Below, piece by piece: positions 1-64,000 of a DNA stretch of 64,000 nt. Position 1 is the stretch's first letter. Each line of letters opens with the position of its first letter. The position numbers and the translations under genes are program-made. Below the pieces are notes generated by a model. That model made no database searches. It had not been told where the DNA came from and saw only the letters and a program-made list of their open reading frames with translations. Source of the DNA: Escherichia phage A73; sequence record OP778609. One strand, given 5' to 3'.

Positions 1-1488
1 ATGTCTGCTACATTCGCACCAGCGAGTCGAAAGCAACAAATGGTTCTCGAATCTGACGCACAAATAATGGTTATCGGTGGTGCAGCGGGATCAGGTAAGT
101 CCTACCTGCTCCAGTTGATGCCTTTGTTGATTGTAAACGACCCCAGAACAGCATGTATCATGTTCCGTCGTACCGTCCCTCAGATTCGTGGACAAGGTGG
201 TTTGTTCGACAAAGCTAAGGATATTTACAACCAACTACCTCCGGTAGTTAAGCCTAAGTTTAAAGAAAATGAAATGACTGCAACATTTCCTAACGGGGCT
301 ACCGTTAAATGGCAGTCTATGCAACACGTAAGCGATAAATTCGATATTCAGGGATTGGAGTTTACCTTTATCGGAGTTGACGAAGGAACACAGTTCGAAT
401 GGGAACAGTTGGAATATATGATGTCCCGTTTGCGTTCAAACTCAAAATACCCTTCCCGTATGGTAATAAGTTGCAACCCTGATCCTGATCATTACCTTCG
501 TAAGATGGTTGACTGGTATCTCGATAAGGATGGCTATCCTAATCCTGAAAAAGACGGAGTTATTCGTTATTTTGTCCGTGTTGATGACCAGTACATGTGG
601 GGCGAGTCAATAGAGGAGTTGAAGAAACGTTATGGTAAGAAATGTAAGCCAGTATCGTTCACATTCATATCTTCCACTATTTATGACAACCCGCCGATGC
701 TTATCAACAACCCCGAATACCTTGCCCAGTTGGAAGGTCTTAACGAGGTTGACCGTGCACGACTTCTTCATGGTAACTGGGATGCTCGTCCGCAGGGTGC
801 AAACTATTTTAAACGTTCTTTCCTCAAAAATGTAGATCATCTCCCGCTTAATTGCGACAAGGTTAGATCTTACGATAAAGCAGGTACAGAGCGTTCCACA
901 GGTAACAAAACACCTGACTTCACGGCAGGTATAGGTGTAGCGCGAGATCAGGATGGGTTCTACTACCTGTTCGGTGATTATTGTGATGAATTCGTTGATA
1001 CTGGCGATTGGTCCACTGGACAAGCCGGACGCTTCTGCAAAAAAGCAGGTGAGCGTGACAAGATTATTCTTAAACAGGCAATACATGACGGAGATGACGT
1101 TAGGATCATCTTCCCTGTTGACCCTGGTCAAGCAGGTCTATCCGAATTTACTACATCTTCTCGTGAGTTATTAAGTAAAGGGTTCATGGTTGAGAAAGAT
1201 CCAACACCAGGTAACAAGAAGAAGCTTGTACGCTTCTCTCCGTTTGCTAACTTAGCACAGAACGGATTTGTACGGATTGTTGAGAAATCTTTTCCTATGG
1301 ACACATTAGAAGCTTTATTGAAGGAACTTGAATCTTTCGACGGTGAGAGGTCAACTGGATCACGTAAGGACGACTGGGTGGATGCCATCTCTTCGGGTAT
1401 TAACTATCTGGAGAAAACAGAAATTGTCCGTGCTGTTCCAATACCACGACCTCACGCCCCTACGATGTATTCCAGGTATAGACGATAA
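1..1488 (+). CDS. terL: Terminase large subunit
   Basis: 495-aa ORF; Walker A GGAAGSGKS near N-terminus, Walker B-like VDEGTQF, C-terminal nuclease-like region; first gene of the structural block. ATG sits at window position 1, so the true N-terminus could lie upstream. Confidence 0.85.
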   Translation: MSATFAPASRKQQMVLESDAQIMVIGGAAGSGKSYLLQLMPLLIVNDPRTACIMFRRTVPQIRGQGGLFDKAKDIYNQLPPVVKPKFKENEMTATFPNGATVKWQSMQHVSDKFDIQGLEFTFIGVDEGTQFEWEQLEYMMSRLRSNSKYPSRMVISCNPDPDHYLRKMVDWYLDKDGYPNPEKDGVIRYFVRVDDQYMWGESIEELKKRYGKKCKPVSFTFISSTIYDNPPMLINNPEYLAQLEGLNEVDRARLLHGNWDARPQGANYFKRSFLKNVDHLPLNCDKVRSYDKAGTERSTGNKTPDFTAGIGVARDQDGFYYLFGDYCDEFVDTGDWSTGQAGRFCKKAGERDKIILKQAIHDGDDVRIIFPVDPGQAGLSEFTTSSRELLSKGFMVEKDPTPGNKKKLVRFSPFANLAQNGFVRIVEKSFPMDTLEALLKELESFDGERSTGSRKDDWVDAISSGINYLEKTEIVRAVPIPRPHAPTMYSRYRR

Positions 1489-1503
1489 CTGAGGGGAATT
1501 ATT

Positions 1504-3036
1504 TTGAAGAAGAAGAATAAAGGTCGCAACACACAGGTTCGTAAAGCGACGAGCGAAGAATTAAACGTTGCTCGTTTACGAATGAGTGAGCAAGGTACTT
1601 TTGCTTTAGCTAAGGTTCAGGTGGAAACTGAACGTATGAAAGCTGAAGAAATTAAATGGCCTCAATTGATCGGTACGGTTGAAGCTATGAAACAAGATGC
1701 TACGGTAGCGACTGGTCTTGATATGCTTTACACTTTCGTAGAGAAAGCATTCAAGGACTTCAAAGTAATCCCTGGCAAATCTAAAGAGTCTCAAGACGCA
1801 GCAGAGTTCATTACCTTCTGCCTTCGTAACATGGAAGGTCAAACCCTGCGTCAATTTGCCCGTGACGCTGCCACATTTAACGAATACGGCATCTCTGTAG
1901 TTGAGAAGGTATATACTCAGATCCAGACTGGTGAATATGCAGGACGATTTAAGATTAAAAACCTTGCATTCCGTCCACAGGCTTCTCTGAGTCGTAAAAA
2001 CCCTCTCGTGTACAGCGATGATGGTTCTCGTGTTGTAGGTGTTAAGCAATCCCTTGATTCTTTCAAGAACTACACTGCCAGTCCTCTTGGCGCTTCTATT
2101 AGTGGCCTTATCGGCTCTCGTAAAGGCAATGACGTTGTAATCCCAGCAAACAAGCTGATGATCATGACTACTGGTGGTTCTTCTTCTCAAGCACTCGGCG
2201 TTTCCCCGTTGGTTGCTTGTTACCGACCTTGGCGTGAAAAGGTTCTTATTGAGAACCTCGAAGTTGTTGGTGCTACGAAAGACATGGGCGGCGTTATCGA
2301 ACTGAAGATTCCTTCTGCCATCCTTAACAAAGCTGCCATCGATCCTTCCAGCTACGAAGCAGAAATGGTTCAGGGTTTGATGATGGATGCTGCAAACGCC
2401 CACTCCGGTGAGCAATCTTTCTTTATGCTACCATCTGACGTTAAAGACAACTCACCTTTGTACTCAATGTCTCTGAAAGGCATTGATGGTATGGGTAAAC
2501 AGTACAGTACTCGTGACCTGATCAGTGATCGTAAAAAATCAATCCTTGATCGTCTGGGTGCGGGATTCCTGAACGTAGGTAATGATGCTTCTGGTTCATA
2601 CAACCTGTCGGAATCAAAACAAACTATCCATACTCAATTTGTACAACGTGTTAATGAAATTATCGCTGAAGCACTGAATGAAAACCTGCTCCCTCAGCTT
2701 CTGGCTCTGAACGGTATTCGTCTGGCAGAAAAAGAAATGCCATTCGTTAAATTTGGTCAGATCGTTGATACAGACATGGAAGGTTTCTCTAAAGCGGTTC
2801 AGCGTATGGGTGCTGTCGGCTACTTGCCTAAGACACCGGAAGTTATTAATCGCATTCTTGATGTTCTTGGAATCGATTATCAAGTTGGTGAAGATATTTC
2901 GCAAGAAGAACTTATGCTTCTCCTTGGAGATAATACCAGTCGTTCTGGCGATGGCTTTGCACAGGGGACTTCTGGAAACGGGACTGCAAAGATTAGCGGA
3001 ACAAGAGATAATTCAGTTTCTAATTTAGAAAATTGA
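1504..3036 (+). CDS. Portal protein (putative)
   Basis: 510-aa ORF directly after terminase. TTG start at 1504 behind GAGGGGA; alternative in-frame ATG at 1582. Assigned by size and position, no motif confirmed. Confidence 0.6.
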   Translation: MKKKNKGRNTQVRKATSEELNVARLRMSEQGTFALAKVQVETERMKAEEIKWPQLIGTVEAMKQDATVATGLDMLYTFVEKAFKDFKVIPGKSKESQDAAEFITFCLRNMEGQTLRQFARDAATFNEYGISVVEKVYTQIQTGEYAGRFKIKNLAFRPQASLSRKNPLVYSDDGSRVVGVKQSLDSFKNYTASPLGASISGLIGSRKGNDVVIPANKLMIMTTGGSSSQALGVSPLVACYRPWREKVLIENLEVVGATKDMGGVIELKIPSAILNKAAIDPSSYEAEMVQGLMMDAANAHSGEQSFFMLPSDVKDNSPLYSMSLKGIDGMGKQYSTRDLISDRKKSILDRLGAGFLNVGNDASGSYNLSESKQTIHTQFVQRVNEIIAEALNENLLPQLLALNGIRLAEKEMPFVKFGQIVDTDMEGFSKAVQRMGAVGYLPKTPEVINRILDVLGIDYQVGEDISQEELMLLLGDNTSRSGDGFAQGTSGNGTAKISGTRDNSVSNLEN

Positions 3037-3102
3037 TCTTTGATTTAAATCAGACTCTTGCAAAACGAATCGTTCAGTGTTAAAATAAATATCACGGGAG
3101 CA

Positions 3103-3675
3103 ATGATGGAAAACATTACTATCTCCGACCTTCCTTCACAAACCTATCTGTCCCGAATCCAAAAGGGACGGGCTGTGAAAAAGGCCAATGAGCTACTTAA
3201 ACAGGGCTTCAATAAAGAGGCTTCTATTTCTGGAGCCATTGGCTCCGTTCTTGTCCAAAAAGCTGCACAGAAAGAAGAGATGATTTCTTACGAGATCATT
3301 TACGAACCTGATACGCCGGATGCTCATGGACAATGGATGAGCAAAGAGACACTAGTTAAAGCACAACAAGATTTCAAGAAAGCTCAAGAAATCGGTGCGG
3401 TAACTGAGAACTTGTACCACTTGGTTGATACCGAAGCATTCAAGATCGTAGATCATTGGATTCAGCCAGAAATTGATGTAACTGTCACACAAACAGGAGA
3501 AATCATAAAAGCAGGATCATGGGTAGCAAAGGTTCAATATTCACCTGAAGCATGGGAGTTAAAGAAAGCTGGCATCGTCGGTGGATTATCTCTTCAGTGC
3601 GGTGGTATGTTGAATGAGGAAACAAATGAGCTATCCGATCTTGATTTCAGTATCGAATTGGAAGAGGAAGAATAA
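3103..3675 (+). CDS. Head morphogenesis protein, possible prohead protease
   Basis: ORF track gives 3058 (TTG); in-frame ATG at 3103 follows a GGGAG RBS. Sits between portal and scaffold; function from position only. Confidence 0.35.
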   Translation: MMENITISDLPSQTYLSRIQKGRAVKKANELLKQGFNKEASISGAIGSVLVQKAAQKEEMISYEIIYEPDTPDAHGQWMSKETLVKAQQDFKKAQEIGAVTENLYHLVDTEAFKIVDHWIQPEIDVTVTQTGEIIKAGSWVAKVQYSPEAWELKKAGIVGGLSLQCGGMLNEETNELSDLDFSIELEEEE

Positions 3676-4769
3676 TGATTAAGACCCTTATAGAGAAAGG
3701 TCGCCAGATTAAATCTCGCGGAATTGCTCTAACTCACCGAGATCAAGGCTACAGTGCGAATAACCGCCACGTAAGCCTCCTCACTAAATCTGACATTGAC
3801 CCTAGCAAACTTACGGTTGATGTTATCAAAGCCCTTGAGCAAGTTCAAGTAACTATCAGTATGGAAGAGTTTTTACGTCGCTTCTTCCACATGTATTATG
3901 ATGATGCTGAGTTACTTACTAAGCTGCTGGGCTTCACAACTACCTTCGAAGACGAATATGCTGATAAAGATCCTGAAGACTTGGATTCTTATACGGCTGA
4001 TTACATCCGTCGTCATCAAGAATATCTCGATGAGAAGCTTGAAACAATCACTATCATCAAGAAAGCAAAAGAAGGTGCTGACCTTTCTCTCGTTGAACGC
4101 TTCGAGTTAATTAAGACTCGCAAGCAGTTTGAAGACGGATGTAAAGAATTGGGCCTTGACTTTGGTGACAATTCAGAATTATGCAAACCAGAAACTGGTG
4201 AAGTAGTTAAATCAGCTACTAAACCTGAACCTGTAAGCTCCGCTGGAGCGACCACAACCATCAAGGAGACTCCTGTGGAAAAAGAAGTAGATGTAACCAA
4301 GTCCCAACAATTCATTGATCTGATGAAAGCTAATGAAGCGTTGATGGCTCAGGTTGAAGGTATGAAAGAAACCTTCACCGCTGCTCAAGAAATCGTTAAA
4401 GCTCAGGCTGTTGCAAAACGTGAAGTTGCCTTGAACAAAGCTGCAAGTTTTGGTTTTGTTGCTGATGACCAACGTGAAGCTGTTGCTGACCTGATCGAAG
4501 ACCCAGCTAAAGCATCTGTTGTTGCTGTGCTGGAAAAAGCTGCTGCTGCTCTTAAAGAGAAAGACGAAGCTCTCGTCGCTAAAGATGCAGAAATCGAAGA
4601 GATCAAAAAATCCTTCGCTGACGGCAAAGAAGTAGGTGCTGATGGTCAACTGACTGAAGTTGCTAAAGGCTCTGAAGACGCTCAGGCTCGTTTGAACCGA
4701 GTAATCGCAGAACGTGCAGCAGAGATCGCTAAGGCTGCTAACGGCAATGCTGAATTTATTAACGCCTAA
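3675..4769 (+). CDS. Scaffolding protein (putative)
   Basis: 364 aa; start overlaps upstream stop (TAATG). C-terminal half is Ala/Glu/Lys-rich with coiled-coil character; lies just upstream of decoration and capsid genes. Confidence 0.5.
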   Translation: MIKTLIEKGRQIKSRGIALTHRDQGYSANNRHVSLLTKSDIDPSKLTVDVIKALEQVQVTISMEEFLRRFFHMYYDDAELLTKLLGFTTTFEDEYADKDPEDLDSYTADYIRRHQEYLDEKLETITIIKKAKEGADLSLVERFELIKTRKQFEDGCKELGLDFGDNSELCKPETGEVVKSATKPEPVSSAGATTTIKETPVEKEVDVTKSQQFIDLMKANEALMAQVEGMKETFTAAQEIVKAQAVAKREVALNKAASFGFVADDQREAVADLIEDPAKASVVAVLEKAAAALKEKDEALVAKDAEIEEIKKSFADGKEVGADGQLTEVAKGSEDAQARLNRVIAERAAEIAKAANGNAEFINA

Positions 4770-4789
4770 TTATTGAGGAAACGAATAGA

Positions 4790-5221
4790 ATGGCTAAAGC
4801 ACATGTTGTAACTCTCGAAGGTAACTACTCTGATATCGTACTGGGCCGTGTTGTTGCATTTGGTGACACTGGTTGGAACTTTGAAGAAGTAGAAATGGAT
4901 TATACTGCTGATCTGGTCGCAGGTCTGCTGGTTAAAGCTGATGGTACTCCGGCTGCTGTTGCAGACGCTGCTGACGTTTACGGTGTTCTGGTTGACCGTA
5001 AAGTTCTGCCTGGTGTTACCAAGCATGACGGCGCTACCCCGATGGCTGGTGAGAAGCTTCCTATGACTATCGCTGTTCGTGGTCTGACCCTGAACGCAAC
5101 CAAACTGGTCTACGCTGACGGTACTGCAATTGACGCTGCTGGTAAACTGGCTCTGTCTAAAGCTGGAAACCAAGTGACTGACCGTGTAGTAGCTACCGAA
5201 TTCCTGGGCGCTGTCCTGTAA
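4790..5221 (+). CDS. Head decoration protein (lambda gpD-like, putative)
   Basis: 143-aa Ala/Gly/Val-rich protein immediately upstream of the major capsid gene, in the D-E arrangement. Confidence 0.5.
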   Translation: MAKAHVVTLEGNYSDIVLGRVVAFGDTGWNFEEVEMDYTADLVAGLLVKADGTPAAVADAADVYGVLVDRKVLPGVTKHDGATPMAGEKLPMTIAVRGLTLNATKLVYADGTAIDAAGKLALSKAGNQVTDRVVATEFLGAVL

Positions 5222-5244
5222 CTTTTTCGAAGGAGAATATTTAA

Positions 5245-6240
5245 ATGCATAATGGTGATTTTCAAATCCTGGATTACACTGGCCTGATCTCTACTCTGCC
5301 GCGTGTTGATACCCTGCTTCAAAGCATGAACCTGTTCACTGAGAACTTTGGTCGTACCACTATCGCTAAAATCGAACGTCGTGATGACGGTGCTGGTCAG
5401 ATCAATGCTGTACAGCGTGGTAGCGTTCGTCAGCACCTGGGTAATGATCGTAAAAAGATCGTCAACCTGAATATCCCGTTCTTCCCTCTGGACCGTTCCA
5501 TTGACCGTGCTGATATCCAGAACTTCCGTGAATTCGGTACTGAAAATGCTCCGGCAACTGTTGAAGCTGAAGTAGCTCGTCACCTGGCTCGTATCCGTCG
5601 TAGTCATGCGGTTCTGAAATCCAAGGCAATGTACGCTGCTCTGAAAGGTACTTCCTGGTCGCCAAATGATCCGGTTTGTGATTACGACTACTACGATGTT
5701 TGGGGTGTAACCCAGCAGACTGCTGATGTTGACTTCACCTCTCTGGCTGTTGACCCGATTGAAGTGCTGGAAGCTGAAGCTCGTGCACATATCATCGATT
5801 ACGCAGGTGATCAAGGCGACAACTACGAGATCGTTGTTATGGCATCCCGTCAGTGGTTCTCTGCTCTGATTTCTCACCCGCAGGTAACTGGTGCATACTC
5901 TCAGTATCCGTCTACTCAGGAAATCCTGCGTCGTCGTCTGGGCGGTAATGCTAATAACCGTATCTTCGAACACAAGAACATCCTGTTCATCGAAGACATT
6001 TCCGGTAACATCCCTGCTGGTGAAGCATACATCTTCCCTCGTGGTATCGATCGTATGTTCGAAATCTATTACGCGCCGAGCGACACTCTGGAAGGTGCTA
6101 ACCAAGTAGCTCAGGAACTGTATGTATTCTTCAAAGAATCTCAGTACCTGCGTGAAGCGAAGATCGAATCTGAAACTTCCTTCCTGACTGTTAACAACCG
6201 TCCTGAACTGGTAGTTAAGTCTGTTGGTAAGTTTGAGTAA
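5245..6240 (+). CDS. Major capsid protein (lambda gpE-like family)
   Basis: 331 aa; strong AAGGAG RBS; followed by a strong terminator. Contains AALKG...DPV-type segment recalled from E-family capsid proteins. Confidence 0.7.
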   Translation: MHNGDFQILDYTGLISTLPRVDTLLQSMNLFTENFGRTTIAKIERRDDGAGQINAVQRGSVRQHLGNDRKKIVNLNIPFFPLDRSIDRADIQNFREFGTENAPATVEAEVARHLARIRRSHAVLKSKAMYAALKGTSWSPNDPVCDYDYYDVWGVTQQTADVDFTSLAVDPIEVLEAEARAHIIDYAGDQGDNYEIVVMASRQWFSALISHPQVTGAYSQYPSTQEILRRRLGGNANNRIFEHKNILFIEDISGNIPAGEAYIFPRGIDRMFEIYYAPSDTLEGANQVAQELYVFFKESQYLREAKIESETSFLTVNNRPELVVKSVGKFE

Positions 6241-6255
6241 TCTTAATAACTAATT

Positions 6256-6287
6256 AAAGGTCACCTTCGGGTGGCCTTTTTTATTAT
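6256..6287 (+). terminator. Rho-independent terminator after capsid gene
   Basis: aaaGGTCACCttcgGGTGGCCtttttt: 7-bp stem with one G-U pair, UUCG loop, T-run. Confidence 0.7.
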
Positions 6288-6364
6288 GCCTGTACAATTT
6301 AACCAAAATAGTGTACCATTATAAGATAGGCTATTAATCTAATCAATGACGAAGGAGTTATTTA

Positions 6365-6949
6365 ATGTCTAAGCAAACTCACTTGGAAGTCTTTAAGAGT
6401 GAATATCACATGCTCAAGTTCTTTGGTGAATATCTTGAAAAACTTGATGTAAACACCTCTGCACGTTTAGGTGCATTCCTTTATAGTTACGACGGTAAAC
6501 TGGTTCTTGCTCGTGGACTTTACGATTTCCTAACCCAAATGGAAAAGATGACCGCTCTCGGCATCGATACTCTGGCTTCTGCACAAAAAGGTACAAGTTT
6601 CTTAGTGTTTTTCAAAGAGAAACCTAAAGACCCTTTAAAATTTCGATTAGATGTTAAGAAAATCGAGGCTGTTAAAGAAGCTATCGTTGCTGACACCCCG
6701 TCTAAGGTAATGGAAGAGTCTGTTCTTGTCAATACCAAAGTTGAAGAAGTAGAAGTAAAGGCAGAATCATCTGACCGTACTGAAGAAGAAAAAGCACAGA
6801 TCTTGACTAAAGCTGAAGAACTGCGTGATGACAGCAAAAAGGCTGCATCTAAGGCTGCATTGGAAGCTTTCGCTGTGGAATATGGTATTTCACTGAGCAA
6901 AGGCAAAACCTTTGATGGGATGCTTGAAGATTTAGCTGCTGCACTATAA
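6365..6949 (+). CDS. Hypothetical protein, acidic C-terminal half
   Basis: 194-aa ORF with GGAG RBS between capsid and collagen-like genes; no recognisable motif. Confidence 0.45.
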   Translation: MSKQTHLEVFKSEYHMLKFFGEYLEKLDVNTSARLGAFLYSYDGKLVLARGLYDFLTQMEKMTALGIDTLASAQKGTSFLVFFKEKPKDPLKFRLDVKKIEAVKEAIVADTPSKVMEESVLVNTKVEEVEVKAESSDRTEEEKAQILTKAEELRDDSKKAASKAALEAFAVEYGISLSKGKTFDGMLEDLAAAL

Positions 6950-7002
6950 TCCCACCTCATGCCCCTGTTCAGGGGCTTAAAATCCCTAGGAGAATTTTAT
7001 AA

Positions 7003-10000
7003 ATGGCTGAATATAATGATAAGGTCGTGGAAGCATTCGTTACTGCCCCAGATCCTGTCGTAACTACCACTGGTGGTGGAGTTATTTTTGACGGTATTGA
7101 AACAGAAGATACTGTATCAACCCTGCTGATTGGTGATGGTACTGCATCCTCCCCTTTACAAGCGCAAGTCAAACTTTCTCGCCGTGCTGGTAACGCCCTG
7201 ACTATCGTTCAATCCGATACCGAGCAAGGCTTGTTTGCTACTGCCGGAGATGCTAAAGTTTCAGCTTCTCAAGTGAACATTGCAAAATACGTAACTGCGG
7301 AAGAAGCTGCTGCACAAGGCGATGCAGGTCTGGAAGGTATTTTGGTAGAGCCTGTCCATGCGACCACCACCGCAGTTGGCGATGCCTTGGAAATTACCGC
7401 AGATCCTTTGACGGCTAAAAAATCCCGCATTTCCCTGAAAGTTTCCCCTTCCGCAACCAACGCGTTATCTGTAGAGTCAGATGGATTGGCAGTTAAAGTC
7501 TCTCCTGCCGTTGACAACAGCCTGCAAGTCCGTGAAGGTGCACTTTACGTAGCTCCTGTTGGTGCTGATATTTCTCAAGACCCAGGTAACAAACTGGAAC
7601 AGCGTTCAGATGGACTGTTCGTAGAAACCATCAAAGGCGACAAAGGTGATCAGGGCGAGCAAGGACCAGAAGGTCCTCAAGGCCCAGCAGGGGAAGCTGG
7701 ACCTGCTGGACCACAGGGTGAAAAAGGCGACAAAGGCGATCAAGGTGAAGTCGGCCCTGCTGGCGCAACTGGCCCTGCTGGCCTGACTGGTGCAACTGGT
7801 CCTCGTGGTATAGAAGGACCTCGTGGCCCTGCTGGTATTGGTATTAATATCCTAGACACCCTTGCATCTGAAGACCAATTACCTTCTGTTGTTGATCTTT
7901 CGAATGGGGATACCTATGTAATAGGACAGAGTTTCTTTACCGTTATCACTGAAGGTGGTATCAAACAATGGAGAAACGTAGGTAACTTCGCTGGACCTGA
8001 AGGTCTTTCTGCATTTGAAGTTGCTGAAACCGCAGGCTTTGTTGGAACAGTTGATGACTGGTTGGCTACCCTTCGTGGTGCTGATGGAATCGGTCTGCAA
8101 TTACTCGGTTCTTTCCAACGAATTGAAGACCTTCCGGCAGAAGAGAACAACCCAGGCGATGCCTACATCATTCAAGAAAAGATGTATGTTTGGACTGGTG
8201 ATACAGATGGCTGGCAACCTGTAGGACAGATCGGTCCTGAAGGTCGTTCTGCTTATCAGGTCTGGCTGGCTAACGGGAACGTAGGTTCTCAGCGTGAATT
8301 CCTTGAATCACTGAAAGGTGAGAAAGGTGATACTGGCGATCAGGGTCCTCAGGGTATCCCAGGTGCAGATGGTAAAAATGCTAACGCCATTAATATCTTA
8401 GGTTCCGTTGCAGATCAGGCGAGTTTGCCAGAAGGTGCAGATGCAGGTGATGCTTACCTGATCGGTACTAACGTATTCGTTTCTGATGGTGCTGGCAACT
8501 GGCAAGACTTGGGATCTTTCCAAGGTCCGCAAGGTCCTACTGGTGCTAAAGGCGACAAGGGGGACAAAGGGGACAAAGGTGACAAAGGCGATAAAGGTGA
8601 TGACAACTATGCCATCGCAGTTGCTAACGGTTTCCAAGGATCAGTAAATGAATACCTTGCATCTATCAAGGGTGAGAAAGGTGACGTTGGTGCAACTGGC
8701 CCTCGTGGATTAGCTGGTCCACAAGGTGAACAAGGTCCTGTTGGTGCGGGTCTGAATATCCTTGGCTCAGTAGCTTCCGAAGACCAATTGCCTCAGACTG
8801 GTATTAGTGAAGGTGATGCTTATCTGATTGAAGCTGATCTTTATATCTTTACTGGCGGTCAGTGGACTAACGTTGGTAACATCAAAGGTCCCCAAGGGGA
8901 TGTAGGACCACAAGGTCCACAAGGTCCTATTGGTCTGACTGGTGCACAAGGACCGCAGGGTGCAACAGGGGCACAAGGTCCTGCTGGTCCCCAAGGTGAG
9001 ACTGGTCCACAAGGTGGTATTGGTCCACAGGGCGAGACTGGCGAGAAAGGTGACAAGGGCGATAAGGGTGATAAGGGTGATACTGGAATTGGTATCGTTG
9101 CTCGTGGTATTGTTGCAACTCAAGAAGCACTTCCTGCCGATGCCACCACTGGTGACTTCTACGTTGTAGAGTCTGAAGGTAATGGTTATGCTTGGGACGG
9201 CACTGCATGGGTACTGACTGGTCTTACTCGTGGACCTCAGGGTCTGAAGGGCGACAAAGGCGACACTGGTGAGAAAGGAGACAAAGGAGACAAAGGCGAC
9301 GCAGGTGATGCACTGAAGCTGAAAGGTTTGGTTGCAACCTCCGCTGAACTTCCTTCTACTGCTGAATTAGGTGACTTCTACGTAGCTGAAGACACTGGAA
9401 TCGGTTACGCTTGGGATGGCGTGGAATTCGTTTCTGCCGGAACCGTTAGAGGACCGCAAGGTGAAGTAGGGCCTCAGGGTGAAATTGGCCCTCAAGGACC
9501 GCAAGGCGAGAAGGGAGATGCTGGCGACCAAGGACCTCAAGGATTGGTCGGTGAAACAGGTGCAAAAGGTGATAAAGGGGATAAGGGTGACGTTGGCTCT
9601 GGTCTGATTCCGAGAGGAACTTTACCGTCTCAAGCAGACCTTCCTCAAACTGGTGAAGTTGGTGACTTCTACGTAGCTAACGATACTGGTATTGGATATG
9701 CTTTTGACGGAACTACATTCGTAGAAGCTGGCGTTGCCCGTGGTCCACAGGGTGAACAAGGACCTCAGGGTGAACAGGGACCTCAAGGTCTTAAAGGGGA
9801 TACTGGTGAAACAGGTGCTCAGGGACCTCAAGGTGCTCAAGGTGAGAAAGGTGATACCGGAGAACGTGGAGAGGTAGGTCCGCAAGGTGATCAGGGACCG
9901 CAAGGTGAGCAAGGTCCTCAGGGTGATATCGGACCAGGTGTAGAGATCATTGGACGATTTGATACCTCTGATGAATTACCTTCCACGGGTACTTTGGGTC

Positions 10001-10803
10001 AAGGTTACCTTATCCAAGGCGACTTCTGGGGTTGGACTGGTGCAGCATACGAGAACTTGGGTCGTATTCAAGGTCCGGTTGGACCAGTAGGTCCTACGGG
10101 TGACCAAGGACCACAAGGCCCTGTCGGTAACAAAGGCGATAAAGGCGACCAAGGGACCCTTTGGGTAGTTTTTGCTCGTGCACCAATGGTGAGCGATGGT
10201 CGTGTTAACGACCTGTACCTCAACTCTTCCACTCTGGAATATTACCGTAAAACTTCCGCAACGAACTGGGCACTGCTCGGATTCTTAGGTGGTGGTAACG
10301 TGTATGACGCACCAGGGGACGGAAAGCTGTATGTCCGTACTGATGGTGGTTGGGTTGAATTACCTACCGCAGAAGTTCTGGAAGCACCTCGTGATGGTAA
10401 CCAATACGTCCGTAAAGACGGCGCTTGGACAACTGTTACAGTTCCTGTAACGGAAGCACCACTTGAAGGTGGATTCTACGTCCGTGAAAATGGTGCGTGG
10501 GTTAAACTGGATCAGTACGATTTACGTGTTGTTGCTTCAACTGGTGCAATTGATGCAAGCTCTGGTAATGCTTGGACTTTAGATGGTACAACCAACAAGT
10601 CCTTGACTATCACCGGATTGCCAGCAGGAAGGGCTAAAACCATAGTTTTACGATTCACGGGTAACGGTGGTCAGATTAACTGGGATAGCCAGATCGCTTG
10701 GTCTAACGGAACAGCACCTACTCTCGGGGCTACTCGCACTATCCTAACCTTGTTCTGGGATGGTGAGTTCCTGACGGGTACTCAAGCAATGACTATAGGT
10801 TAA
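7003..10803 (+). CDS. Collagen-like repeat fibre protein
   Basis: 1266 aa; AGGAG RBS. Eight Gly-X-Y tracts alternate with ~40-aa modules (LP...GD[AF]Y[LV]...W...G); C-terminal globular region with three YVRxDGxW repeats. Confidence 0.8.
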   Translation: MAEYNDKVVEAFVTAPDPVVTTTGGGVIFDGIETEDTVSTLLIGDGTASSPLQAQVKLSRRAGNALTIVQSDTEQGLFATAGDAKVSASQVNIAKYVTAEEAAAQGDAGLEGILVEPVHATTTAVGDALEITADPLTAKKSRISLKVSPSATNALSVESDGLAVKVSPAVDNSLQVREGALYVAPVGADISQDPGNKLEQRSDGLFVETIKGDKGDQGEQGPEGPQGPAGEAGPAGPQGEKGDKGDQGEVGPAGATGPAGLTGATGPRGIEGPRGPAGIGINILDTLASEDQLPSVVDLSNGDTYVIGQSFFTVITEGGIKQWRNVGNFAGPEGLSAFEVAETAGFVGTVDDWLATLRGADGIGLQLLGSFQRIEDLPAEENNPGDAYIIQEKMYVWTGDTDGWQPVGQIGPEGRSAYQVWLANGNVGSQREFLESLKGEKGDTGDQGPQGIPGADGKNANAINILGSVADQASLPEGADAGDAYLIGTNVFVSDGAGNWQDLGSFQGPQGPTGAKGDKGDKGDKGDKGDKGDDNYAIAVANGFQGSVNEYLASIKGEKGDVGATGPRGLAGPQGEQGPVGAGLNILGSVASEDQLPQTGISEGDAYLIEADLYIFTGGQWTNVGNIKGPQGDVGPQGPQGPIGLTGAQGPQGATGAQGPAGPQGETGPQGGIGPQGETGEKGDKGDKGDKGDTGIGIVARGIVATQEALPADATTGDFYVVESEGNGYAWDGTAWVLTGLTRGPQGLKGDKGDTGEKGDKGDKGDAGDALKLKGLVATSAELPSTAELGDFYVAEDTGIGYAWDGVEFVSAGTVRGPQGEVGPQGEIGPQGPQGEKGDAGDQGPQGLVGETGAKGDKGDKGDVGSGLIPRGTLPSQADLPQTGEVGDFYVANDTGIGYAFDGTTFVEAGVARGPQGEQGPQGEQGPQGLKGDTGETGAQGPQGAQGEKGDTGERGEVGPQGDQGPQGEQGPQGDIGPGVEIIGRFDTSDELPSTGTLGQGYLIQGDFWGWTGAAYENLGRIQGPVGPVGPTGDQGPQGPVGNKGDKGDQGTLWVVFARAPMVSDGRVNDLYLNSSTLEYYRKTSATNWALLGFLGGGNVYDAPGDGKLYVRTDGGWVELPTAEVLEAPRDGNQYVRKDGAWTTVTVPVTEAPLEGGFYVRENGAWVKLDQYDLRVVASTGAIDASSGNAWTLDGTTNKSLTITGLPAGRAKTIVLRFTGNGGQINWDSQIAWSNGTAPTLGATRTILTLFWDGEFLTGTQAMTIG
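8548..8601 (+). repeat. Tandem 9-bp coding repeat (Lys-Gly-Asp units) inside collagen-like gene
   Basis: aaaggcgac aagggggac aaaggggac aaaggtgac aaaggcgat aaaggtgat: six near-identical 9-bp units; similar tracts near 9043-9084, 9249-9300, 9559-9590. Confidence 0.8.
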
Positions 10804-10812
10804 TTTTTAAAT

Positions 10813-10835
10813 GGGGGCTTAGGCCCCCTCTTTCA
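10813..10835 (+). terminator. Putative terminator after collagen-like gene
   Basis: GGGGGCttagGCCCCC hairpin followed by tcttt; T-run is short. Confidence 0.5.
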
Positions 10836-10848
10836 GAAAGGAGTTAAT

Positions 10849-11484
10849 ATGGTGATCGATAAGATTTATGGCTGGACCCCCATGATCCGCATGTCTGACA
10901 TGCGTTATCCGGTATACCTGGCCGACTACCGTGCTGAATATCCTAACGTATCTATTGGTAGCTTTGTTTACGCTGTCGGTATGGCTGAAGTTGGATATCA
11001 TGCGGTTTATGATGTACCGATGCCGCAAGGTGATGTTGTTACGGAAGGACTTCCAGAATTACGAGAAGACGGTTTCTGGTACAGAACTTGGAACGTTAGA
11101 GATTTCACCGAGCAAGAGATTGCCGATAATCTTATCCGTGAAAAAGAGCAACGCATCAATGAAGCTCGAATGGTTCTAGATAATGAAAGATCTGAGGGTG
11201 TTTTTGTATCCGGTAAAAGATATCAATCCGACGCTCAAGCTTTTACTTATTACAGTTCTATCTCTGCTGTTGCTAAAGATTCACCTGAAGGTGTTTTTCA
11301 CTTAGTGACCTCTGACAATCAGGTGGAGGAATTTTTTGGTGATGACGTTATTGTCCACATCAAAGAAATTCAAAAAGTAAATGCAAAAATTTACGATGAG
11401 TTTGCTAAAATTGTAAAAGTTATCCGCGAAGCAAAATCCCCTGAAGAAATCCCTCAAGTTCCTCCCTCGTTCCAAAATATCTAA
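10849..11484 (+). CDS. Hypothetical protein between the two collagen-like genes
   Basis: 211-aa ORF with AAGGAG RBS; no recognisable motif. Confidence 0.45.
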   Translation: MVIDKIYGWTPMIRMSDMRYPVYLADYRAEYPNVSIGSFVYAVGMAEVGYHAVYDVPMPQGDVVTEGLPELREDGFWYRTWNVRDFTEQEIADNLIREKEQRINEARMVLDNERSEGVFVSGKRYQSDAQAFTYYSSISAVAKDSPEGVFHLVTSDNQVEEFFGDDVIVHIKEIQKVNAKIYDEFAKIVKVIREAKSPEEIPQVPPSFQNI

Positions 11485-11516
11485 TTAATCTTCTAACGTA
11501 ACAGAAGGATGTAAAA

Positions 11517-13100
11517 ATGAGTAAAAGTATTAGCGGAATGGCAGGTCATAATAACGGTGTTTTTTACGGAAATGCCTTTTATGATTTAGAAAGAAAGGTT
11601 AAAATGGATTTTAAAGATATCATGGAAAAAGGTGATTCCAGCCAAACACCTGGTCCAGAAGGACCACAAGGACCAAAAGGGGATACTGGTCCTACCGGAC
11701 CTGTAGGCCCACAAGGTGATACCGGACCTCAGGGACCTGCGGGTTTTCAGGGTCCTGCGGGTTTTCAGGGTCCTGTTGGGGAGACAGGCCCTGCTGGCCC
11801 TGAAGGTAAAGAAGGACCCCAAGGCCCTCAAGGGGAGCAAGGTGTGGCTGGACCCACTGGACCTAAAGGTGATACTGGCGATCAGGGTCCTCAAGGAGAA
11901 CAAGGTCCTCAAGGTATTAAAGGGGACACTGGTGAACAGGGTCCTGCCGGACAAGAAGGACCAATAGGTCCAACTGGACCGACTGGCCCTGCCGGACCAA
12001 AAGGGGATGTTGGACCTCAGGGACCTAAAGGTGAAACTGGACCTCAGGGACCTATAGGACCACAAGGCCCTCAAGGGGATGTTGGCCCTGTAGGACCAGC
12101 AGGACTTACTTTCCGAGGTTTTTATGATCCTTTAGTTGAATACTCTCAGAACGATACTGTATCTTACAACGGATCTACTTATTTTTCCTTAAGAACAAGC
12201 ACAGGCGCTAGTCCAGACACATCACTTGAAGATTGGTCTTTATTGGCAGCAGAGGGAGCAAGAGGACCAGCAGGCCCTACAGGCCCTCAGGGACCTAAAG
12301 GCGATCAGGGTGAGATTGGTCCTGCCGGAGCTACTGGTCCTGAAGGTCCAATAGGTCCAACTGGCCCAACTGGCCCTCAAGGCCCTCAAGGGGATAAAGG
12401 AGATAAAGGAGAGGCTGGTCCTCAAGGACCTAAGGGTGATCAAGGGGTCAGAGGAGAACAAGGTCCACAAGGAATAACTGGGTCTACTGGCCCTGCTGGT
12501 CCGCAGGGGCCTAAAGGTGACAAAGGGGATGCAGGTCCTCAGGGTTTGGATGGGGCAACTGGATCAACTGGCGCTCAAGGCCCTCAAGGCCCTCAAGGCC
12601 CTCAAGGTATTAGAGGGGCAACTGGTCCGCAGGGGCCTAAAGGTGAAACTGGTGCTACCGGCCCACAGGGTCCAGCAGGTCAAAATAATACAAACAATCC
12701 AGTTTATACAACTCAACTTTCCGTATCGACAAGCTACTCAGCTATAGCTATACCAAACAACCCTGGCATCTCTTTTTCAGTCAGAAGGGTTGGGAATAAC
12801 ATTGAGTACTCTTTTATAGGCAACTCAATTGCAGGAAGGTATTTTGATGTTGAGGTTGTAAACTTTCCATCTGCTAACGTAGTTAAGAGATATCAGGCAA
12901 ATCACACAATTGCAGGAACTAGCAGGTATGTTGTAGGTGATCCTGCGGGTTATACTGGTGGAGGATATAAAAGGATTCAATTCTCAGCTAGAGATTGGGG
13001 AGATAAAAACATTATAATGATTGATGTTTTTCATCTTCAGCGCCCATCTGATACTAGTTTTAACATCGCCATTAGGATTGAGACATTCAAACTCCCTTGA
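11517..13100 (+). CDS. Collagen-like protein with C-terminal globular domain
   Basis: 527 aa; ~150-residue uninterrupted Gly-X-Y tract, short globular insert, second Gly-X-Y tract, then ~140-aa non-collagenous C-terminal domain. Confidence 0.8.
12575..12607 (+). repeat. Tandem 9-bp coding repeat (Gly-Pro-Gln units)
   Basis: tcaaggccc repeated about 3.5 times within the collagen-like gene. Confidence 0.75.
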
Positions 13101-13105
13101 TAATA

Positions 13106-13135
13106 AAAGCCACCCTCGGGTGGCTTTATTTTTAT
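13106..13135 (+). terminator. Rho-independent terminator
   Basis: aaaGCCACCCtcgGGTGGCtttatttttat hairpin plus T-run. Confidence 0.65.
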
Positions 13136-13191
13136 ACAAATGACTTTCTTTTTATTTTATGGTAAAATGTTCTAATACACTGGAGGAATAT

Positions 13192-13713
13192 ATGACTGAT
13201 GAAGAAGTAGTACAACTTGTCCGTAACTTTTTAGGCGGTCTTACTGAAGATGAAATGCCTGATAGCATGATTCTGTTTTTCTATAATAAATGGAAGGTCT
13301 GTTATGATTTAGAAAACAGACCTGATCAATTCTCCATTATTCTTTATAACACCGTATTAGATTGTGTCCGCTGGCTTCTGGTTCAAAGCGTTTCAAGTGG
13401 TGCTTCTGGCATCCGTGAAAGATTTGAGAAGGTAGGTGATGAGACGATATCTGTTAAGTATGGAGATAGCTCAGGTAATTGGCAAAATTTCTTGGATTAC
13501 CTGCTTGAACATCCCGAATATATAGATCCTTGTTTAAAAGAGGCAAACGGGAATGGTTTAGGTCTTGTCATCATTGGCGGCGTAAGAAGAAATGAAGTTA
13601 ACCGTGTTCGTAGAAACCCAAATTCTCATAACGGTTTCATGGAGCAAGGTATCTATCCCGCACCAGGTACAAGATCCAGTGTAAGAAAGCGTAATCCGTG
13701 GATGGTTAAGTAA
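13192..13713 (+). CDS. Putative head-tail connector/adaptor protein
   Basis: ORF track gives 13159; ATG at 13192 follows a GGAGG RBS. Function guessed from position between head and tail genes. Confidence 0.35.
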   Translation: MTDEEVVQLVRNFLGGLTEDEMPDSMILFFYNKWKVCYDLENRPDQFSIILYNTVLDCVRWLLVQSVSSGASGIRERFEKVGDETISVKYGDSSGNWQNFLDYLLEHPEYIDPCLKEANGNGLGLVIIGGVRRNEVNRVRRNPNSHNGFMEQGIYPAPGTRSSVRKRNPWMVK

Positions 13714-13776
13714 AGCTTTGAGTTTGTTGCTTTTGCTCATCTATTGTGGTAAAATAACTTTCATGGAGAAATAACC

Positions 13777-14238
13777 GTGAAGAAAACATCGACAATTGAT
13801 TTTTCTGTCATGGATCGCTATTTCGACCAACTCTCAGATTTAGAAACAAAAGAGATTGAGGTGGGCTTCTTTGATGAGGCTCATTACTCTGGTTTGAATA
13901 TGGCGACTCTCGCAGCTATTCACGAATTAGGATGGAACAATCTTCCTGAACGTAACTTCATGCTTTCTACTTCGATTCATTATCGCGGTGGACTTATCAA
14001 GAACCTGAAACGGCTTAATGATGATTTGCTGAAAGGTAAGTCATACAACCCTGCACTAAAGAAAATCGGTAAAGACTACGCTGACAGCATTCGTTTTACG
14101 ATTGACCAAGGTACGTTCTCTAATAACCGAGTATCTACAGCATGGGCGAGCTATAAAGGGTTCAGTGATGCAATGATCCATTACGGCGATCTTTCAGATT
14201 CAGCGAAGTTTAAGATTGTCCCTCTTACGAAAGACTAA
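13777..14238 (+). CDS. Hypothetical neck/head-completion protein
   Basis: 153-aa ORF, GTG start behind GGAG RBS; position only. Confidence 0.35.
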   Translation: MKKTSTIDFSVMDRYFDQLSDLETKEIEVGFFDEAHYSGLNMATLAAIHELGWNNLPERNFMLSTSIHYRGGLIKNLKRLNDDLLKGKSYNPALKKIGKDYADSIRFTIDQGTFSNNRVSTAWASYKGFSDAMIHYGDLSDSAKFKIVPLTKD

Positions 14239-14247
14239 GGAGGCATC

Positions 14248-14688
14248 ATGTCTCGTGGCTATTTATTGTTAAGCCGTCGCAATCAGCTTATTCCTCGTAT
14301 CGAGGTTGAAGGTCGCAGACGTGCTTATAAAAAGGTTGATCTGGATGACCCGTTTGATAACGGTGGTCTGGAGATTGAATATACACCATTCACGGCTGTT
14401 GAATGTGTCATTCAACCAATCAGAGGCAAAGCGCTTCGTGACCAGAACAACCAACTGACTACTGCTGGTGAGGAAGATTATGATTCCTACACTGTGTATT
14501 CAGAAACTGTATTGTATCGTGCACAAGAAGGAACGGATAAACTTTCTGATCAATTGTGGCTTCCCAATTCTGTTGGTGAGAATAGTTGGTTTACAGTAAT
14601 GAAAGCTGACCGTTACCCAAGTGCAGGCAACATGAGATATCGTTACTATCTGATCGCTGTACCTGTTGGAACAGAGGGTGGATTATAA
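14248..14688 (+). CDS. Hypothetical neck protein
   Basis: 146-aa ORF with AGGAGG RBS; no motif. Confidence 0.4.
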   Translation: MSRGYLLLSRRNQLIPRIEVEGRRRAYKKVDLDDPFDNGGLEIEYTPFTAVECVIQPIRGKALRDQNNQLTTAGEEDYDSYTVYSETVLYRAQEGTDKLSDQLWLPNSVGENSWFTVMKADRYPSAGNMRYRYYLIAVPVGTEGGL

Positions 14689-15347
14689 TGGATCAATTGC
14701 CTAATGAGTTTACAAACTCCGACGAGATTATGGGCAATCTCACAAGGGTTATCGGTCGTCTCTTGAAAGACGTAACCACTTATAAGGTGGTTGAAGCTGG
14801 TGAAACAATCCCTAAAGTTGAGGGACCATTCATCCTCGTAGACCTCTCAGATTTAAGCCCTCTCGATTGGGAAACAAATCAGATTGTTGAGAATGGTATT
14901 ACACACACTGTTCACAACTACACTGCAACATACACACTCACCGCATATCGTGGAAAACCTCACTGGGCATTGACTCGTTTTCATCAGGCATTGAGCCTTG
15001 CATGGATAAGAGATAAATACTTCCCTGTCGGATCACCTTATGCTTACTCGTCCACTTCTTCTATTGCAAGATTAAGAATTCCTCTTAATGAGCAATATTA
15101 TGAAAACAGGGCAAGGGTACTGATTACCTTTAACGTTACGTTCGTTGAAAGTGACTTTGGTCAGTTTGAAAATATCGAGAGCATCATTATCGACACCAGT
15201 GTTTCAGATCCTTCTGGAAACAAGATCGAAAATGAAGCCATTGTAGATATCAACGTCAAACCAGGTGGTGATGGTCCTAGTATCCCGCCAGAACCGGAGA
15301 TTCCTTTCACTTACATCGATACTATCGTTACTGTAAACGAGAAGTAA
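14688..15347 (+). CDS. Hypothetical tail-completion/terminator protein
   Basis: 219-aa ORF, start overlaps upstream stop (TAATG); lies just before the sheath gene. Confidence 0.35.
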   Translation: MDQLPNEFTNSDEIMGNLTRVIGRLLKDVTTYKVVEAGETIPKVEGPFILVDLSDLSPLDWETNQIVENGITHTVHNYTATYTLTAYRGKPHWALTRFHQALSLAWIRDKYFPVGSPYAYSSTSSIARLRIPLNEQYYENRARVLITFNVTFVESDFGQFENIESIIIDTSVSDPSGNKIENEAIVDINVKPGGDGPSIPPEPEIPFTYIDTIVTVNEK

Positions 15348-15387
15348 ATCCGGTTATTGATAGGCACACGCTTATCAGTGACAAATG

Positions 15388-15404
15388 AGGGGCTTTTAGC
15401 CCCT
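15388..15404 (+). other. Stem-loop in intergenic region upstream of sheath gene
   Basis: AGGGGCttttaGCCCCT perfect 6-bp hairpin; no T-run, so possibly a processing or regulatory structure rather than a terminator. Confidence 0.35.
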
Positions 15405-15459
15405 AATCAATTGGCACTTCCGGTGCTAGTCAATAATCGTCTAGAAGCAGAGGATAAAC

Positions 15460-16875
15460 ATGGCTTATGAAGATAAGGTAGTTGACGTCGAGGTAACGCT
15501 TGGCACTCAACCTATTGATACCGTAGGGTTTGAAACCCCAATGTTCTTAGCAGTACACAATAATTTCCCTGAACGTCTCCGTCTGTACGGATCTGTGGAA
15601 AGTCTGGTTGGTGATGGATTTGCAGTTGGGTCCGCAGCATATCAATTCGCATCCAATGCATTTGGTGGGTCTTTTGCCCCACAACTGGTAGCAATTGGTC
15701 GTATGTCTATGTCTGGTTCTCGAATCGACTTCACAGGCACTACCAATACCGAGCGTGTTGTGGTAAACATTACTATCAATAAGGTGGTAAAGGCAATAAC
15801 TATCACGATCAACCCTGGAAACACCCCTGGTCAGATCGCAACTGCTCTTGCAGAAGGTATTAACAATGATGTAGATTTGGCTGGTCGCGTTACTGCAACT
15901 GTTGAAGGCAGTACAGTCGTAGTTGTGCAATCCGCAGAGATTATCAGTGTAGGTAAAGGCGAAGGTAGCTACAAGATTGTAAACACCTCTGTTGAAACTG
16001 TTGCAACTGTTCTTCCGCAGGTACTTGCTGAAAACCACAACTGGTACTTCCTGTCTCACGAACAACGTTCTGATGCAGATATCGTTGCAGCGGCTGAATT
16101 TGCACAAGCTAATTACAAACTGCACGTATATAACTCCAGTGACAGCGATGCTCTGGCAGCAGCTAACCAAAGCGCTTCCGTGTTTGATACACTGAAAGCT
16201 CTGGGTTACAACTCTCTGGGTACTTACGACAAAGAAGCGGATGTAGAATTCACCGAAGGTTCTGTTATCGGCGCAATGGCTGCTAACGATCCTTCTTACG
16301 GTGACTCTATTCACCTGAAGACAATGCCTGGCATGAAGCCTTCTACGATTTCCGAAACTCAGCGTAGCAACGCTTGGGGACGTAACGCAAACATCTATCG
16401 TGCAATGTACGGCACTAACAGCTACATCGAAGGGCGTACCTCCAGCGGTCAGTATGTTGACGTTATTCGTTTCTCCCATTGGCTGAAATTCCGCATGGAA
16501 GAATCTGTATTCGGATACATGAAGCGTCGTTCTGATCAAGGCCAGTCCATGAAGATGAGTGATGAAGACCTTCCGGTTCTGCGATCTATCCTGTTTAATA
16601 ACCCAATCAACATCGGTATTCGTAACGGTGGCATTCTGACTGGTTATGACACAGTGAACCGTGTTAGCTATGATCCGATTATCACCATTCCTCGCCGTGC
16701 TGAAATCCCAAGTAATGACTTAGCTAACCGTATTCTGCGTGATGTTAAAGTTGAAGTGGTTTACAACAACTCCCTGCACTACGTTAAAATTCGCGCTGCT
16801 GTTGTTCTGGATCGTCCGCAAAACACGACCCAAAGCACTCAGACTCCTTTCACTAACTCTACTGTAGGGGTGTAA
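15460..16875 (+). CDS. Tail sheath protein (putative)
   Basis: 471-aa ORF with AGAGGA RBS, immediately upstream of a 160-aa tube-like gene and the chaperone/tape-measure pair. Confidence 0.55.
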   Translation: MAYEDKVVDVEVTLGTQPIDTVGFETPMFLAVHNNFPERLRLYGSVESLVGDGFAVGSAAYQFASNAFGGSFAPQLVAIGRMSMSGSRIDFTGTTNTERVVVNITINKVVKAITITINPGNTPGQIATALAEGINNDVDLAGRVTATVEGSTVVVVQSAEIISVGKGEGSYKIVNTSVETVATVLPQVLAENHNWYFLSHEQRSDADIVAAAEFAQANYKLHVYNSSDSDALAAANQSASVFDTLKALGYNSLGTYDKEADVEFTEGSVIGAMAANDPSYGDSIHLKTMPGMKPSTISETQRSNAWGRNANIYRAMYGTNSYIEGRTSSGQYVDVIRFSHWLKFRMEESVFGYMKRRSDQGQSMKMSDEDLPVLRSILFNNPINIGIRNGGILTGYDTVNRVSYDPIITIPRRAEIPSNDLANRILRDVKVEVVYNNSLHYVKIRAAVVLDRPQNTTQSTQTPFTNSTVGV

Positions 16876-16878
16876 TAG

Positions 16879-17361
16879 ATGGCACTGAATCCTAAGTTAA
16901 TTAGTCTCCAGGCATACGACCCAGCGAAGGTTCTGATCTTCATCGGCGGTCAACGTGTTTCTGGATTTGCCGCTGATACGAAAGTTGTTGTTTCTCGTAA
17001 CAACGATAACATTACCCCGCTGTCTGGTGTTGATGGTGAAGTAAGTTCGGCTATCGTTCGCGACAACTCTGGTGTAGTAACTATCTCCTTGCAGAATACT
17101 TCTGTATGGAACGGTTATCTTTCCCAATGGCAGTTGCAAGCCCGTCTGACCGGACTTGTTTACTTCCCAATCCAGATTGAAGGTTCTCAGGGTCTGTCCT
17201 TGAACACCTTTGGTTGGATTCAACGTCAACCAGACCTGACCTATGGATCTGAAGTAGGGCAGATGGACTGGGAAATCGGCGTTGTCGATGCACAACTGAG
17301 TGCTGACCAGATTCAGGGTGTTGCTGCCGGAATCGGTGGAATCCTCGGTCTGGATCAATAA
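16879..17361 (+). CDS. Tail tube protein (putative)
   Basis: 160-aa ORF starting 4 nt after the sheath stop; position between sheath and chaperone. Confidence 0.5.
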   Translation: MALNPKLISLQAYDPAKVLIFIGGQRVSGFAADTKVVVSRNNDNITPLSGVDGEVSSAIVRDNSGVVTISLQNTSVWNGYLSQWQLQARLTGLVYFPIQIEGSQGLSLNTFGWIQRQPDLTYGSEVGQMDWEIGVVDAQLSADQIQGVAAGIGGILGLDQ

Positions 17362-17441
17362 TTACGTGAGCCTCAAGGATGAGGCCCTTCTCACGCAATG
17401 GATGATATTCATATTAACAAAGTGGACACAGGAGTGTAAAC

Positions 17442-17912
17442 GTGCAAGGTTTTAAATTTAAAAAGACCACAGAGATTACTCTTTGCGGCGGTAAGCGATT
17501 CACAATCTATCATTGGTCACCTACTCAAGTTATCCGTAATATGCCTAAGATTGGTAAACTGGTAGCTGTTCCTTTGGGCACGATGGCAGGTTCTGCTATT
17601 TCCGGTGGACAAGATTTTCAAGACGCTGTACCAACAGCAATTCTCTACATCTTAGATCGCATAGATGAAGGTGGTCTGGAAATTATTAATCTTCTGTTGG
17701 AAGGTGTAGAAGTAGACAACATGGGTGGCCCTATTGATATAGACGAAGTGTTCGATGGTCACGTAGAAGATTTGTTTAAACTGCTGGCAGAAATTATACA
17801 GGTGAACTACGGCTGTTTTTTCGGCAAGAGCGGTTTCGGGACAATCGAAAGTCTCCTTCAGAAGTTCGGTCTGGTTCGCAAGGTGGAGCAACTGGATCAG
17901 ACGGAAGCCTGA
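17442..17912 (+). CDS. Tail assembly chaperone (short form)
   Basis: 156-aa ORF (GTG start) between tube and tape measure; contains slippery heptamer T_TTT_TTC at 17816-17822. Confidence 0.55.
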   Translation: MQGFKFKKTTEITLCGGKRFTIYHWSPTQVIRNMPKIGKLVAVPLGTMAGSAISGGQDFQDAVPTAILYILDRIDEGGLEIINLLLEGVEVDNMGGPIDIDEVFDGHVEDLFKLLAEIIQVNYGCFFGKSGFGTIESLLQKFGLVRKVEQLDQTEA

Positions 17913-18175
17913 GGCCGCTGAGTACAGTGGAAAGGGCCTTGGAGTATTGTAGAAAAAACTCTAGTCTGAAATGGTATGACTATCTCTATTTCCGTGTCAT
18001 GGAGAAATTCAAGGGAGTTAACGAACTTTCTATCGAAAGTGGAGACATGGAAGACCTTCTTAAGAAAAATGAATATATCGATATTCAAGAATATTTGGAA
18101 GGGGTTCAAGACAAAGAGAAGGAATACGAACGCCAGCGAATGGAACAAGAGGCCCAGTTGAAACGGAGAAAGTAA
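17442..18175 (+). CDS. Tail assembly chaperone, -1 frameshift extension product (predicted)
   Basis: A -1 shift at 17816-17822 fuses residues 1-127 to the 17822-18175 frame (...NYGCFF/RQERFRDN...ERALEYC...), giving ~244 aa. Confidence 0.45.
17816..17822 (+). promoter_or_regulatory. Candidate -1 programmed ribosomal frameshift site
   Basis: T TTT TTC fits X_XXY_YYZ in the chaperone frame; the -1 frame is open from 17780 to 18175. Confidence 0.5.
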
Positions 18176-18183
18176 ATAAATAG

Positions 18184-18220
18184 GGCTGGAGTCGAAAGAC
18201 TCTGGCCTTTATTTTTATTA
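18184..18220 (+). terminator. Rho-independent terminator
   Basis: GGCTGGAGTCgaaaGACTCTGGCC: 10-bp stem with two G-U pairs and GAAA loop, then tttatttttatt. Confidence 0.6.
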
Positions 18221-18232
18221 TGAGGAGTCAAA

Positions 18233-20656
18233 ATGGCTGTTGAAGTAATTGCAACAACAAAGAACCGAGTCATATTTGAAACTGACAAAGGTTCCTATCG
18301 AAAAGCTCGTGAGGAGATCCGAAAACTCTCCAACGAATGGAAAAAGGCTTCAACAGAGGCTACCGCTGCCGGAAAGAATTCTCCTGCTGAGGCTTATAAA
18401 CAATCCGCTCGTGAAATGAGACTAGTCAGTAAACGTTTGGAAGAGACTCGTAAACGAGAAGAGAAGAAAGCAACTGATTACCGTATTGCTCTGGCAAAGA
18501 AAGAGGCCAAGGCAAAGGAAGCAATCCAGAAGGTTTCTGCTGCAAGAATACGACAACAGGTTAAAAGCCTTACGGCTGCATCGCCTGGTTCTGCTGAGAT
18601 GAGAAAGTTTTATCAGGAACAGGAAAAAGCTGCTAGAGCGGCTGCAAGATCTGCAAACCGTACAGCGACACCATTGCCGCCTTTCAACATTCAACGTGTA
18701 GAAGCTGCAAACCAATTATTATCCCGTGGCAACAGAGAACCAGGGTCAGGGATTGTTGGAGATCCTAATAGTCGATTCAACCCTGAGTTAATTGCTGCAC
18801 AAAACAGAGCGATGCAACGTAGTTCTCGTATCAAGGAGAGGATGCAGAAGCAACAAACTCAAGAACAGGAACGTGAACGTGTCCGCGCTGCTCGCGCTGC
18901 TGCCCGTATTGATGATGTTACAGCACAACAACGTATTCGTCTATCCTCCAGATATGGTCGTGGTTATGCAGGCGCTTTGGGTCGTGATTCAGAGGGTCGT
19001 GGGATTGAAGATCTTAATAGACAATTCCGTGCGGGAACATTATCATCTGGACAATATCGACAAAGTGTTCAGGCACTCGAAAGACAATTTCGCGCCGCAC
19101 AATCAAGTGCTGGGTCTTTCTCTTCTACGTTGAGAGATATTCGTTCTAACTTGGTAAGTGCTACGGCTGCATATGGTGTTTTCTCCGCAGGTGCATCAAT
19201 CACTCGTCAAGGTCAATTCTTCGAAGGTATTAATGCAACCTCCTTGCTGATCTCTGATTCAGCAGAAGAGGCTGGTCAGCGTGTTAAGTTTGTTCGTGAC
19301 GAAGCATACCGTTTAGGTTTGGATCTGAAAACTGCATCGCAGGGATTTACCCAGTTAGCGATCTCTGCTGATGGTGTTATTAGTAAATCTCAAACAGACG
19401 AATTATTTAGTGCATTTTCTGAATATTCCACCGCACTTCAGGTCGATCCTGTAAGATATCAGCGTGGCATTACAGCAATTCAACAGATCCTTGGTAAAGG
19501 TCAAGTAATGGCTGAAGAACTTAAAGGTCAGTTGGCTGAAGCTATCCCAGGTTCTTTGCAAGTCTTCTTGAAAGCAACTCAAGAAGCATTTGGTGACACC
19601 TCTATCGACATTGCAAAATTACTAAAGTTGATGGAAGATGGTGAATTGAAAGCATCAAAGATCATCCCATTAGTTGGTAAATACTATGCAGAAGCTGCCA
19701 ATAAAGGTGGTGCGCTGGATAAAGCTTTGGAAAGTAACCGTGTTGCTTACCAACGTTTAACTCAGACCTTTGCAGAGTTTCAAAACAAAATATTCCAAGG
19801 TGGCTTTGGTGAACAACTGACAAGGGTGTTCAATAACTTAGCTACCATCCTATCGAGCAATGGTAACGTTGCAAGCACCATCGGTAGATTCTTCGGTAAC
19901 GTAATTGAAGGATTTACAGACATGGTTCTTGAAATACATGATAACCTTGTCCTTTTGGATCGTGTGGTGTCTTATTACTTCAAGAAAATAGGTGTTGAAG
20001 GTGATACTCTTCGTCAAGTGTTTGATTGGGGTTCTTATCTCCTTGGTATCGGATTGTTCCTCGGCGGTCTAACTAAAGTGTTTAATATCCTAGCTAAGAT
20101 TGCAGGATTAAAAGGTGCACTTAAGGAGATTCGTGGAACCCTTGGTGGAGATTTAGCTACGGGTGGAAAAACCACAACTGGTGCAAACACTACAGCCTCT
20201 GGTGGCGCAACTACCCCAGGTAAGACAAGTGTAGCTGGAAGATTCAGTCAACTTGGTAAGCTTGGTAAGCTTTTTGGCCTTGGTACGCTTTATTCAGCAG
20301 GGTCGGAAATCAATGACCGCTTTATCCAAAGTGGAGAGAGCCGATTGGCTGGAGCAGGGCTTGACGCAACAGCTTTCCAGCAGCAATATGGTGTAACTCC
20401 ACAACCTGTCGGGTTAACTGATGTGTTCAGAGAGTTGTTTGGTGGCTCTCGTGACATAACTGTAGATCCTAACACTATCTCGACTCCATCTGGTATTCGC
20501 CCTAGCGGATTTCCTCTGGAAACTCCAGCAGCACCACCTGAAGGTAAGATCACCGTTGAGATCAAGAGTGGAGAGATTCGTCAATATATCCGTGCAATTG
20601 TGGATGAAGAGAACGGATTCAATATCAACCTGCTCACTCAGGGTGGTAACCAATAA
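18233..20656 (+). CDS. Tail tape measure protein
   Basis: 807 aa; charged Arg/Glu/Ala/Gln-rich helical N-terminal third, hydrophobic segments mid-protein, Gly-rich region; directly after the frameshifted chaperone. Confidence 0.85.
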   Translation: MAVEVIATTKNRVIFETDKGSYRKAREEIRKLSNEWKKASTEATAAGKNSPAEAYKQSAREMRLVSKRLEETRKREEKKATDYRIALAKKEAKAKEAIQKVSAARIRQQVKSLTAASPGSAEMRKFYQEQEKAARAAARSANRTATPLPPFNIQRVEAANQLLSRGNREPGSGIVGDPNSRFNPELIAAQNRAMQRSSRIKERMQKQQTQEQERERVRAARAAARIDDVTAQQRIRLSSRYGRGYAGALGRDSEGRGIEDLNRQFRAGTLSSGQYRQSVQALERQFRAAQSSAGSFSSTLRDIRSNLVSATAAYGVFSAGASITRQGQFFEGINATSLLISDSAEEAGQRVKFVRDEAYRLGLDLKTASQGFTQLAISADGVISKSQTDELFSAFSEYSTALQVDPVRYQRGITAIQQILGKGQVMAEELKGQLAEAIPGSLQVFLKATQEAFGDTSIDIAKLLKLMEDGELKASKIIPLVGKYYAEAANKGGALDKALESNRVAYQRLTQTFAEFQNKIFQGGFGEQLTRVFNNLATILSSNGNVASTIGRFFGNVIEGFTDMVLEIHDNLVLLDRVVSYYFKKIGVEGDTLRQVFDWGSYLLGIGLFLGGLTKVFNILAKIAGLKGALKEIRGTLGGDLATGGKTTTGANTTASGGATTPGKTSVAGRFSQLGKLGKLFGLGTLYSAGSEINDRFIQSGESRLAGAGLDATAFQQQYGVTPQPVGLTDVFRELFGGSRDITVDPNTISTPSGIRPSGFPLETPAAPPEGKITVEIKSGEIRQYIRAIVDEENGFNINLLTQGGNQ

Positions 20657-20658
20657 TT

Positions 20659-20686
20659 ACAGGGGCTTCGGCCCCCTTTTTTATTG
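20659..20686 (+). terminator. Rho-independent terminator
   Basis: AGGGGCttcgGCCCCTtttttatt hairpin with UUCG loop and T-run. Confidence 0.75.
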
Positions 20687-20723
20687 TACTTATTCGTGTT
20701 AAAATACTGAAAGGAGGAAACTT

Positions 20724-21599
20724 ATGGCTACTGATTTAAAACCTAGCACTTACAAAATGGGTACGTATTCACCTGAGCAGATTGCTGCTATCGACAAGGC
20801 GTATCAGCAAGGTCAAGCTGAAGAGGCCCGTCAAAAACAGACGGCACAGAATACCAAGTTGCGTGAAGATGTTCAATACACACTCTTCGCTTCTGGTATA
20901 AATACAGGTAGAGCACCACTTCTTTACGACAAGAACCAAACAGACGATATTGCTATCCTGTTTGACGTTGTTACTACCCACACCTACACAAAGGATTATA
21001 ACAAGACCAGCTATGCTGTAGAGTCAAAAGCTAAAGCATCTGATCATGTTGTAACTCAAGATGGTAAATTTAGTTTTTCGGCAGTCATCACTGACTCTCC
21101 TTTAATTATAAACGAGAGAAACTATATTGATTTCGATACGGACAAAAATAACCCGTTACAATCCAAGCGTCCAGCAAAAGCTGTAGAGATCCTTAAGCAA
21201 ATTGGTGATGGTCATCAACTTGTTACCTTGGTAACAGAAGATGATATCCTGACGAACTATGTGATCACAAACTTCTCTGTTACTCGTGACAATGGTCAGG
21301 GAGGTAGCATTGCTGTTAGTTTGACCCTTGAAGAGTTCCGTTTCCGTGATATTTCTAAAACAGTTTTAGCAAGAACTACTGCTGATCCTAAGAAAGCTAA
21401 GAATGTAAACTCTGGCACTAAACAGACCGCAGAGAATGGTTCTGTTAGCGACAACGCTCAAGGTAAGCGTAAAACACCGTATCTCGGAAAGAATGCTGCT
21501 GCAAAAGAGCGAATCGAAAACGCACTTACAGGAACGACAGATTTCTCTGGAGAGGCAGGTAAGAAATATGAATTTGATCCAGCATCTTTGAAGAGGTAA
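20724..21599 (+). CDS. Tail/baseplate-associated protein (hypothetical)
   Basis: 291-aa ORF with AGGAGG RBS, first gene after tape measure. Confidence 0.45.
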   Translation: MATDLKPSTYKMGTYSPEQIAAIDKAYQQGQAEEARQKQTAQNTKLREDVQYTLFASGINTGRAPLLYDKNQTDDIAILFDVVTTHTYTKDYNKTSYAVESKAKASDHVVTQDGKFSFSAVITDSPLIINERNYIDFDTDKNNPLQSKRPAKAVEILKQIGDGHQLVTLVTEDDILTNYVITNFSVTRDNGQGGSIAVSLTLEEFRFRDISKTVLARTTADPKKAKNVNSGTKQTAENGSVSDNAQGKRKTPYLGKNAAAKERIENALTGTTDFSGEAGKKYEFDPASLKR

Positions 21600-21601
21600 T
21601 A

Positions 21602-21970
21602 ATGATTGATCTTAACAAGAAATATGTGAGAACATTCGATTTTGAATTGACTGGATACCCTGACGAAACATTCCGTGTGGTCCTCGACTCCGTAACTTAC
21701 GAGGTTCGTTTTACATGGAATGAAAGGGATGAGTCTTGGTTATTCTCTTTAGGTGATATCGGTGTTTCTCCTACGATAACTACCAAATTGACTTGCTATA
21801 GTGATATTATCGGACCTTATCGTTATTTGGATAATGTTCCCGATGGTAACCTGTATTTATTCCCATTGCGAGATATTGCTACTCGTGTGGGTCGTTATAA
21901 TGTTGGACCTCTTTCTGGTGTCCAGATGATTTATGCATCCAGAGAGGAAGATGTGGAGGCGATTAATTAA
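21602..21970 (+). CDS. Hypothetical tail protein
   Basis: 122-aa ORF 2 nt after the upstream stop. Confidence 0.4.
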   Translation: MIDLNKKYVRTFDFELTGYPDETFRVVLDSVTYEVRFTWNERDESWLFSLGDIGVSPTITTKLTCYSDIIGPYRYLDNVPDGNLYLFPLRDIATRVGRYNVGPLSGVQMIYASREEDVEAIN

Positions 21971-22926
21971 TGAAGGCATTGGAAAGGACATATACTTTAG
22001 TTATCGGAAGACCTGTTTATATTGGTGAAAAGCCTGTCAACATTGAGCGCTACGCCAGTAACAGTAACCAAGGTGAAGCATATGAGATCAAGGATCTTCA
22101 TATTACCTTTCAGTTAAAGAAAGACAACTCAAAGGAACCTAACAAGGGATACGTAAGTGTATTTAACCTTTCCGATGACGTTGTTAACTACCTCAGTATA
22201 AACCAAAGGGAATCTCTCGCTGTCCTTTTAAAAGCGGGATACAATGGTGACGAAAAGCTTATCTTTTCTGGAACAATCGAGTTTGTAGAGGATACTTTCT
22301 CAGAGGAAACACGAGAGACTAAGTTTATTTTTGGTGATGGAACACTAAACTTAACTACCGCCACAACCTCACGATCTTACAGAAAGGGAACGCCTGTGAA
22401 TCAGGTTCTTAATGACCTTATCTCTGATCTTAAGCTACCCAAAGGGCGTGTTGTTCCTTTTAGTACTGACACATTGCAGAGTTCTATGGCATTTACTGGG
22501 AATGCGGCACAGAACTTAGAAAACCTTGCAAAAAATACCGGATCTACCTTTTCCATACAGGATGGTGCTGTTTATTGGACAAAAGAAGGTTCTCGGTTTG
22601 CAAATGTTATGTTTGAGATCTCCGAAGAAGGCGGGATGGTTGGCACACCAACATTAAAGCAACCAAACATCTCGAAGAAGAAAAAGAAGAAAGATACAAA
22701 AGAGACTTCAAATAAGAAGGAGAAGAATGTAAAAGAGGACGTTGGTTTAACAGTAACTACACTCCTTAATGGTGCGATCCTTCCTGAGTCTACAGTATAC
22801 CTAAACACTCGCTACATTAAAGGTTTTTACAAAGTCATTGAGTTGACACACAGGGGCGGTTACGAAACAGGCGACTGGGTAACCGAATTAGGTCTTGCAG
22901 AAACACGAGGGGAGTTGATAAGATAA
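21970..22926 (+). CDS. Baseplate hub-like protein (putative, gpD/gp27-like position)
   Basis: 318-aa ORF, start overlaps upstream stop; contains a Lys-rich low-complexity insert (KKKKKKDTKETSNKKEKNVKED). Confidence 0.4.
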   Translation: MKALERTYTLVIGRPVYIGEKPVNIERYASNSNQGEAYEIKDLHITFQLKKDNSKEPNKGYVSVFNLSDDVVNYLSINQRESLAVLLKAGYNGDEKLIFSGTIEFVEDTFSEETRETKFIFGDGTLNLTTATTSRSYRKGTPVNQVLNDLISDLKLPKGRVVPFSTDTLQSSMAFTGNAAQNLENLAKNTGSTFSIQDGAVYWTKEGSRFANVMFEISEEGGMVGTPTLKQPNISKKKKKKDTKETSNKKEKNVKEDVGLTVTTLLNGAILPESTVYLNTRYIKGFYKVIELTHRGGYETGDWVTELGLAETRGELIR

Positions 22927-22929
22927 CTT

Positions 22930-23622
22930 ATGGCTTACGTAGATCGTTATGATGCAGCACTATCTGTCTTTGTCGGAAGATATCTGCGAAACAACGTGCA
23001 TACTAACATCCGAGGAACAGTGGTTGGCGTTAATTACGCCATTCCATCTGTTGATGTTAAACCTATGGCACAAACTGAATTTGAGAACGGAACAGTAGAA
23101 GCTTATCCGGTTATTTACGATGTTCCGATTAACTTCCCTTCCGGTGCAGGTGGAAAGGCAAGATTATCTATGCCTATAAAAGTCGGAGATCTGGTAGGTG
23201 TTGCTTTCTCTGAAAGAAACGAAGGTGACTTCAAGGATGTGAATACCCATCAATTGTTCCCTGGTTGGGCTGTGACACAGATATTTACCGAAGGTAATGG
23301 AAAGGCTGCTCATCCAGATAACGTTGTTCTTGAGAACGACAAAGGAGTTATGACATTGATGCCTGATGGTACGATGACGTTTCAGAATCCCGCTGCAAAT
23401 CTAAAGATTGAGCAAAGTGGCAAGATGACATTTTCGAATGGCCCTGCCAACATAGAAGTAATGGAATCTGGAATGGTAAGGGTGAATGGTTGCACCATAA
23501 CAACCTCCGGTAACGTGATCACAGCTTCCGGTGTTGATCTGGAAGATTTTTATGCCGACTACCTCAACCATAGACATAGTGGCGTTGAAAGAGGTGGTGA
23601 TACCAGTGGGGTTAAAGTATAA
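22930..23622 (+). CDS. Baseplate spike protein (gpV-like)
   Basis: 230 aa; N-terminal OB-like segment (GTVVGVNYAIPSVDVKP...) and C-terminal NHRHSG His-x-His motif as in P2 gpV-type spikes. Confidence 0.6.
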   Translation: MAYVDRYDAALSVFVGRYLRNNVHTNIRGTVVGVNYAIPSVDVKPMAQTEFENGTVEAYPVIYDVPINFPSGAGGKARLSMPIKVGDLVGVAFSERNEGDFKDVNTHQLFPGWAVTQIFTEGNGKAAHPDNVVLENDKGVMTLMPDGTMTFQNPAANLKIEQSGKMTFSNGPANIEVMESGMVRVNGCTITTSGNVITASGVDLEDFYADYLNHRHSGVERGGDTSGVKV

Positions 23623-24146
23623 TGGCTACAGTATTTAAAGACTTCCTTCTAGATCCCTTAACAGGGGATCTTGATTTCTCGACTAGAACTTTGCAGGTTG
23701 TCACCTCTAACCAGATGAGTTTACGACAGAGGCTTTATCTTCGCTTCGGGATCTGGCAGGGTACTTGGTATTTCGACGAAACAATAGGATTCCCCTATGG
23801 GATGTTTATTGCTAAGAAACTATCAAAAACTGTTCTTGATAACAGGATAAAGCAAGAAGTTCGTCAAGAACCTGATGTTATTGCGATAAAAGATTTCAAT
23901 TCCTCTGTGGATATCTATAGCCGTAGTTATAAATGCTTCTTTACAGTTGTAACGTCAGAGGGTGAGGAAATTAACTTCGCATTCTTAGGTGATGATACTT
24001 ATGAGTATCCAACACCGCCGGAAGGTAACGTTGAACTGTGTGGTGACGAAGGTTCTTTGATTGAGTTCAAGAACAAGCTTTACTACCTGATTAACTTCAG
24101 ATTGCCGAAATATGGTGACTCTACTTGGGTCAATACCTGGAAATAA
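23622..24146 (+). CDS. Baseplate wedge protein (gpW/gp25-like or GP46-like)
   Basis: 174 aa, start overlaps upstream stop; N-terminal pattern LDPLTGDLDF...RQRLYLRFGIWQGTWYFD. Confidence 0.5.
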   Translation: MATVFKDFLLDPLTGDLDFSTRTLQVVTSNQMSLRQRLYLRFGIWQGTWYFDETIGFPYGMFIAKKLSKTVLDNRIKQEVRQEPDVIAIKDFNSSVDIYSRSYKCFFTVVTSEGEEINFAFLGDDTYEYPTPPEGNVELCGDEGSLIEFKNKLYYLINFRLPKYGDSTWVNTWK

Positions 24147-24149
24147 CCT

Positions 24150-24178
24150 CAAGGGAGCCTCGTGCTCCCTTTTCTTTT
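24150..24178 (+). terminator. Rho-independent terminator
   Basis: AGGGAGCctcgtGCTCCCTtttctttt hairpin plus T-run. Confidence 0.65.
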
Positions 24179-24237
24179 AATTCTCTGGATATTATGATAA
24201 AATACGCTTATCGTCTAATTTTGGAGCAGGAGGAACA

Positions 24238-25722
24238 ATGGCGTCCAATTACGGTCTAACGGGTAGTGGATTTAACCTCCCGCCGATGGAAGACTTGATT
24301 CAGGAAACGAAGAAAACTTTCAAGAATGAATTTGGTGAAGATTTCAATACCGAAAGTAACTCAGTTGCTGACAAACTCATTTCTATCTTTAACGAACGTG
24401 AATATCAACTCTGGTTGTTGATGGGGTCTGTTTATTACGCACAGACAATGCAAGGTGCAGAAGGTATTTACCTTGACGACCTTTTATCTAAGCGTGGTAT
24501 TTATCGTAACGGGAAGACTCGAAGCACAGGTCAGGTTCAGTTGACCATTGATTCCACTATCCCTTACAACATGATTTACTCTGCCTCTGCATACACCATC
24601 GACAACGATTATCGTCTCTCTAACGATGTTCAGGTTGCAGGAAACATTTTTGCTCAGGTCATCCGTGGTTCGGATCTTTCTGTCGGGAGTTACAGATTAC
24701 AGATCCAGAACATCAATGATCAATCGATCAAGACCATGACATATCAATTGACAGCCACCACTGGTGCGCCTGTTATCGCATTCTTCTCTGCAATTAAAGA
24801 TTTCATTGTGGAGAACACTATCCTGTCCAACCGTGATAAAATCATTATTGATTCCGTAGCCAACTCTATCCACATTGGGTATGATAGTAACAAGAACCTT
24901 ATCGGCTTGTCAAGCAGAATCGATTTCCGTACTCAACCATTGGCAGGTACTAGAACTATCACAATGGATGTTAGAGCTACGGAGCCTGGTTTAACATCTC
25001 GTGATGCTTTCAGTGTTCGTGGAATAAGTCCTGTTCCGGCGGGTTTCCTTGACTTAACGAACCTGATTGCATTCACCCCAGGGTCAGACGTAGAATCAGA
25101 TAATGAATACCGTCTCCGTGCAATTGACGCAGTTAACACAGGAAAGGCCACTCGTGCAGCGATCCTTTCTGCACTGCTGAACAAAGTTGAGGGTATAGAG
25201 AAGGTAAGGATCTTTGCAAACAATACCGATAAGACAAACTCTGTTGGTGTACCTCCTTACTCCTTCATGCCTGTTGTTTACGGTGGTAACACTGCTGAAA
25301 TCAGTCAGGTACTTTACGACACTATTGCGGGTTCCAACAATACGTCAGGGAGTACTTTCTACAACATCACCACTGAAGATGACCAAGTAGAAACAATCTG
25401 GCACACGAAAGCCCAAGCCCGTAACCTGAGTATGAGGATCAGTTATCGTGGAAGACCTCTTTCTGTCGTCGAAGAAACAACTATCTCAAATAGCTTGATT
25501 ACTGCGATAAATGGTACTATTATAGCCGGAACTCTGTACAACGTTCAGTTGGTGGGTACGGTTATCAGTTCAACGGCATCATCTCGTTTCACTCAAGTTT
25601 TTGTTGAGATTAAGAACGTAGAAGAACCTGAGTCTTCATATGTTGGAACAGATGTATCTGCCGATGTTACTGAAGTATTCGCCCTGTCCGCAGAGAATAT
25701 TGAATTCCGTCAGATAGTTTAA
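24238..25722 (+). CDS. Baseplate J-like protein
   Basis: 494 aa with GGAGG RBS; N-terminal region with the spacing pattern of baseplate J/gp47 family; followed by an I-like gene. Confidence 0.7.
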   Translation: MASNYGLTGSGFNLPPMEDLIQETKKTFKNEFGEDFNTESNSVADKLISIFNEREYQLWLLMGSVYYAQTMQGAEGIYLDDLLSKRGIYRNGKTRSTGQVQLTIDSTIPYNMIYSASAYTIDNDYRLSNDVQVAGNIFAQVIRGSDLSVGSYRLQIQNINDQSIKTMTYQLTATTGAPVIAFFSAIKDFIVENTILSNRDKIIIDSVANSIHIGYDSNKNLIGLSSRIDFRTQPLAGTRTITMDVRATEPGLTSRDAFSVRGISPVPAGFLDLTNLIAFTPGSDVESDNEYRLRAIDAVNTGKATRAAILSALLNKVEGIEKVRIFANNTDKTNSVGVPPYSFMPVVYGGNTAEISQVLYDTIAGSNNTSGSTFYNITTEDDQVETIWHTKAQARNLSMRISYRGRPLSVVEETTISNSLITAINGTIIAGTLYNVQLVGTVISSTASSRFTQVFVEIKNVEEPESSYVGTDVSADVTEVFALSAENIEFRQIV

Positions 25723-25731
25723 GGAGAAAGA

Positions 25732-26373
25732 ATGGCAGAGGTTACAGAAAAGAAGGATGTTAACCACATCCATCCTCTGCCTGATTTCGTCAAAGGGGGT
25801 ATTGATTACTTACCCCCTGAGATCTTTGAGAATAAAGATAACATCCAAAAGGTCCTTGAGATCTTTTTGAAACGTCTTGAACTCATCGATCAGAAAGCTG
25901 TTGAACTGGCAGAGATGAGAACAATCATCAATGCAGAGGGCGACACTCTCGACGAGATAGGCAGACAAAACGGTATCTTCCGTAACGGATTGAATGATCC
26001 TGAGTACAGGGCTGTTATTATAATCCTTACAGGTATCGGATCTAAAAGTGGAACAAGATCTGAAATTATATCCACACTGAAGCAATTATTCGGTGAAGAG
26101 GGTGTGACTACTTATAAAGGTAGAAACTACCGTATGGATATTAACATCTTCAATACCTGTGTGGAAGTTGAGCTTATTCTTGACCAAATACTTGATATGC
26201 TCCCTCTGGTGACTCACTTGCGAGTTGTGGAGAATCAGGGATACCCGTTTGGATTTGAGGGTGACGAACAAGCATTTGGGTGGGCATCCGTCTACGACAC
26301 TGATCGTACTGGCGCGGGTGGACTTGCAACTTTAGTTTATGTATCTGACGACGAAGACCCTTGGGGCTTTTAA
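25732..26373 (+). CDS. Tail protein I-like (baseplate)
   Basis: 213 aa; segment GDTLDEIGRQNGIFRNGLNDPEYRAVI resembles the P2 gpI family; position after the J-like gene. Confidence 0.55.
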   Translation: MAEVTEKKDVNHIHPLPDFVKGGIDYLPPEIFENKDNIQKVLEIFLKRLELIDQKAVELAEMRTIINAEGDTLDEIGRQNGIFRNGLNDPEYRAVIIILTGIGSKSGTRSEIISTLKQLFGEEGVTTYKGRNYRMDINIFNTCVEVELILDQILDMLPLVTHLRVVENQGYPFGFEGDEQAFGWASVYDTDRTGAGGLATLVYVSDDEDPWGF

Positions 26374-26385
26374 TGGGAGAATTTA

Positions 26386-28020
26386 ATGGCTAGACCAACA
26401 ACACCGATTGTTGTCTTTGCGGCACAAGATGTTAACCTTCCTGGTACTGGAAGACCTAACAAATCAAAACCGATTGATGACCTTTTAGCAAAGGGCTATG
26501 ACAAAGGGCAAAAACCAGCGGCAGAAGAATTCAACTATATTCTTCACCAGTCTGGTGCTTGGCTTAATTGGATCGTAGAAGAGAAGTTTCCAGAGGTTGA
26601 AGAAGAATACAAGCGACTGATTCAGGAACTCGAAACACGAGTAAACAATCAACTGGAAGTTATTCGTGAAGATGTTGCGAACGTAAGACAATCTGTTGCA
26701 ACCTTAAGAACTTATGTAGAGCAGACTGTTGCAGATCTTCGTCGTGAGATCACTGCTGTTGATCAGCGTGTTACTCGTTTGTCTCAAGACTTGGATAATG
26801 CTGTTTCCAGATTGAACTCCCGTATTGATGAGCTTGAGCCTCGTTTAGTTCCGATCGGTGCAATCTTAACTTGGGCGGGTCAAACACCGCCAGCGGGATT
26901 TTTGGAATGTAATGGACAAGTGTTCAGTACATCTCAAAACCCACGACTGTACCAAGTTCTAGGACGAAACGTAGTTCCTGATTATCGTGGATTGTTCCTT
27001 CGTGGATGGGCGCATGGATCTGGAGCTTACGATCCTGACTCCGGTCGTGGTTTAGGTTCTATCCAAGGCGATGCAATTAGAAACATTACGGGTGTAATGG
27101 GTTACGAAAGTATTCGTACTGACCACGGTTATCGTGAACAAGGTGCGCTTTATACGCAATATAACTCAAATTCGGGTCCTGACCACGATCGTAAAAACCC
27201 AGCGGGTGATGTTCGATTCGATGCGAGCCGTGTAGTTCCGACAGCACCGGAAAACAGACCTAAAAACGTCGCAGTAATGTACATTATCAAGACTGACCAG
27301 GCACAAGGTACTGGAAGTCTGTCACCAACGGCACTTGTTACTACACCAGATAGCATTACAAACCGTGTAGGTTTTACCCGAGGTATCTCAGCACAGGTTC
27401 TCCCTGCAAACTTGGCGAGCCAATATCCTGTGACATGGACCTCTCAGAATGGTAATGTTGCAACCGTAGATAGTGCAGGTAATGTGAGATTAACTGGACC
27501 AGGTGAAACTAACATCATCGCCTCTATCTCTACAGGTATATCAGCACAGGTTAAAATAGTTTCATACACACCATTGACAGCGATCAGTATCGGTAGCATC
27601 CCCAATGTGGAAGTTAACGACTCTGAAATAATCCCTGTTAATAGAACACCTGCGAACTCTAATGAACCGCTTGTGTATTCCACCAGTAATGCTAACGTTG
27701 CTGTCGTTACACAAAGTGGATATGTATCGGGTGTTGCTCCAGGTACTGCTGTTATTACTGTTCGTGGATCTATTACGGGAATCCAAGCAACAAGGCAGGT
27801 TACAGTTATTCCAGCCGTAGTTGTTCAAACTATCGAAGATGTTCGTTTAGGTATTGAGCAACAAACGACAATGAATGGGGACAACTATACCAGTCCTGTA
27901 CGTGCTCCGGCAGGTTGCGTAATCACTGGTGTTGTTTCAGCGGGGCTTGGATTAAACCAAGGTTATTACAAACCAATCCAGAAGCGTATGTCTGGCGTAT
28001 GGGTAACGGTGGAGGGCTAA
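26386..28020 (+). CDS. Tail fibre protein with collar domain and Ig-like repeats
   Basis: 544 aa; tail-collar motif GAILTWAGQTPPAGFLECNGQVFS...YRGLFLRGW; C-terminal region with two Big_2-like Ig repeats. Confidence 0.75.
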   Translation: MARPTTPIVVFAAQDVNLPGTGRPNKSKPIDDLLAKGYDKGQKPAAEEFNYILHQSGAWLNWIVEEKFPEVEEEYKRLIQELETRVNNQLEVIREDVANVRQSVATLRTYVEQTVADLRREITAVDQRVTRLSQDLDNAVSRLNSRIDELEPRLVPIGAILTWAGQTPPAGFLECNGQVFSTSQNPRLYQVLGRNVVPDYRGLFLRGWAHGSGAYDPDSGRGLGSIQGDAIRNITGVMGYESIRTDHGYREQGALYTQYNSNSGPDHDRKNPAGDVRFDASRVVPTAPENRPKNVAVMYIIKTDQAQGTGSLSPTALVTTPDSITNRVGFTRGISAQVLPANLASQYPVTWTSQNGNVATVDSAGNVRLTGPGETNIIASISTGISAQVKIVSYTPLTAISIGSIPNVEVNDSEIIPVNRTPANSNEPLVYSTSNANVAVVTQSGYVSGVAPGTAVITVRGSITGIQATRQVTVIPAVVVQTIEDVRLGIEQQTTMNGDNYTSPVRAPAGCVITGVVSAGLGLNQGYYKPIQKRMSGVWVTVEG

Positions 28021-28022
28021 TT

Positions 28023-28535
28023 ATGAGAATGAATAACTTCAAGCTTTATACACCGGAAGTTAAAGCTTTTGGAGAGGGTGTTCAGTATTTTCAGGACGAT
28101 AAAGGTCGTGATTTCTACGACTCTCGTGAACTGTTCAAAAAGAAATATGTTGTTTTCTTTGATGAACATAGCATTGTCCGTGGCTGGGCAAAGAGTGAAG
28201 AGGTTACCCGTCTTCACCCAGGTGGTTTGTCTGTTGTGGATCTTAATACCTTACCTAAGGATTTCTCTTTACAGGAAGGCGTTTGGTCATTCAATGGAAA
28301 ACAGGTTGTTAAAGCAGATTATGACCCTGCTTTTAGCACCGCTGCAAGAAAGGCTGGCATTCTGCAAGTGATCGGTTCTGTTATCGTTCCGCTTCAGGAT
28401 GCTGTTGAATTGGGAGATGCTACAGACGATGAGCTTGAGAGATATAACGATCTTCGCAAGATGAGAGTTAAAGTCATGCGTATCCCTGATAGCACCTCCC
28501 CTGGTGATATCGACTGGTCAGAGTTCACCTTTTAA
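28023..28535 (+). CDS. Tail fibre assembly protein
   Basis: ATG 2 nt after the fibre stop (ORF track 27915 is an upstream extension); C-terminal pattern ...MRVKVMRIPDSTSPGDIDWSEFTF typical of Tfa-type chaperones. Confidence 0.7.
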   Translation: MRMNNFKLYTPEVKAFGEGVQYFQDDKGRDFYDSRELFKKKYVVFFDEHSIVRGWAKSEEVTRLHPGGLSVVDLNTLPKDFSLQEGVWSFNGKQVVKADYDPAFSTAARKAGILQVIGSVIVPLQDAVELGDATDDELERYNDLRKMRVKVMRIPDSTSPGDIDWSEFTF

Positions 28536-28574
28536 CCTTAGATGAGTCGGGCTTCGGCCCGACTATGGAGACTT

Positions 28575-28907
28575 ATGATTGTTGATATAATGGCAGTTCT
28601 GAAAGCACTTTGGGGTCTTTTAACATTCATTTTGCTGGGTGCACTAAAGATCTTTTACACCGACTTTAAAAAATTAGAGTCACGTCAAAGTGAGCTTGAA
28701 AAAGATGTTCTTCGTTTGAAGGAATCTGCGGTTACTAAGGATAGTATCGATGCCATTCTTGACCGTAAGATAAAGCATATCACTGATACGATTCAAGATA
28801 TCAGGACCGATATCACAGATATGCGAAAGGAAGCGAAAGAAGAAAACCACGCTCTACAGAAAGATATTCGAGAGTTACTAAACAAAATTATTGAGAACCG
28901 CAAATGA
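28575..28907 (+). CDS. Membrane-anchored coiled-coil protein (possible spanin/holin-like)
   Basis: ATG at 28575 behind GGAG (ORF track 28542 lies inside a hairpin); N-terminal TM helix then ~80-aa charged helical region. Confidence 0.45.
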   Translation: MIVDIMAVLKALWGLLTFILLGALKIFYTDFKKLESRQSELEKDVLRLKESAVTKDSIDAILDRKIKHITDTIQDIRTDITDMRKEAKEENHALQKDIRELLNKIIENRK

Positions 28908-29362
28908 TTACAGCCATAATATATGGCATTTGTTTCGTAATCCTTGCTACTCGAAAAGAGAGTGGAACAAAGATAATGGCTGGGCTTTGCCTAGCCTATC
29001 TCGTATTGGAGAACCTGATCCTTTGGTTCTTCTCTACGCAACAATATTTCGACATCACTCTTTATTTTAATGTTCTCTGGACATTGGATTCGATACTGCT
29101 TTTCACTATGGGTTGTACAGTGAAGGGATTACGACAAAAACTTATCGTATGCCTAAGTATTCCGTTCATGCTTATTCAAGTGTTTGCAATCCAATATCCA
29201 GAATTGTTCCCCTTATGGGTTTACGAATTCGCTCTTAGAGACGCTCACAAATATTTCATAGAAACCTTTGTGTTCGTTTATTCTTGGAAGGATAATACCG
29301 TACCGGAATGGATAAGAACAGCAGTAGTGATATTTCTAGTGCTCATTGCCCACATGGTATGA
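28904..29362 (+). CDS. Polytopic membrane protein
   Basis: 152 aa, start overlaps upstream stop (ATGA); 4-5 hydrophobic helices. Confidence 0.5.
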   Translation: MITAIIYGICFVILATRKESGTKIMAGLCLAYLVLENLILWFFSTQQYFDITLYFNVLWTLDSILLFTMGCTVKGLRQKLIVCLSIPFMLIQVFAIQYPELFPLWVYEFALRDAHKYFIETFVFVYSWKDNTVPEWIRTAVVIFLVLIAHMV

Positions 29363-29384
29363 ACATTGATAATGAAGGTGATCT

Positions 29385-29645
29385 ATGTTAAAATTTCTCA
29401 AAGACCTAGTGACCTCTGCGGTGGAACCAGATAAAGCTTCTCATACGAAGTTTTGGTCTAACGTAGGTATGGCTGCTATGACTGCCGTCTTTCTCTGGTA
29501 TGGATTCAACAATACATTGCCTGAATGGTACGTATGGCTTTATGCCCCTACGGTAGTGGCCCCACACCTGTTGAGTGACCTCATCAACCTCCGTTGGGGA
29601 TTATCTTTGAAAAAAGATAAAGACCCTTCCGACGAAAACAAGTAA
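29385..29645 (+). CDS. Small membrane protein
   Basis: 86 aa with GAAGGTGA RBS; one or two TM segments and charged C-terminus. Confidence 0.45.
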   Translation: MLKFLKDLVTSAVEPDKASHTKFWSNVGMAAMTAVFLWYGFNNTLPEWYVWLYAPTVVAPHLLSDLINLRWGLSLKKDKDPSDENK

Positions 29646-29657
29646 GAGGAGAAAACT

Positions 29658-32600
29658 GTGTCGTCTAATACTGATATATTGGCACTGGTAAGCACTGAAG
29701 CAGACCTCGCTGTTGATCAGATCATCGAAGACTCTCGAAGACTTCATTTGATCGTCAACGGAACTGCAACAGAACAAGCTGTTACAGAAGATGGTAGCTT
29801 AATTCCTAGTGTACGTAAAGCGATAATTGATAACTTTTATTTTAAAACTCCACCGTTACCGTGGAGAAATGGAAGTTCAGTTATTGAATTCAATCAGTTG
29901 TATGCCTTTACCGATGTAAATGGCAACGTAACTTGGTGGTATGCCCCAGGTGCAACCAGCAGTACCCCTGTCGTTATGCGAGATAGTCCAATCAACGACG
30001 GGAAGTTTAGACCTTTCTTCGATAAAGGTAACATTCAAGAAACTTACGCCCCTATCCTTTCCCCTGTCTTCCGTGGAAACCCTACCGTACCCCTTGCTGC
30101 TGAAGGCGATAGCTCATTTACTATCGCGAACACCGCTTGGGTTAGCCGAGAAATAGAAAAAGTACGTGGTGAGGTTCTTGAAGAATCCAGAGGTGAATTC
30201 CAAAACATTATCGTTGCAGATGATGCGAGTCTGAAAGATCTCTATGTAAGTGGAGAAACCATCTTTACTGGTGATAGGATCGCTGCTCTTGATGCCGAGT
30301 TATCTTTAAAAAGATTACGAATGACAGGTACAGGCGCAGAAATCGCATTTGAACAAAATGGTGTTCCACCCCAAGCAGGATTAACAAAAAGAACAAATAT
30401 CAAACCTTTCCAAGTCACCACTGGGGTTGTTGATACAGATAATATAACTGCGAGAGAGATCAAGGTTGGAAATACCTCTGTTTCCACGAATTCCCTCGAT
30501 GTTGATGGATTCATGCAAGGTGACTATCTTCACTTACAGGGTAATGCCAACAACGCAGAAGACCGCCCACAACTGATCGTTGACGGTGTTGCGGAAATAA
30601 ATACTCTTCGTGTGACGAACACCATTGAAGGATTGAAGGCTGACGTTGAAGGTCTGGATATTAATCCTAACAGTATTGTGGTTGAAAGAACTGCGGAGAT
30701 CAAGGGAAATACAACCCTTGGTGCAGATCTTTCCGTTTCTGGCAATACCGTATTGAAAGATGTACGCATCGATGGTACTCTTACTGGCGCGGGAATCGGC
30801 GTTGATGGTAAAGATATCTCTCCTCGTAACGTGAGTGCAACATCCGTAACAGTTGCAGAGAATTTAAATATCACAGGTCCAACTAATGCTTCCGGCGATG
30901 TTACAGTAAACAACCTCACTGTTAACGGGACACTTAGAGCAGATATCGATTTTGGAACAAGTGCTGTTGAATTTCAAGATTTAACTGTAACCAATAGAGC
31001 TACGATTAAAGATCTTGAGATCACGGGCAACGTTACAGGTTTTACTCCCTCTGTTGATGGAGAAGCAATATCCCCTTCATCTGTGACAACGACAGGGAAC
31101 ATTGATGTTGGAAACAATCTACGTGTCCGTGGCGATCTTAGCCTAGATGGTGAATTGAGCCTTCCAAGCTTAGATACTGGAGATATCTCCGCTGCTGAAA
31201 TTGACGCTGCAAGTCTTTCGGTTAGTGGTGACATTACCGCAGGGACAACCTCGACTACAACGGTTAATAATCTTGTGGTAACAGGAACCACTACAGGAAT
31301 CACTGTAACGGGCAATGTTGATGGACAAGACATTCTCCCATCGTCGGTAGAAACAACGTCTGTAGAAGCTTCTGAGAGCGTTACAACGGCAAACCTGACA
31401 GCCACTGGAGAAACTCAGGTAAATAACCTGACAATCACGGGAACTGTAACAGGTTTTGAAGTAGACCTCACTGGGCGGGACATTCAGGTTAATACCCTGA
31501 CGGTTACTCGTGGATCAACTTTTGACGAGGTTACTGCTAATAACATAACCAACAATCAAAAGATTACTACGGTAGATCTTCAGGTAACTGGAAACCTGAC
31601 AAATGCCAATGGTGAGCAATTCTTTGCAAACGTCACTGGTCAAGACATTCTTCCAAATAGTGTGCAGTCTGCAACGTCTGTGAGAACTAAAACGCTACGT
31701 GTCGAAGAGACTAGCCTCTTGGAAGGTGCTGTTACCTTAAATGATGGTTTGACTATCACCGCTGGTAATATCACATCTGTTCAAGGTCAAGCAAGCTTCA
31801 ATGACGTACAGGTATTTGGATCTCTTCTGGACGCGAATGGTAACGCCTTAGGGACAGCGGAAAGCATAAACGGTAAAGATATCTCTCCCCGTAGCGTAAC
31901 CGCTCAAGTTGAGATTCAGACTACTGCAATTGTTGCTACAGGTCAAGCTGAAGTTGGTTCTTTGATTTCAACTGGACAAGTAACGGCAGGAAGCTTAGAG
32001 GTTTCAGGGATAGGCAACATTGATCAAGTCATCACCGATGATATCCGTGCTGGTAAAGTGACTTCCGGTAACACTGTTATCACTCGCACTGTCGGGTCTA
32101 ATGACCCTGCTCTTGAAGTTCGTGGACCAGGTGAGATTCAGGGCGACCTTAATGTAACCGGAACTGTAACTGGTAACATCGACCTTAGCTCTCAGGACGT
32201 TAACGTTGCTTCTATGACCTCAACGGGAACAATAAATGCCCTTTCCATTGAGTCTCGTACATCGGTAATTGGATTATCTGGTACATTCGGTGAAGATTAT
32301 GAAGGTGCACCTACATACGGGATAACTTCTCTTTCCGGCGCAAACATCAACAAGAACCTTCGAGTTGGTGGAAACCTGACTGTTGTTGGTAACATCTCTG
32401 GCAATATCGACTTGTCTGGAAAGGCGATCGAGCCTGCATCTTTGTCTACCACGACAGCTACGTTAACGACGGCGAACATAACAGACCTGACTGTAACTGG
32501 TCAGTTTAATATCCCGACTGTACCGTTAAATGTTCAATCCCTTAGTTCTGAAAACGCTATTTCCGCAAGCAAGTTCAGCACCACACCAAAAGAAGTAAGC

Positions 32601-32891
32601 ACCACCTCTTCTTCTTATATCCCAGACGGCTCAACGAGCATATATAACGTAAACGTTATAAATGATGTTGAAGTGAAAGCGCCGATTGGCCTGTTGAGTT
32701 CAGGAAAAGGTGAGTCAGTATTCCTTTTCTTTGAACAGGATGGTACTGGTGGACATGCGGTAACATTCGGATCGGAGTTTGTTGTGCACGGTACTGAAAC
32801 CATCAACACAGATGCAAACACTGTATCGGTAGTTAACATGGTTTATCGTGGCAAAGGCCCATTGATTGACGTATTCATCACTCGTCGCTAA
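29658..32891 (+). CDS. Long tail fibre protein
   Basis: 1077 aa, GTG start behind GAGGAG RBS; at least six copies of a ~20-aa motif ([VI][DN]G[KQE][DA]I[SLE]P.S[VL]), Thr/Val/Asn-rich composition. Confidence 0.7.
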   Translation: MSSNTDILALVSTEADLAVDQIIEDSRRLHLIVNGTATEQAVTEDGSLIPSVRKAIIDNFYFKTPPLPWRNGSSVIEFNQLYAFTDVNGNVTWWYAPGATSSTPVVMRDSPINDGKFRPFFDKGNIQETYAPILSPVFRGNPTVPLAAEGDSSFTIANTAWVSREIEKVRGEVLEESRGEFQNIIVADDASLKDLYVSGETIFTGDRIAALDAELSLKRLRMTGTGAEIAFEQNGVPPQAGLTKRTNIKPFQVTTGVVDTDNITAREIKVGNTSVSTNSLDVDGFMQGDYLHLQGNANNAEDRPQLIVDGVAEINTLRVTNTIEGLKADVEGLDINPNSIVVERTAEIKGNTTLGADLSVSGNTVLKDVRIDGTLTGAGIGVDGKDISPRNVSATSVTVAENLNITGPTNASGDVTVNNLTVNGTLRADIDFGTSAVEFQDLTVTNRATIKDLEITGNVTGFTPSVDGEAISPSSVTTTGNIDVGNNLRVRGDLSLDGELSLPSLDTGDISAAEIDAASLSVSGDITAGTTSTTTVNNLVVTGTTTGITVTGNVDGQDILPSSVETTSVEASESVTTANLTATGETQVNNLTITGTVTGFEVDLTGRDIQVNTLTVTRGSTFDEVTANNITNNQKITTVDLQVTGNLTNANGEQFFANVTGQDILPNSVQSATSVRTKTLRVEETSLLEGAVTLNDGLTITAGNITSVQGQASFNDVQVFGSLLDANGNALGTAESINGKDISPRSVTAQVEIQTTAIVATGQAEVGSLISTGQVTAGSLEVSGIGNIDQVITDDIRAGKVTSGNTVITRTVGSNDPALEVRGPGEIQGDLNVTGTVTGNIDLSSQDVNVASMTSTGTINALSIESRTSVIGLSGTFGEDYEGAPTYGITSLSGANINKNLRVGGNLTVVGNISGNIDLSGKAIEPASLSTTTATLTTANITDLTVTGQFNIPTVPLNVQSLSSENAISASKFSTTPKEVSTTSSSYIPDGSTSIYNVNVINDVEVKAPIGLLSSGKGESVFLFFEQDGTGGHAVTFGSEFVVHGTETINTDANTVSVVNMVYRGKGPLIDVFITRR

Positions 32892-32892
32892 T

Positions 32893-32919
32893 AGAGGCCC
32901 TTCGGGGCCTTTTCTTTTT
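32893..32919 (+). terminator. Rho-independent terminator
   Basis: AGGCCCttcgGGGCCTtttcttttt hairpin with UUCG loop and T-run. Confidence 0.7.
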
Positions 32920-32930
32920 AGGAGGACAAC

Positions 32931-34166
32931 ATGATCCCTTTTCCAATTATTAATTTCGGTGGCGGTGTTCCACTACCTGTAGGCGTTACAATCAAGTATG
33001 CAGTAAGTACCAGCACCGGAAATATTTTTATTCTGCTTACCAATGGGCATCTATATGTAACCGGATCTAATTATCTAAACGGGCTTGGTAAAACAGGGAC
33101 CACAAATAATGCAACTTCGGGATGGTCACTTACTAACACAGGTGTTGAAGAAGTTTATGAGGTAGGAACAGAAAGTACACTGTACGGCGGTGTGTGGGTT
33201 AAGAAAAATAATAACCACTATGAATATATCTCTGCCGTAGTCTTTCCCACTGTTGACACAACTCTCCAAAACAGTTGGAACGTCTTGCCTGAATCCGCAT
33301 ACATCGTTGATGGTGTAAATATCTTATCTTCAGCAATACAAATAGCCAGATCATACGCGATCCAACCCGACGGCACTGTTTACAGACTGCTTCCAGAGGG
33401 GCCGCAAGTAGCTTGGCCTGAAAAAACAAAATACCTGTATTTTGCAAACTATAATGCCATTCGTGTCGAGGTGGATGGGACTTTAAAATACCGAGGCGAC
33501 AATGGTGTAGATCAAGTGGCAGGCACTTCTGCCGGAACAACATTATCAACTTGGACAACCATCGGGGATTCTTCTGTAAGGTATATTAGGGCAAAATGTG
33601 CTCGTGGTCAAGTGGCTAACACGAGTGGCGGTTCAGGTGCTCAATCTATTGTACTTGTTGTTGCACAGAGGGAAGATGGGTCATGGGATGCAGTTGGATC
33701 GACAGCAAGAGCAGGGATAAACTCAACCAACGTCCTCGGTCCTAATTTAGCACCTATGACAAGCATACCTGCGGGGGTTGAAGTTTATGTCACTAACCAG
33801 GTCAGTTATACAAACGCAAGTGTGGGAACAAGGGGAGCATTGCAAGTGTTCATCTCCGATAGGGTTAATGGCATCTATCAATCAACGGGTGGACAAGGTG
33901 GATACACCTATTCTTTATTTAGGAATCTTTCTATAACCACTAATGCAACATCTTTCGATAATATATCTGAAGATATTATAAACGATGGTGGTATCCTTCA
34001 CATGACGGGTTCATTATCCGATACTTTCAAAGTGATTGTTAGTGGTAATGGTAATCTTTACTGGACAGGGAGAGGATATTCAGGGGCTATGTACCCTGCT
34101 GACTTTACGGCCTCTAATACGATAGCTCAGAAGTTTAACTTGGAAGGTATAGTTATTCCAGCATAA
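32931..34166 (+). CDS. Putative distal fibre/adhesin protein
   Basis: 411-aa Gly/Thr/Ser/Asn-rich ORF with AGGAGGA RBS; last gene of the + strand block, after the long fibre. Confidence 0.4.
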   Translation: MIPFPIINFGGGVPLPVGVTIKYAVSTSTGNIFILLTNGHLYVTGSNYLNGLGKTGTTNNATSGWSLTNTGVEEVYEVGTESTLYGGVWVKKNNNHYEYISAVVFPTVDTTLQNSWNVLPESAYIVDGVNILSSAIQIARSYAIQPDGTVYRLLPEGPQVAWPEKTKYLYFANYNAIRVEVDGTLKYRGDNGVDQVAGTSAGTTLSTWTTIGDSSVRYIRAKCARGQVANTSGGSGAQSIVLVVAQREDGSWDAVGSTARAGINSTNVLGPNLAPMTSIPAGVEVYVTNQVSYTNASVGTRGALQVFISDRVNGIYQSTGGQGGYTYSLFRNLSITTNATSFDNISEDIINDGGILHMTGSLSDTFKVIVSGNGNLYWTGRGYSGAMYPADFTASNTIAQKFNLEGIVIPA

Positions 34167-34200
34167 AGAAAAGGCGCTCAAATGAGCGCCTTTATTTTTA
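34165..34200. terminator. Bidirectional terminator at strand switch
   Basis: aaagaaaaGGCGCTCAaaTGAGCGCCtttattttta: 8-bp stem flanked by A-run and T-run, between convergent gene blocks. Confidence 0.75.
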
Positions 34201-34214
34201 TCTAAATTTTACGA

Positions 34215-35390
34215 TCAAAACGGAATATCGTCGTCAAAATCCATATCATCTACAGACATATTTACATGTCCTTCAATATCAGGGGTAGGTGAATCTTCTG
34301 CTGACGGAGTTAACTGCGGTTCCGGCTCAGGTTTCTTTTCCTCTTGCTTAGGAGTTGAAGCACCGTTACGGATCTTATCTTCCAATTGACAGATGAATCG
34401 GAAATTCTCTTCAGTCTTAGCAATAAAGGTTTCGATATTGTCACGACCCCAACGGGCAGAAAGAATGCCACACTGGCCTAAACGAGCACCGAAAGAGTAA
34501 TCATCCATAGATTTAAACTCTTCACGCAGTTTTGCTTTGATCGAATCCATCGCTGCAAGAACTTGTTCTACGATCACACCCTGATTTGCAATAGTTTCAT
34601 CAGGGAACATTGCATCGGTAATAGATAGTGCATTACCTAAACGAATAGGTAGATCATCTTTACCTTTACCTGAACGTGATCCTGTTCCAGTACTTGCACC
34701 TTTTGGACCGTAAGCTTTAAAGCCTGTAACCGTACCATCATCTGAACGAACACCTGCAATACGACCACCTTCTGTAATCTGACCCGTCTGTTCATCAGTG
34801 AGGTTTACAGTAACTTCTGTGCCGTCTTCCAGCTTAACAACTACCTTATTGCCTTCGATAGATGTGATATCACCATAAATCTTCTTAGCTGCACCACCAG
34901 ACGGCTTTTGCTGCTGTTGGGAACCACTTGATTGCTGCTGTTGCTGACGAGGCTCACGAGCACCGGATGCGTCAGTAATCTTGATACGTGCTTTCTTACC
35001 TTCTGTAGAAGAACCTTGACTACCATCTTGTTTGGTATAGGTCTTGATAACAACAGGTAAACGAATTTTCATACCCTCTTTAAGATCGGTGTAACCACCT
35101 TCAGGATTTTTAATCTGGAACTGATTCTCATACTTCAGATTTTTAACTTCACCCTCACCAAAAGAAATCCATGCTTGATCTTCACCTTCTTTAAGAAGAA
35201 CCGCATAGCGGTGGGTATTGTTAATGCTTTTCTGCTGACCAGTATTCTTGTCTTTGAAGGTAGTCACTCGTGGGCTACCATCTTCATTAATACGTTTGAT
35301 CATGATACGTTCAATCGTACCTGCTGCAATGTTTACTGTGGTATCGGAAACAGCATCGTATACAGCATTGATAACTTTAACTTCAGACAT
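34215..35390 (-). CDS. SSB-like protein with C-terminal acidic DDDIPF tail
   Basis: 391 aa; ends ...SVDDMDFDDDIPF, matching the bacterial SSB C-terminal tail; Gln-rich linker; N-terminal OB fold not verified. Confidence 0.5.
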   Translation of the reverse strand: MSEVKVINAVYDAVSDTTVNIAAGTIERIMIKRINEDGSPRVTTFKDKNTGQQKSINNTHRYAVLLKEGEDQAWISFGEGEVKNLKYENQFQIKNPEGGYTDLKEGMKIRLPVVIKTYTKQDGSQGSSTEGKKARIKITDASGAREPRQQQQQSSGSQQQQKPSGGAAKKIYGDITSIEGNKVVVKLEDGTEVTVNLTDEQTGQITEGGRIAGVRSDDGTVTGFKAYGPKGASTGTGSRSGKGKDDLPIRLGNALSITDAMFPDETIANQGVIVEQVLAAMDSIKAKLREEFKSMDDYSFGARLGQCGILSARWGRDNIETFIAKTEENFRFICQLEDKIRNGASTPKQEEKKPEPEPQLTPSAEDSPTPDIEGHVNMSVDDMDFDDDIPF

Positions 35391-35473
35391 TTAAATCTCC
35401 TTTAACTATTGAACACACCACTTAAGGCCGAGAAACTATATTACAACTAACTTATTTGAATTGCAAACAACTT

Positions 35474-35854
35474 TTAGAGATAAACTCGCTTAACTTTTTC
35501 ATGAACATTATCAAACAAAGTGTTGATCATCTGCAAGTCTTTAATAAGTTCTTCCGTAAATTGTTCTTCTTTGTGAGCAAACACACGAGAACGGTCAATG
35601 TTTACAGGATCTGAACTTTGGTCGCCTGACAGATCGAAAATGTCGATACCGATACGAGCACGGCCTTTTTCAATCTTGTTGTTTTCATCAATACCGAAGA
35701 CACTCATGATTTGCATTTCACGATCTTCTTCACTGTTTGTGTAAATGATCGTCGTATTCAAATTCTTAACACCATCGTAAATGTGAATGTTACGTGTCGC
35801 AGAGATAGGAATCCAATCAGCAACCAAATAATCTTTACCGTCGAAAATACTCAT
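35474..35854 (-). CDS. Hypothetical protein
   Basis: 126-aa ORF in the - strand early block; no motif. Confidence 0.45.
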   Translation of the reverse strand: MSIFDGKDYLVADWIPISATRNIHIYDGVKNLNTTIIYTNSEEDREMQIMSVFGIDENNKIEKGRARIGIDIFDLSGDQSSDPVNIDRSRVFAHKEEQFTEELIKDLQMINTLFDNVHEKVKRVYL

Positions 35855-35908
35855 CTTCTTTCCTCTTTTGTTTAAGTGGGGCCATTATGCCCCACACTTA
35901 ACTTTCTG

Positions 35909-36481
35909 TCAAGGACGTTTCGGTGGACTAACGACACCTTTTTTAGATAAAGGTAATTCGTCTGCATCTTTTCCACGGAGAGATTCTAACCACTCATCTA
36001 AAGATAGAGGTACTTTGCCAACACCCTTGGACCATACAGATAAGCAATACAGGTCGTATGCAGATGGGCCAGCATCACCCTTGTCACCATACGGCCCTTT
36101 TAAACTCGCCAACCAATCCTTTTCATTCAGTGGGATAGTGCCTGGATCTTCTTGTCGAAGAACTCTTAGGTATGTTTCATAAGCAGACTCTCCACGGGGA
36201 CCCATTGGACCAGGTAAACCTTGCGGTCCCTTTGCATAGTCTAAATATGCAGACTTTGAACCATCATTGACCACTGAAACTTTATACAATGACCAAGCCA
36301 ACAGAACTATCCAACAAGCAAACAATGCAAGCGGGTAAGGGATCATTGAAGTAAAGAATGACAGGGCTAAAATTACAACCTTGTTCTTGTGATCACGACG
36401 GAAAGCGATGATCACAGGGGCTAACCAGATAGCAAAGATAACCCACGCAGATAAGATAAACAACCAACTAATGTATTCCAT
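35909..36481 (-). CDS. Membrane protein with collagen-like/fibre-type motifs
   Basis: 190 aa; three N-terminal TM helices, then [39 protein letters not shown] and SLRGKD segments. Confidence 0.5.
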   Translation of the reverse strand: MEYISWLFILSAWVIFAIWLAPVIIAFRRDHKNKVVILALSFFTSMIPYPLALFACWIVLLAWSLYKVSVVNDGSKSAYLDYAKGPQGLPGPMGPRGESAYETYLRVLRQEDPGTIPLNEKDWLASLKGPYGDKGDAGPSAYDLYCLSVWSKGVGKVPLSLDEWLESLRGKDADELPLSKKGVVSPPKRP

Positions 36482-36669
36482 TAAGCCTCCTCAGTATCGT
36501 CTTTAAAGTAATCTAACATCCAACTCTCTACAGGTTTCGCATAGTAACCCGTTCGCCCTTTCTTTTGGAACTCCATAACAATTTCATTTGCAATACCTTT
36601 TGTGATTGCGATCCCGATCAGTGCACCACCAGGCCCCATTACTGCATGTGAACTAAGATCATTACTCAT
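36481..36669 (-). CDS. Hypothetical small protein
   Basis: 62-aa ORF, start overlaps upstream stop. Confidence 0.35.
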   Translation of the reverse strand: MSNDLSSHAVMGPGGALIGIAITKGIANEIVMEFQKKGRTGYYAKPVESWMLDYFKDDTEEA

Positions 36670-36961
36670 TTTTAACCCCCTTCATTTTATCTCTTAAACT
36701 TTGAGCATCCCACGTATAACCTGAGGAGATACCTTTTTCACGTTCACTATCTTTGAACTTGCAAATTACAGATTTTGCTTCACCATCAACAACAACCGCA
36801 TAACTGTTGTAGTAATTGTGTTGCTTCTTGCAAAATTCGTGTAACTCCTTGACCTCTATTGGCATCAGAGAAGGTAGATTTTTGTATCGCTTTGTCTGAT
36901 CATCTTCACCCTCTCCGCAACCAACAAGAAGAAGTATACATAAAATGATTAACCTTTTCAA
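36662..36961 (-). CDS. Putative lipoprotein
   Basis: 99 aa; N-terminus MKRLIILCILLLVGCGEG with lipobox LVGC. Confidence 0.5.
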   Translation of the reverse strand: MKRLIILCILLLVGCGEGEDDQTKRYKNLPSLMPIEVKELHEFCKKQHNYYNSYAVVVDGEAKSVICKFKDSEREKGISSGYTWDAQSLRDKMKGVKNE

Positions 36962-37113
36962 TAGCTACCCCCAAAATATTTTGTAGTCTCTACTGCAAAT
37001 ATTGTCCCAAGTATGAACCATGTCGCACTTAGCACGTTGAAAGGTAAAAACCTCGATCCTGCAAGAGAAACCATAATAAAAAACGTTACAAAAATCTCTG
37101 GAGGAATCATCAT
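36958..37113 (-). CDS. Small hydrophobic peptide (not in ORF track)
   Basis: 51-aa ORF MMIPPEIFVTFFIMVSLAGSRFLPFNVLSATWFILGTIFAVETTKYFGGSY; ATG overlaps stop of upstream gene (ATGA). Confidence 0.35.
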   Translation of the reverse strand: MMIPPEIFVTFFIMVSLAGSRFLPFNVLSATWFILGTIFAVETTKYFGGSY

Positions 37114-37511
37114 TGTTTGATAGTCCCTTTGGCGATCATCTCGTCAAGTTCATCTTCCGCACGACACATGATTTGGTAGATAGTTTCTGGATTGTTTAAG
37201 AATTCTGTGTACTTCTTGATACGACAAACTAAACGTGCACGAACTTTACGCTCACGGGCCACATGATTAAAGTAATGTCCCTTTTGTCTGTAGACCCAAG
37301 CATAATATACAGTTTTTGCTCTCTGGCGATCAGAACCTAAACGTTCAGCTAATTCTGTGTACGGGTCATTGTTGGTTGGACCAAACAAAAATATTTCTGC
37401 AAAACTTTCCTTCATGATACGAGCTTCTTCATCCGTAACTCGCGGACATTCTTCAGAACCGTAACGTGGGGTTTTAGTGGCATTTGGCTTCTTAGGGTAT
37501 ACTTTACGCAT
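37110..37511 (-). CDS. Hypothetical protein, possible HTH regulator
   Basis: 133-aa basic protein; segment YTELAERLGSDRQRAKTVYYAW is helix-turn-helix-like. Confidence 0.4.
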   Translation of the reverse strand: MRKVYPKKPNATKTPRYGSEECPRVTDEEARIMKESFAEIFLFGPTNNDPYTELAERLGSDRQRAKTVYYAWVYRQKGHYFNHVARERKVRARLVCRIKKYTEFLNNPETIYQIMCRAEDELDEMIAKGTIKQ

Positions 37512-37578
37512 TTCATCACTCCTCTAATTAAAACTCTTACTCCCGATGTGAGGAGCCTTTCGGCCCCTCCCTTAAATA

Positions 37579-38187
37579 TCAATCACAACTGCTTGAAGAA
37601 CTGCTACTGCTACTATCCGAAGAATAACTATCGTAAGATGATGAGCTATCATACGAACTTGATCGACTTGGAGAACAGTAAGAACTTGAACTACTTGTAC
37701 GATCTTCACTGGATGACATTACGGCAGCATACGTTGCCACACCACCTAAAGCTGCCACCTGAGGATCAACCTGGCTAGTCCCGTACCCGTTTGGGGAGTC
37801 GCTCATCTTACGTGGTGCTGCCCGACGTGCCTGATCAATATACTGTCGCTTTGCCTTCGGCGGTAATTTCTTACCTTGAGCATAGGACGGTAATTCAACG
37901 CCCTTCAGTTGTTCATCCAAGGACTTAGGCGGTGTAGCCTGAGCTTTTGGGCGTTCAATTGAGATATCTACAACCTTCATTGTTTTATCTTTAAGGTTTA
38001 CCCCTACCAACGCTTCATTTTCCTTTAGTGGTTCTTCTAAAGATCGTGTTTCAACTGGACTGAATTTAACGCTTGCAGTTTCTTGACGTTGTTCAGCTTG
38101 CTTTGCGATATACTTATCGATCGCCGCAGTTTCTACTTCCAGAGGAATAAATAATGATTTTACCCAAGCAACAAACTTCTTGATCAT
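37579..38187 (-). CDS. Hypothetical protein with poly-Ser C-terminal tail
   Basis: 202 aa; last ~50 residues almost exclusively Ser/Tyr/Asp. Confidence 0.45.
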   Translation of the reverse strand: MIKKFVAWVKSLFIPLEVETAAIDKYIAKQAEQRQETASVKFSPVETRSLEEPLKENEALVGVNLKDKTMKVVDISIERPKAQATPPKSLDEQLKGVELPSYAQGKKLPPKAKRQYIDQARRAAPRKMSDSPNGYGTSQVDPQVAALGGVATYAAVMSSSEDRTSSSSSYCSPSRSSSYDSSSSYDSYSSDSSSSSSSSSCD

Positions 38188-38408
38188 ACTCTTTCTCCTT
38201 TTTCATCAATAACGATTAATGGCTCAATAACTAAAAGGCGCTGCTTCATAAGACTTTTTATAGTCTCATCGATATCAGATAGAAGAATATCTTTTTGACT
38301 TTCTATCCAATTACGTGCTGCCTTTTCTGAAACAAATGCAATACCTTCTTGACCAATATCCCATTCACAGAATACTTTATACACCATCATCTTCTCCCTT
38401 GTCAACAT
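38184..38408 (-). CDS. Hypothetical small protein
   Basis: 74-aa ORF, start overlaps upstream gene. Confidence 0.35.
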   Translation of the reverse strand: MLTREKMMVYKVFCEWDIGQEGIAFVSEKAARNWIESQKDILLSDIDETIKSLMKQRLLVIEPLIVIDEKGERV

Positions 38409-38694
38409 TTTTCGGATTAAGTTTCTTTTCTGCGGCCTTCAAAATAATATCCAGCTTTTCAATTTCCTTATGTAAAGGCTCAGATAATAACTTCTCACCA
38501 AAAAGCCAGAATTTCTTCATGCCTTTCTTAACGCACTTTCCCATAAAGCCCGCGAGGTCTTCTAGTCGCCAAGCAATAAAACTAAATATTGCAGCTAAAA
38601 GGTGAATCAAGGCCAGTAGTAAACGATGCGGGTTTAGTACAGCAAGGCACAGGATCATAAAGATTATTTTAGTAAAACCCCAAATAATTTTCAT
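38377..38694 (-). CDS. Small membrane protein
   Basis: 105 aa; two N-terminal hydrophobic helices, charged C-terminus. Confidence 0.4.
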   Translation of the reverse strand: MKIIWGFTKIIFMILCLAVLNPHRLLLALIHLLAAIFSFIAWRLEDLAGFMGKCVKKGMKKFWLFGEKLLSEPLHKEIEKLDIILKAAEKKLNPKNVDKGEDDGV

Positions 38695-39077
38695 TCGTAA
38701 TTGATCTCCACTTTAACAATTTTACCAGTTTTATCATTGAATACTTCAATGTCATAGTATTCAACAACGCCTTCATCATCAAAAGAACTTTTTTGTTTGC
38801 AAGGTGATACCCAAAAACCGTGGATTACTGCCTCCTCCAGTCCGTCGGTATGTGATACAACACTCAATGTTGGGTAAGGGACCATAATAGGTTTTACCTC
38901 ACCACAACCACACGTACAGCAAAATACTTCATCTTCTTCCAGTTGGTACAGTCGCTTTTCTGGAACAAAGGTCAGATGCGCCAAAGGATATTTAGAGACG
39001 ATGGCATTAATATAAGGTTTTCCTGCCAAGCTGTCAATAAATTCATTAAACTCTTTTCTATTTTTTGATAAGCTCAT
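38691..39077 (-). CDS. Hypothetical Cys-cluster protein
   Basis: 128 aa; CCTCGCG cluster. Confidence 0.4.
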   Translation of the reverse strand: MSLSKNRKEFNEFIDSLAGKPYINAIVSKYPLAHLTFVPEKRLYQLEEDEVFCCTCGCGEVKPIMVPYPTLSVVSHTDGLEEAVIHGFWVSPCKQKSSFDDEGVVEYYDIEVFNDKTGKIVKVEINYE

Positions 39078-39310
39078 CGAGTACCTCCAAAAATATTTAA
39101 AGCTTTAGAATAATCAATGTGACCTGGAACAGTGTGGGCCTCTTGTACAAGGCATTGCCGACAAATACGTGACACAACTGTTGTCTTGATCTCTTCTGTA
39201 TCGTAGAAGCGAGACATTACCTTTGTAACTTGATTGCATTGAGTAATAACAAAATCGTGTTTACAACTTGGTTTGTTTTCTTCAGTTTCTTTCTTTTTAA
39301 AAGGCCACAT
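39074..39310 (-). CDS. Hypothetical small protein, possible zinc ribbon
   Basis: 78 aa; C-x8-C ... CxxC arrangement. Confidence 0.35.
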   Translation of the reverse strand: MWPFKKKETEENKPSCKHDFVITQCNQVTKVMSRFYDTEEIKTTVVSRICRQCLVQEAHTVPGHIDYSKALNIFGGTR

Positions 39311-39318
39311 GGTGACTC

Positions 39319-39501
39319 CTATTCTTCAACTATTTCGTATTCATCTTTCAAGAGCATAAATTGATAGCCCTTGCCCTTATTCGCAATAATAGTACCAGAC
39401 GCGCTCTCTTTTGTCACGAAAAGAATTGAATCTTTTTGGACACCGTAATACTTAAGTTGCTCAAGCAGTTTGGTCTTTGATTCTAAGATTTTGACTTTCA
39501 T
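39319..39501 (-). CDS. Hypothetical small protein
   Basis: 60-aa ORF. Confidence 0.3.
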   Translation of the reverse strand: MKVKILESKTKLLEQLKYYGVQKDSILFVTKESASGTIIANKGKGYQFMLLKDEYEIVEE

Positions 39502-39596
39502 TAGATATCAATTACTACGATTTCAAGCATTGAGTTTTCAACAGCTTCCTTATGTTTTGCTGAGTAAAATTTCATTTAATTATCCTCTCTGCCAGT

Positions 39597-39863
39597 TTAT
39601 AATTTTTCTTTGCCTAAAGTAAGACTAATTTCGAAAGTTTTTGTGATAACTTTATCGTCTTTGTCGAAGAAATCAAATTGGACATAACTCTCGGTCGAAC
39701 TGACAACCAGACCTACAGAGACAGTCCCTTCTGGTACGAGAGCCTTATATTCTTCTTTTAGCACAACGTCGTAAAAATACAACGCTCCACAATAAACTTC
39801 ATCCCAACCATCAAAAGATTCGATGAAAGCTTTTTCAATACCAACTAAAGTATTTTCTGACAT
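39597..39863 (-). CDS. Hypothetical small acidic protein
   Basis: 88-aa ORF. Confidence 0.35.
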   Translation of the reverse strand: MSENTLVGIEKAFIESFDGWDEVYCGALYFYDVVLKEEYKALVPEGTVSVGLVVSSTESYVQFDFFDKDDKVITKTFEISLTLGKEKL

Positions 39864-39886
39864 TATATTATCCTCTTCGTTTCAAG

Positions 39887-40153
39887 TTAGATATAGTCTA
39901 CACCAGCTTGTTCCAACAAGTCAAGCCTTAATTTAAGTTCTTTTTCACGATAGTCGGAAACAAGTTTATCCTTTTTCTTTTCTTCTTCGTCGAACTGTTC
40001 GAGTGGAAGAATACGAATAATGTGCTCTGCCTTCATGTAGGACGTTGATCCGATAAGCTGAACATTACCATTTGGTAACAATCGACCCTTGATCACCCGA
40101 TAACGAGGGAACAAGTCATATTTAACAATCGCGGTAACTGCTAGATTACTCAT
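39887..40153 (-). CDS. Hypothetical small protein
   Basis: 88-aa ORF. Confidence 0.35.
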   Translation of the reverse strand: MSNLAVTAIVKYDLFPRYRVIKGRLLPNGNVQLIGSTSYMKAEHIIRILPLEQFDEEEKKKDKLVSDYREKELKLRLDLLEQAGVDYI

Positions 40154-40472
40154 GTGTATTCTCCATATCGCGAATTCGATCTTCTACCCAACCACGACGA
40201 TAAATGTTGAGGTAAGATTTACCTTTTGAACCATGATGGGCATATTCGTCAAAATCAAAATCAAAAGGCGTCTCGGTGTTAAGACCCGCATCAAAGAATT
40301 GATTCTTCATTTCGAATTGCACTTTCATGTCTGGATCATTTTTACCTAAAAATGAAGACAAATTAAAACAAAGGCCAGCACCTCGGTAAAAAGCCCCATC
40401 TTTTGGTGCACCGATATCTAACCATTTTTTATATTCTCGGTAGAAATTCAGAAGTTGCGGACTGCTTTTCAT
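40146..40472 (-). CDS. Hypothetical protein, paralog family B (copy 1)
   Basis: Start set at MKSSPQLL behind GAGGAG RBS (ORF track 40523 extends through an inverted repeat); shares FY..Y..WLD.GAP...GLC..L...DAGL...PFD with ORF 49858-50154. Confidence 0.45.
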   Translation of the reverse strand: MKSSPQLLNFYREYKKWLDIGAPKDGAFYRGAGLCFNLSSFLGKNDPDMKVQFEMKNQFFDAGLNTETPFDFDFDEYAHHGSKGKSYLNIYRRGWVEDRIRDMENTHE

Positions 40473-40491
40473 TTTGTTCTCCTCATTTGTT

Positions 40492-40523
40492 TTGATAGGA
40501 CTACTATAACATAGTCCTATCAA
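40492..40523 (-). promoter_or_regulatory. Perfect 11-bp inverted repeat upstream of family-B gene
   Basis: TTGATAGGACT-N10-AGTCCTATCAA, 20-51 nt upstream of the start codon; candidate operator or 5'-UTR hairpin. Confidence 0.4.
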
Positions 40524-40605
40524 CTTGTATACTATTTAATTAAAGATTTTATGAATGCTTGGTAGGACCCTTCTTTAAATACTCATCTGGATAATAAAAA
40601 TCATC

Positions 40606-40983
40606 CTATACTCCAAATGTGGATTTGATTTCAGCAATAACCTCATGCACATTGTTTTCGTTTACTTCAAATGTGTAGGACGTTGGTTTAAGGAACGTCT
40701 GAGGTGAAACATTAACAAAGAATTCAAATTCATCATTAAAAATTTCAAAGTATTTTCCAGGTGTTGATTCTTGGCTTTTGAAAACAGTACCATCTTCCAT
40801 AGTAACAGAAGAAACAGATTTTTCACCAAGGGTGTATGTTTTTAGCTCGTCAACAACGAAACTGGGGCCGTGGCGACGGAGTATTTCAACCATAGTTCGG
40901 TTAGCTCCACAAATACCAGTACGATTAATAAATAACTCTTCACACCGAGGATTGAGAATATAAGTTTTTCCTACTTGCATCAT
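40606..40983 (-). CDS. Acidic small protein, paralog family A (copy 3 in transcript order)
   Basis: 125 aa; shares M.[VI]GKTY.LN...HGP.F[IV]V...YFE...EF.FF...SNA.E[VT][IL].[LE]IK[SA]TF with the two adjacent ORFs. Confidence 0.5.
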   Translation of the reverse strand: MMQVGKTYILNPRCEELFINRTGICGANRTMVEILRRHGPSFVVDELKTYTLGEKSVSSVTMEDGTVFKSQESTPGKYFEIFNDEFEFFVNVSPQTFLKPTSYTFEVNENNVHEVIAEIKSTFGV

Positions 40984-40993
40984 TACAATCTCC

Positions 40994-41353
40994 TTATGCT
41001 AAGTTAAATGTGGATTTGATCAGGTCAATAACCTCTTGTGCGTTGCTCTCCGACACAGATACCTGAATAATTTTAAGGTCGCTGACCTCTTCAAAGTATT
41101 CGAACTCAGATTCACGAAGTTCAAAGTACATTGCCCCACAGCCCACACTGAATGAATCACACCCTACAGCACCATCTTCTGTTGTGATGTTATTAACATA
41201 CTCATCACCTTCGATCATGCTCATGTTGTTAACAATAAATCGTGGCCCGTGCTCATCCAGAAAAGAAACAATCTCGTGATTGTAACTTGGGTCAGCCTGA
41301 ATAAATTCTTCTACGAGTTTTGGATTAAGTTTATAAGTTTTTCCGACTTCCAT
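40994..41353 (-). CDS. Acidic small protein, paralog family A (copy 2)
   Basis: 119 aa; same motif set; own RBS. Confidence 0.5.
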   Translation of the reverse strand: MEVGKTYKLNPKLVEEFIQADPSYNHEIVSFLDEHGPRFIVNNMSMIEGDEYVNNITTEDGAVGCDSFSVGCGAMYFELRESEFEYFEEVSDLKIIQVSVSESNAQEVIDLIKSTFNLA

Positions 41354-41364
41354 CTTTGTTCTCC

Positions 41365-41739
41365 TTACGCCAGGTTAAAGGTAGCTTTAATCAAATCTAA
41401 AGTTTCTTGTGCATTACTACGAGAGACGGCAACCTGAATAATAACAGGGTCTTCATCTTCCCCGACTTCTTTGAAGAAGGGAAATTCACTCTCTGCAAGT
41501 TCAAAGTATACACACTTGTTACCTTCGCAGTCGTGAAAAACGTCACTACCTAAAGTACCATCTTCAAATATGACATTGTTAACATATGCAACATTATCAT
41601 AGAAGTGGGTGGTGTTGACAACAAATTTAGGACCGTGCTTATAAATAAGGTCAACCAATTCTTGATTGTAGCTAGGGTCCATATTGATAAAAGCTTTTTC
41701 TAAGTCTTTATTAAGAATGTAAGTTTTTCCGATTTCCAT
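41365..41739 (-). CDS. Acidic small protein, paralog family A (copy 1)
   Basis: Start at MEIGKTY behind GAGGAGAG RBS (ORF track 41826 runs through promoter and terminator). Confidence 0.5.
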   Translation of the reverse strand: MEIGKTYILNKDLEKAFINMDPSYNQELVDLIYKHGPKFVVNTTHFYDNVAYVNNVIFEDGTLGSDVFHDCEGNKCVYFELAESEFPFFKEVGEDEDPVIIQVAVSRSNAQETLDLIKATFNLA

Positions 41740-41768
41740 CTTTGCTCTCCTCTTCAGTTGATGGATAC

Positions 41769-41798
41769 ATCTTAGTTGATATAGACATGTCTTGTCAA
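41769..41798 (-). promoter_or_regulatory. Sigma70-like promoter with palindromic spacer element
   Basis: On - strand TTGACA-N18-TAAGAT; spacer contains perfect 10-bp palindrome AGACATGTCT (41783-41792); ~30 nt upstream of the copy-1 start. Confidence 0.5.
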
Positions 41799-41819
41799 TA
41801 ACTTTTTGCACATAAAAGA

Positions 41820-41842
41820 AAACCACCCTTCGGGGTGGTTTA
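41820..41842 (-). terminator. Rho-independent terminator after DNA polymerase exon 2
   Basis: On - strand AAACCACCCcgaaGGGTGGTTTtcttttatg: 9-bp stem plus T-run. Confidence 0.7.
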
Positions 41843-41847
41843 AATTA

Positions 41848-42198
41848 CTAGTGGCACGCCCCCCAGTTCATCCCTGTGAGGTATTCACCTGTTATGTGGA
41901 CAGGAGATTTCATCATTCGTGCTGCTTGCTCTACACAACGAACAACCATCTCTCCAACTGGACAATACATGATCGTGTAGATTCCATTCTCATCAGGATC
42001 ACACTTAAACTTCCCTTCTTTCACACAATGACCATCCAAGATCATTTTCTTAGCCAAGCAAGCTTCTACAAATTTCTTCGCGTCAGCTTCGTTGTCAAAG
42101 GTCCAGGTCTTCTTGAACTTGTGCGGTACTTCAAGCTGGTATTCATCCAAAAGTTTAACGAGGTCGTTACTCTCGCCCACATCATTACATGTTGCCAT
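41848..42198 (-). CDS. DNA polymerase (family A, T7-type), 3' exon
   Basis: 116-aa ORF ending ...GMNWGACH, like the family-A C-terminus; contains LLDEYQLEV, a candidate motif C. Frame is closed 2 codons upstream of the ATG; true exon start is probably near 42180. Confidence 0.65.
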   Translation of the reverse strand: MATCNDVGESNDLVKLLDEYQLEVPHKFKKTWTFDNEADAKKFVEACLAKKMILDGHCVKEGKFKCDPDENGIYTIMYCPVGEMVVRCVEQAARMMKSPVHITGEYLTGMNWGACH

Positions 42199-42954
42199 AC
42201 GTTTTCACATATGGATCGGACTATATCACCATCCTTTTCAGGATGCTCCCCATTTCGACGGCACTTGCTCGCCTACGCCTCTCGGCTAGTCTCTGAACGT
42301 TAGGACCATGTGTAGTCACAAGAGATGTGTGTCCAGTTTTTACGGATTTTTATGGACCTTACCACGTTGTAAGGATAACCCATATCCCGAATCTGTGCAC
42401 TTCCATAACCTTGCCCCAGGAAGTTGCAAATCTCTCTAACCTCTTCTTCGGTAACTATACTTCTGGCGTTATCAACCCCTGTTGCTGAACGACATTTATC
42501 AGCAAAGGTTTTCTTGATATTTCCACCACGAGTTGTCCATTGGAGGTTTGAATAGTGGTTATTCCTTTTGTCAGGCCACTTATGATCAACCTCCGGCAAA
42601 CCTTCAGGGTTTGGTACAAAACACTCTGCCACCAAAACGTGAACAGCCTTTGTAGTCGTCCTTTTGTTGAGATACAGACTTACAATAAGATACCCACGTC
42701 CATTATCAACTGCCGCCATTGGTTTCCCTCGACGACCTATAATGGTCCCGTCTTCATAAACCTTGTAACCGAAATAATCTTTATATTCCACATGATCCTC
42801 TTCGCTGCTGATTAACATAGTCTCATACTAACTCACACTTGAATTAATATCAACCTTAGTCTTCCAGCAATTAAAGGAGTTTTCGATGTGAGTTACCTCA
42901 CAAAGCCACAATGTTACTTATGGTAATAGATAATACGTCTAACGCCTTCATCAT
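42180..42954 (-). mobile_element. Group I intron with HNH homing endonuclease ORF (boundaries approximate)
   Basis: On the - strand RNA, in order: P-like AAUUGCUGGAAG (42861-42872), Q-like AAUCAGCAGC (42804-42813), HNH ORF, R-like GUUCAGAGACUAG (42286-42298), S-like GAUAUAGUCC (42218-42227). P/Q and R/S cores are complementary. Confidence 0.7.
42300..42818 (-). CDS. HNH homing endonuclease (intron-encoded)
   Basis: 172 aa; NUMOD4-like N-terminus (YFGYKVYEDGTIIGRRGK...GYLIVSL) and HNH_3-like core (KAVHVLVAECF...VDHKWPDKRNNHYSNLQWTTRGGN). Confidence 0.8.
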   Translation of the reverse strand: MLISSEEDHVEYKDYFGYKVYEDGTIIGRRGKPMAAVDNGRGYLIVSLYLNKRTTTKAVHVLVAECFVPNPEGLPEVDHKWPDKRNNHYSNLQWTTRGGNIKKTFADKCRSATGVDNARSIVTEEEVREICNFLGQGYGSAQIRDMGYPYNVVRSIKIRKNWTHISCDYTWS

Positions 42955-45250
42955 ACCAACCTTTCTTGACCAACTGCCAGTGCAGGAGGATACCCACCAA
43001 GTCAAACAGTGCAGCACCACCATTCTGCTGATAAGCATTAAGCAATGAGTGTTTGGAACGAGTGTAGATCTTACGTCCATCAAGACCGTAGATGAATCGC
43101 TTACCGTTAGCTTCCCAAAACTTCTCTAATGCTTCTTTACGACCTTTCAAGCCGATGTTGCTATCCCAGAATGCGTCGATTACTGCCTGGGCCTTCTCAA
43201 GAGTGATCCCCAGCATTGATGCAATCTTCGCTGCCTGTGCCCCGTACATAATTCCGTATGTCACACCTTTACCTTCACCACGAGAAACCTTCTTCCCTGC
43301 CGCTTTGGTATACGCTTCTGCGTTTCGGGAGTGAGCATCTCCAGATTCCATGATACGAAGATAAGCACCGCCATCGAAATCATAAGCGCCCCATGCTGCG
43401 ATCATACCTTCTAGGTTTGAACCGTCGATACCTACCTGATATTTACCCTCAGAGGCTCTGAATAGTTCACGCATCTCTTTACCGAGAAGAACTTTCTCAT
43501 CCGGCTTAGGTACGTTTGCTACGATCGTATGCTTACGACGACCTGTGTTAGTTATTCCACTATAACGGGCCGGAAGTTTACCGTCAACTCGTAGACGTGG
43601 ATGGTTAAGCCATCCGGTATCAACCTTCTCTTCTTTCAGCGGGTCAAGAACAGATCGTCGGTTACGTAAAGACAGCCATTTAACAATCTGTTTAGCCATT
43701 TCACCATCTACTCGCTCAAGGTTAGGGCAAAGACCCTGTTGATCCTTAAGTTGTGGAGATGTAGGTAATGCACGAGCTTTCTTACGGAAAAACTTGAACA
43801 TCTTTTCTTTATCTGACCACTGCTTAGGTGTGATCGCCAAGCTTTTCAGAATCAGATCACGATACTCCGTCTGATCCAAATCTTCAATGTATTGACGAAC
43901 AATCAGATCAACTTCACTATCGGGACGTTGTTTCTTGAACTGATCTTTAGTTGCATCCTTTGTACGCCAAATTGTTGGGACCCATCCTGCATCACGGATC
44001 AGGAACTTCTTAACGTCGTCCTGGTTACCAATACGCATCGGAATCATAATGTCCGGCATCTTTTGTTCTTTGATATCCATCAAAGCACGAGCCATATCTT
44101 CCGGCGGCAAAGGAACAAGCCCTTGCTGCTTAACGTTTTGTGCACGGATAAAATCACCCATTTTGGATTCGTCCTCTACACCGTGTTCAACACAATACTT
44201 GATCGCGGCAGCAGTAAGAGATCCGTCAGCCTTAAACGGCTTACTTGGTGCACCTTTAAATTCCAAGGCTTCCCAATTGATATTATAACCTAACTTCTCT
44301 AACCATTTCCAACCTGTACCGGAAAGAGATCCATCACCCTTGAAAGGTTTGGATGGGAATGTCGGTTGTGCTGATTTCGACATCTCTTTCTTCGGCAACT
44401 TAGGTTCAACCTCTAACTCAATGTCAGTCATCATCTTATCGATACGATCACGAAGCTTGAGTGCTTTTTCTTCATCAAATGAAACACCCTGAATTTCTTG
44501 CTCAATCATCAGGTAGTCAGTCAACATACCTCGACGCAGGGCATTCTTCCAGTTGATCATTTTATACTTCTTCTGATCTTTGTCTGTTTCATCCTTAAAC
44601 ATGAAGCGTTTATCATCCGGCATGGATTCACAGGAGATCTCTTTCATCAGAGCATCCCACACCATTTCGTTGATAATTACGTCTTCAATAATACGATCGC
44701 AATACTTCCAAAGTGGAAGGCCACGCCAATCTTCAATCGCCACTTTCTGGTTAGCTACTCGCATACCCCAAGCTTCAAGCCCGTGTGGCCCTACAGGCTT
44801 CATTTTACCTGTGACGGGGTTCTTTACCATCTCAGGACAACCGCGAGGCAGAGGGCGATCTGGATACAATGTACGGGACATTGAAAGTGTATCGAAGATG
44901 GTTACTTGTTTACCATTGATCGTCCCCATGCAACCAGGGTCTGCAAACATATCGTAAGTTGTTCCTAGCATCTTCTTAAACAACTGGAGGTCATAGCCGA
45001 AGATGTTGTGGATAGCAACTGCTTTAGGCTCGGTAACGAACCATTCGTTTAATTCTTCAAGGGTGCGGATCTTGAAGTTTTTACCTTTAGATTGGATAAA
45101 TTTAACAGCTTGATCGTAACCTTCTCGCTGTGGATCAAGAAAGATGTTCCAGTTATCTTTTTTGTACTCTTTAAACAAGATGCAGTGGATTAGATCAACT
45201 TCTGTCAACAGACCATTAGCTTCCGCATCTCCAATAAATAAGCCTTTCAT
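42914..45250 (-). CDS. DNA polymerase (family A, T7-type), 5' exon with 3'-5' exonuclease domain
   Basis: 778 aa; Exo I-like FIGDAEANGL, HGLEAWG segment, motif A-like QVGIDGSNLEGMIAAW, motif B-like RGEGKGVTYGIMYGAQAAK, GRKIY...NGGAALFDL; stops just before the expected motif C. Confidence 0.85.
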   Translation of the reverse strand: MKGLFIGDAEANGLLTEVDLIHCILFKEYKKDNWNIFLDPQREGYDQAVKFIQSKGKNFKIRTLEELNEWFVTEPKAVAIHNIFGYDLQLFKKMLGTTYDMFADPGCMGTINGKQVTIFDTLSMSRTLYPDRPLPRGCPEMVKNPVTGKMKPVGPHGLEAWGMRVANQKVAIEDWRGLPLWKYCDRIIEDVIINEMVWDALMKEISCESMPDDKRFMFKDETDKDQKKYKMINWKNALRRGMLTDYLMIEQEIQGVSFDEEKALKLRDRIDKMMTDIELEVEPKLPKKEMSKSAQPTFPSKPFKGDGSLSGTGWKWLEKLGYNINWEALEFKGAPSKPFKADGSLTAAAIKYCVEHGVEDESKMGDFIRAQNVKQQGLVPLPPEDMARALMDIKEQKMPDIMIPMRIGNQDDVKKFLIRDAGWVPTIWRTKDATKDQFKKQRPDSEVDLIVRQYIEDLDQTEYRDLILKSLAITPKQWSDKEKMFKFFRKKARALPTSPQLKDQQGLCPNLERVDGEMAKQIVKWLSLRNRRSVLDPLKEEKVDTGWLNHPRLRVDGKLPARYSGITNTGRRKHTIVANVPKPDEKVLLGKEMRELFRASEGKYQVGIDGSNLEGMIAAWGAYDFDGGAYLRIMESGDAHSRNAEAYTKAAGKKVSRGEGKGVTYGIMYGAQAAKIASMLGITLEKAQAVIDAFWDSNIGLKGRKEALEKFWEANGKRFIYGLDGRKIYTRSKHSLLNAYQQNGGAALFDLVGILLHWQLVKKGWYDEGVRRIIYYHK

Positions 45251-45416
45251 TTTTTCTCCTTCTTTTAAACTCCAACTAGACTAAAACAAAGCCTAGCCGG
45301 AGGTATGACCCTTCGGCTAGGTTATCAAAAGTGTCGGTATCCTTCATCAACAAAATAAAGTATTACCAAGATGGCAAACACGACACCCAAGAATATTAAT
45401 CCTAGTGAAGTTGGCA

Positions 45417-45650
45417 TCAGTCTTCTATTACCTCAAATTCATCATTAAAAGCTACGATAGTTTCACCGTAGCCCATGTTTAATCGGGCAGTTGTAGGTTT
45501 GCCATTCCTAGATAGATAGTACACCCTCGCTTCGTAAATGTCACCAACTTTTACACCGTAAGCCTGTAGGTCTTTGTTATTGATATCTTTATTTTCAGCA
45601 TTGATTATTCGAACACTGCTGATCTCTGAGTATACAGAATTATCTTTCAT
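45417..45650 (-). CDS. Hypothetical small protein
   Basis: Start set at MKDNSVYSE (45650), adjacent to the upstream stop; ORF track extends to 45692. Confidence 0.35.
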   Translation of the reverse strand: MKDNSVYSEISSVRIINAENKDINNKDLQAYGVKVGDIYEARVYYLSRNGKPTTARLNMGYGETIVAFNDEFEVIED

Positions 45651-45940
45651 CAGTATTTTTCCTCTGGACGGAAAACTCCACGGCAAGCCCACATACTTGC
45701 TTCTTTGAGGCGATCTTTAGCCTTAGATAAGCAATCAGATGCAAAAAGCACGGAATCTAGATCCCCTTCGGGAATCGAAGAGTCATTAGCCAGTCGATTA
45801 TATTCCTCAATAATCTCGTCTTCTAATGCTTTTAAAATAAGACCTAAACGAATTTCAGCATCTTTAATGGCATTCACCTTACCGATTTTTTCATCGGTGT
45901 GTGGTTTGTAGCCCTTAATGTCATCAATAGCCATTACCAA
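45650..45940 (-). CDS. Hypothetical protein
   Basis: 96-aa ORF. Confidence 0.4.
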   Translation of the reverse strand: MVMAIDDIKGYKPHTDEKIGKVNAIKDAEIRLGLILKALEDEIIEEYNRLANDSSIPEGDLDSVLFASDCLSKAKDRLKEASMWACRGVFRPEEKY

Positions 45941-46422
45941 TCCTCTTCTGTTTGTTCATACTCGGAAGGGGTGATGAAGTAATTCTGCCCCCGCTTGCAC
46001 TGGTTGAAAGTCCCAACATACCAAGTACCGATATCCATGTTGATGAAAGTTTCTTCTTGAACAAAGATCAGATCAGTAAGATTATTGTCTGATCGTTGGG
46101 TCGCTAACAAAATATGCTCAAAATCTGCTAATGTTATGTTGTAACAGAAACCATCTTCGTCCTCCATAACTGCAACAACAGAGCTACGCCCTTGGGTGAA
46201 TTGACGAAACTGTAAACGTAAATGACGATGTTCATGTTCATTCGTCTTCACCTTTTTCCGATTTTCGAAATATTCTTCGGAATAATTTGGATGCTTTAAT
46301 TTCAGCTTTTCGATCTCTTCGGTAGAAAGAGCATCCTTATCCCAACCAGTAAACCATTTACCGTTATCATTAAATACCGCAGGGTATTTACGCTTACTCA
46401 AATCTTTAAACATTTGAATCAT
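45934..46422 (-). CDS. Hypothetical protein
   Basis: 162-aa ORF. Confidence 0.4.
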   Translation of the reverse strand: MIQMFKDLSKRKYPAVFNDNGKWFTGWDKDALSTEEIEKLKLKHPNYSEEYFENRKKVKTNEHEHRHLRLQFRQFTQGRSSVVAVMEDEDGFCYNITLADFEHILLATQRSDNNLTDLIFVQEETFINMDIGTWYVGTFNQCKRGQNYFITPSEYEQTEEDW

Positions 46423-46792
46423 CTCCTTCAGCTAGGCTACGAATATACTTGAAAATTTCTTCATGATCATTACCAAATGCAACATATCCCTTTTCAGCAT
46501 CAAGTCCATAATTATGCTCTATTTTCTCTAAAAAGCAATTTCCGTAAGTAATTTTTTCAACCAGGGGATCGGATTCTGAAAAACCCAACCCAAAAGCTTT
46601 CCAGTGCTCACGTTTAAGCTCCACGTATTCCCACGGTTTATCTCCATCGTGGAATAACACAAGGGTGTCTTGATCTTTCTTTTCTACATTGACATGACCA
46701 TAAAATCCACTGGGCGATTTGTTAAATTTCATAATCTTCTCCGTAAATATCTTTAATTTTTGAACTGAGGTATCCAGGATCGCAGCCATCAT
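46406..46792 (-). CDS. Hypothetical protein
   Basis: 128-aa ORF; true start may be the internal Met at 46732. Confidence 0.35.
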   Translation of the reverse strand: MMAAILDTSVQKLKIFTEKIMKFNKSPSGFYGHVNVEKKDQDTLVLFHDGDKPWEYVELKREHWKAFGLGFSESDPLVEKITYGNCFLEKIEHNYGLDAEKGYVAFGNDHEEIFKYIRSLAEGDDSNV

Positions 46793-47054
46793 ACCACACT
46801 TCTACGAAAACCTTTTGGGAATCTTTGATGATCTTTGCCCCGACTCTTTCAATCCCCTTGAAGAAAGATTGTAAGATGTAATCATCTAACACGTTTACTC
46901 CATAAGCATCGTGGAGGGATTTTTCATCGTGAACATACACAACCATCTTACCATCATACGTAACTTGAATGCAAGGGTCATCTTCCCAAGTAATAGCCGG
47001 AGAATCCGGCTCAAGCTTTGCAATAACACCAATAGTCAATCGGTTGTCACTCAC
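46722..47054 (-). CDS. Hypothetical protein
   Basis: 110-aa ORF, start overlaps stop of the GHKL-like gene. Confidence 0.4.
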   Translation of the reverse strand: MSDNRLTIGVIAKLEPDSPAITWEDDPCIQVTYDGKMVVYVHDEKSLHDAYGVNVLDDYILQSFFKGIERVGAKIIKDSQKVFVEVWYDGCDPGYLSSKIKDIYGEDYEI

Positions 47055-48268
47055 TCTTTACCCCCTGCGATGCGTAACATTTGGATAGTTTTCTCCAGTT
47101 CTTTACGAGGTTTGGCAACTAAACGACGTTCGTGTCGCTTCAGGAAGCCTTCTAAGAACTCTAACGGTTTAAAGGATAACACTTCCTGTACTGATTCGTC
47201 AACAGCATACTCTTTCTGGACCATACGATAAACCGGATTTTTTACAGTTACAGGAGTATAACCCTTACTGATCGCCATTTGGGTAACAACACGCTTCTTG
47301 CCATCGGTCCATGAGTCATCGATCGGGAAAGAATCTTTACCGTATTTTTCAGAGAATAACTTAACTGCTGTTTTTGTCAAGTCATCCTGATCTTCTTGTG
47401 TTCGACTTTGACCCCAATAATAACCACCAGAGGTCTTAGCACGACGTTCCGAGAACAAAGCAAGGTCATCGTACTGCTCAAGAGCTAAACGCGCCAGAAG
47501 CTCGATATCGTCGCTTTCTGACAGCAGTCGGTTTGCTTCGTACTTAACTTCAAAAGTATTTGCACTATCACGATCACGGTCAAGGGTGAAAGCTTCTGGC
47601 TTGAAGTCGTAATCGAATTTAAAATTACCTGGAACACGAGTAACGAACAGTCCATTTACAAACAGGTTGCAGTCACCGCCTGTGATAGATCCATCCTCTT
47701 CTTCATTTTGGTATTCATCAGCCGCATTGTACAGCTTAGTATAAGCTTTGCCTCGATCATTCTGAATAACGACTGTACGTTCAGTTGTTGGTGCATAGTT
47801 ATCCATAATTTCTGACATAGCGTACTGAGGGATGTTTTCAATGATCACAGTTACAGTATTTGAATCACGGCCCGACAAAGCATTTTCATGGATATCTACA
47901 GCCAAAATGTTCTGTTCGTATGTGGTATCGTAAACCATATTTGGAATCCAAAGATCATTACCATTTTCGATAACGATATCTGCACCTTCACGAACAAGCA
48001 CTAAAAGACCTACTTTCAGACCTTCGCCAAACTTACCGATCTTACTGTCATCATCACGTTTGGTTGAAACACCCATCAAAAGGCCGGAGACAGGAACAAC
48101 GCCACCACGAGAGATGATTGTGATCTTGCCTTGATTACTGTCATCATTGCCAAAATAAATATTGAAATCTTCCGTATCGATAGCGTTTTGCATGAGTTCA
48201 CGAGCACCTTGCCACCATGACCAGTGGCTGACGTAATTTTCAGTGATGCTCAATTTAATCTGTTTCAT
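47051..48268 (-). CDS. GHKL-type ATPase-like protein (putative)
   Basis: 405 aa; N-box-like RELMQNAID (E24, N28, D31) and G2-box-like GKFGEGLKVG (78-87); G1 box not clear. Confidence 0.4.
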   Translation of the reverse strand: MKQIKLSITENYVSHWSWWQGARELMQNAIDTEDFNIYFGNDDSNQGKITIISRGGVVPVSGLLMGVSTKRDDDSKIGKFGEGLKVGLLVLVREGADIVIENGNDLWIPNMVYDTTYEQNILAVDIHENALSGRDSNTVTVIIENIPQYAMSEIMDNYAPTTERTVVIQNDRGKAYTKLYNAADEYQNEEEDGSITGGDCNLFVNGLFVTRVPGNFKFDYDFKPEAFTLDRDRDSANTFEVKYEANRLLSESDDIELLARLALEQYDDLALFSERRAKTSGGYYWGQSRTQEDQDDLTKTAVKLFSEKYGKDSFPIDDSWTDGKKRVVTQMAISKGYTPVTVKNPVYRMVQKEYAVDESVQEVLSFKPLEFLEGFLKRHERRLVAKPRKELEKTIQMLRIAGGKE

Positions 48269-48280
48269 TTATTTACCCTC

Positions 48281-48997
48281 TTATTTGTTGTATTGATAAA
48301 TTGCTTCAGCTAAACCCCGTGGAGTTAGTGACCGGATCATCTTAGTTCTTGCTGACTTACCTCCCAACTTATTCTGCTGATCTGACCAACCAGGTGCAAC
48401 AGGAACCGGAGAGGTTTTTGGAATTATAAACCCATTTCCTGTCCAAAGTCCAGTCTTTTTCGGATAAGCATCCCGTGGTTTAATGTATTGAGGAAAATAA
48501 GGGTTAACATCATTTACCGGAAGGTAACCACCATATTCCCAAGGGTTAAAATATACAGTAGGTTTTCGCCATTGTCCAGCTAAAACACTTACTGGGTTTT
48601 CAATCATATACGGACAATCGAAAACAAATTCAGCAAGCCAGGCTGCAATCTTCGCAGTTCTTACCGCCTTGATCTGGAAGAAAGGATCTTTTGCTTTCTT
48701 CGATGCAAAGTGACGAGAACCACTAACAGCCATATCGGTACATGGAGGGTAGGCAAGGATCAGGTCCGGCGCAGGCAATCCTAAGTTCTCTACATTCTCC
48801 ATCCATTCAATATCGATAAAGGCGTTAACGTAAGTGATGTTGGGATGAATTTCCTTTACGCCTTCATAATCCCCGTGATCAGCATCATCATAGTTGAAGC
48901 AGTAGCATTTGTGCCCTGCCTTCGCCCAGGGAAGAACATCAATCCCTGAGCCAGAAAAGAGACTCCAGATAATCTTTTTATTCATCGTAGCATCCAT
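48281..48997 (-). CDS. Compact C5-cytosine methyltransferase-like protein
   Basis: 238 aa; motif I-like SLFSGSG (12-18), motif IV-like YPPC (83-86), motif VI-like ENP (133-135), RSLTPRGLAEAI near C-terminus; very short region where a target-recognition domain would sit. Confidence 0.5.
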   Translation of the reverse strand: MDATMNKKIIWSLFSGSGIDVLPWAKAGHKCYCFNYDDADHGDYEGVKEIHPNITYVNAFIDIEWMENVENLGLPAPDLILAYPPCTDMAVSGSRHFASKKAKDPFFQIKAVRTAKIAAWLAEFVFDCPYMIENPVSVLAGQWRKPTVYFNPWEYGGYLPVNDVNPYFPQYIKPRDAYPKKTGLWTGNGFIIPKTSPVPVAPGWSDQQNKLGGKSARTKMIRSLTPRGLAEAIYQYNK

Positions 48998-49290
48998 ATA
49001 GTGGTTAATTTACAAATACACCAGAAAATCCCGATCAGTGTAGCAAGAGCAATAACACAAGTCAATGCCATAGGTAAGAATATTGTCATAATCACTGCAA
49101 ATACTGAAATACCTACGCTTGCAATAAGATCCGGTACGAAATAGTGAAATGGTTCTCTGGCCTTTTTAACGTTGTCCCATGTTATCACTACGGAGGTAAT
49201 AGCGAGCCAGAATAAAAAGTACAAAGTGCAAGAAAATAAAGTCATATTTGACTTAATCATATCAAACCACATGTTGTAGAATTCAATCAT
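48982..49290 (-). CDS. Small 3-TM membrane protein
   Basis: 102 aa; begins MIE like the upstream neighbour; overlaps the MTase-like gene start. Confidence 0.45.
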   Translation of the reverse strand: MIEFYNMWFDMIKSNMTLFSCTLYFLFWLAITSVVITWDNVKKAREPFHYFVPDLIASVGISVFAVIMTIFLPMALTCVIALATLIGIFWCICKLTTIWMLR

Positions 49291-49610
49291 TCAGTTTTCC
49301 TCGGTACAGATGCAATAACAGCCTTTTCGACGAGACATACAATAAATCTCCCAATCCCTGCCAAAAGGAGAGCAAAGACTGTAAAAGGCAACCCATAAAT
49401 AAGAACTAGGGCCATCAATCCAAAACCAATGGCAAACAGGGTTTCTGTGCCTAGCCACATCTTAGAGTAATTGATATAATTATACCGCAATTTTAAAAAC
49501 AGTCCAGCAATAGAGCCTACAGAAAATATACCAATCAACCAAGGTGCGGTTACAAATGAACGACTGAACCCTTCCCAAAAAACAAAAACATTAATGATTG
49601 CTTCGATCAT
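49287..49610 (-). CDS. Small 3-TM membrane protein
   Basis: 107 aa; start-stop overlaps on both sides. Confidence 0.45.
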   Translation of the reverse strand: MIEAIINVFVFWEGFSRSFVTAPWLIGIFSVGSIAGLFLKLRYNYINYSKMWLGTETLFAIGFGLMALVLIYGLPFTVFALLLAGIGRFIVCLVEKAVIASVPRKTE

Positions 49611-49861
49611 AAACCATACCTCGCTTCATATAAGAATTCATCAAGATCTTTACTGTCGTCTGAACCTTCTACTGTCAGTGGCATTAGATGTTCTTTAAAA
49701 TAATAGCAAAGATTGCCGGAACTTGTTTCTACTAAACATGTTGTTTTGCAAACCATTTTAACCCTTACCGATAGTCCGGCATCTTCATGGCTGTGGACCA
49801 TTGCAAGGCAACCATCGTAAAGCTTATCCTCATAAGGTAAGCAAGGATCTGGATTTTTCAT
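49607..49861 (-). CDS. Hypothetical Cys-rich small protein
   Basis: 84-aa ORF. Confidence 0.35.
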   Translation of the reverse strand: MKNPDPCLPYEDKLYDGCLAMVHSHEDAGLSVRVKMVCKTTCLVETSSGNLCYYFKEHLMPLTVEGSDDSKDLDEFLYEARYGL

Positions 49862-50154
49862 TGGGAACTTTCCTCCTCTGCATGTTTACGTACCCAAGCT
49901 ACACGGGCCGGATTGAGGTGTTTCTTAGTGTCTTTATGATATGTATACCGGCCTTTATCAAAAGGGAACTCACAGCACAGTCCAGCGTCGGTAAACTGTT
50001 GTTGCATCTCTTCAGACAAATCAAAATTATAGTCCGGCCAATGGTCCAGTGAGTAACATAACCCCTTACGACGATTAAACGGATCGCGGTCAGGTGCGCC
50101 ATCGTCAAGCCACGCGGCATAGGCTTTATAGAATGCTTTAAGTTGCTCGCTCAT
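49858..50154 (-). CDS. Hypothetical protein, paralog family B (copy 2)
   Basis: 98 aa; MSEQLKAFYKAYAAWLDDGAP...GLCYSL...FTDAGL..EFPFD aligns with ORF 40146-40472. Confidence 0.45.
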   Translation of the reverse strand: MSEQLKAFYKAYAAWLDDGAPDRDPFNRRKGLCYSLDHWPDYNFDLSEEMQQQFTDAGLCCEFPFDKGRYTYHKDTKKHLNPARVAWVRKHAEEESSQ

Positions 50155-50550
50155 TTATTCCTCCTCTGCATATGCAATCTTAGTCATGTAGTCAATACAA
50201 TCATATTGAACATTGTGGCTATTAAAAACAGCCTTGCCTTTGTAAATAACTTCCCAATAATTAATACTTTCAATTTCGGAAAGGTAGGCAACACACTCCC
50301 CCTTCGGATTAATAAGTTCAACCTGCTCAGTTTCTCGTAATTTCCAACCAGTAGGCAACTGAACAACTTGTTCCTTAAAAATCATAATATTGTCACGGTA
50401 ACCCGTTGCCCTTTTAAATGCTCGGAGTAATTCTTTGTATTCACGATATTTCACATAAAGGCCGTCCTCTGATTTTTCCATACGGGCTTCATTGATATTG
50501 CAATTACCATCCATATCTCCAACCAGGTCGTAACGATATACAGGTTTCAT
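50155..50550 (-). CDS. Hypothetical protein
   Basis: 131-aa ORF. Confidence 0.4.
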   Translation of the reverse strand: MKPVYRYDLVGDMDGNCNINEARMEKSEDGLYVKYREYKELLRAFKRATGYRDNIMIFKEQVVQLPTGWKLRETEQVELINPKGECVAYLSEIESINYWEVIYKGKAVFNSHNVQYDCIDYMTKIAYAEEE

Positions 50551-50759
50551 TTTTTAACTTTCTCCTTTTTCTCAGGTTTTACATCGCAAACTTTTTGTTG
50601 ATAACTGATCGGTGTTACATAGCGCCACGTCTTTTTAAGGTTCTCAACGAGGATTCGCATTTGTTCCTCATCAGCACCCCAGCCTGCGGTATGTGCTATT
50701 TCATCAACACTCATCTGGCATTTAACGTACCATCTTGTAATTGTCTTCGATTGTATCAT
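50547..50759 (-). CDS. Hypothetical small protein
   Basis: 70-aa ORF, start-stop overlap. Confidence 0.35.
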   Translation of the reverse strand: MIQSKTITRWYVKCQMSVDEIAHTAGWGADEEQMRILVENLKKTWRYVTPISYQQKVCDVKPEKKEKVKK

Positions 50760-50786
50760 TATCGTTTCCTTGAGGTCAAGAGATTT

Positions 50787-51083
50787 TTATTTAATACCTA
50801 ATTCTTTTGCACTGTAAATATCATTACCTTCATAGCCTTTGTAGTAGATCAGGATATCTTTGACAATCTCTCCCGTCGGTCCGCTCCGGCGAGTACGTGG
50901 TCGCTGTGCATTGACCAAATAAACTTCACCACGAGTATTTATTTTTGTTGTACGATGGCCTTCGACAAAGGTCAAAGTTGTATATGCAGGAACCTTAACA
51001 AGAACTTCTACCTGGTCACCAGCAGTATTCTGTTGTTCATTTGCCATATCATCTTTAACAACAGTAGTCATAAGTTTGGTCAT
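50787..51083 (-). CDS. Hypothetical protein
   Basis: 98-aa ORF. Confidence 0.4.
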   Translation of the reverse strand: MTKLMTTVVKDDMANEQQNTAGDQVEVLVKVPAYTTLTFVEGHRTTKINTRGEVYLVNAQRPRTRRSGPTGEIVKDILIYYKGYEGNDIYSAKELGIK

Positions 51084-51085
51084 TT

Positions 51086-51349
51086 TTATTCTCCTTTGTT
51101 CAGTGTGGATACGAATTCGATATAAGATTCTGCATTTCGTTTATGATAAATCTTAGGGTAACTTTCGGTTACTTTGCTGTATTTGATGTATCGCTCAAAC
51201 ATACCGACGACACCACCAATGGAATGCACAACAACGCCCTCTTCACCAACAAAGGTAACAACCTCTACGAATGGAGTATTATCGTAAGAGCGATTTACAA
51301 TCAGGTCGCCAACTTCAAATTCGATTTTATCATTTTGTGAGTAGTACAT
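51086..51349 (-). CDS. Hypothetical protein
   Basis: Start set at MYYSQNDK behind AAGGAG RBS (ORF track 51409 runs into the promoter). Confidence 0.4.
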   Translation of the reverse strand: MYYSQNDKIEFEVGDLIVNRSYDNTPFVEVVTFVGEEGVVVHSIGGVVGMFERYIKYSKVTESYPKIYHKRNAESYIEFVSTLNKGE

Positions 51350-51380
51350 TTGTTTTCTCCTTTCTGTTTGGTATGGGAGA

Positions 51381-51409
51381 AGTATAGGGGAGTTTGATGA
51401 GGGTGTCAA
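51381..51409 (-). promoter_or_regulatory. Sigma70-like promoter
   Basis: On - strand TTGACA-N17-TATACT, ~32 nt upstream of the start at 51349 and just downstream of the helicase terminator. Confidence 0.55.
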
Positions 51410-51411
51410 TA

Positions 51412-51440
51412 GAAAAAACCGCCCGAAGGCGGTTTATTTT
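51412..51440 (-). terminator. Rho-independent terminator after primase-helicase
   Basis: AACCGCCcgaaGGCGGTT hairpin with A-run and T-run flanks (bidirectional in form). Confidence 0.7.
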
Positions 51441-51445
51441 TAGGA

Positions 51446-53491
51446 TCAGAAAGGTGCGTCGTCGTCCCAATCATCCGGCTCTGTGTCCGGCACATCAGGA
51501 ATATCACCTGTGGATTCAACGATACTTTGTTGTTCCCACGTAGGTTCTTCTGAAGGTTGTTCCATTTCTTCCATAACCTTCTTGATCTCTTCCTCTTGCT
51601 CACGCAGGAAGTTATCATCCGGCTCAGGAATATCTTCCTCTTTAATATCTGAACGAGTGAGATCACTGTTTTGTTCAGACAGAGGTTGAATCTCTGCTGC
51701 TTTAGGCTTAAAGTCTGGAGAACGATGATCATCTTCTGGATGAGCGGCATACCACTCACGAAGAGTTTCATAAGGACTCTCTAAGAAGCCCTCTGGCGGT
51801 TCCAGATAATCACCCGTGTCAATGTCATAGAACACAGGGAATTTACCAGCACGACCGTGTTTACGGTCATCCAGAATAACAAAGTAAGAAGTGTTACGTT
51901 GTTTCATCGGGAGTTCTGGATCTTTGTTACGTTCAATACCCCACATGTAATAAGTGTTACGCATCATTGCACGGCTACCAGCAAACTGCGCTGACTGGAC
52001 TTGACCACCAAATTCATGAGGCTTACCAGATTCAGGCTTGTTAAGGTGACAGAAGCAATAATAGGTAAAGCCAAGCTCTTTTGCCAGTTTGGAGATCTCA
52101 TCAGAGAATCGTTCCAGTTCCTGGTTAGCTTCGGAAGCACTCATACCTTGCACAAGACGAGTGATTGGGTCAATAAAGATATCTTCACAACCTTCTACGA
52201 TCACTGCGTGACGGATAGCACCTTTCAGTTCATCCCATACTGCACGACCATAGTTGTTATAATAGATAACACTATCACCAACTTCATCAGTAGCCTTGAT
52301 CAGTTCTTCTTGCTTAAAGTAGCCACGTTGACCTTCAAATACTTCATTACCCCAAATGTCACGGAAAGTTCCATCTTCTTGAGGAATCATTACCTTTTCT
52401 GCGTTAACAAAGTCTTTATGATAACGCTTACCTGCGATCTTTTTACAGGTAATTTCGTTCTCTTCTTCAAACTTAAACACCGCAGCCTTTGACTTCTCAA
52501 TGCCTGTAATGTGTTCTACCATCTGGTTAAGAAGTTCACTCTTACCCATCTTGACCCCAGCCCCGATAAAGTAACCTTCACCTGGGCGACGGCCTAAAGT
52601 AAGCTTGGTCATGGTAGGCCAAGGGAATTTCTTACCAAGTTTAGGGATCTCATGGGCTTTTTCACGGAACTGTGAATAAGTCGAGAAACCATCCGGCACA
52701 TATTCCTTTGGCTTCATTGCAGCCCAAAACAACTGATCAGAAAGTCCTTTGTTATACATGTCGCAAGGGTCCATATCTTCTGGAATGTCCACGACTTTCA
52801 TTTGTGGAATTACAGAGTATACCGCTGCAACTGCATCTTTACCTTTCATGATCCCTTTGGCCTTCTCTGCCTCTGTTGCACGGTCAGCGTCGAAAGCTAC
52901 GATAATCTCTTCAAACTTACTCAGAAGCTTATAGTTATTCTTCTGTGATAAGTTTTGCACGGCATTGGATGTACCGTTAGAGATTGATACTACGGTGAAG
53001 TTAGGTTTACGGGTGGAACCATCCTTCGGTTTGTACTTCTCTGTCAATACCTGCCACAAGATTGCAGCATCATATTCACCTTCAGTGATAAAGATCATAC
53101 GTTTGGAAGACTTATTTGCACCTTCCAGCCCAAACATATCACAAGCCACAGATTGGAAACCAATAGTTGTAAAGTGACCTTTCTGTTGCTTAGGGATCGT
53201 AAGATCACGCTTCTTAAAACCTACAACCTTACCTTCCAATGTGTACGGAAAATAATGTGCTTCTGGAGTCATACCGTCTTTAGCTGACAACTTGGTACGA
53301 ATACCAAATCGTTTAGCTGTCTTTTCGTCGATACCACGCTCAGGGATACTTTTACACGGATAAGTCAATACGTCTTCAACTGTTTCTTCCACACGAGACA
53401 CACCACCACCATAATTACGTGCTACTGAAGCTTTAGGATTTTTATGTCCAAACTTATAACCGCCAAACAGACTTTCGCCAATAGTGCTCAT
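51446..53491 (-). CDS. Primase-helicase (T7 gp4-like)
   Basis: 681 aa; TOPRIM-like FITEGEYDAAIL and AFDADRA, DnaB-type Walker A GAGVKMGKSELLNQM; acidic C-terminus ending DDWDDDAPF. Confidence 0.8.
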   Translation of the reverse strand: MSTIGESLFGGYKFGHKNPKASVARNYGGGVSRVEETVEDVLTYPCKSIPERGIDEKTAKRFGIRTKLSAKDGMTPEAHYFPYTLEGKVVGFKKRDLTIPKQQKGHFTTIGFQSVACDMFGLEGANKSSKRMIFITEGEYDAAILWQVLTEKYKPKDGSTRKPNFTVVSISNGTSNAVQNLSQKNNYKLLSKFEEIIVAFDADRATEAEKAKGIMKGKDAVAAVYSVIPQMKVVDIPEDMDPCDMYNKGLSDQLFWAAMKPKEYVPDGFSTYSQFREKAHEIPKLGKKFPWPTMTKLTLGRRPGEGYFIGAGVKMGKSELLNQMVEHITGIEKSKAAVFKFEEENEITCKKIAGKRYHKDFVNAEKVMIPQEDGTFRDIWGNEVFEGQRGYFKQEELIKATDEVGDSVIYYNNYGRAVWDELKGAIRHAVIVEGCEDIFIDPITRLVQGMSASEANQELERFSDEISKLAKELGFTYYCFCHLNKPESGKPHEFGGQVQSAQFAGSRAMMRNTYYMWGIERNKDPELPMKQRNTSYFVILDDRKHGRAGKFPVFYDIDTGDYLEPPEGFLESPYETLREWYAAHPEDDHRSPDFKPKAAEIQPLSEQNSDLTRSDIKEEDIPEPDDNFLREQEEEIKKVMEEMEQPSEEPTWEQQSIVESTGDIPDVPDTEPDDWDDDAPF

Positions 53492-53649
53492 TACTGCTCC
53501 TTGATCATTGTCGCCAAATAAATAGTGTTACCGTTTGAATTAATGCCTGCTGTTACAGGACCCATCAATTTATAACCATAATCGTAATGCTTCAGTATAT
53601 ATTTTTGAAGAGACAACAAATTTGTATACGATAGGATCTTAATGTCCAT
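53491..53649 (-). CDS. Small ORF coupled to primase-helicase (not in ORF track)
   Basis: 52 aa MDIKILSYTNLLSLQKYILKHYDYGYKLMGPVTAGINSNGNTIYLATMIKEQ; GGAGG RBS; start overlaps upstream stop (TGATG), stop overlaps helicase start (TAATG). Confidence 0.35.
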   Translation of the reverse strand: MDIKILSYTNLLSLQKYILKHYDYGYKLMGPVTAGINSNGNTIYLATMIKEQ

Positions 53650-53957
53650 CAAAAACCTCCAGTTTCTTCATCAAATGCCTGACTTACTTGTGCATCACGG
53701 ACACGTTCTTCAATACAACGATACACTACTTCATACGGGATATCAAGAGCAATTTCTTCACCATCTTCATAAACAGTGATTGAAAAAATATCTAAGTAAT
53801 CTTCGGCATCCCAATCCGACTCCGCATCTGGAATACCTTTGTACATAACAACCTCTGCTTCAACAACTACCTCTTTACCGATCGCTTTATGAAAATGTGT
53901 GAATTCGAAGTTTACTGTACGCATTTTATTTTCTCCTGATAATTTATATTTATTCAA
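53649..53957 (-). CDS. Hypothetical acidic protein
   Basis: 102-aa ORF. Confidence 0.4.
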   Translation of the reverse strand: MNKYKLSGENKMRTVNFEFTHFHKAIGKEVVVEAEVVMYKGIPDAESDWDAEDYLDIFSITVYEDGEEIALDIPYEVVYRCIEERVRDAQVSQAFDEETGGF

Positions 53958-53960
53958 TTC

Positions 53961-54152
53961 TTACTTTTTGGAAATGATATGCTCTTCACGAACCTGAAGC
54001 TTAGTGCCATCTGTCATCTCGACAAGGTAGGCATTGCAAAGAATGTATTCTTGCAGCATCAAGATCTTACCATCACCTTTCTTACCATACTTTTCGCCAA
54101 CCTGATCGAAGCTTACATCATCATTGATTGCGTATTTGAACACATTATTCAT
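53961..54152 (-). CDS. Hypothetical small protein
   Basis: 63-aa ORF. Confidence 0.3.
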   Translation of the reverse strand: MNNVFKYAINDDVSFDQVGEKYGKKGDGKILMLQEYILCNAYLVEMTDGTKLQVREEHIISKK

Positions 54153-54352
54153 GCGTATTCAACCTCACTAATCATTTCAAAACCATCATTTTGGATCAGT
54201 GTTTTAACAAAGCCGATATTACCCTCTTCTATGTTTCTATGCAACCACATATACCCTTCAGCACAGTAAAGATTAACACCGTAACCTAGTTTAGCTGCTC
54301 GTTCAAAATCACCACTTTCTTTCTTAACCAAACAACGAACCGTCTTTTTCAT
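54149..54352 (-). CDS. Hypothetical small protein
   Basis: 67-aa ORF, start-stop overlap. Confidence 0.3.
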   Translation of the reverse strand: MKKTVRCLVKKESGDFERAAKLGYGVNLYCAEGYMWLHRNIEEGNIGFVKTLIQNDGFEMISEVEYA

Positions 54353-54516
54353 CAGTCTTTCCCCTTATGATCAGGAACAACGTGTTTATTGATTACCTTA
54401 ACAAGACGTTCCCGTAATTGTTGTGTATGACCATACTTTGAAACAGTTTCCATAATCTCACCAATGTACTTATTGAACAGATGAGGTGGAATTTTTAACT
54501 TTTCAAGTTGGTCCAT
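54352..54516 (-). CDS. Hypothetical small protein
   Basis: Start set at MDQLEKLK behind GAGGA RBS, 1 nt after the upstream stop; ORF track extends to 54582. Confidence 0.3.
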   Translation of the reverse strand: MDQLEKLKIPPHLFNKYIGEIMETVSKYGHTQQLRERLVKVINKHVVPDHKGKD

Positions 54517-54517
54517 A

Positions 54518-54742
54518 TCAATCCTCAATAATTTCAAGCTTACCGTTAATAGTATACAGAGTTGTCGCCTTCTCTTCAACAACTTTTAACGCGTTAATGA
54601 CAGAATCATAAAACTCTTCAGATTCCTTAACTTCTTGTTTGCACTTCTTGATATGGTCGGCACTAATATCACGAAGACTCAACAGTTGTGCACGATTAAG
54701 TACAGACAAGTCTACAGAAAAATCATCAACTTTAAAACTCAT
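54518..54742 (-). CDS. Hypothetical small protein
   Basis: 74-aa ORF with AAGGAG RBS. Confidence 0.35.
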   Translation of the reverse strand: MSFKVDDFSVDLSVLNRAQLLSLRDISADHIKKCKQEVKESEEFYDSVINALKVVEEKATTLYTINGKLEIIED

Positions 54743-54789
54743 ATTTAATCTCCTTGTTTGTGTTCAGTTACTTTATCACTTTGAGAGAA

Positions 54790-54820
54790 AGATGCAACAA
54801 GATTATCGCATCTTTTTTAA
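54790..54820. terminator. Hairpin with T-run between helicase and downstream operon
   Basis: AGATGC-N12-GCATCT followed by tttttt on + strand; on the gene-bearing - strand the U-run is weak (uucucuc). Confidence 0.35.
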
Positions 54821-54824
54821 TTAT

Positions 54825-56183
54825 TTACTGGTTATTGAAAATACTCGGGAACTTCTCGTGATAGAAGTCTACAACATCCTGATCAACGATGATATCTTTT
54901 ACTCGCAGACGCTTCATCAGGCGAAGACCTTCTACGGATGTGGCACGAGATAGCATGACGTAGGCTTGCCCAGGTGTAAAAGTACCAAAACCAAGATCAA
55001 TATTTACTTTACCCAAGGTAAGACCCTGCGCTTTATGACCCGTGATTGCATAACCTAACTTAAATGGGTACTGGATATACTCACCGATAGATTTATCAAC
55101 AAGAACAGTTTTTTCAACCATCTTCTTGATCGTCTTTTTGGTTCCGTCCGGCATATCCACCTCTTCCTCTTCAAGCATCATCTTTTTCTCAGGTACTTGA
55201 GCAACGTTGTTCCATGTTGCAGGGCCTATTGGGACCATCTTGCCATCGATATCTACAACAACAAAGGTTTTTGCGATACGACGAACAATGCCGACTGTAC
55301 CGTTGACATAATCAGGCACTTTCTTCTTCTGATCATTGTCGTTAACAACAATCATTACTTTAAGACCTTCCTTGAGAAAGAGTTTTTCATTAACTGGACG
55401 TTCAACAAACTCACCAGTAATACGGGCATTAAATTCATGCTGTTCAGCATTAATCTTTGCGTACTCTTTGTTGTTAATCTCTTCTGCCAGCTTGTTTGTG
55501 GTAGTTAAAGTTACTGCCCCGTCAAGTGGACGACCAAAGCAACGCTGGTTAAAGAAGTTAACGGCATCAGGGATGTTTTTCCCGATACGAATATTGTTCA
55601 GGTGTTCTGCAAACACTGGATCACTTTGACGATGAACTTTAGGAAGATAAGCATAGGTCAGATTCAAAGATTCCCAAGTTTCACACCCAAAAGGAATTTC
55701 TTTCCCGTGCAGTTCACGGAACAAAGGAACTTCTTCTTTCTTAAGTACAGGCTTGATCTGGAAGCCGTCACCAAACATGATGATCTGGAGTCCACCAAAA
55801 GGCTTATCGGATTTACGATGGTGGCGAAGTTTCATATCGATTTCTTTCAGTTTGTCACTTCTAGTCATACCGATCTCATCGAACACGATACCATCGAGTG
55901 CATCAGATGCCATAAGCATAGCTGCCTTTTTAGATTTTGCTTTATAATCCTCGGAAGTTGTGACACCAAAGGTTAAACCAAACGCTTTATGGGTAGTAAC
56001 ACCACGGATGTTTAATGATGCCACGCCTGTTGGACCAACAAACAGAAAACTATCAGCAAAGAAGTCACGCAGTGCTGCGATCATCATACTTTTACCACTA
56101 CCACCAGGTCCGGTGATAAAAACGTTTTCCCCATTCATGATTGCTTGCATTGCCGCTTCGTTACCGATCACTGTCTTAGTCAT
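54825..56183 (-). CDS. SF1 DNA helicase (Dda/RecD/PIF1-like)
   Basis: 452 aa; Walker A ITGPGGSGKS, Walker B VFDEIGM, motif V-like AYAITGHKAQGLT, motif VI-like YVMLSRATS. Confidence 0.8.
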   Translation of the reverse strand: MTKTVIGNEAAMQAIMNGENVFITGPGGSGKSMMIAALRDFFADSFLFVGPTGVASLNIRGVTTHKAFGLTFGVTTSEDYKAKSKKAAMLMASDALDGIVFDEIGMTRSDKLKEIDMKLRHHRKSDKPFGGLQIIMFGDGFQIKPVLKKEEVPLFRELHGKEIPFGCETWESLNLTYAYLPKVHRQSDPVFAEHLNNIRIGKNIPDAVNFFNQRCFGRPLDGAVTLTTTNKLAEEINNKEYAKINAEQHEFNARITGEFVERPVNEKLFLKEGLKVMIVVNDNDQKKKVPDYVNGTVGIVRRIAKTFVVVDIDGKMVPIGPATWNNVAQVPEKKMMLEEEEVDMPDGTKKTIKKMVEKTVLVDKSIGEYIQYPFKLGYAITGHKAQGLTLGKVNIDLGFGTFTPGQAYVMLSRATSVEGLRLMKRLRVKDIIVDQDVVDFYHEKFPSIFNNQ

Positions 56184-56373
56184 TATTTAGTTCCTCATAT
56201 TCGTATGGGTAGATTTGATACTCTTTGTTGTCTTTTAGTGCGACGGCTGTAACACTTTCAACGTAAAAATCATCATCATAGTGTATTTCCTCAATTACGA
56301 GAATATCACCTTTCTTTGGATGATCATCACGATCACTGAAATCATTTAATAGCTTTATTTTTACGTTTTTCAT
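56176..56373 (-). CDS. Hypothetical small protein
   Basis: 65-aa ORF overlapping helicase start. Confidence 0.3.
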   Translation of the reverse strand: MKNVKIKLLNDFSDRDDHPKKGDILVIEEIHYDDDFYVESVTAVALKDNKEYQIYPYEYEELNND

Positions 56374-56554
56374 ACAACATCTCCGCTGCTACAAGTGATA
56401 AGATCATTGCCATATACATCACAATAGAGGTCACACTGATTTGAATGAATAGTTCATCAGTAACATGATTGAAGTAAACATTCTTTACATATCGAACCCC
56501 TATAAGCCAAAATGCCATCACCACAGCAAATGTTAGTATCATACGTTTTATCAT
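56342..56554 (-). CDS. Small 2-TM membrane protein (possible holin)
   Basis: 70 aa; two hydrophobic helices, basic C-terminus KRKNKAIK; immediately downstream of the hydrolase gene with overlapping stop-start. Confidence 0.35.
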   Translation of the reverse strand: MIKRMILTFAVVMAFWLIGVRYVKNVYFNHVTDELFIQISVTSIVMYMAMILSLVAAEMLYEKRKNKAIK

Positions 56555-57066
56555 TTCTTCTTCTCCTCTTTGTCTTTATAAAAGATGTGATTTTCTATGG
56601 TTACTGTTCTTTTTAGAAGTTTACGCCAAACGGGTTTAACCTTCTTCGTATGATAATACAGAGATCCATATGTCGGGTCAAACCTTTTGTACAAAATCTC
56701 GTTATTTTTTAGCTTATGTACGAATTTTGATATACTAAGAGCACCCTCCCAAGAATCTTTATCTGTTATATTATAGGAAGATTTGGTTAGTGTCCACGAG
56801 AACTGAGAGGCTTGATACACAACACCCTTCATAGTGGTTGGGAACTTATCATGCTTCATACGATTCATGGTTACAAATGCAACAGCCATCTGACCATTAA
56901 CAGTCTCACCTCTTGCTTCCATATAGACATTACAGGCTAAGGCATTTACAGAATTATCCTTTTTCGTACATTTATGAATAACCTTCTGTGCTCTCTCTTT
57001 GGCATAAGTGACACCTGGTGCCAGAGACAGAGTACAAATCAAACCACATAAAACTAATTTTTTCAT
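56551..57066 (-). CDS. Cell-wall hydrolase (SleB/Hydrolase_2-like) with signal peptide
   Basis: 171 aa; N-terminal MKKLVLCGLICTLSLAPGVTYA looks like a Sec signal; core ALACNVYMEARGE...VAFVTMNRMKHDKFP...GVVYQASQFSW. Confidence 0.7.
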   Translation of the reverse strand: MKKLVLCGLICTLSLAPGVTYAKERAQKVIHKCTKKDNSVNALACNVYMEARGETVNGQMAVAFVTMNRMKHDKFPTTMKGVVYQASQFSWTLTKSSYNITDKDSWEGALSISKFVHKLKNNEILYKRFDPTYGSLYYHTKKVKPVWRKLLKRTVTIENHIFYKDKEEKKK

Positions 57067-57112
57067 TTTTCCTCCAATTGAGGACCCAGCTTATCACTGG
57101 GTCACCCTCTTG

Positions 57113-57499
57113 TCAACTACCTTCGATATGCTTCTGAATTTGATCAGCAATGCCTTTCCATAAACCATTAAGGAAAGGGTTACTTGTGATGATTTCGCCC
57201 AACCAAGGGCCATACAGGCGGTATACGTAGTCATCTGTGATCGCATAGATACTTCCATCACGTACAGCAAGACCACGTACAAGGGAGGTTGTTACACGAC
57301 GACCTGCAAACCCCGTCTTTTGGTATTCCAGTTCAGAATGTTCAATATAACCTACCAGATTTACCAGATTTTGAGTTCCATCAATTGCAAACCCACATTT
57401 CTTTTCAAGGTCTTCTGAAATCTTACTGACCCCCTCTAATGCGAAGTTACCTCCAAATTTTAGGCCGTACTTAGCTGCAAGTTTATCGTGCGCTGTCAT
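57113..57499 (-). CDS. Hypothetical protein
   Basis: 128-aa ORF. Confidence 0.4.
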   Translation of the reverse strand: MTAHDKLAAKYGLKFGGNFALEGVSKISEDLEKKCGFAIDGTQNLVNLVGYIEHSELEYQKTGFAGRRVTTSLVRGLAVRDGSIYAITDDYVYRLYGPWLGEIITSNPFLNGLWKGIADQIQKHIEGS

Positions 57500-57690
57500 T
57501 TTACACTTTCCTTGATCAGTTGTTCAAAAGTTTCAACATCCTGAGTGATATGTGCTGTACTTCCATCACGGAAGACAACAACGGTAGTTTCTTCACCAAA
57601 ATGATTACCTTCACGAAAGAGAAGAATCTCTTCTACACGTAGAGCAACTTTAAGACCACCCTCACCTGTCAAATTTGCTTTTACGAACAT
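57496..57690 (-). CDS. Hypothetical small protein
   Basis: 64-aa ORF. Confidence 0.3.
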   Translation of the reverse strand: MFVKANLTGEGGLKVALRVEEILLFREGNHFGEETTVVVFRDGSTAHITQDVETFEQLIKESVK

Positions 57691-57881
57691 TATAAACCTC
57701 CCATGCTACGAAGAATAACATCTTTCATACGAATAAGAATTTCATTCTTATCCACCTCAGGAAAAATTTCAACCAGTTTAATAAGTAAACTTCTTCCACT
57801 TTTATACTCACCCGATCTTGCAAGGTGTAGAACAGTTCTTGCAAACTCTAACTCGTCTAAAGGTACTTTTCCTTCAACCAT
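57690..57881 (-). CDS. Hypothetical small protein
   Basis: 63-aa ORF. Confidence 0.3.
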   Translation of the reverse strand: MVEGKVPLDELEFARTVLHLARSGEYKSGRSLLIKLVEIFPEVDKNEILIRMKDVILRSMGGL

Positions 57882-58135
57882 TCCGCAGCCTCCTTCAAGT
57901 TGTCAAACACTTTATAAGCAACACCTGTATATTCTGAATCCCAATCGTCACTTGGGTCATAATCCTCGTTAATCTCTTCTACATCAACATGATACTTATT
58001 TTCGTAGTCCTTTTCAACAAGAATACGAAGATCATGATAAACAGATGCTTCAACTTGGTCTGCTATTTTATCAAAGTAATCTCGATCTGTCATCTTTATA
58101 CCCCACAACGTTGGAGAAAAGCTTCGCAAATGCAC
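57857..58135 (-). CDS. Hypothetical acidic protein
   Basis: 92-aa ORF. Confidence 0.35.
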   Translation of the reverse strand: MHLRSFSPTLWGIKMTDRDYFDKIADQVEASVYHDLRILVEKDYENKYHVDVEEINEDYDPSDDWDSEYTGVAYKVFDNLKEAAEWLKEKYL

Positions 58136-58347
58136 AAAAAATCTTCTTTTTCTACATTCTTGATATCCATACCGATCTCTTTAAAAAGTTTAGGAAGATC
58201 AAGAGCCTTCGCGTCCTTTTCTAACTTGAAATAGCCGTTCTTATCATACGGAATTTTTTGGAGGAATAGAACATCTGGATTATCAGAGCCTTTTGTTTTT
58301 GTTGCTAGATAATCATAAATATCTTCACGAGGTACTGGCTTCTTCAT
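58096..58347 (-). CDS. Hypothetical small protein
   Basis: 83-aa ORF. Confidence 0.35.
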   Translation of the reverse strand: MKKPVPREDIYDYLATKTKGSDNPDVLFLQKIPYDKNGYFKLEKDAKALDLPKLFKEIGMDIKNVEKEDFLCICEAFLQRCGV

Positions 58348-58348
58348 A

Positions 58349-58792
58349 TTATTCTCCTGTCAAATTTAATTTGTCACCTTTTCGCATCTCAAGGAAGGCT
58401 TTGAGATCTCCAAACTTAGTTTCCGTAAACGCAGAACCTGCCGGAGCTTTGTTATAATCCCATGTTTCCTTTGCTTCGTCAATATCTCCCACACGAGATT
58501 CAATTTTCTTTCTGAATTCGTAAACGGAATACTTTGAACGAATAACTTTCGGCGGTACGTAACGCATAATGCCTGCGTCGCTTGATCTCTTTGATAATGA
58601 AACCTTTTGTTGATGCATTTTAACACATCTTAAAACGTACTCCTCGAATTCCTTTTTAAAAGCCAGGTGAATCAAGGATTCTGGTGCAGAGAAGTGAACC
58701 TTACGATAAGACCCATCATCATCCATAAGGTAACACACTTCTGGTTTTCCTGCAAAAACTTCAACATCAAAACTTTCAATCTGGAACTTCAT
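58349..58792 (-). CDS. Hypothetical protein
   Basis: 147-aa ORF. Confidence 0.4.
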   Translation of the reverse strand: MKFQIESFDVEVFAGKPEVCYLMDDDGSYRKVHFSAPESLIHLAFKKEFEEYVLRCVKMHQQKVSLSKRSSDAGIMRYVPPKVIRSKYSVYEFRKKIESRVGDIDEAKETWDYNKAPAGSAFTETKFGDLKAFLEMRKGDKLNLTGE

Positions 58793-58836
58793 AAAGTAAA
58801 ACCCCCATCGGTTAGGATAGGGGTATATTACATTGG

Positions 58837-59031
58837 TTACTCTACAGAGTCAACCGTTTCAACAAAGATAATATCACCATATTTCAGCTTACGGCGGTTG
58901 TCACCTTTGTGGGTGTGGTCCACAGGGTTAAATGATCCAATATCATTGGAATGTTTCCAGCCAGATTTAACAGAAAACTGCTTAACAACAGCAGCAAAAT
59001 CTTCCGGCTTTAACTCAATCATATGCTCCAT
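58837..59031 (-). CDS. Hypothetical small protein
   Basis: 64-aa ORF. Confidence 0.3.
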   Translation of the reverse strand: MEHMIELKPEDFAAVVKQFSVKSGWKHSNDIGSFNPVDHTHKGDNRRKLKYGDIIFVETVDSVE

Positions 59032-59119
59032 TACATACTCCTTTCATAAGAAATTTCTCTATAGGGGCTTCATAGAGTAAAAACCCCTATTGATTAAGAT
59101 AGAACCTATTATCAGTTAT

Positions 59120-59509
59120 TTACTCGTCAACAACTTTCCAACTCCAAAGATAACCATCTTTAGGCATAGTGGAACCTTTAACAAATATCATTTCGTCATA
59201 AAGATCATTTTCGTTAGGCAAATCTTCTAGGAGTTTAAACTCAACATTGTTATACTCATTATAGATGATTTGTGCACGGAGTTTCTTGCCTACCTTAATG
59301 GAGTTAGTTTCTGATCGAACACATTCAATAATGTATCCCTTTTCATAAGAAATTTCTTCACGAGATACCTTATAGACCTTGACCAACGCAGGAAATTCCT
59401 TTTGTATTTTCAAAGCTGTATGCTGCGCTTCTTGTTCACTATCATAACCCTTGAAGAATTTAAAAACTTCACCTTCCCACTTGATCCAGACTTCATATTC
59501 TTTTTCCAT
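59120..59509 (-). CDS. Hypothetical protein
   Basis: Start set at MEKEYEV behind AAGAGG RBS; ORF track extends to 59617. Confidence 0.4.
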   Translation of the reverse strand: MEKEYEVWIKWEGEVFKFFKGYDSEQEAQHTALKIQKEFPALVKVYKVSREEISYEKGYIIECVRSETNSIKVGKKLRAQIIYNEYNNVEFKLLEDLPNENDLYDEMIFVKGSTMPKDGYLWSWKVVDE

Positions 59510-59519
59510 GTATCGCCTC

Positions 59520-59837
59520 TTAAGAAATAAGTTGGATTTTTGGACCTTTTTCTTTTTCTGCTTGACGCAGGCGTTCACGAACGTACAGTTCGATATCAGT
59601 TGGTCGCCACAATTCAACTATAACCACATCGAAACGGTTTTCGTGAGCACCAGGTTGTTTATTCATGTAGCTTGCCATCAGGTCTGCACTTTCTTGATCA
59701 GCAAATACAGCTTTTGCTACGATTGGCTTACCATCTTCAGTTTGTCCCATACTCATGCTCGGAATGTTGTGACCTGCATCATTATCACGAATAGCAAACA
59801 CAAGAGTAGTTTCAGCATTTTTCAGAAAGTCAGTCAT
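59520..59837 (-). CDS. Hypothetical protein
   Basis: 105-aa ORF. Confidence 0.4.
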   Translation of the reverse strand: MTDFLKNAETTLVFAIRDNDAGHNIPSMSMGQTEDGKPIVAKAVFADQESADLMASYMNKQPGAHENRFDVVIVELWRPTDIELYVRERLRQAEKEKGPKIQLIS

Positions 59838-60063
59838 TAATAATCTCCACGTCAGAATTGATATCAGTTTTATAAAACAGTCCCAGAGTTTCTGCGACCC
59901 CTATCTCTATGAAAACAGCATCCTCATACACAACTGCATCAGAGGTTGCGTATACTTTATTATAAATTGGCTGGCCTGTAAAGTCACAATCAACAATATA
60001 TTTAAACTTTTGGCCTTTCTTTACATCACGGGCCTTGATCAGCTTAACATTAATCATCGGCAC
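59830..60063 (-). CDS. Hypothetical small protein
   Basis: 77-aa ORF. Confidence 0.35.
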   Translation of the reverse strand: MPMINVKLIKARDVKKGQKFKYIVDCDFTGQPIYNKVYATSDAVVYEDAVFIEIGVAETLGLFYKTDINSDVEIIND

Positions 60064-60745
60064 TCCCTATTTGTAATGGTACAATACCTAAAGCTTCCAA
60101 ACCTGCCTCCACGACCTTACGATTTACAGAAGCCTCAAACTCTGCTTGTGCTTTCGCCTTAACAACCTCGGAGTTTTCCTTAAACACGTTAATCGCATGT
60201 TGAGTGATATCCGGCAGCTTTGAATGAACACGAGTGATCTTATTCTTAAGTTCAGTCAATTCTTTCTTTGTTGCCTTACCTTTCTCAATAAGTTGCTGGA
60301 CTTCAATTACGGCTTCCAGATGGTCCTTTAAAAGATCTTTTAAGTCTTTATCCACGTTCAAGCCGATCATGTCAGAACTGTTTTGTTGTCCCTCAATGCC
60401 AGGAACATATCCATCGCCCTTGATATATCTTAATGTGATTGGTACGCCTTGTCCACTATGGGATGCCACTAACTCTGCCCATTGGTAAGATGTTAATTCA
60501 ATCTCAATGACACGAGAGTTTCGTGACGTATAATAAGACGGCAAACCATAAGAAATCTCCTGGTATGCGGTATCAATACGTAAACAAACACGTTGATTAT
60601 GGGTCGTGTCTGATCCGAACATTTCCACATTCCCACCAGTTGGGTGAGTGATTGATGCCAACCCATAAGCGGGGTGTGTCTGGATTACACGCTCAAATAC
60701 GCCAGCTTCAGACAATTTTACTTCGGGCTTCATTACGTTTCTCAT
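60050..60745 (-). CDS. Hypothetical protein
   Basis: 231-aa ORF; C-terminal half helical and charged. Confidence 0.45.
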   Translation of the reverse strand: MRNVMKPEVKLSEAGVFERVIQTHPAYGLASITHPTGGNVEMFGSDTTHNQRVCLRIDTAYQEISYGLPSYYTSRNSRVIEIELTSYQWAELVASHSGQGVPITLRYIKGDGYVPGIEGQQNSSDMIGLNVDKDLKDLLKDHLEAVIEVQQLIEKGKATKKELTELKNKITRVHSKLPDITQHAINVFKENSEVVKAKAQAEFEASVNRKVVEAGLEALGIVPLQIGSADD

Positions 60746-60753
60746 AAAATCCC

Positions 60754-60954
60754 CTATTTTATTTTTACAATGTATTTAGAAGTTCTTCGGATTCTTTGGG
60801 TCCTTGTCCAAGTTGGGTCAACATACTCTATTTCTGCCAGACCCTTACTCGGGATGATTCTGGTGATAATCCCCTTAAATATAGTTTTACGATCGTCATA
60901 AGTAAAATCTACTTTGTCACCAACTTTCATCTCTATACCCATTAAATCTTTCAA
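60754..60954 (-). CDS. Hypothetical small protein
   Basis: 66-aa ORF. Confidence 0.3.
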   Translation of the reverse strand: MKDLMGIEMKVGDKVDFTYDDRKTIFKGIITRIIPSKGLAEIEYVDPTWTRTQRIRRTSKYIVKIK

Positions 60955-60958
60955 ATCA

Positions 60959-61183
60959 TCAACCCCGTCTTTCTTTCAGTTCCTGTAAGAATAACTCATC
61001 CGCAAGATTATTTAAACTATTTGCCAGATTTCGGGCTTGTTCACGAGTAACACGAATACCAACAGAATCACAACCTTCGCGATCGCAGTAGTCAATACCA
61101 ATCAGAATTTTACCTTTTTCAGTTGAAGGGGTGATGTTAATTTCTGCCTGATAATCTACACCAATATCTTGAAATGCCATCAT
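60959..61183 (-). CDS. Hypothetical small protein
   Basis: 74-aa ORF. Confidence 0.3.
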   Translation of the reverse strand: MMAFQDIGVDYQAEINITPSTEKGKILIGIDYCDREGCDSVGIRVTREQARNLANSLNNLADELFLQELKERRG

Positions 61184-61337
61184 TTTGTATATACCTCTTG
61201 TATTTCTGCGATTAATGTTTCAGAGGAACTGGCAATTTCTGCTCGGACTTCCTCTGCTTTTTCTTTATCTTCAAACAGGGTCGGATGAATTTGAGCATCC
61301 TCACCACAATGAAGACACAGTATAGCATAATACTTCA

Positions 61338-61700
61338 TCACTTATTACCTTTTTCTTCTTCATGCGGCTTAACAATAATCTCTTCAATAATCTCAGGATC
61401 AATGTTTTTAGTATACATAAAAGTATAAAGCGCCGTTTTCAAAGCGGCACGTTTACCATAGTAATGATCTGCGATGCCATTCTGTTTTGATAGTTTATGA
61501 ATCTCCACTATTTTGCTTTCAACTTCTTCGTTGGAGATCTCTATGTACTCGACTGCTGACATACGTTCAATAAATATTGCATTAAGACCGTATAACTTGG
61601 CATCTCGCTCCACGTATTCTTTGAATCGCTGCCACTCTACCTCATCTTTGATAAGGTCTGCAATTTTAAAGATTACTGGGTGCTTACGTGATTTGGTCAT
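61338..61700 (-). CDS. Hypothetical protein
   Basis: 120-aa ORF. Confidence 0.4.
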   Translation of the reverse strand: MTKSRKHPVIFKIADLIKDEVEWQRFKEYVERDAKLYGLNAIFIERMSAVEYIEISNEEVESKIVEIHKLSKQNGIADHYYGKRAALKTALYTFMYTKNIDPEIIEEIIVKPHEEEKGNK

Positions 61701-61756
61701 TTATTCTCTCCTCGTTTGTTTTGATAGGGTCATATTACACAACCCTTGATATGGTG

Positions 61757-62014
61757 TCAACTAAAAATTAAAGAAACAACGTGGTAAATTACTTGGGGAA
61801 AGATAACTACGAAGTACAGATCAACAAATCCAGAGATAAAGTGATAAGCCTTCAGTTTTGTACGTTTACCTTTGTAAAAATCAGAGATGATTTTGAAATA
61901 TTTATAAAGATTCCTTAAAAGTGCAAAACCGATCAACCCCAACCCACTAAGAACCACAACAAAAAGTGAAAACTGGACGTCCGCACTAAAAACACCAATA
62001 ATAAGATCTAACAT
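61757..62014 (-). CDS. Small membrane protein
   Basis: 85 aa with two hydrophobic helices. Confidence 0.4.
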   Translation of the reverse strand: MLDLIIGVFSADVQFSLFVVVLSGLGLIGFALLRNLYKYFKIISDFYKGKRTKLKAYHFISGFVDLYFVVIFPQVIYHVVSLIFS

Positions 62015-62289
62015 TAAATTTCCTCCAATTCAGACTCTACGATGTAAAAACCTTGTAATATTTCATAAACCCACGTATTAAAATGGTCAGAATATACTAT
62101 ACCCTTTACACTATAAGTTTTATTTTCAAACTTAACTGTTGGGTTATTGACCCTCACCACAGTATCACTTGCAAACTTGGGCATACCGTGCTTTGAAATT
62201 GCTTCACGATCAACTTTATAAACATTCCTCCCAAAGAACTTTTCCAGTGGGCAAAGATTATTCTCAAAATCAGTACCCATAGTCAACAT
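62014..62289 (-). CDS. Hypothetical small protein
   Basis: 91-aa ORF. Confidence 0.35.
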   Translation of the reverse strand: MLTMGTDFENNLCPLEKFFGRNVYKVDREAISKHGMPKFASDTVVRVNNPTVKFENKTYSVKGIVYSDHFNTWVYEILQGFYIVESELEEI

Positions 62290-62536
62290 CCCCTGTAATT
62301 ACTGAAGTGCTTTTCTTTGTCTTACCATTTGAAGTCTTGATATGAGTATCTGCATGAGGACAATACACCACATTCAGACTCATATCTCCTGGGTTAGCTT
62401 TGAGACGATAAATCTTACAACCTGCCTCTTTCATTTCTTGCGGTAAAATGTAATTAGTAGTCTTATCGACAACGCCCTTTTGATCACAACCGGAAATGAA
62501 ACATACCATAAAAATCGCAGCAATAATCTTTTTCAT
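62270..62536 (-). CDS. Putative lipoprotein
   Basis: 88 aa; N-terminus MKKIIAAIFMVCFISGCDQ with lipobox ISGC. Confidence 0.45.
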   Translation of the reverse strand: MKKIIAAIFMVCFISGCDQKGVVDKTTNYILPQEMKEAGCKIYRLKANPGDMSLNVVYCPHADTHIKTSNGKTKKSTSVITGDVDYGY

Positions 62537-62883
62537 TTTACCTCCATCATAAATACTTTAACTTTTCGTACCTCTAATCTTACTTTATTAGAGCCTTGAA
62601 GTCTATTTCTTTTTTCAATTGCGTCATTAATGTCGCCATAGAAGTAGTGATCCTTACCTATTGTTGGTATTCCATTGCCGCCTTGCATAGCCAGTGTATA
62701 CATTTCTTTTCCACCTTGCAACCCTTTTGATACTTTTTCTTCAAAATATTTATTGAATTGGGTTGGTGAAGTGTCAATTTCTACATCATCTTCCCATCCC
62801 ATAACTTTATCCCAAAAACGGTCAATCTTGTCAAGAACTTTGTTACTAATCTTTTTAATCTTCTTCAACATAATCTTCCCCAT
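62533..62883 (-). CDS. Hypothetical protein
   Basis: 116-aa ORF. Confidence 0.4.
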   Translation of the reverse strand: MGKIMLKKIKKISNKVLDKIDRFWDKVMGWEDDVEIDTSPTQFNKYFEEKVSKGLQGGKEMYTLAMQGGNGIPTIGKDHYFYGDINDAIEKRNRLQGSNKVRLEVRKVKVFMMEVK

Positions 62884-63343
62884 TATTTATTTGGATACCG
62901 AAACGATTTTCATTAGTGGAAAAGAAACCATTTTCCATGCGGCGAATCTCTTCTTTCATCACTTCCTGCATCGTTAATTTAAGGATTTCTTTGTTTAATT
63001 TTGGCTTAACTTCACGGAGCTTGTCAAGAAGTTTTTCCATTTCTTCTTTTACTTTTTCTTCCTCATTTTCTACCTCTAATTGGTCCATTGCATCTTTACA
63101 AACACAGCAATGGCCCACAACTCTTAAAATATGATTTTGTATAGGTAATGCTTTTCTTCCACAATACCCACAAACAATAGACCCACCGGAGGACCGGGCA
63201 TCTATCGTCAATGTAGGCTTGGCCCCTTCTGCTTGAGAATGCCAAGTCTTTTTACCCTGGTAATCATACATAAAGAATTCGTAGGATCTTTCATCAACGT
63301 GGTCTTCGAGCATATGTAAAGTTCGTGTATTGAAATGTTTCAT
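62855..63343 (-). CDS. Hypothetical zinc-binding protein (first gene of - strand block)
   Basis: 162 aa; CGYCG...HCCVCK Cys cluster, charged coiled-coil region; GAGGAG RBS; lies just downstream of a - strand promoter. Confidence 0.45.
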   Translation of the reverse strand: MKHFNTRTLHMLEDHVDERSYEFFMYDYQGKKTWHSQAEGAKPTLTIDARSSGGSIVCGYCGRKALPIQNHILRVVGHCCVCKDAMDQLEVENEEEKVKEEMEKLLDKLREVKPKLNKEILKLTMQEVMKEEIRRMENGFFSTNENRFGIQINNGEDYVEED

Positions 63344-63372
63344 TTTTAACTCCTCGTCGTTTGTATGTGCTA

Positions 63373-63401
63373 ACTATACGAGAACTTGAGGGGAAGATCA
63401 A
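63373..63401 (-). promoter_or_regulatory. Sigma70-like promoter for the - strand early block
   Basis: On - strand TTGATC-N17-TATAGT, ~30 nt upstream of the ATG at 63343. Confidence 0.55.
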
Positions 63402-63404
63402 TAC

Positions 63405-63432
63405 TTGATTTGCATTTTATTTTCATTATACT
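63405..63432 (+). promoter_or_regulatory. Sigma70-like promoter for the + strand HD-domain gene
   Basis: TTGATT-N16-TATACT on + strand, back-to-back with the - strand promoter; AAGGAGA RBS before the ATG at 63464. Confidence 0.5.
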
Positions 63433-63463
63433 GTGCACATCTAAAACGAGAAGGAGATGACAA

Positions 63464-64000
63464 ATGAGTCAAGATAAAGAGTTAGCCATTGCGATATCCG
63501 TAGCTGCTTCTGCCCATGTTGACCAAGTAGATAAAGGGGGGAATATCTATATTCTTCATCCTTTGCAGGTGATGCAAACATTGCAGCAAAAGGGAAGGGA
63601 AGATTTAATGGCAGCAGGAGTTTTGCATGATGTGATTGAAGATACTGAAATCACTATGGAACACCTCTTTAAAAAGGGGATTTCAGAAAGAACCTTAGTG
63701 ATTGTCGATGCAGTGACAAAGAAACGTAAGCAATCTTCATCTGATTACCTAGAGGGGATTTTAGAGAGTGAGGGTGCTTGTCATGTTAAGCTTGCGGATC
63801 TTAAACACAACTTAGATATTCTGCGAACTTGTAGCACCACAGAAAAAGACTTGCAACGGGTCAGGAAGTATGTAACAATGCACTTGTTGATTACGGAGAT
63901 GGTTGATTGGTATGAAAGTATCGGAAGGTATCTCGATTATTGTGATTCTTTTGCCTATTCTAGCTATCTCGACGAACGTAAAGAATTTGTTCAGAAACTT
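63464..64000 (+). CDS. HD-domain protein, RelA/SpoT-type hydrolase-like (3' partial)
   Basis: ORF runs off the window end (absent from ORF track); HD signature ...AHVDQVDKGGNIYILHPLQV...AAGVLHDVIEDT. Confidence 0.6.
   Translation, partial: MSQDKELAIAISVAASAHVDQVDKGGNIYILHPLQVMQTLQQKGREDLMAAGVLHDVIEDTEITMEHLFKKGISERTLVIVDAVTKKRKQSSSDYLEGILESEGACHVKLADLKHNLDILRTCSTTEKDLQRVRKYVTMHLLITEMVDWYESIGRYLDYCDSFAYSSYLDERKEFVQKL

Follow-up and report, generated by a model that had tools for sequence, protein, structure and literature searches.

Toxic alarmone synthetases of the CapRel, FaRel, and PhRel types are a recognized class of abortive-infection defense, and phage-encoded small alarmone hydrolases (SAHs) have been proposed as a countermeasure on the basis of coexpression tests only. 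In E. coli, the SAH of PVP-SE1, a Salmonella phage of Vequintavirinae, neutralized CapRel, PhRel, PhRel2, FaRel, and FaRel2 (PMC7229694). ATfaRel of Cellulomonas marina, an SAH of the PbcSpo subfamily and a type IV antitoxin, is reported to degrade (p)ppGpp and ppApp and restores aminoacylation of pyrophosphorylated tRNA. ATfaRel and PaSpo of Salmonella phage SSU5 are both RSH hydrolases that stand alone and counteract toxins that produce (pp)pApp as well as toxins that pyrophosphorylate tRNA. Aph1 (adenosine 3'-pyrophosphohydrolase 1) of Bacteroides caccae is specific for (p)ppApp. All 12 of its purified homologues hydrolyzed ppApp and only two showed modest activity on ppGpp (PMC10083569). 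The signature of the family comprises D24, R96, D116, R119, K133, and Y134 in Aph1, and a D24R/R119A double mutant acquires activity on ppGpp (PMC10083569). Aph1 has a compact fold without the additional helices seen in (p)ppGpp hydrolases, and this allows a tetramer to form (PMC10083569).

The DNA analyzed here, a window of 64,000 nucleotides, is from an E. coli phage of Vequintavirinae, and a 2-kb segment of it (62000–64000) is 99.4% identical to DNA of Escherichia phage A5-4. A gap of 120 bp (63344–63463) separates a block of minus-strand genes from a plus-strand gene that encodes a protein with an HD domain (table 1). We judge it fairly probable that this locus combines divergent sigma70-type promoters with an Aph1-type hydrolase that likely functions in counter-defense against toxic alarmone synthetases. 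The same order of minus-strand block, ∼120-bp gap, HD gene, and MoxR-like ATPase gene is also found in Certrevirus, Mydovirus, Seunavirus, and a metagenomic relative. On the minus strand, the 162-aa product of the first gene matches phrog_13698 (5.6e-24), a family without an assigned function, and has a Cys-rich CxxC...CCxC motif followed by an acidic, coiled-coil-like tail. Farther into the block are genes for DNA polymerase A, DnaB-like and PIF1-like helicases, a methylase, and a cell-wall hydrolase. Describing it as an early block, as was done in an earlier note on this DNA, is therefore an oversimplification. A scan of 63200–64000 against Rfam returned zero RNA family matches, and PADLOC gave no credible match for the HD protein, its neighbors, or the 162-aa protein.

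Table 1. Features flanking and within the strand switch, in window coordinates.
Feature	Coordinates	Strand	Evidence and remarks
First gene of the minus-strand block	62855–63343	−	162 aa; ORF list; A54_46 in phage A5-4
Shine-Dalgarno AGGAG of the 162-aa gene	63350–63354	−	Sequence reading
Predicted leftward −10, TATAGT	63373–63378	−	Promoter scan; spacer of 17 nt
Predicted leftward −35, TTGATC (GATCAA on the plus strand)	63396–63401	−	Promoter scan; TCAA at 63398–63401 invariant across six lineages
Predicted rightward −35, TTGATT	63405–63410	+	Promoter scan; TTG and last T invariant across six lineages
Predicted rightward −10 region, two overlapping candidates	63427–63434	+	Promoter scan and cross-lineage alignment
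Shine-Dalgarno AGGAG of the HD gene	63452–63456	+	7 nt upstream of the ATG; kept in the A5-4 group and CR8
CDS of the predicted Aph1-type small alarmone hydrolase	63464–64000	+	Codons 1–179 of 187; translation and matches to HD_4, phrog_990, and Aph1

The HD gene is truncated by the end of the window and missing from the ORF list, as the earlier note reported; ORFs running off an end are not listed, which explains its absence. The frame is open for 179 codons, and eight codons and a stop lie beyond. The corresponding gene of phage A5-4, A54_47, encodes an identical full-length protein of 187 aa. The start codon is one nucleotide upstream of the position previously given (63465).

The product is a single-domain HD hydrolase of the RelA/SpoT superfamily, that is, an SAH. 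Both elements of the HD signature, ILHP and LHDVIEDT, are present in the translation. The Pfam HD_4 model matches residues 10–91 with 32.7 bits (cut-off 27.2), the TIGR00691 model of the spoT_relA N-terminal region matches at 2.7e-15, and phrog_990 matches at 1.4e-52. The metal-binding and catalytic residues are all in place (H32, H55, D56, E59, D60, K109, D112, and N116), and the catalytic residues align with those of Aph1 and Rel. Across 57 homologues, H32, H55, E59, D60, K109, D112, N116, and Y136 are invariant and D56 is conserved in 56. The protein has one hydrolase domain and no synthetase or regulatory domains. Its AlphaFold2 model (pLDDT of 92.5) is all-helical and consists of the domain and a helical hairpin.

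Sequences related to the HD protein are found in 435 phage records, and relatives are often labeled guanosine-3',5'-bis(diphosphate) 3'-pyrophosphohydrolase. In phages CB7 and phiTE, the HD domain is part of a 413-aa protein. An unknown partner or toxin domain ahead of the HD domain was considered and ruled out; the portion ahead of it is an HNH homing endonuclease, joined to it in frame (phrog_953, 8.8e-74). In PVP-SE1 and Mydovirus, the gene upstream of the HD gene is thymidylate-kinase-like (phrog_10920) and has no Pfam match.

Comparisons of sequences, profiles, and models group the HD protein with Aph1-type (p)ppApp hydrolases. Its best solved relative is Aph1 (7smg; E = 6e-22), with a single-sequence score of 81.7 bits versus at most 49 bits for Rel enzymes, and the family profile gives 189 bits to Aph1 versus 86 bits to the best Rel. 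The profile match spans positions 3–147 of Aph1, and HMMER aligns residues 8–143 of the query to residues 9–141. In both alignments, homology extends over the C-terminal third of Aph1 (Y90–E143), the region by which members of the family were originally gathered (PMC10083569). The model superimposes on 7smg with a Foldseek TM score of 0.88–0.91 and an rmsd of 1.4–1.8 Å, versus 0.66–0.68 and 3.4–3.8 Å for human MESH1. The HD protein and Aph1 have the same catalytic HD/ED/D/N set, and both lack the insertion of Rel hydrolase domains. Rel/SpoT hydrolase domains and MESH1 belong to the same superfamily as the HD protein, with the same metal site and 3'-pyrophosphohydrolase chemistry, but the HD protein lacks the Rel-type insertion of ∼11–15 residues after the TK motif, its residues at the guanine contacts are different, and its scores against Rel and MESH1 are much lower.

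Residues associated with specificity follow the same pattern. The six signature positions of Aph1 correspond to D23, G98, D118, R121, K135, and Y136, which leaves five of the six unchanged, both specificity residues among them. D23 is conserved in 52 of 57 homologues and R121 in 53 of 57. The exception is G98, which replaces R96, the sole signature residue not placed near the active site (PMC10083569). This position is Gly in six of 57 homologues, most Vequintavirinae among them, and Arg in 31. The residues that contact guanine in Rel of T. thermophilus, R43, R44, S45, and T153, correspond to D23, K24, G25, and I119. All aligned Rel enzymes have Arg at the position of D23 and an MRT motif where the HD protein has LDI.

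An experimental precedent exists within the same subfamily of phages. PVP-SE1 gp220 is 47% identical to the HD protein over 154 residues and is syntenic in the 36 kb of the PVP-SE1 genome that we inspected. The same back-to-back promoter site precedes it, and a MoxR-like ATPase gene is downstream. It also keeps D, D, R, K, and Y of the signature and likewise has Gly at the R96 position. Unlike the HD protein, gp220 has 169 aa and ends in a short C-terminal tail, and its gene is separated from the promoter by one that is thymidylate-kinase-like. The SAH tested in the neutralization experiments is probably gp220, the counterpart of the HD protein; this identity is indirect because the main text of PMC7229694 gives no locus tag. 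Because the PVP-SE1 SAH is listed as PbcSpo (PMC7229694), the identity and synteny with gp220 suggest that the HD protein probably belongs to this subfamily too. The gene of ATfaRel adjoins that of its toxin, and PaSpo belongs to another SAH subfamily; our comparison of the HD protein with these two enzymes is by description, not by sequence.

We propose the following model by analogy with these enzymes. The hydrolase would be the first gene expressed from the rightward promoter. The enzyme is predicted to bind a metal ion (Mn2+) via H32, H55, D56, and D112 and to use it, along with E59 and D60, in cleaving the 3'-pyrophosphate off adenosine nucleotides. The predicted adenine-side pocket of D23, D118, R121, K135, and Y136 matches that of (p)ppApp-specific Aph1. 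Likely substrates are (p)ppApp and possibly also tRNA with a 3'-pyrophosphorylated CCA end. The role of the enzyme would be to reverse the products of FaRel, CapRel, PhRel, or Tas1-type toxic synthetases that would shut down the infected cell. Given the Aph1-type active site and the tests of the PVP-SE1 SAH, counter-defense against toxins that make (p)ppApp or pyrophosphorylate tRNA appears the likeliest function, rather than suppression of the stringent response.

The latter was the function put forward in the earlier note, in which the protein acts chiefly on (p)ppGpp, so that host alarmone falls during infection and the stringent response does not hold back the phage. Membership in the RelA/SpoT hydrolase superfamily and the frequent annotation of relatives as ppGpp pyrophosphohydrolases are in keeping with this role, but such annotations are transfers by homology and not tests. 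Similarity to Aph1 far exceeds that to Rel, SpoT, and MESH1 at the levels of sequence, profile, and fold. Moreover, three of the guanine contacts of T. thermophilus Rel (R43, S45, and T153) are replaced, and D23 and R121 are the pair that had to be mutated in Aph1 for any activity on ppGpp. Together with the PVP-SE1 SAH tests, these residues point away from (p)ppGpp, and we consider it unlikely to be the main substrate. The enzyme may nevertheless have dual specificity, as ATfaRel reportedly acts on both (p)ppGpp and ppApp and two of the 12 Aph1 homologues have some activity on ppGpp.

A MESH1-like role is improbable. The protein would then act on some other adenosine substrate phosphorylated at the 3' or 2' position, such as NADPH, PAPS, pAp, or a defense signal, and its link to alarmones would be incidental. 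The chemistry of RSH hydrolases is described as versatile, human MESH1 has been crystallized with NADPH and PAPS (5vxa, 9chy), and in some relatives the HD gene overlaps the thymidylate-kinase-like gene, a hint of a link to nucleotide metabolism. However, the pocket resembles that of Aph1 and not that of MESH1, Y136, the proposed contact of the substrate pyrophosphate, is invariant, and the PVP-SE1 SAH neutralizes toxic alarmone synthetases. Aph1, the closest characterized relative, is an immunity protein to Apk2, a MuF-fused toxin of a Bacteroides prophage, but it is very improbable that the HD protein likewise protects against a (p)ppApp-synthesizing toxin of the phage itself, as 34 minus-strand ORFs of the window have no Pfam RelA_SpoT synthetase domain, the six frames of the 64-kb window (of a genome of ∼145 kb) have no E-x-Q-x-R-T/S synthetase motif, the neighbors of the HD gene in all relatives (HNH endonuclease, thymidylate-kinase-like gene, small ORFs, and MoxR-like ATPase) are unrelated, and most Aph1 homologues also lack an adjoining toxin.

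The gene of the HD protein is in a lytic phage, at the head of an operon and without an adjoining toxin gene, unlike that of Aph1. Besides G98 in place of R96, the HD protein differs from Aph1 in having an extra C-terminal helical hairpin of ∼50 residues. The core of the model superimposes on 7smg (TM score of 0.90), but the hairpin, with helices at 127–157 and 162–186, is its own addition. Because this 51-residue element is absent from Aph1, the oligomeric state and substrate range of the HD protein may differ. The hairpin (approximately residues 140–187) is common only to A5-4-like phages, Certrevirus, and one metagenomic relative. One speculative idea, to which we assign a low probability, is that it shifts the enzyme away from free (p)ppApp and toward tRNA whose CCA end is 3'-pyrophosphorylated, for a counter-defense dedicated to tRNA repair against CapRel-type immunity. 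The enzyme would then be made at an early stage of infection, provided that the rightward promoter is active at that stage.

The locus adds to the known Aph1-type and SAH enzymes and holds nothing that a specialist would find unexpected. Its value is as an example from an E. coli phage with an active-site signature that predicts specificity for adenosine rather than guanosine. The signature argues against the labels "ppGpp pyrophosphohydrolase" and "GTP pyrophosphokinase" for a widespread family of phage genes. Phages of this group grow on E. coli K-12, making them a tractable system that could show whether such enzymes matter in a real infection and whether tRNA is repaired.

The strand switch upstream of the HD gene has features of two divergent sigma70-type promoters, whose activity and timing of expression we infer. 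As the earlier note observed, the −35 hexamers are back-to-back, and they are separated by 3 bp. Each predicted promoter has a hexamer score of 9/12, a spacing of 16–18 nt, and a −10 hexamer whose second base is A and whose sixth is T. For the rightward −10, the promoter scan chose TATACT (63427–63432; spacer of 16), whereas the alternative TACTGT (63429–63434; spacer of 18) has a TAnnnT core that corresponds to the invariant positions T63429, A63430, and T63434. The two predicted transcription starts, near 63439–63443 (plus strand) and near 63366 (minus strand), are ∼75 bp apart, and each would yield a leader of ∼21–25 nt with a strong ribosome-binding site at its end.

Counts of motifs do not distinguish the site from background. 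The region has five sites scoring at least 9/12 versus 6.4 ± 2.7 in shuffles, which is no excess over chance, and there are 149 such sites across the whole window. The core TCAANNNTTGA is not enriched either, with four occurrences versus 2.7 expected. Since the hexamers are individually weak and not enriched, the case for promoters rests on conservation. The pair with its 3-bp gap is found in the A5-4 group, Certrevirus, Mydovirus, Seunavirus, phage TH18, and the metagenomic relative, and the geometry persists in at least five diverged lineages of Vequintavirinae. SSBI34 is the only lineage examined without the 3-bp gap, and it still has divergent promoters. In an alignment of six lineages, 12 of the 15 invariant intergenic columns are inside the four hexamers (Fisher's test, P = 8e-8), in support of the proposed divergent sigma70-like pair. 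Hexamers stay while spacers drift, and compensating changes occur. The leftward −35 position is a perfect TTGACA consensus in Mydovirus, Seunavirus, and TH18, and where hexamers weaken there is a TGn extended −10, as at the rightward −10 site of Certrevirus relatives. The leftward −10 in relatives is TATAGT, TATATT, GATAAT, GATACT, or TAAATT, described as compatible with TAnnnT and located 16–17 nt from the −35.

The claim that the rightward promoter drives the HD gene needs qualification. The HD gene is the first downstream in this phage, but in relatives other genes are inserted between the two, suggesting that the promoter serves the whole rightward cluster and not the HD gene specifically. 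Among the papers searched, no usable transcriptome or transcription-start data for Vequintavirinae turned up. The predicted promoters resemble the sigma70-like early promoters of Certrevirus, which also use host RNA polymerase and −35 and −10 hexamers 16–18 nt apart, but are weaker than the published consensus AAAA(N3-4)TGTTGAC(N17-19)TATAAT (PMC7344957).

We give little credence to the core ATCAA-N3-TTGAT being mainly an operator for a dimeric regulator of both transcription units, rather than simply two −35 hexamers, although one reading does not rule out the other. The core forms an inverted repeat, no other stretch of the intergenic region is as well conserved, and in the A5-4 group dyad symmetry reaches across the −10 elements and leaders. 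Yet every lineage has a correctly spaced TAnnnT −10 on both sides, with compensating changes, and SSBI34 has divergent promoters without the inverted-repeat geometry. For the A5-4 group the extended dyad is statistically significant (0 of 2,000 shuffles), but its symmetry is not kept in other genera and we therefore do not count it as an element of its own.

As a pair of promoters, the conserved back-to-back geometry is a useful landmark for annotating genomes of Vequintavirinae. The PVP-SE1 record carries a promoter assigned by its depositors at the homologous site, and the same phage has another back-to-back pair, also 3 bp apart, at gp173/gp174.

The plus-strand ORF past the strand switch (see table) encodes an HD-domain protein of the RelA/SpoT type, here called the HD protein. 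As the earlier note had said, the ORF is cut by the end of the window and is absent from the ORF list, because ORFs running off an end go unlisted, and its translation carries the signature motifs ILHP (residues 30–33) and LHDVIEDT (residues 54–61). The start given there, 63465, is one base off and lies in a frame full of stops. Escherichia phage A5-4 supplies the full gene (A54_47; 564 nt, 187 aa). Residues 1–179 of its product agree exactly with the window translation; the window therefore lacks just the last eight codons and the stop. Public databases already hold an identical protein, named "hypothetical protein," and a copy from phage UPEC06 that is 99.5% identical is annotated "GTP pyrophosphokinase." Region 62000–64000 is 99.4% identical to A5-4 and 90–96% identical to four other Escherichia coli Vequintavirinae phages.

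Features at the strand switch and their window coordinates
Feature	Position	Strand	Note
Minus-strand block, ∼29 kb	34215–63343	-	
162-aa gene, head of the minus-strand block	62855–63343	-	phrog_13698
Non-coding gap, 120 bp	63344–63463		between minus-strand and plus-strand genes
Leftward promoter (predicted), TTGATC-17-TATAGT	63401 to 63373	-	promoter scan, 9/12
Rightward promoter (predicted), TTGATT-16-TATACT	63405 to 63432	+	promoter scan, 9/12
Shine-Dalgarno AGGAG	63452–63456	+	seven bases before the ATG
HD ORF, 179 codons, no stop	63464–64000	+	ATG at 63464, open to the last window base

The HD protein is very probably an active RSH-type hydrolase. Profile searches bear out the proposed family, with a Pfam HD_4 match of 32.7 bits (curated cut-off 27.2), a match to phrog_990 "metal-dependent phosphohydrolase" (1.4e-52), and matches to the N-terminal hydrolase region of RelA/SpoT NCBIfam models. 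Across 57 homologues, H32, H55, E59, D60, K109, D112, N116, and Y136 are invariant and D56, D23, K24, and R121 show almost no variation. The metal-binding His and Asp residues, whose loss had been set beforehand as evidence against a hydrolase, are all present in the full-length protein, so the proposal stands on this point, and by its residues the enzyme looks catalytically competent.

The substrate is another matter. The earlier note read the gene as a (p)ppGpp hydrolase, but sequence, profile, and fold all favor Aph1, and residues that contact guanine are replaced. The best match among solved structures is Bacteroides caccae Aph1, a "(p)ppApp hydrolase" (7smg; E = 6e-22, 81.7 bits), versus at most 49 bits for every Rel, SpoT, and MESH1 chain when the single sequence is used. 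The gap widens with a family profile built from homologues (189 bits for Aph1 vs. 86 bits for the best Rel). An AlphaFold2 model based on 50 homologues (mean pLDDT 92.5, pTM 0.89) superposes on 7smg with a TM of 0.88–0.91 and rmsd of 1.4–1.8 Å, and on human MESH1 with a TM of 0.66–0.68 and rmsd of 3.4–3.8 Å. Aph1 has no detectable (p)ppGpp activity, and six residues, D24, R96, D116, R119, K133, and Y134, set its family apart from (p)ppGpp hydrolases; a D24R/R119A double mutant gains ppGpp activity, and all 12 purified Aph1 homologues hydrolyze ppApp, only two of them with modest ppGpp activity (PMC10083569). The six positions align to D23, G98, D118, R121, K135, and Y136 in the HD protein, which keeps five of them, including both specificity residues, and differs in having G98 at R96, the sole signature residue not placed near the active site (PMC10083569). 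Guanine contacts R43, S45, and T153 of Thermus thermophilus Rel correspond to D23, G25, and I119, and every aligned Rel has an Arg at the D23 position. With five of the six Aph1 signature residues kept and the Rel guanine contacts replaced, the best-supported substrates are therefore adenosine 3'-pyrophosphates rather than ppGpp, and the enzyme likely prefers an adenosine substrate. In a less likely rival reading, the enzyme acts on ppGpp and dampens the stringent response; dual specificity may still apply, because ATfaRel, an enzyme of the PbcSpo subfamily, is reported to degrade both (p)ppGpp and ppApp. Another phosphorylated adenosine substrate, as for MESH1, is also conceivable.

A tested relative bears on function. 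Salmonella phage PVP-SE1 belongs to the Vequintavirinae and its gp220 is syntenic: the same promoter core precedes it and the same MoxR-like ATPase lies downstream. At 47% identity to the HD protein, gp220 shares its signature, including Gly at the R96 position. We infer that gp220 is the stand-alone small alarmone hydrolase of PVP-SE1, of the PbcSpo subfamily, that was tested by Jimmy et al., whose text gives no locus tag; that protein neutralized all five toxic alarmone synthetases tried (CapRel, PhRel, PhRel2, FaRel, and FaRel2), and incoming phages were proposed to bypass alarmone-based abortive infection via such hydrolases (PMC7229694). ATfaRel has been published to restore aminoacylation of modified tRNA. 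The modified end is an adenosine 3'-pyrophosphate, with which an adenine-specific pocket would therefore be compatible. We suggest that host RNA polymerase with sigma70 would begin rightward transcription ∼21–25 nt upstream of the ATG and that the first product would be an Aph1-type hydrolase that strips the 3'-pyrophosphate from (p)ppApp and possibly also acts on pyrophosphorylated tRNA. Toxic alarmone synthetases, whether set off by infection or brought in by competitors, would thereby lose their effect, and on balance we lean toward such a role in counter-defense. The enzyme could instead confer immunity to a toxin of the phage itself, as Aph1 does; no RSH synthetase domain or motif was found within the 64-kb window, which argues against this, and a further 81 kb of genome lies outside it.

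The locus belongs to an already known kind of phage hydrolase. Related sequences are found in 435 phage records that span Vequintavirinae, Aeromonas T4-like phages, Pseudomonas Pakpunavirus, and temperate Streptococcus phages, and are usually annotated "metal-dependent phosphohydrolase." A recent paper on a Pakpunavirus expressly did not decide between ppGpp and ppApp as the preferred substrate of its copy. Added here is that Vequintavirinae enzymes bear the specificity signature of Aph1 and are thus predicted to be specific for adenosine.

The back-to-back −35 hexamers described previously are both found, 3 bp apart, and each has a spaced −10 partner. Motif matches by themselves are no proof of promoter function: 5 sites occur in the 2-kb region versus 6.4 ± 2.7 in shuffles, 149 sites score at least 9/12 across the window, and the core TCAANNNTTGA occurs 4 times versus 2.7 expected. 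The case is comparative and predicts promoter activity. Homologous gaps were compared from Certrevirus CR8, CB7, CR9, and F4M1E, Mydovirus KPP-1 and AV124, Seunavirus PVP-SE1, TH18, SSBI34, and a metagenomic relative. All have a TAnnnT-type −10 at 16–18 nt on both sides, and in all except SSBI34 the back-to-back −35 hexamers stay exactly 3 bp apart. The minus-strand −35 is a perfect TTGACA in Mydovirus, Seunavirus, and TH18; plus-strand hexamers of Certrevirus are weak, but a TGn extended −10 is present. Such changes compensate one another. In the six-lineage alignment, 15 of 120 columns are invariant and 12 of those are inside the four hexamers (Fisher p = 8e-8). Less probably, the conserved inverted-repeat core is an operator instead of two −35 hexamers, but the −10 elements, with their correct spacing and compensating changes, point to a promoter pair at the least. 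Invariant plus-strand bases T63429, A63430, and T63434 are the TAnnnT core of TACTGT (63429–63434, spacer 18), which may be the true rightward −10, instead of or besides the overlapping TATACT. We found no mapped transcription start for this phage group in the papers searched. PVP-SE1 was deposited with a promoter annotated at the homologous minus-strand site, and a published analysis of Certrevirus reported that these phages, which lack their own RNA polymerase, use sigma70-like promoters (PMC7344957).

Other features of these regions vary. PVP-SE1 has a second depositor-annotated divergent pair between gp173 and gp174 (locus L012, 5034–5093), AGTCAA-TGG-TTGACA, also with a 3-bp gap; thus, the design recurs within Vequintavirinae genomes. 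SSBI34 (L011, 2292–2434) keeps the divergent gene layout without the 3-bp core; its −35 elements are ∼27 bp apart and its rightward promoter resembles TGTTGAC-N17-TAATAAT, the Certrevirus early-promoter consensus. In the window, region 63343–63463 is quasi-palindromic about position 63403. Both promoter-leader units carry GCACAT after the −10 and AAACGA(CG/GA)AGGAG in the leader, and their alignment scores 16 versus −9.5 ± 4.7 in shuffles. Outside the A5-4 group, this extended dyad symmetry is evident in just one metagenomic relative.

The HD gene is the first after the rightward promoter, as claimed, but the promoter is not dedicated to it, and other genes intervene in relatives. CB7 and phiTE carry an HNH homing endonuclease joined in frame to the front of the HD domain, apparently inserted just past the promoter; its 235 residues (phrog_953, 8.8e-74) begin a 413-aa protein (CB7 locus L007, 1751–2992; phiTE K9L4V7) with the hydrolase as its C-terminal part. 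A thymidylate-kinase-like gene separates promoter and HD gene in PVP-SE1, Mydovirus, and TH18. In Seunavirus and Mydovirus it (phrog_10920; no Pfam match) encodes 330–342 aa and overlaps the HD gene start (L012, 25791–26819; L010, 1512–2504; L014, 1497–2504). The HD gene of TH18 (L013, 2402–2713) encodes 103 aa, with a match that ends at approximately residue 83, and lacks K109, D112, N116, R121, and Y136. This copy resembles a decayed remnant, suggesting that some lineages can do without the gene. The HD stop codon of A5-4 is overlapped (ATGA) by the gene that follows (177 aa, phrog_8242, function unassigned). Genes for a MoxR-like AAA+ ATPase and a DUF2201 metallopeptidase/VWA-like protein are always a few genes downstream (e.g., L001, 7025–10966; L015, 4609–7438) and in a metagenomic relative the three are directly adjacent.

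The minus-strand genes do not form a purely early block. Small ORFs with no known function lie near the promoter, but genes for DNA polymerase A, DnaB-like and PIF1-like helicases, a C-5 cytosine methylase, and a SleB-like cell-wall hydrolase lie further along, and the block is therefore a mix of early-type and replication genes. It also holds three FRD2-family proteins and an HNH endonuclease. The 162-aa protein at its head, which has no assigned function, combines a four-Cys motif (CGYC...CCVC) with a highly charged helical tail after it; it may serve in early host takeover.

The C-terminus of the HD protein is extended. Most bacterial homologues are 138–145 aa and end ∼10 residues past the invariant Tyr, compared with 40–51 residues in A5-4-like, Certrevirus, and metagenomic proteins. 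In the AlphaFold2 model, the last helix (127–157) runs on into the tail and a return helix (162–186) follows. The Aph1 tetramer is said to need the absence of extra C-terminal helices (PMC10083569), so the oligomeric state of the modeled protein may differ. A model of the phiTE protein matches that of the HD protein over the whole length (TM 0.91). The tail is only weakly conserved and, as estimated by reading the sequence, has no strong net charge.
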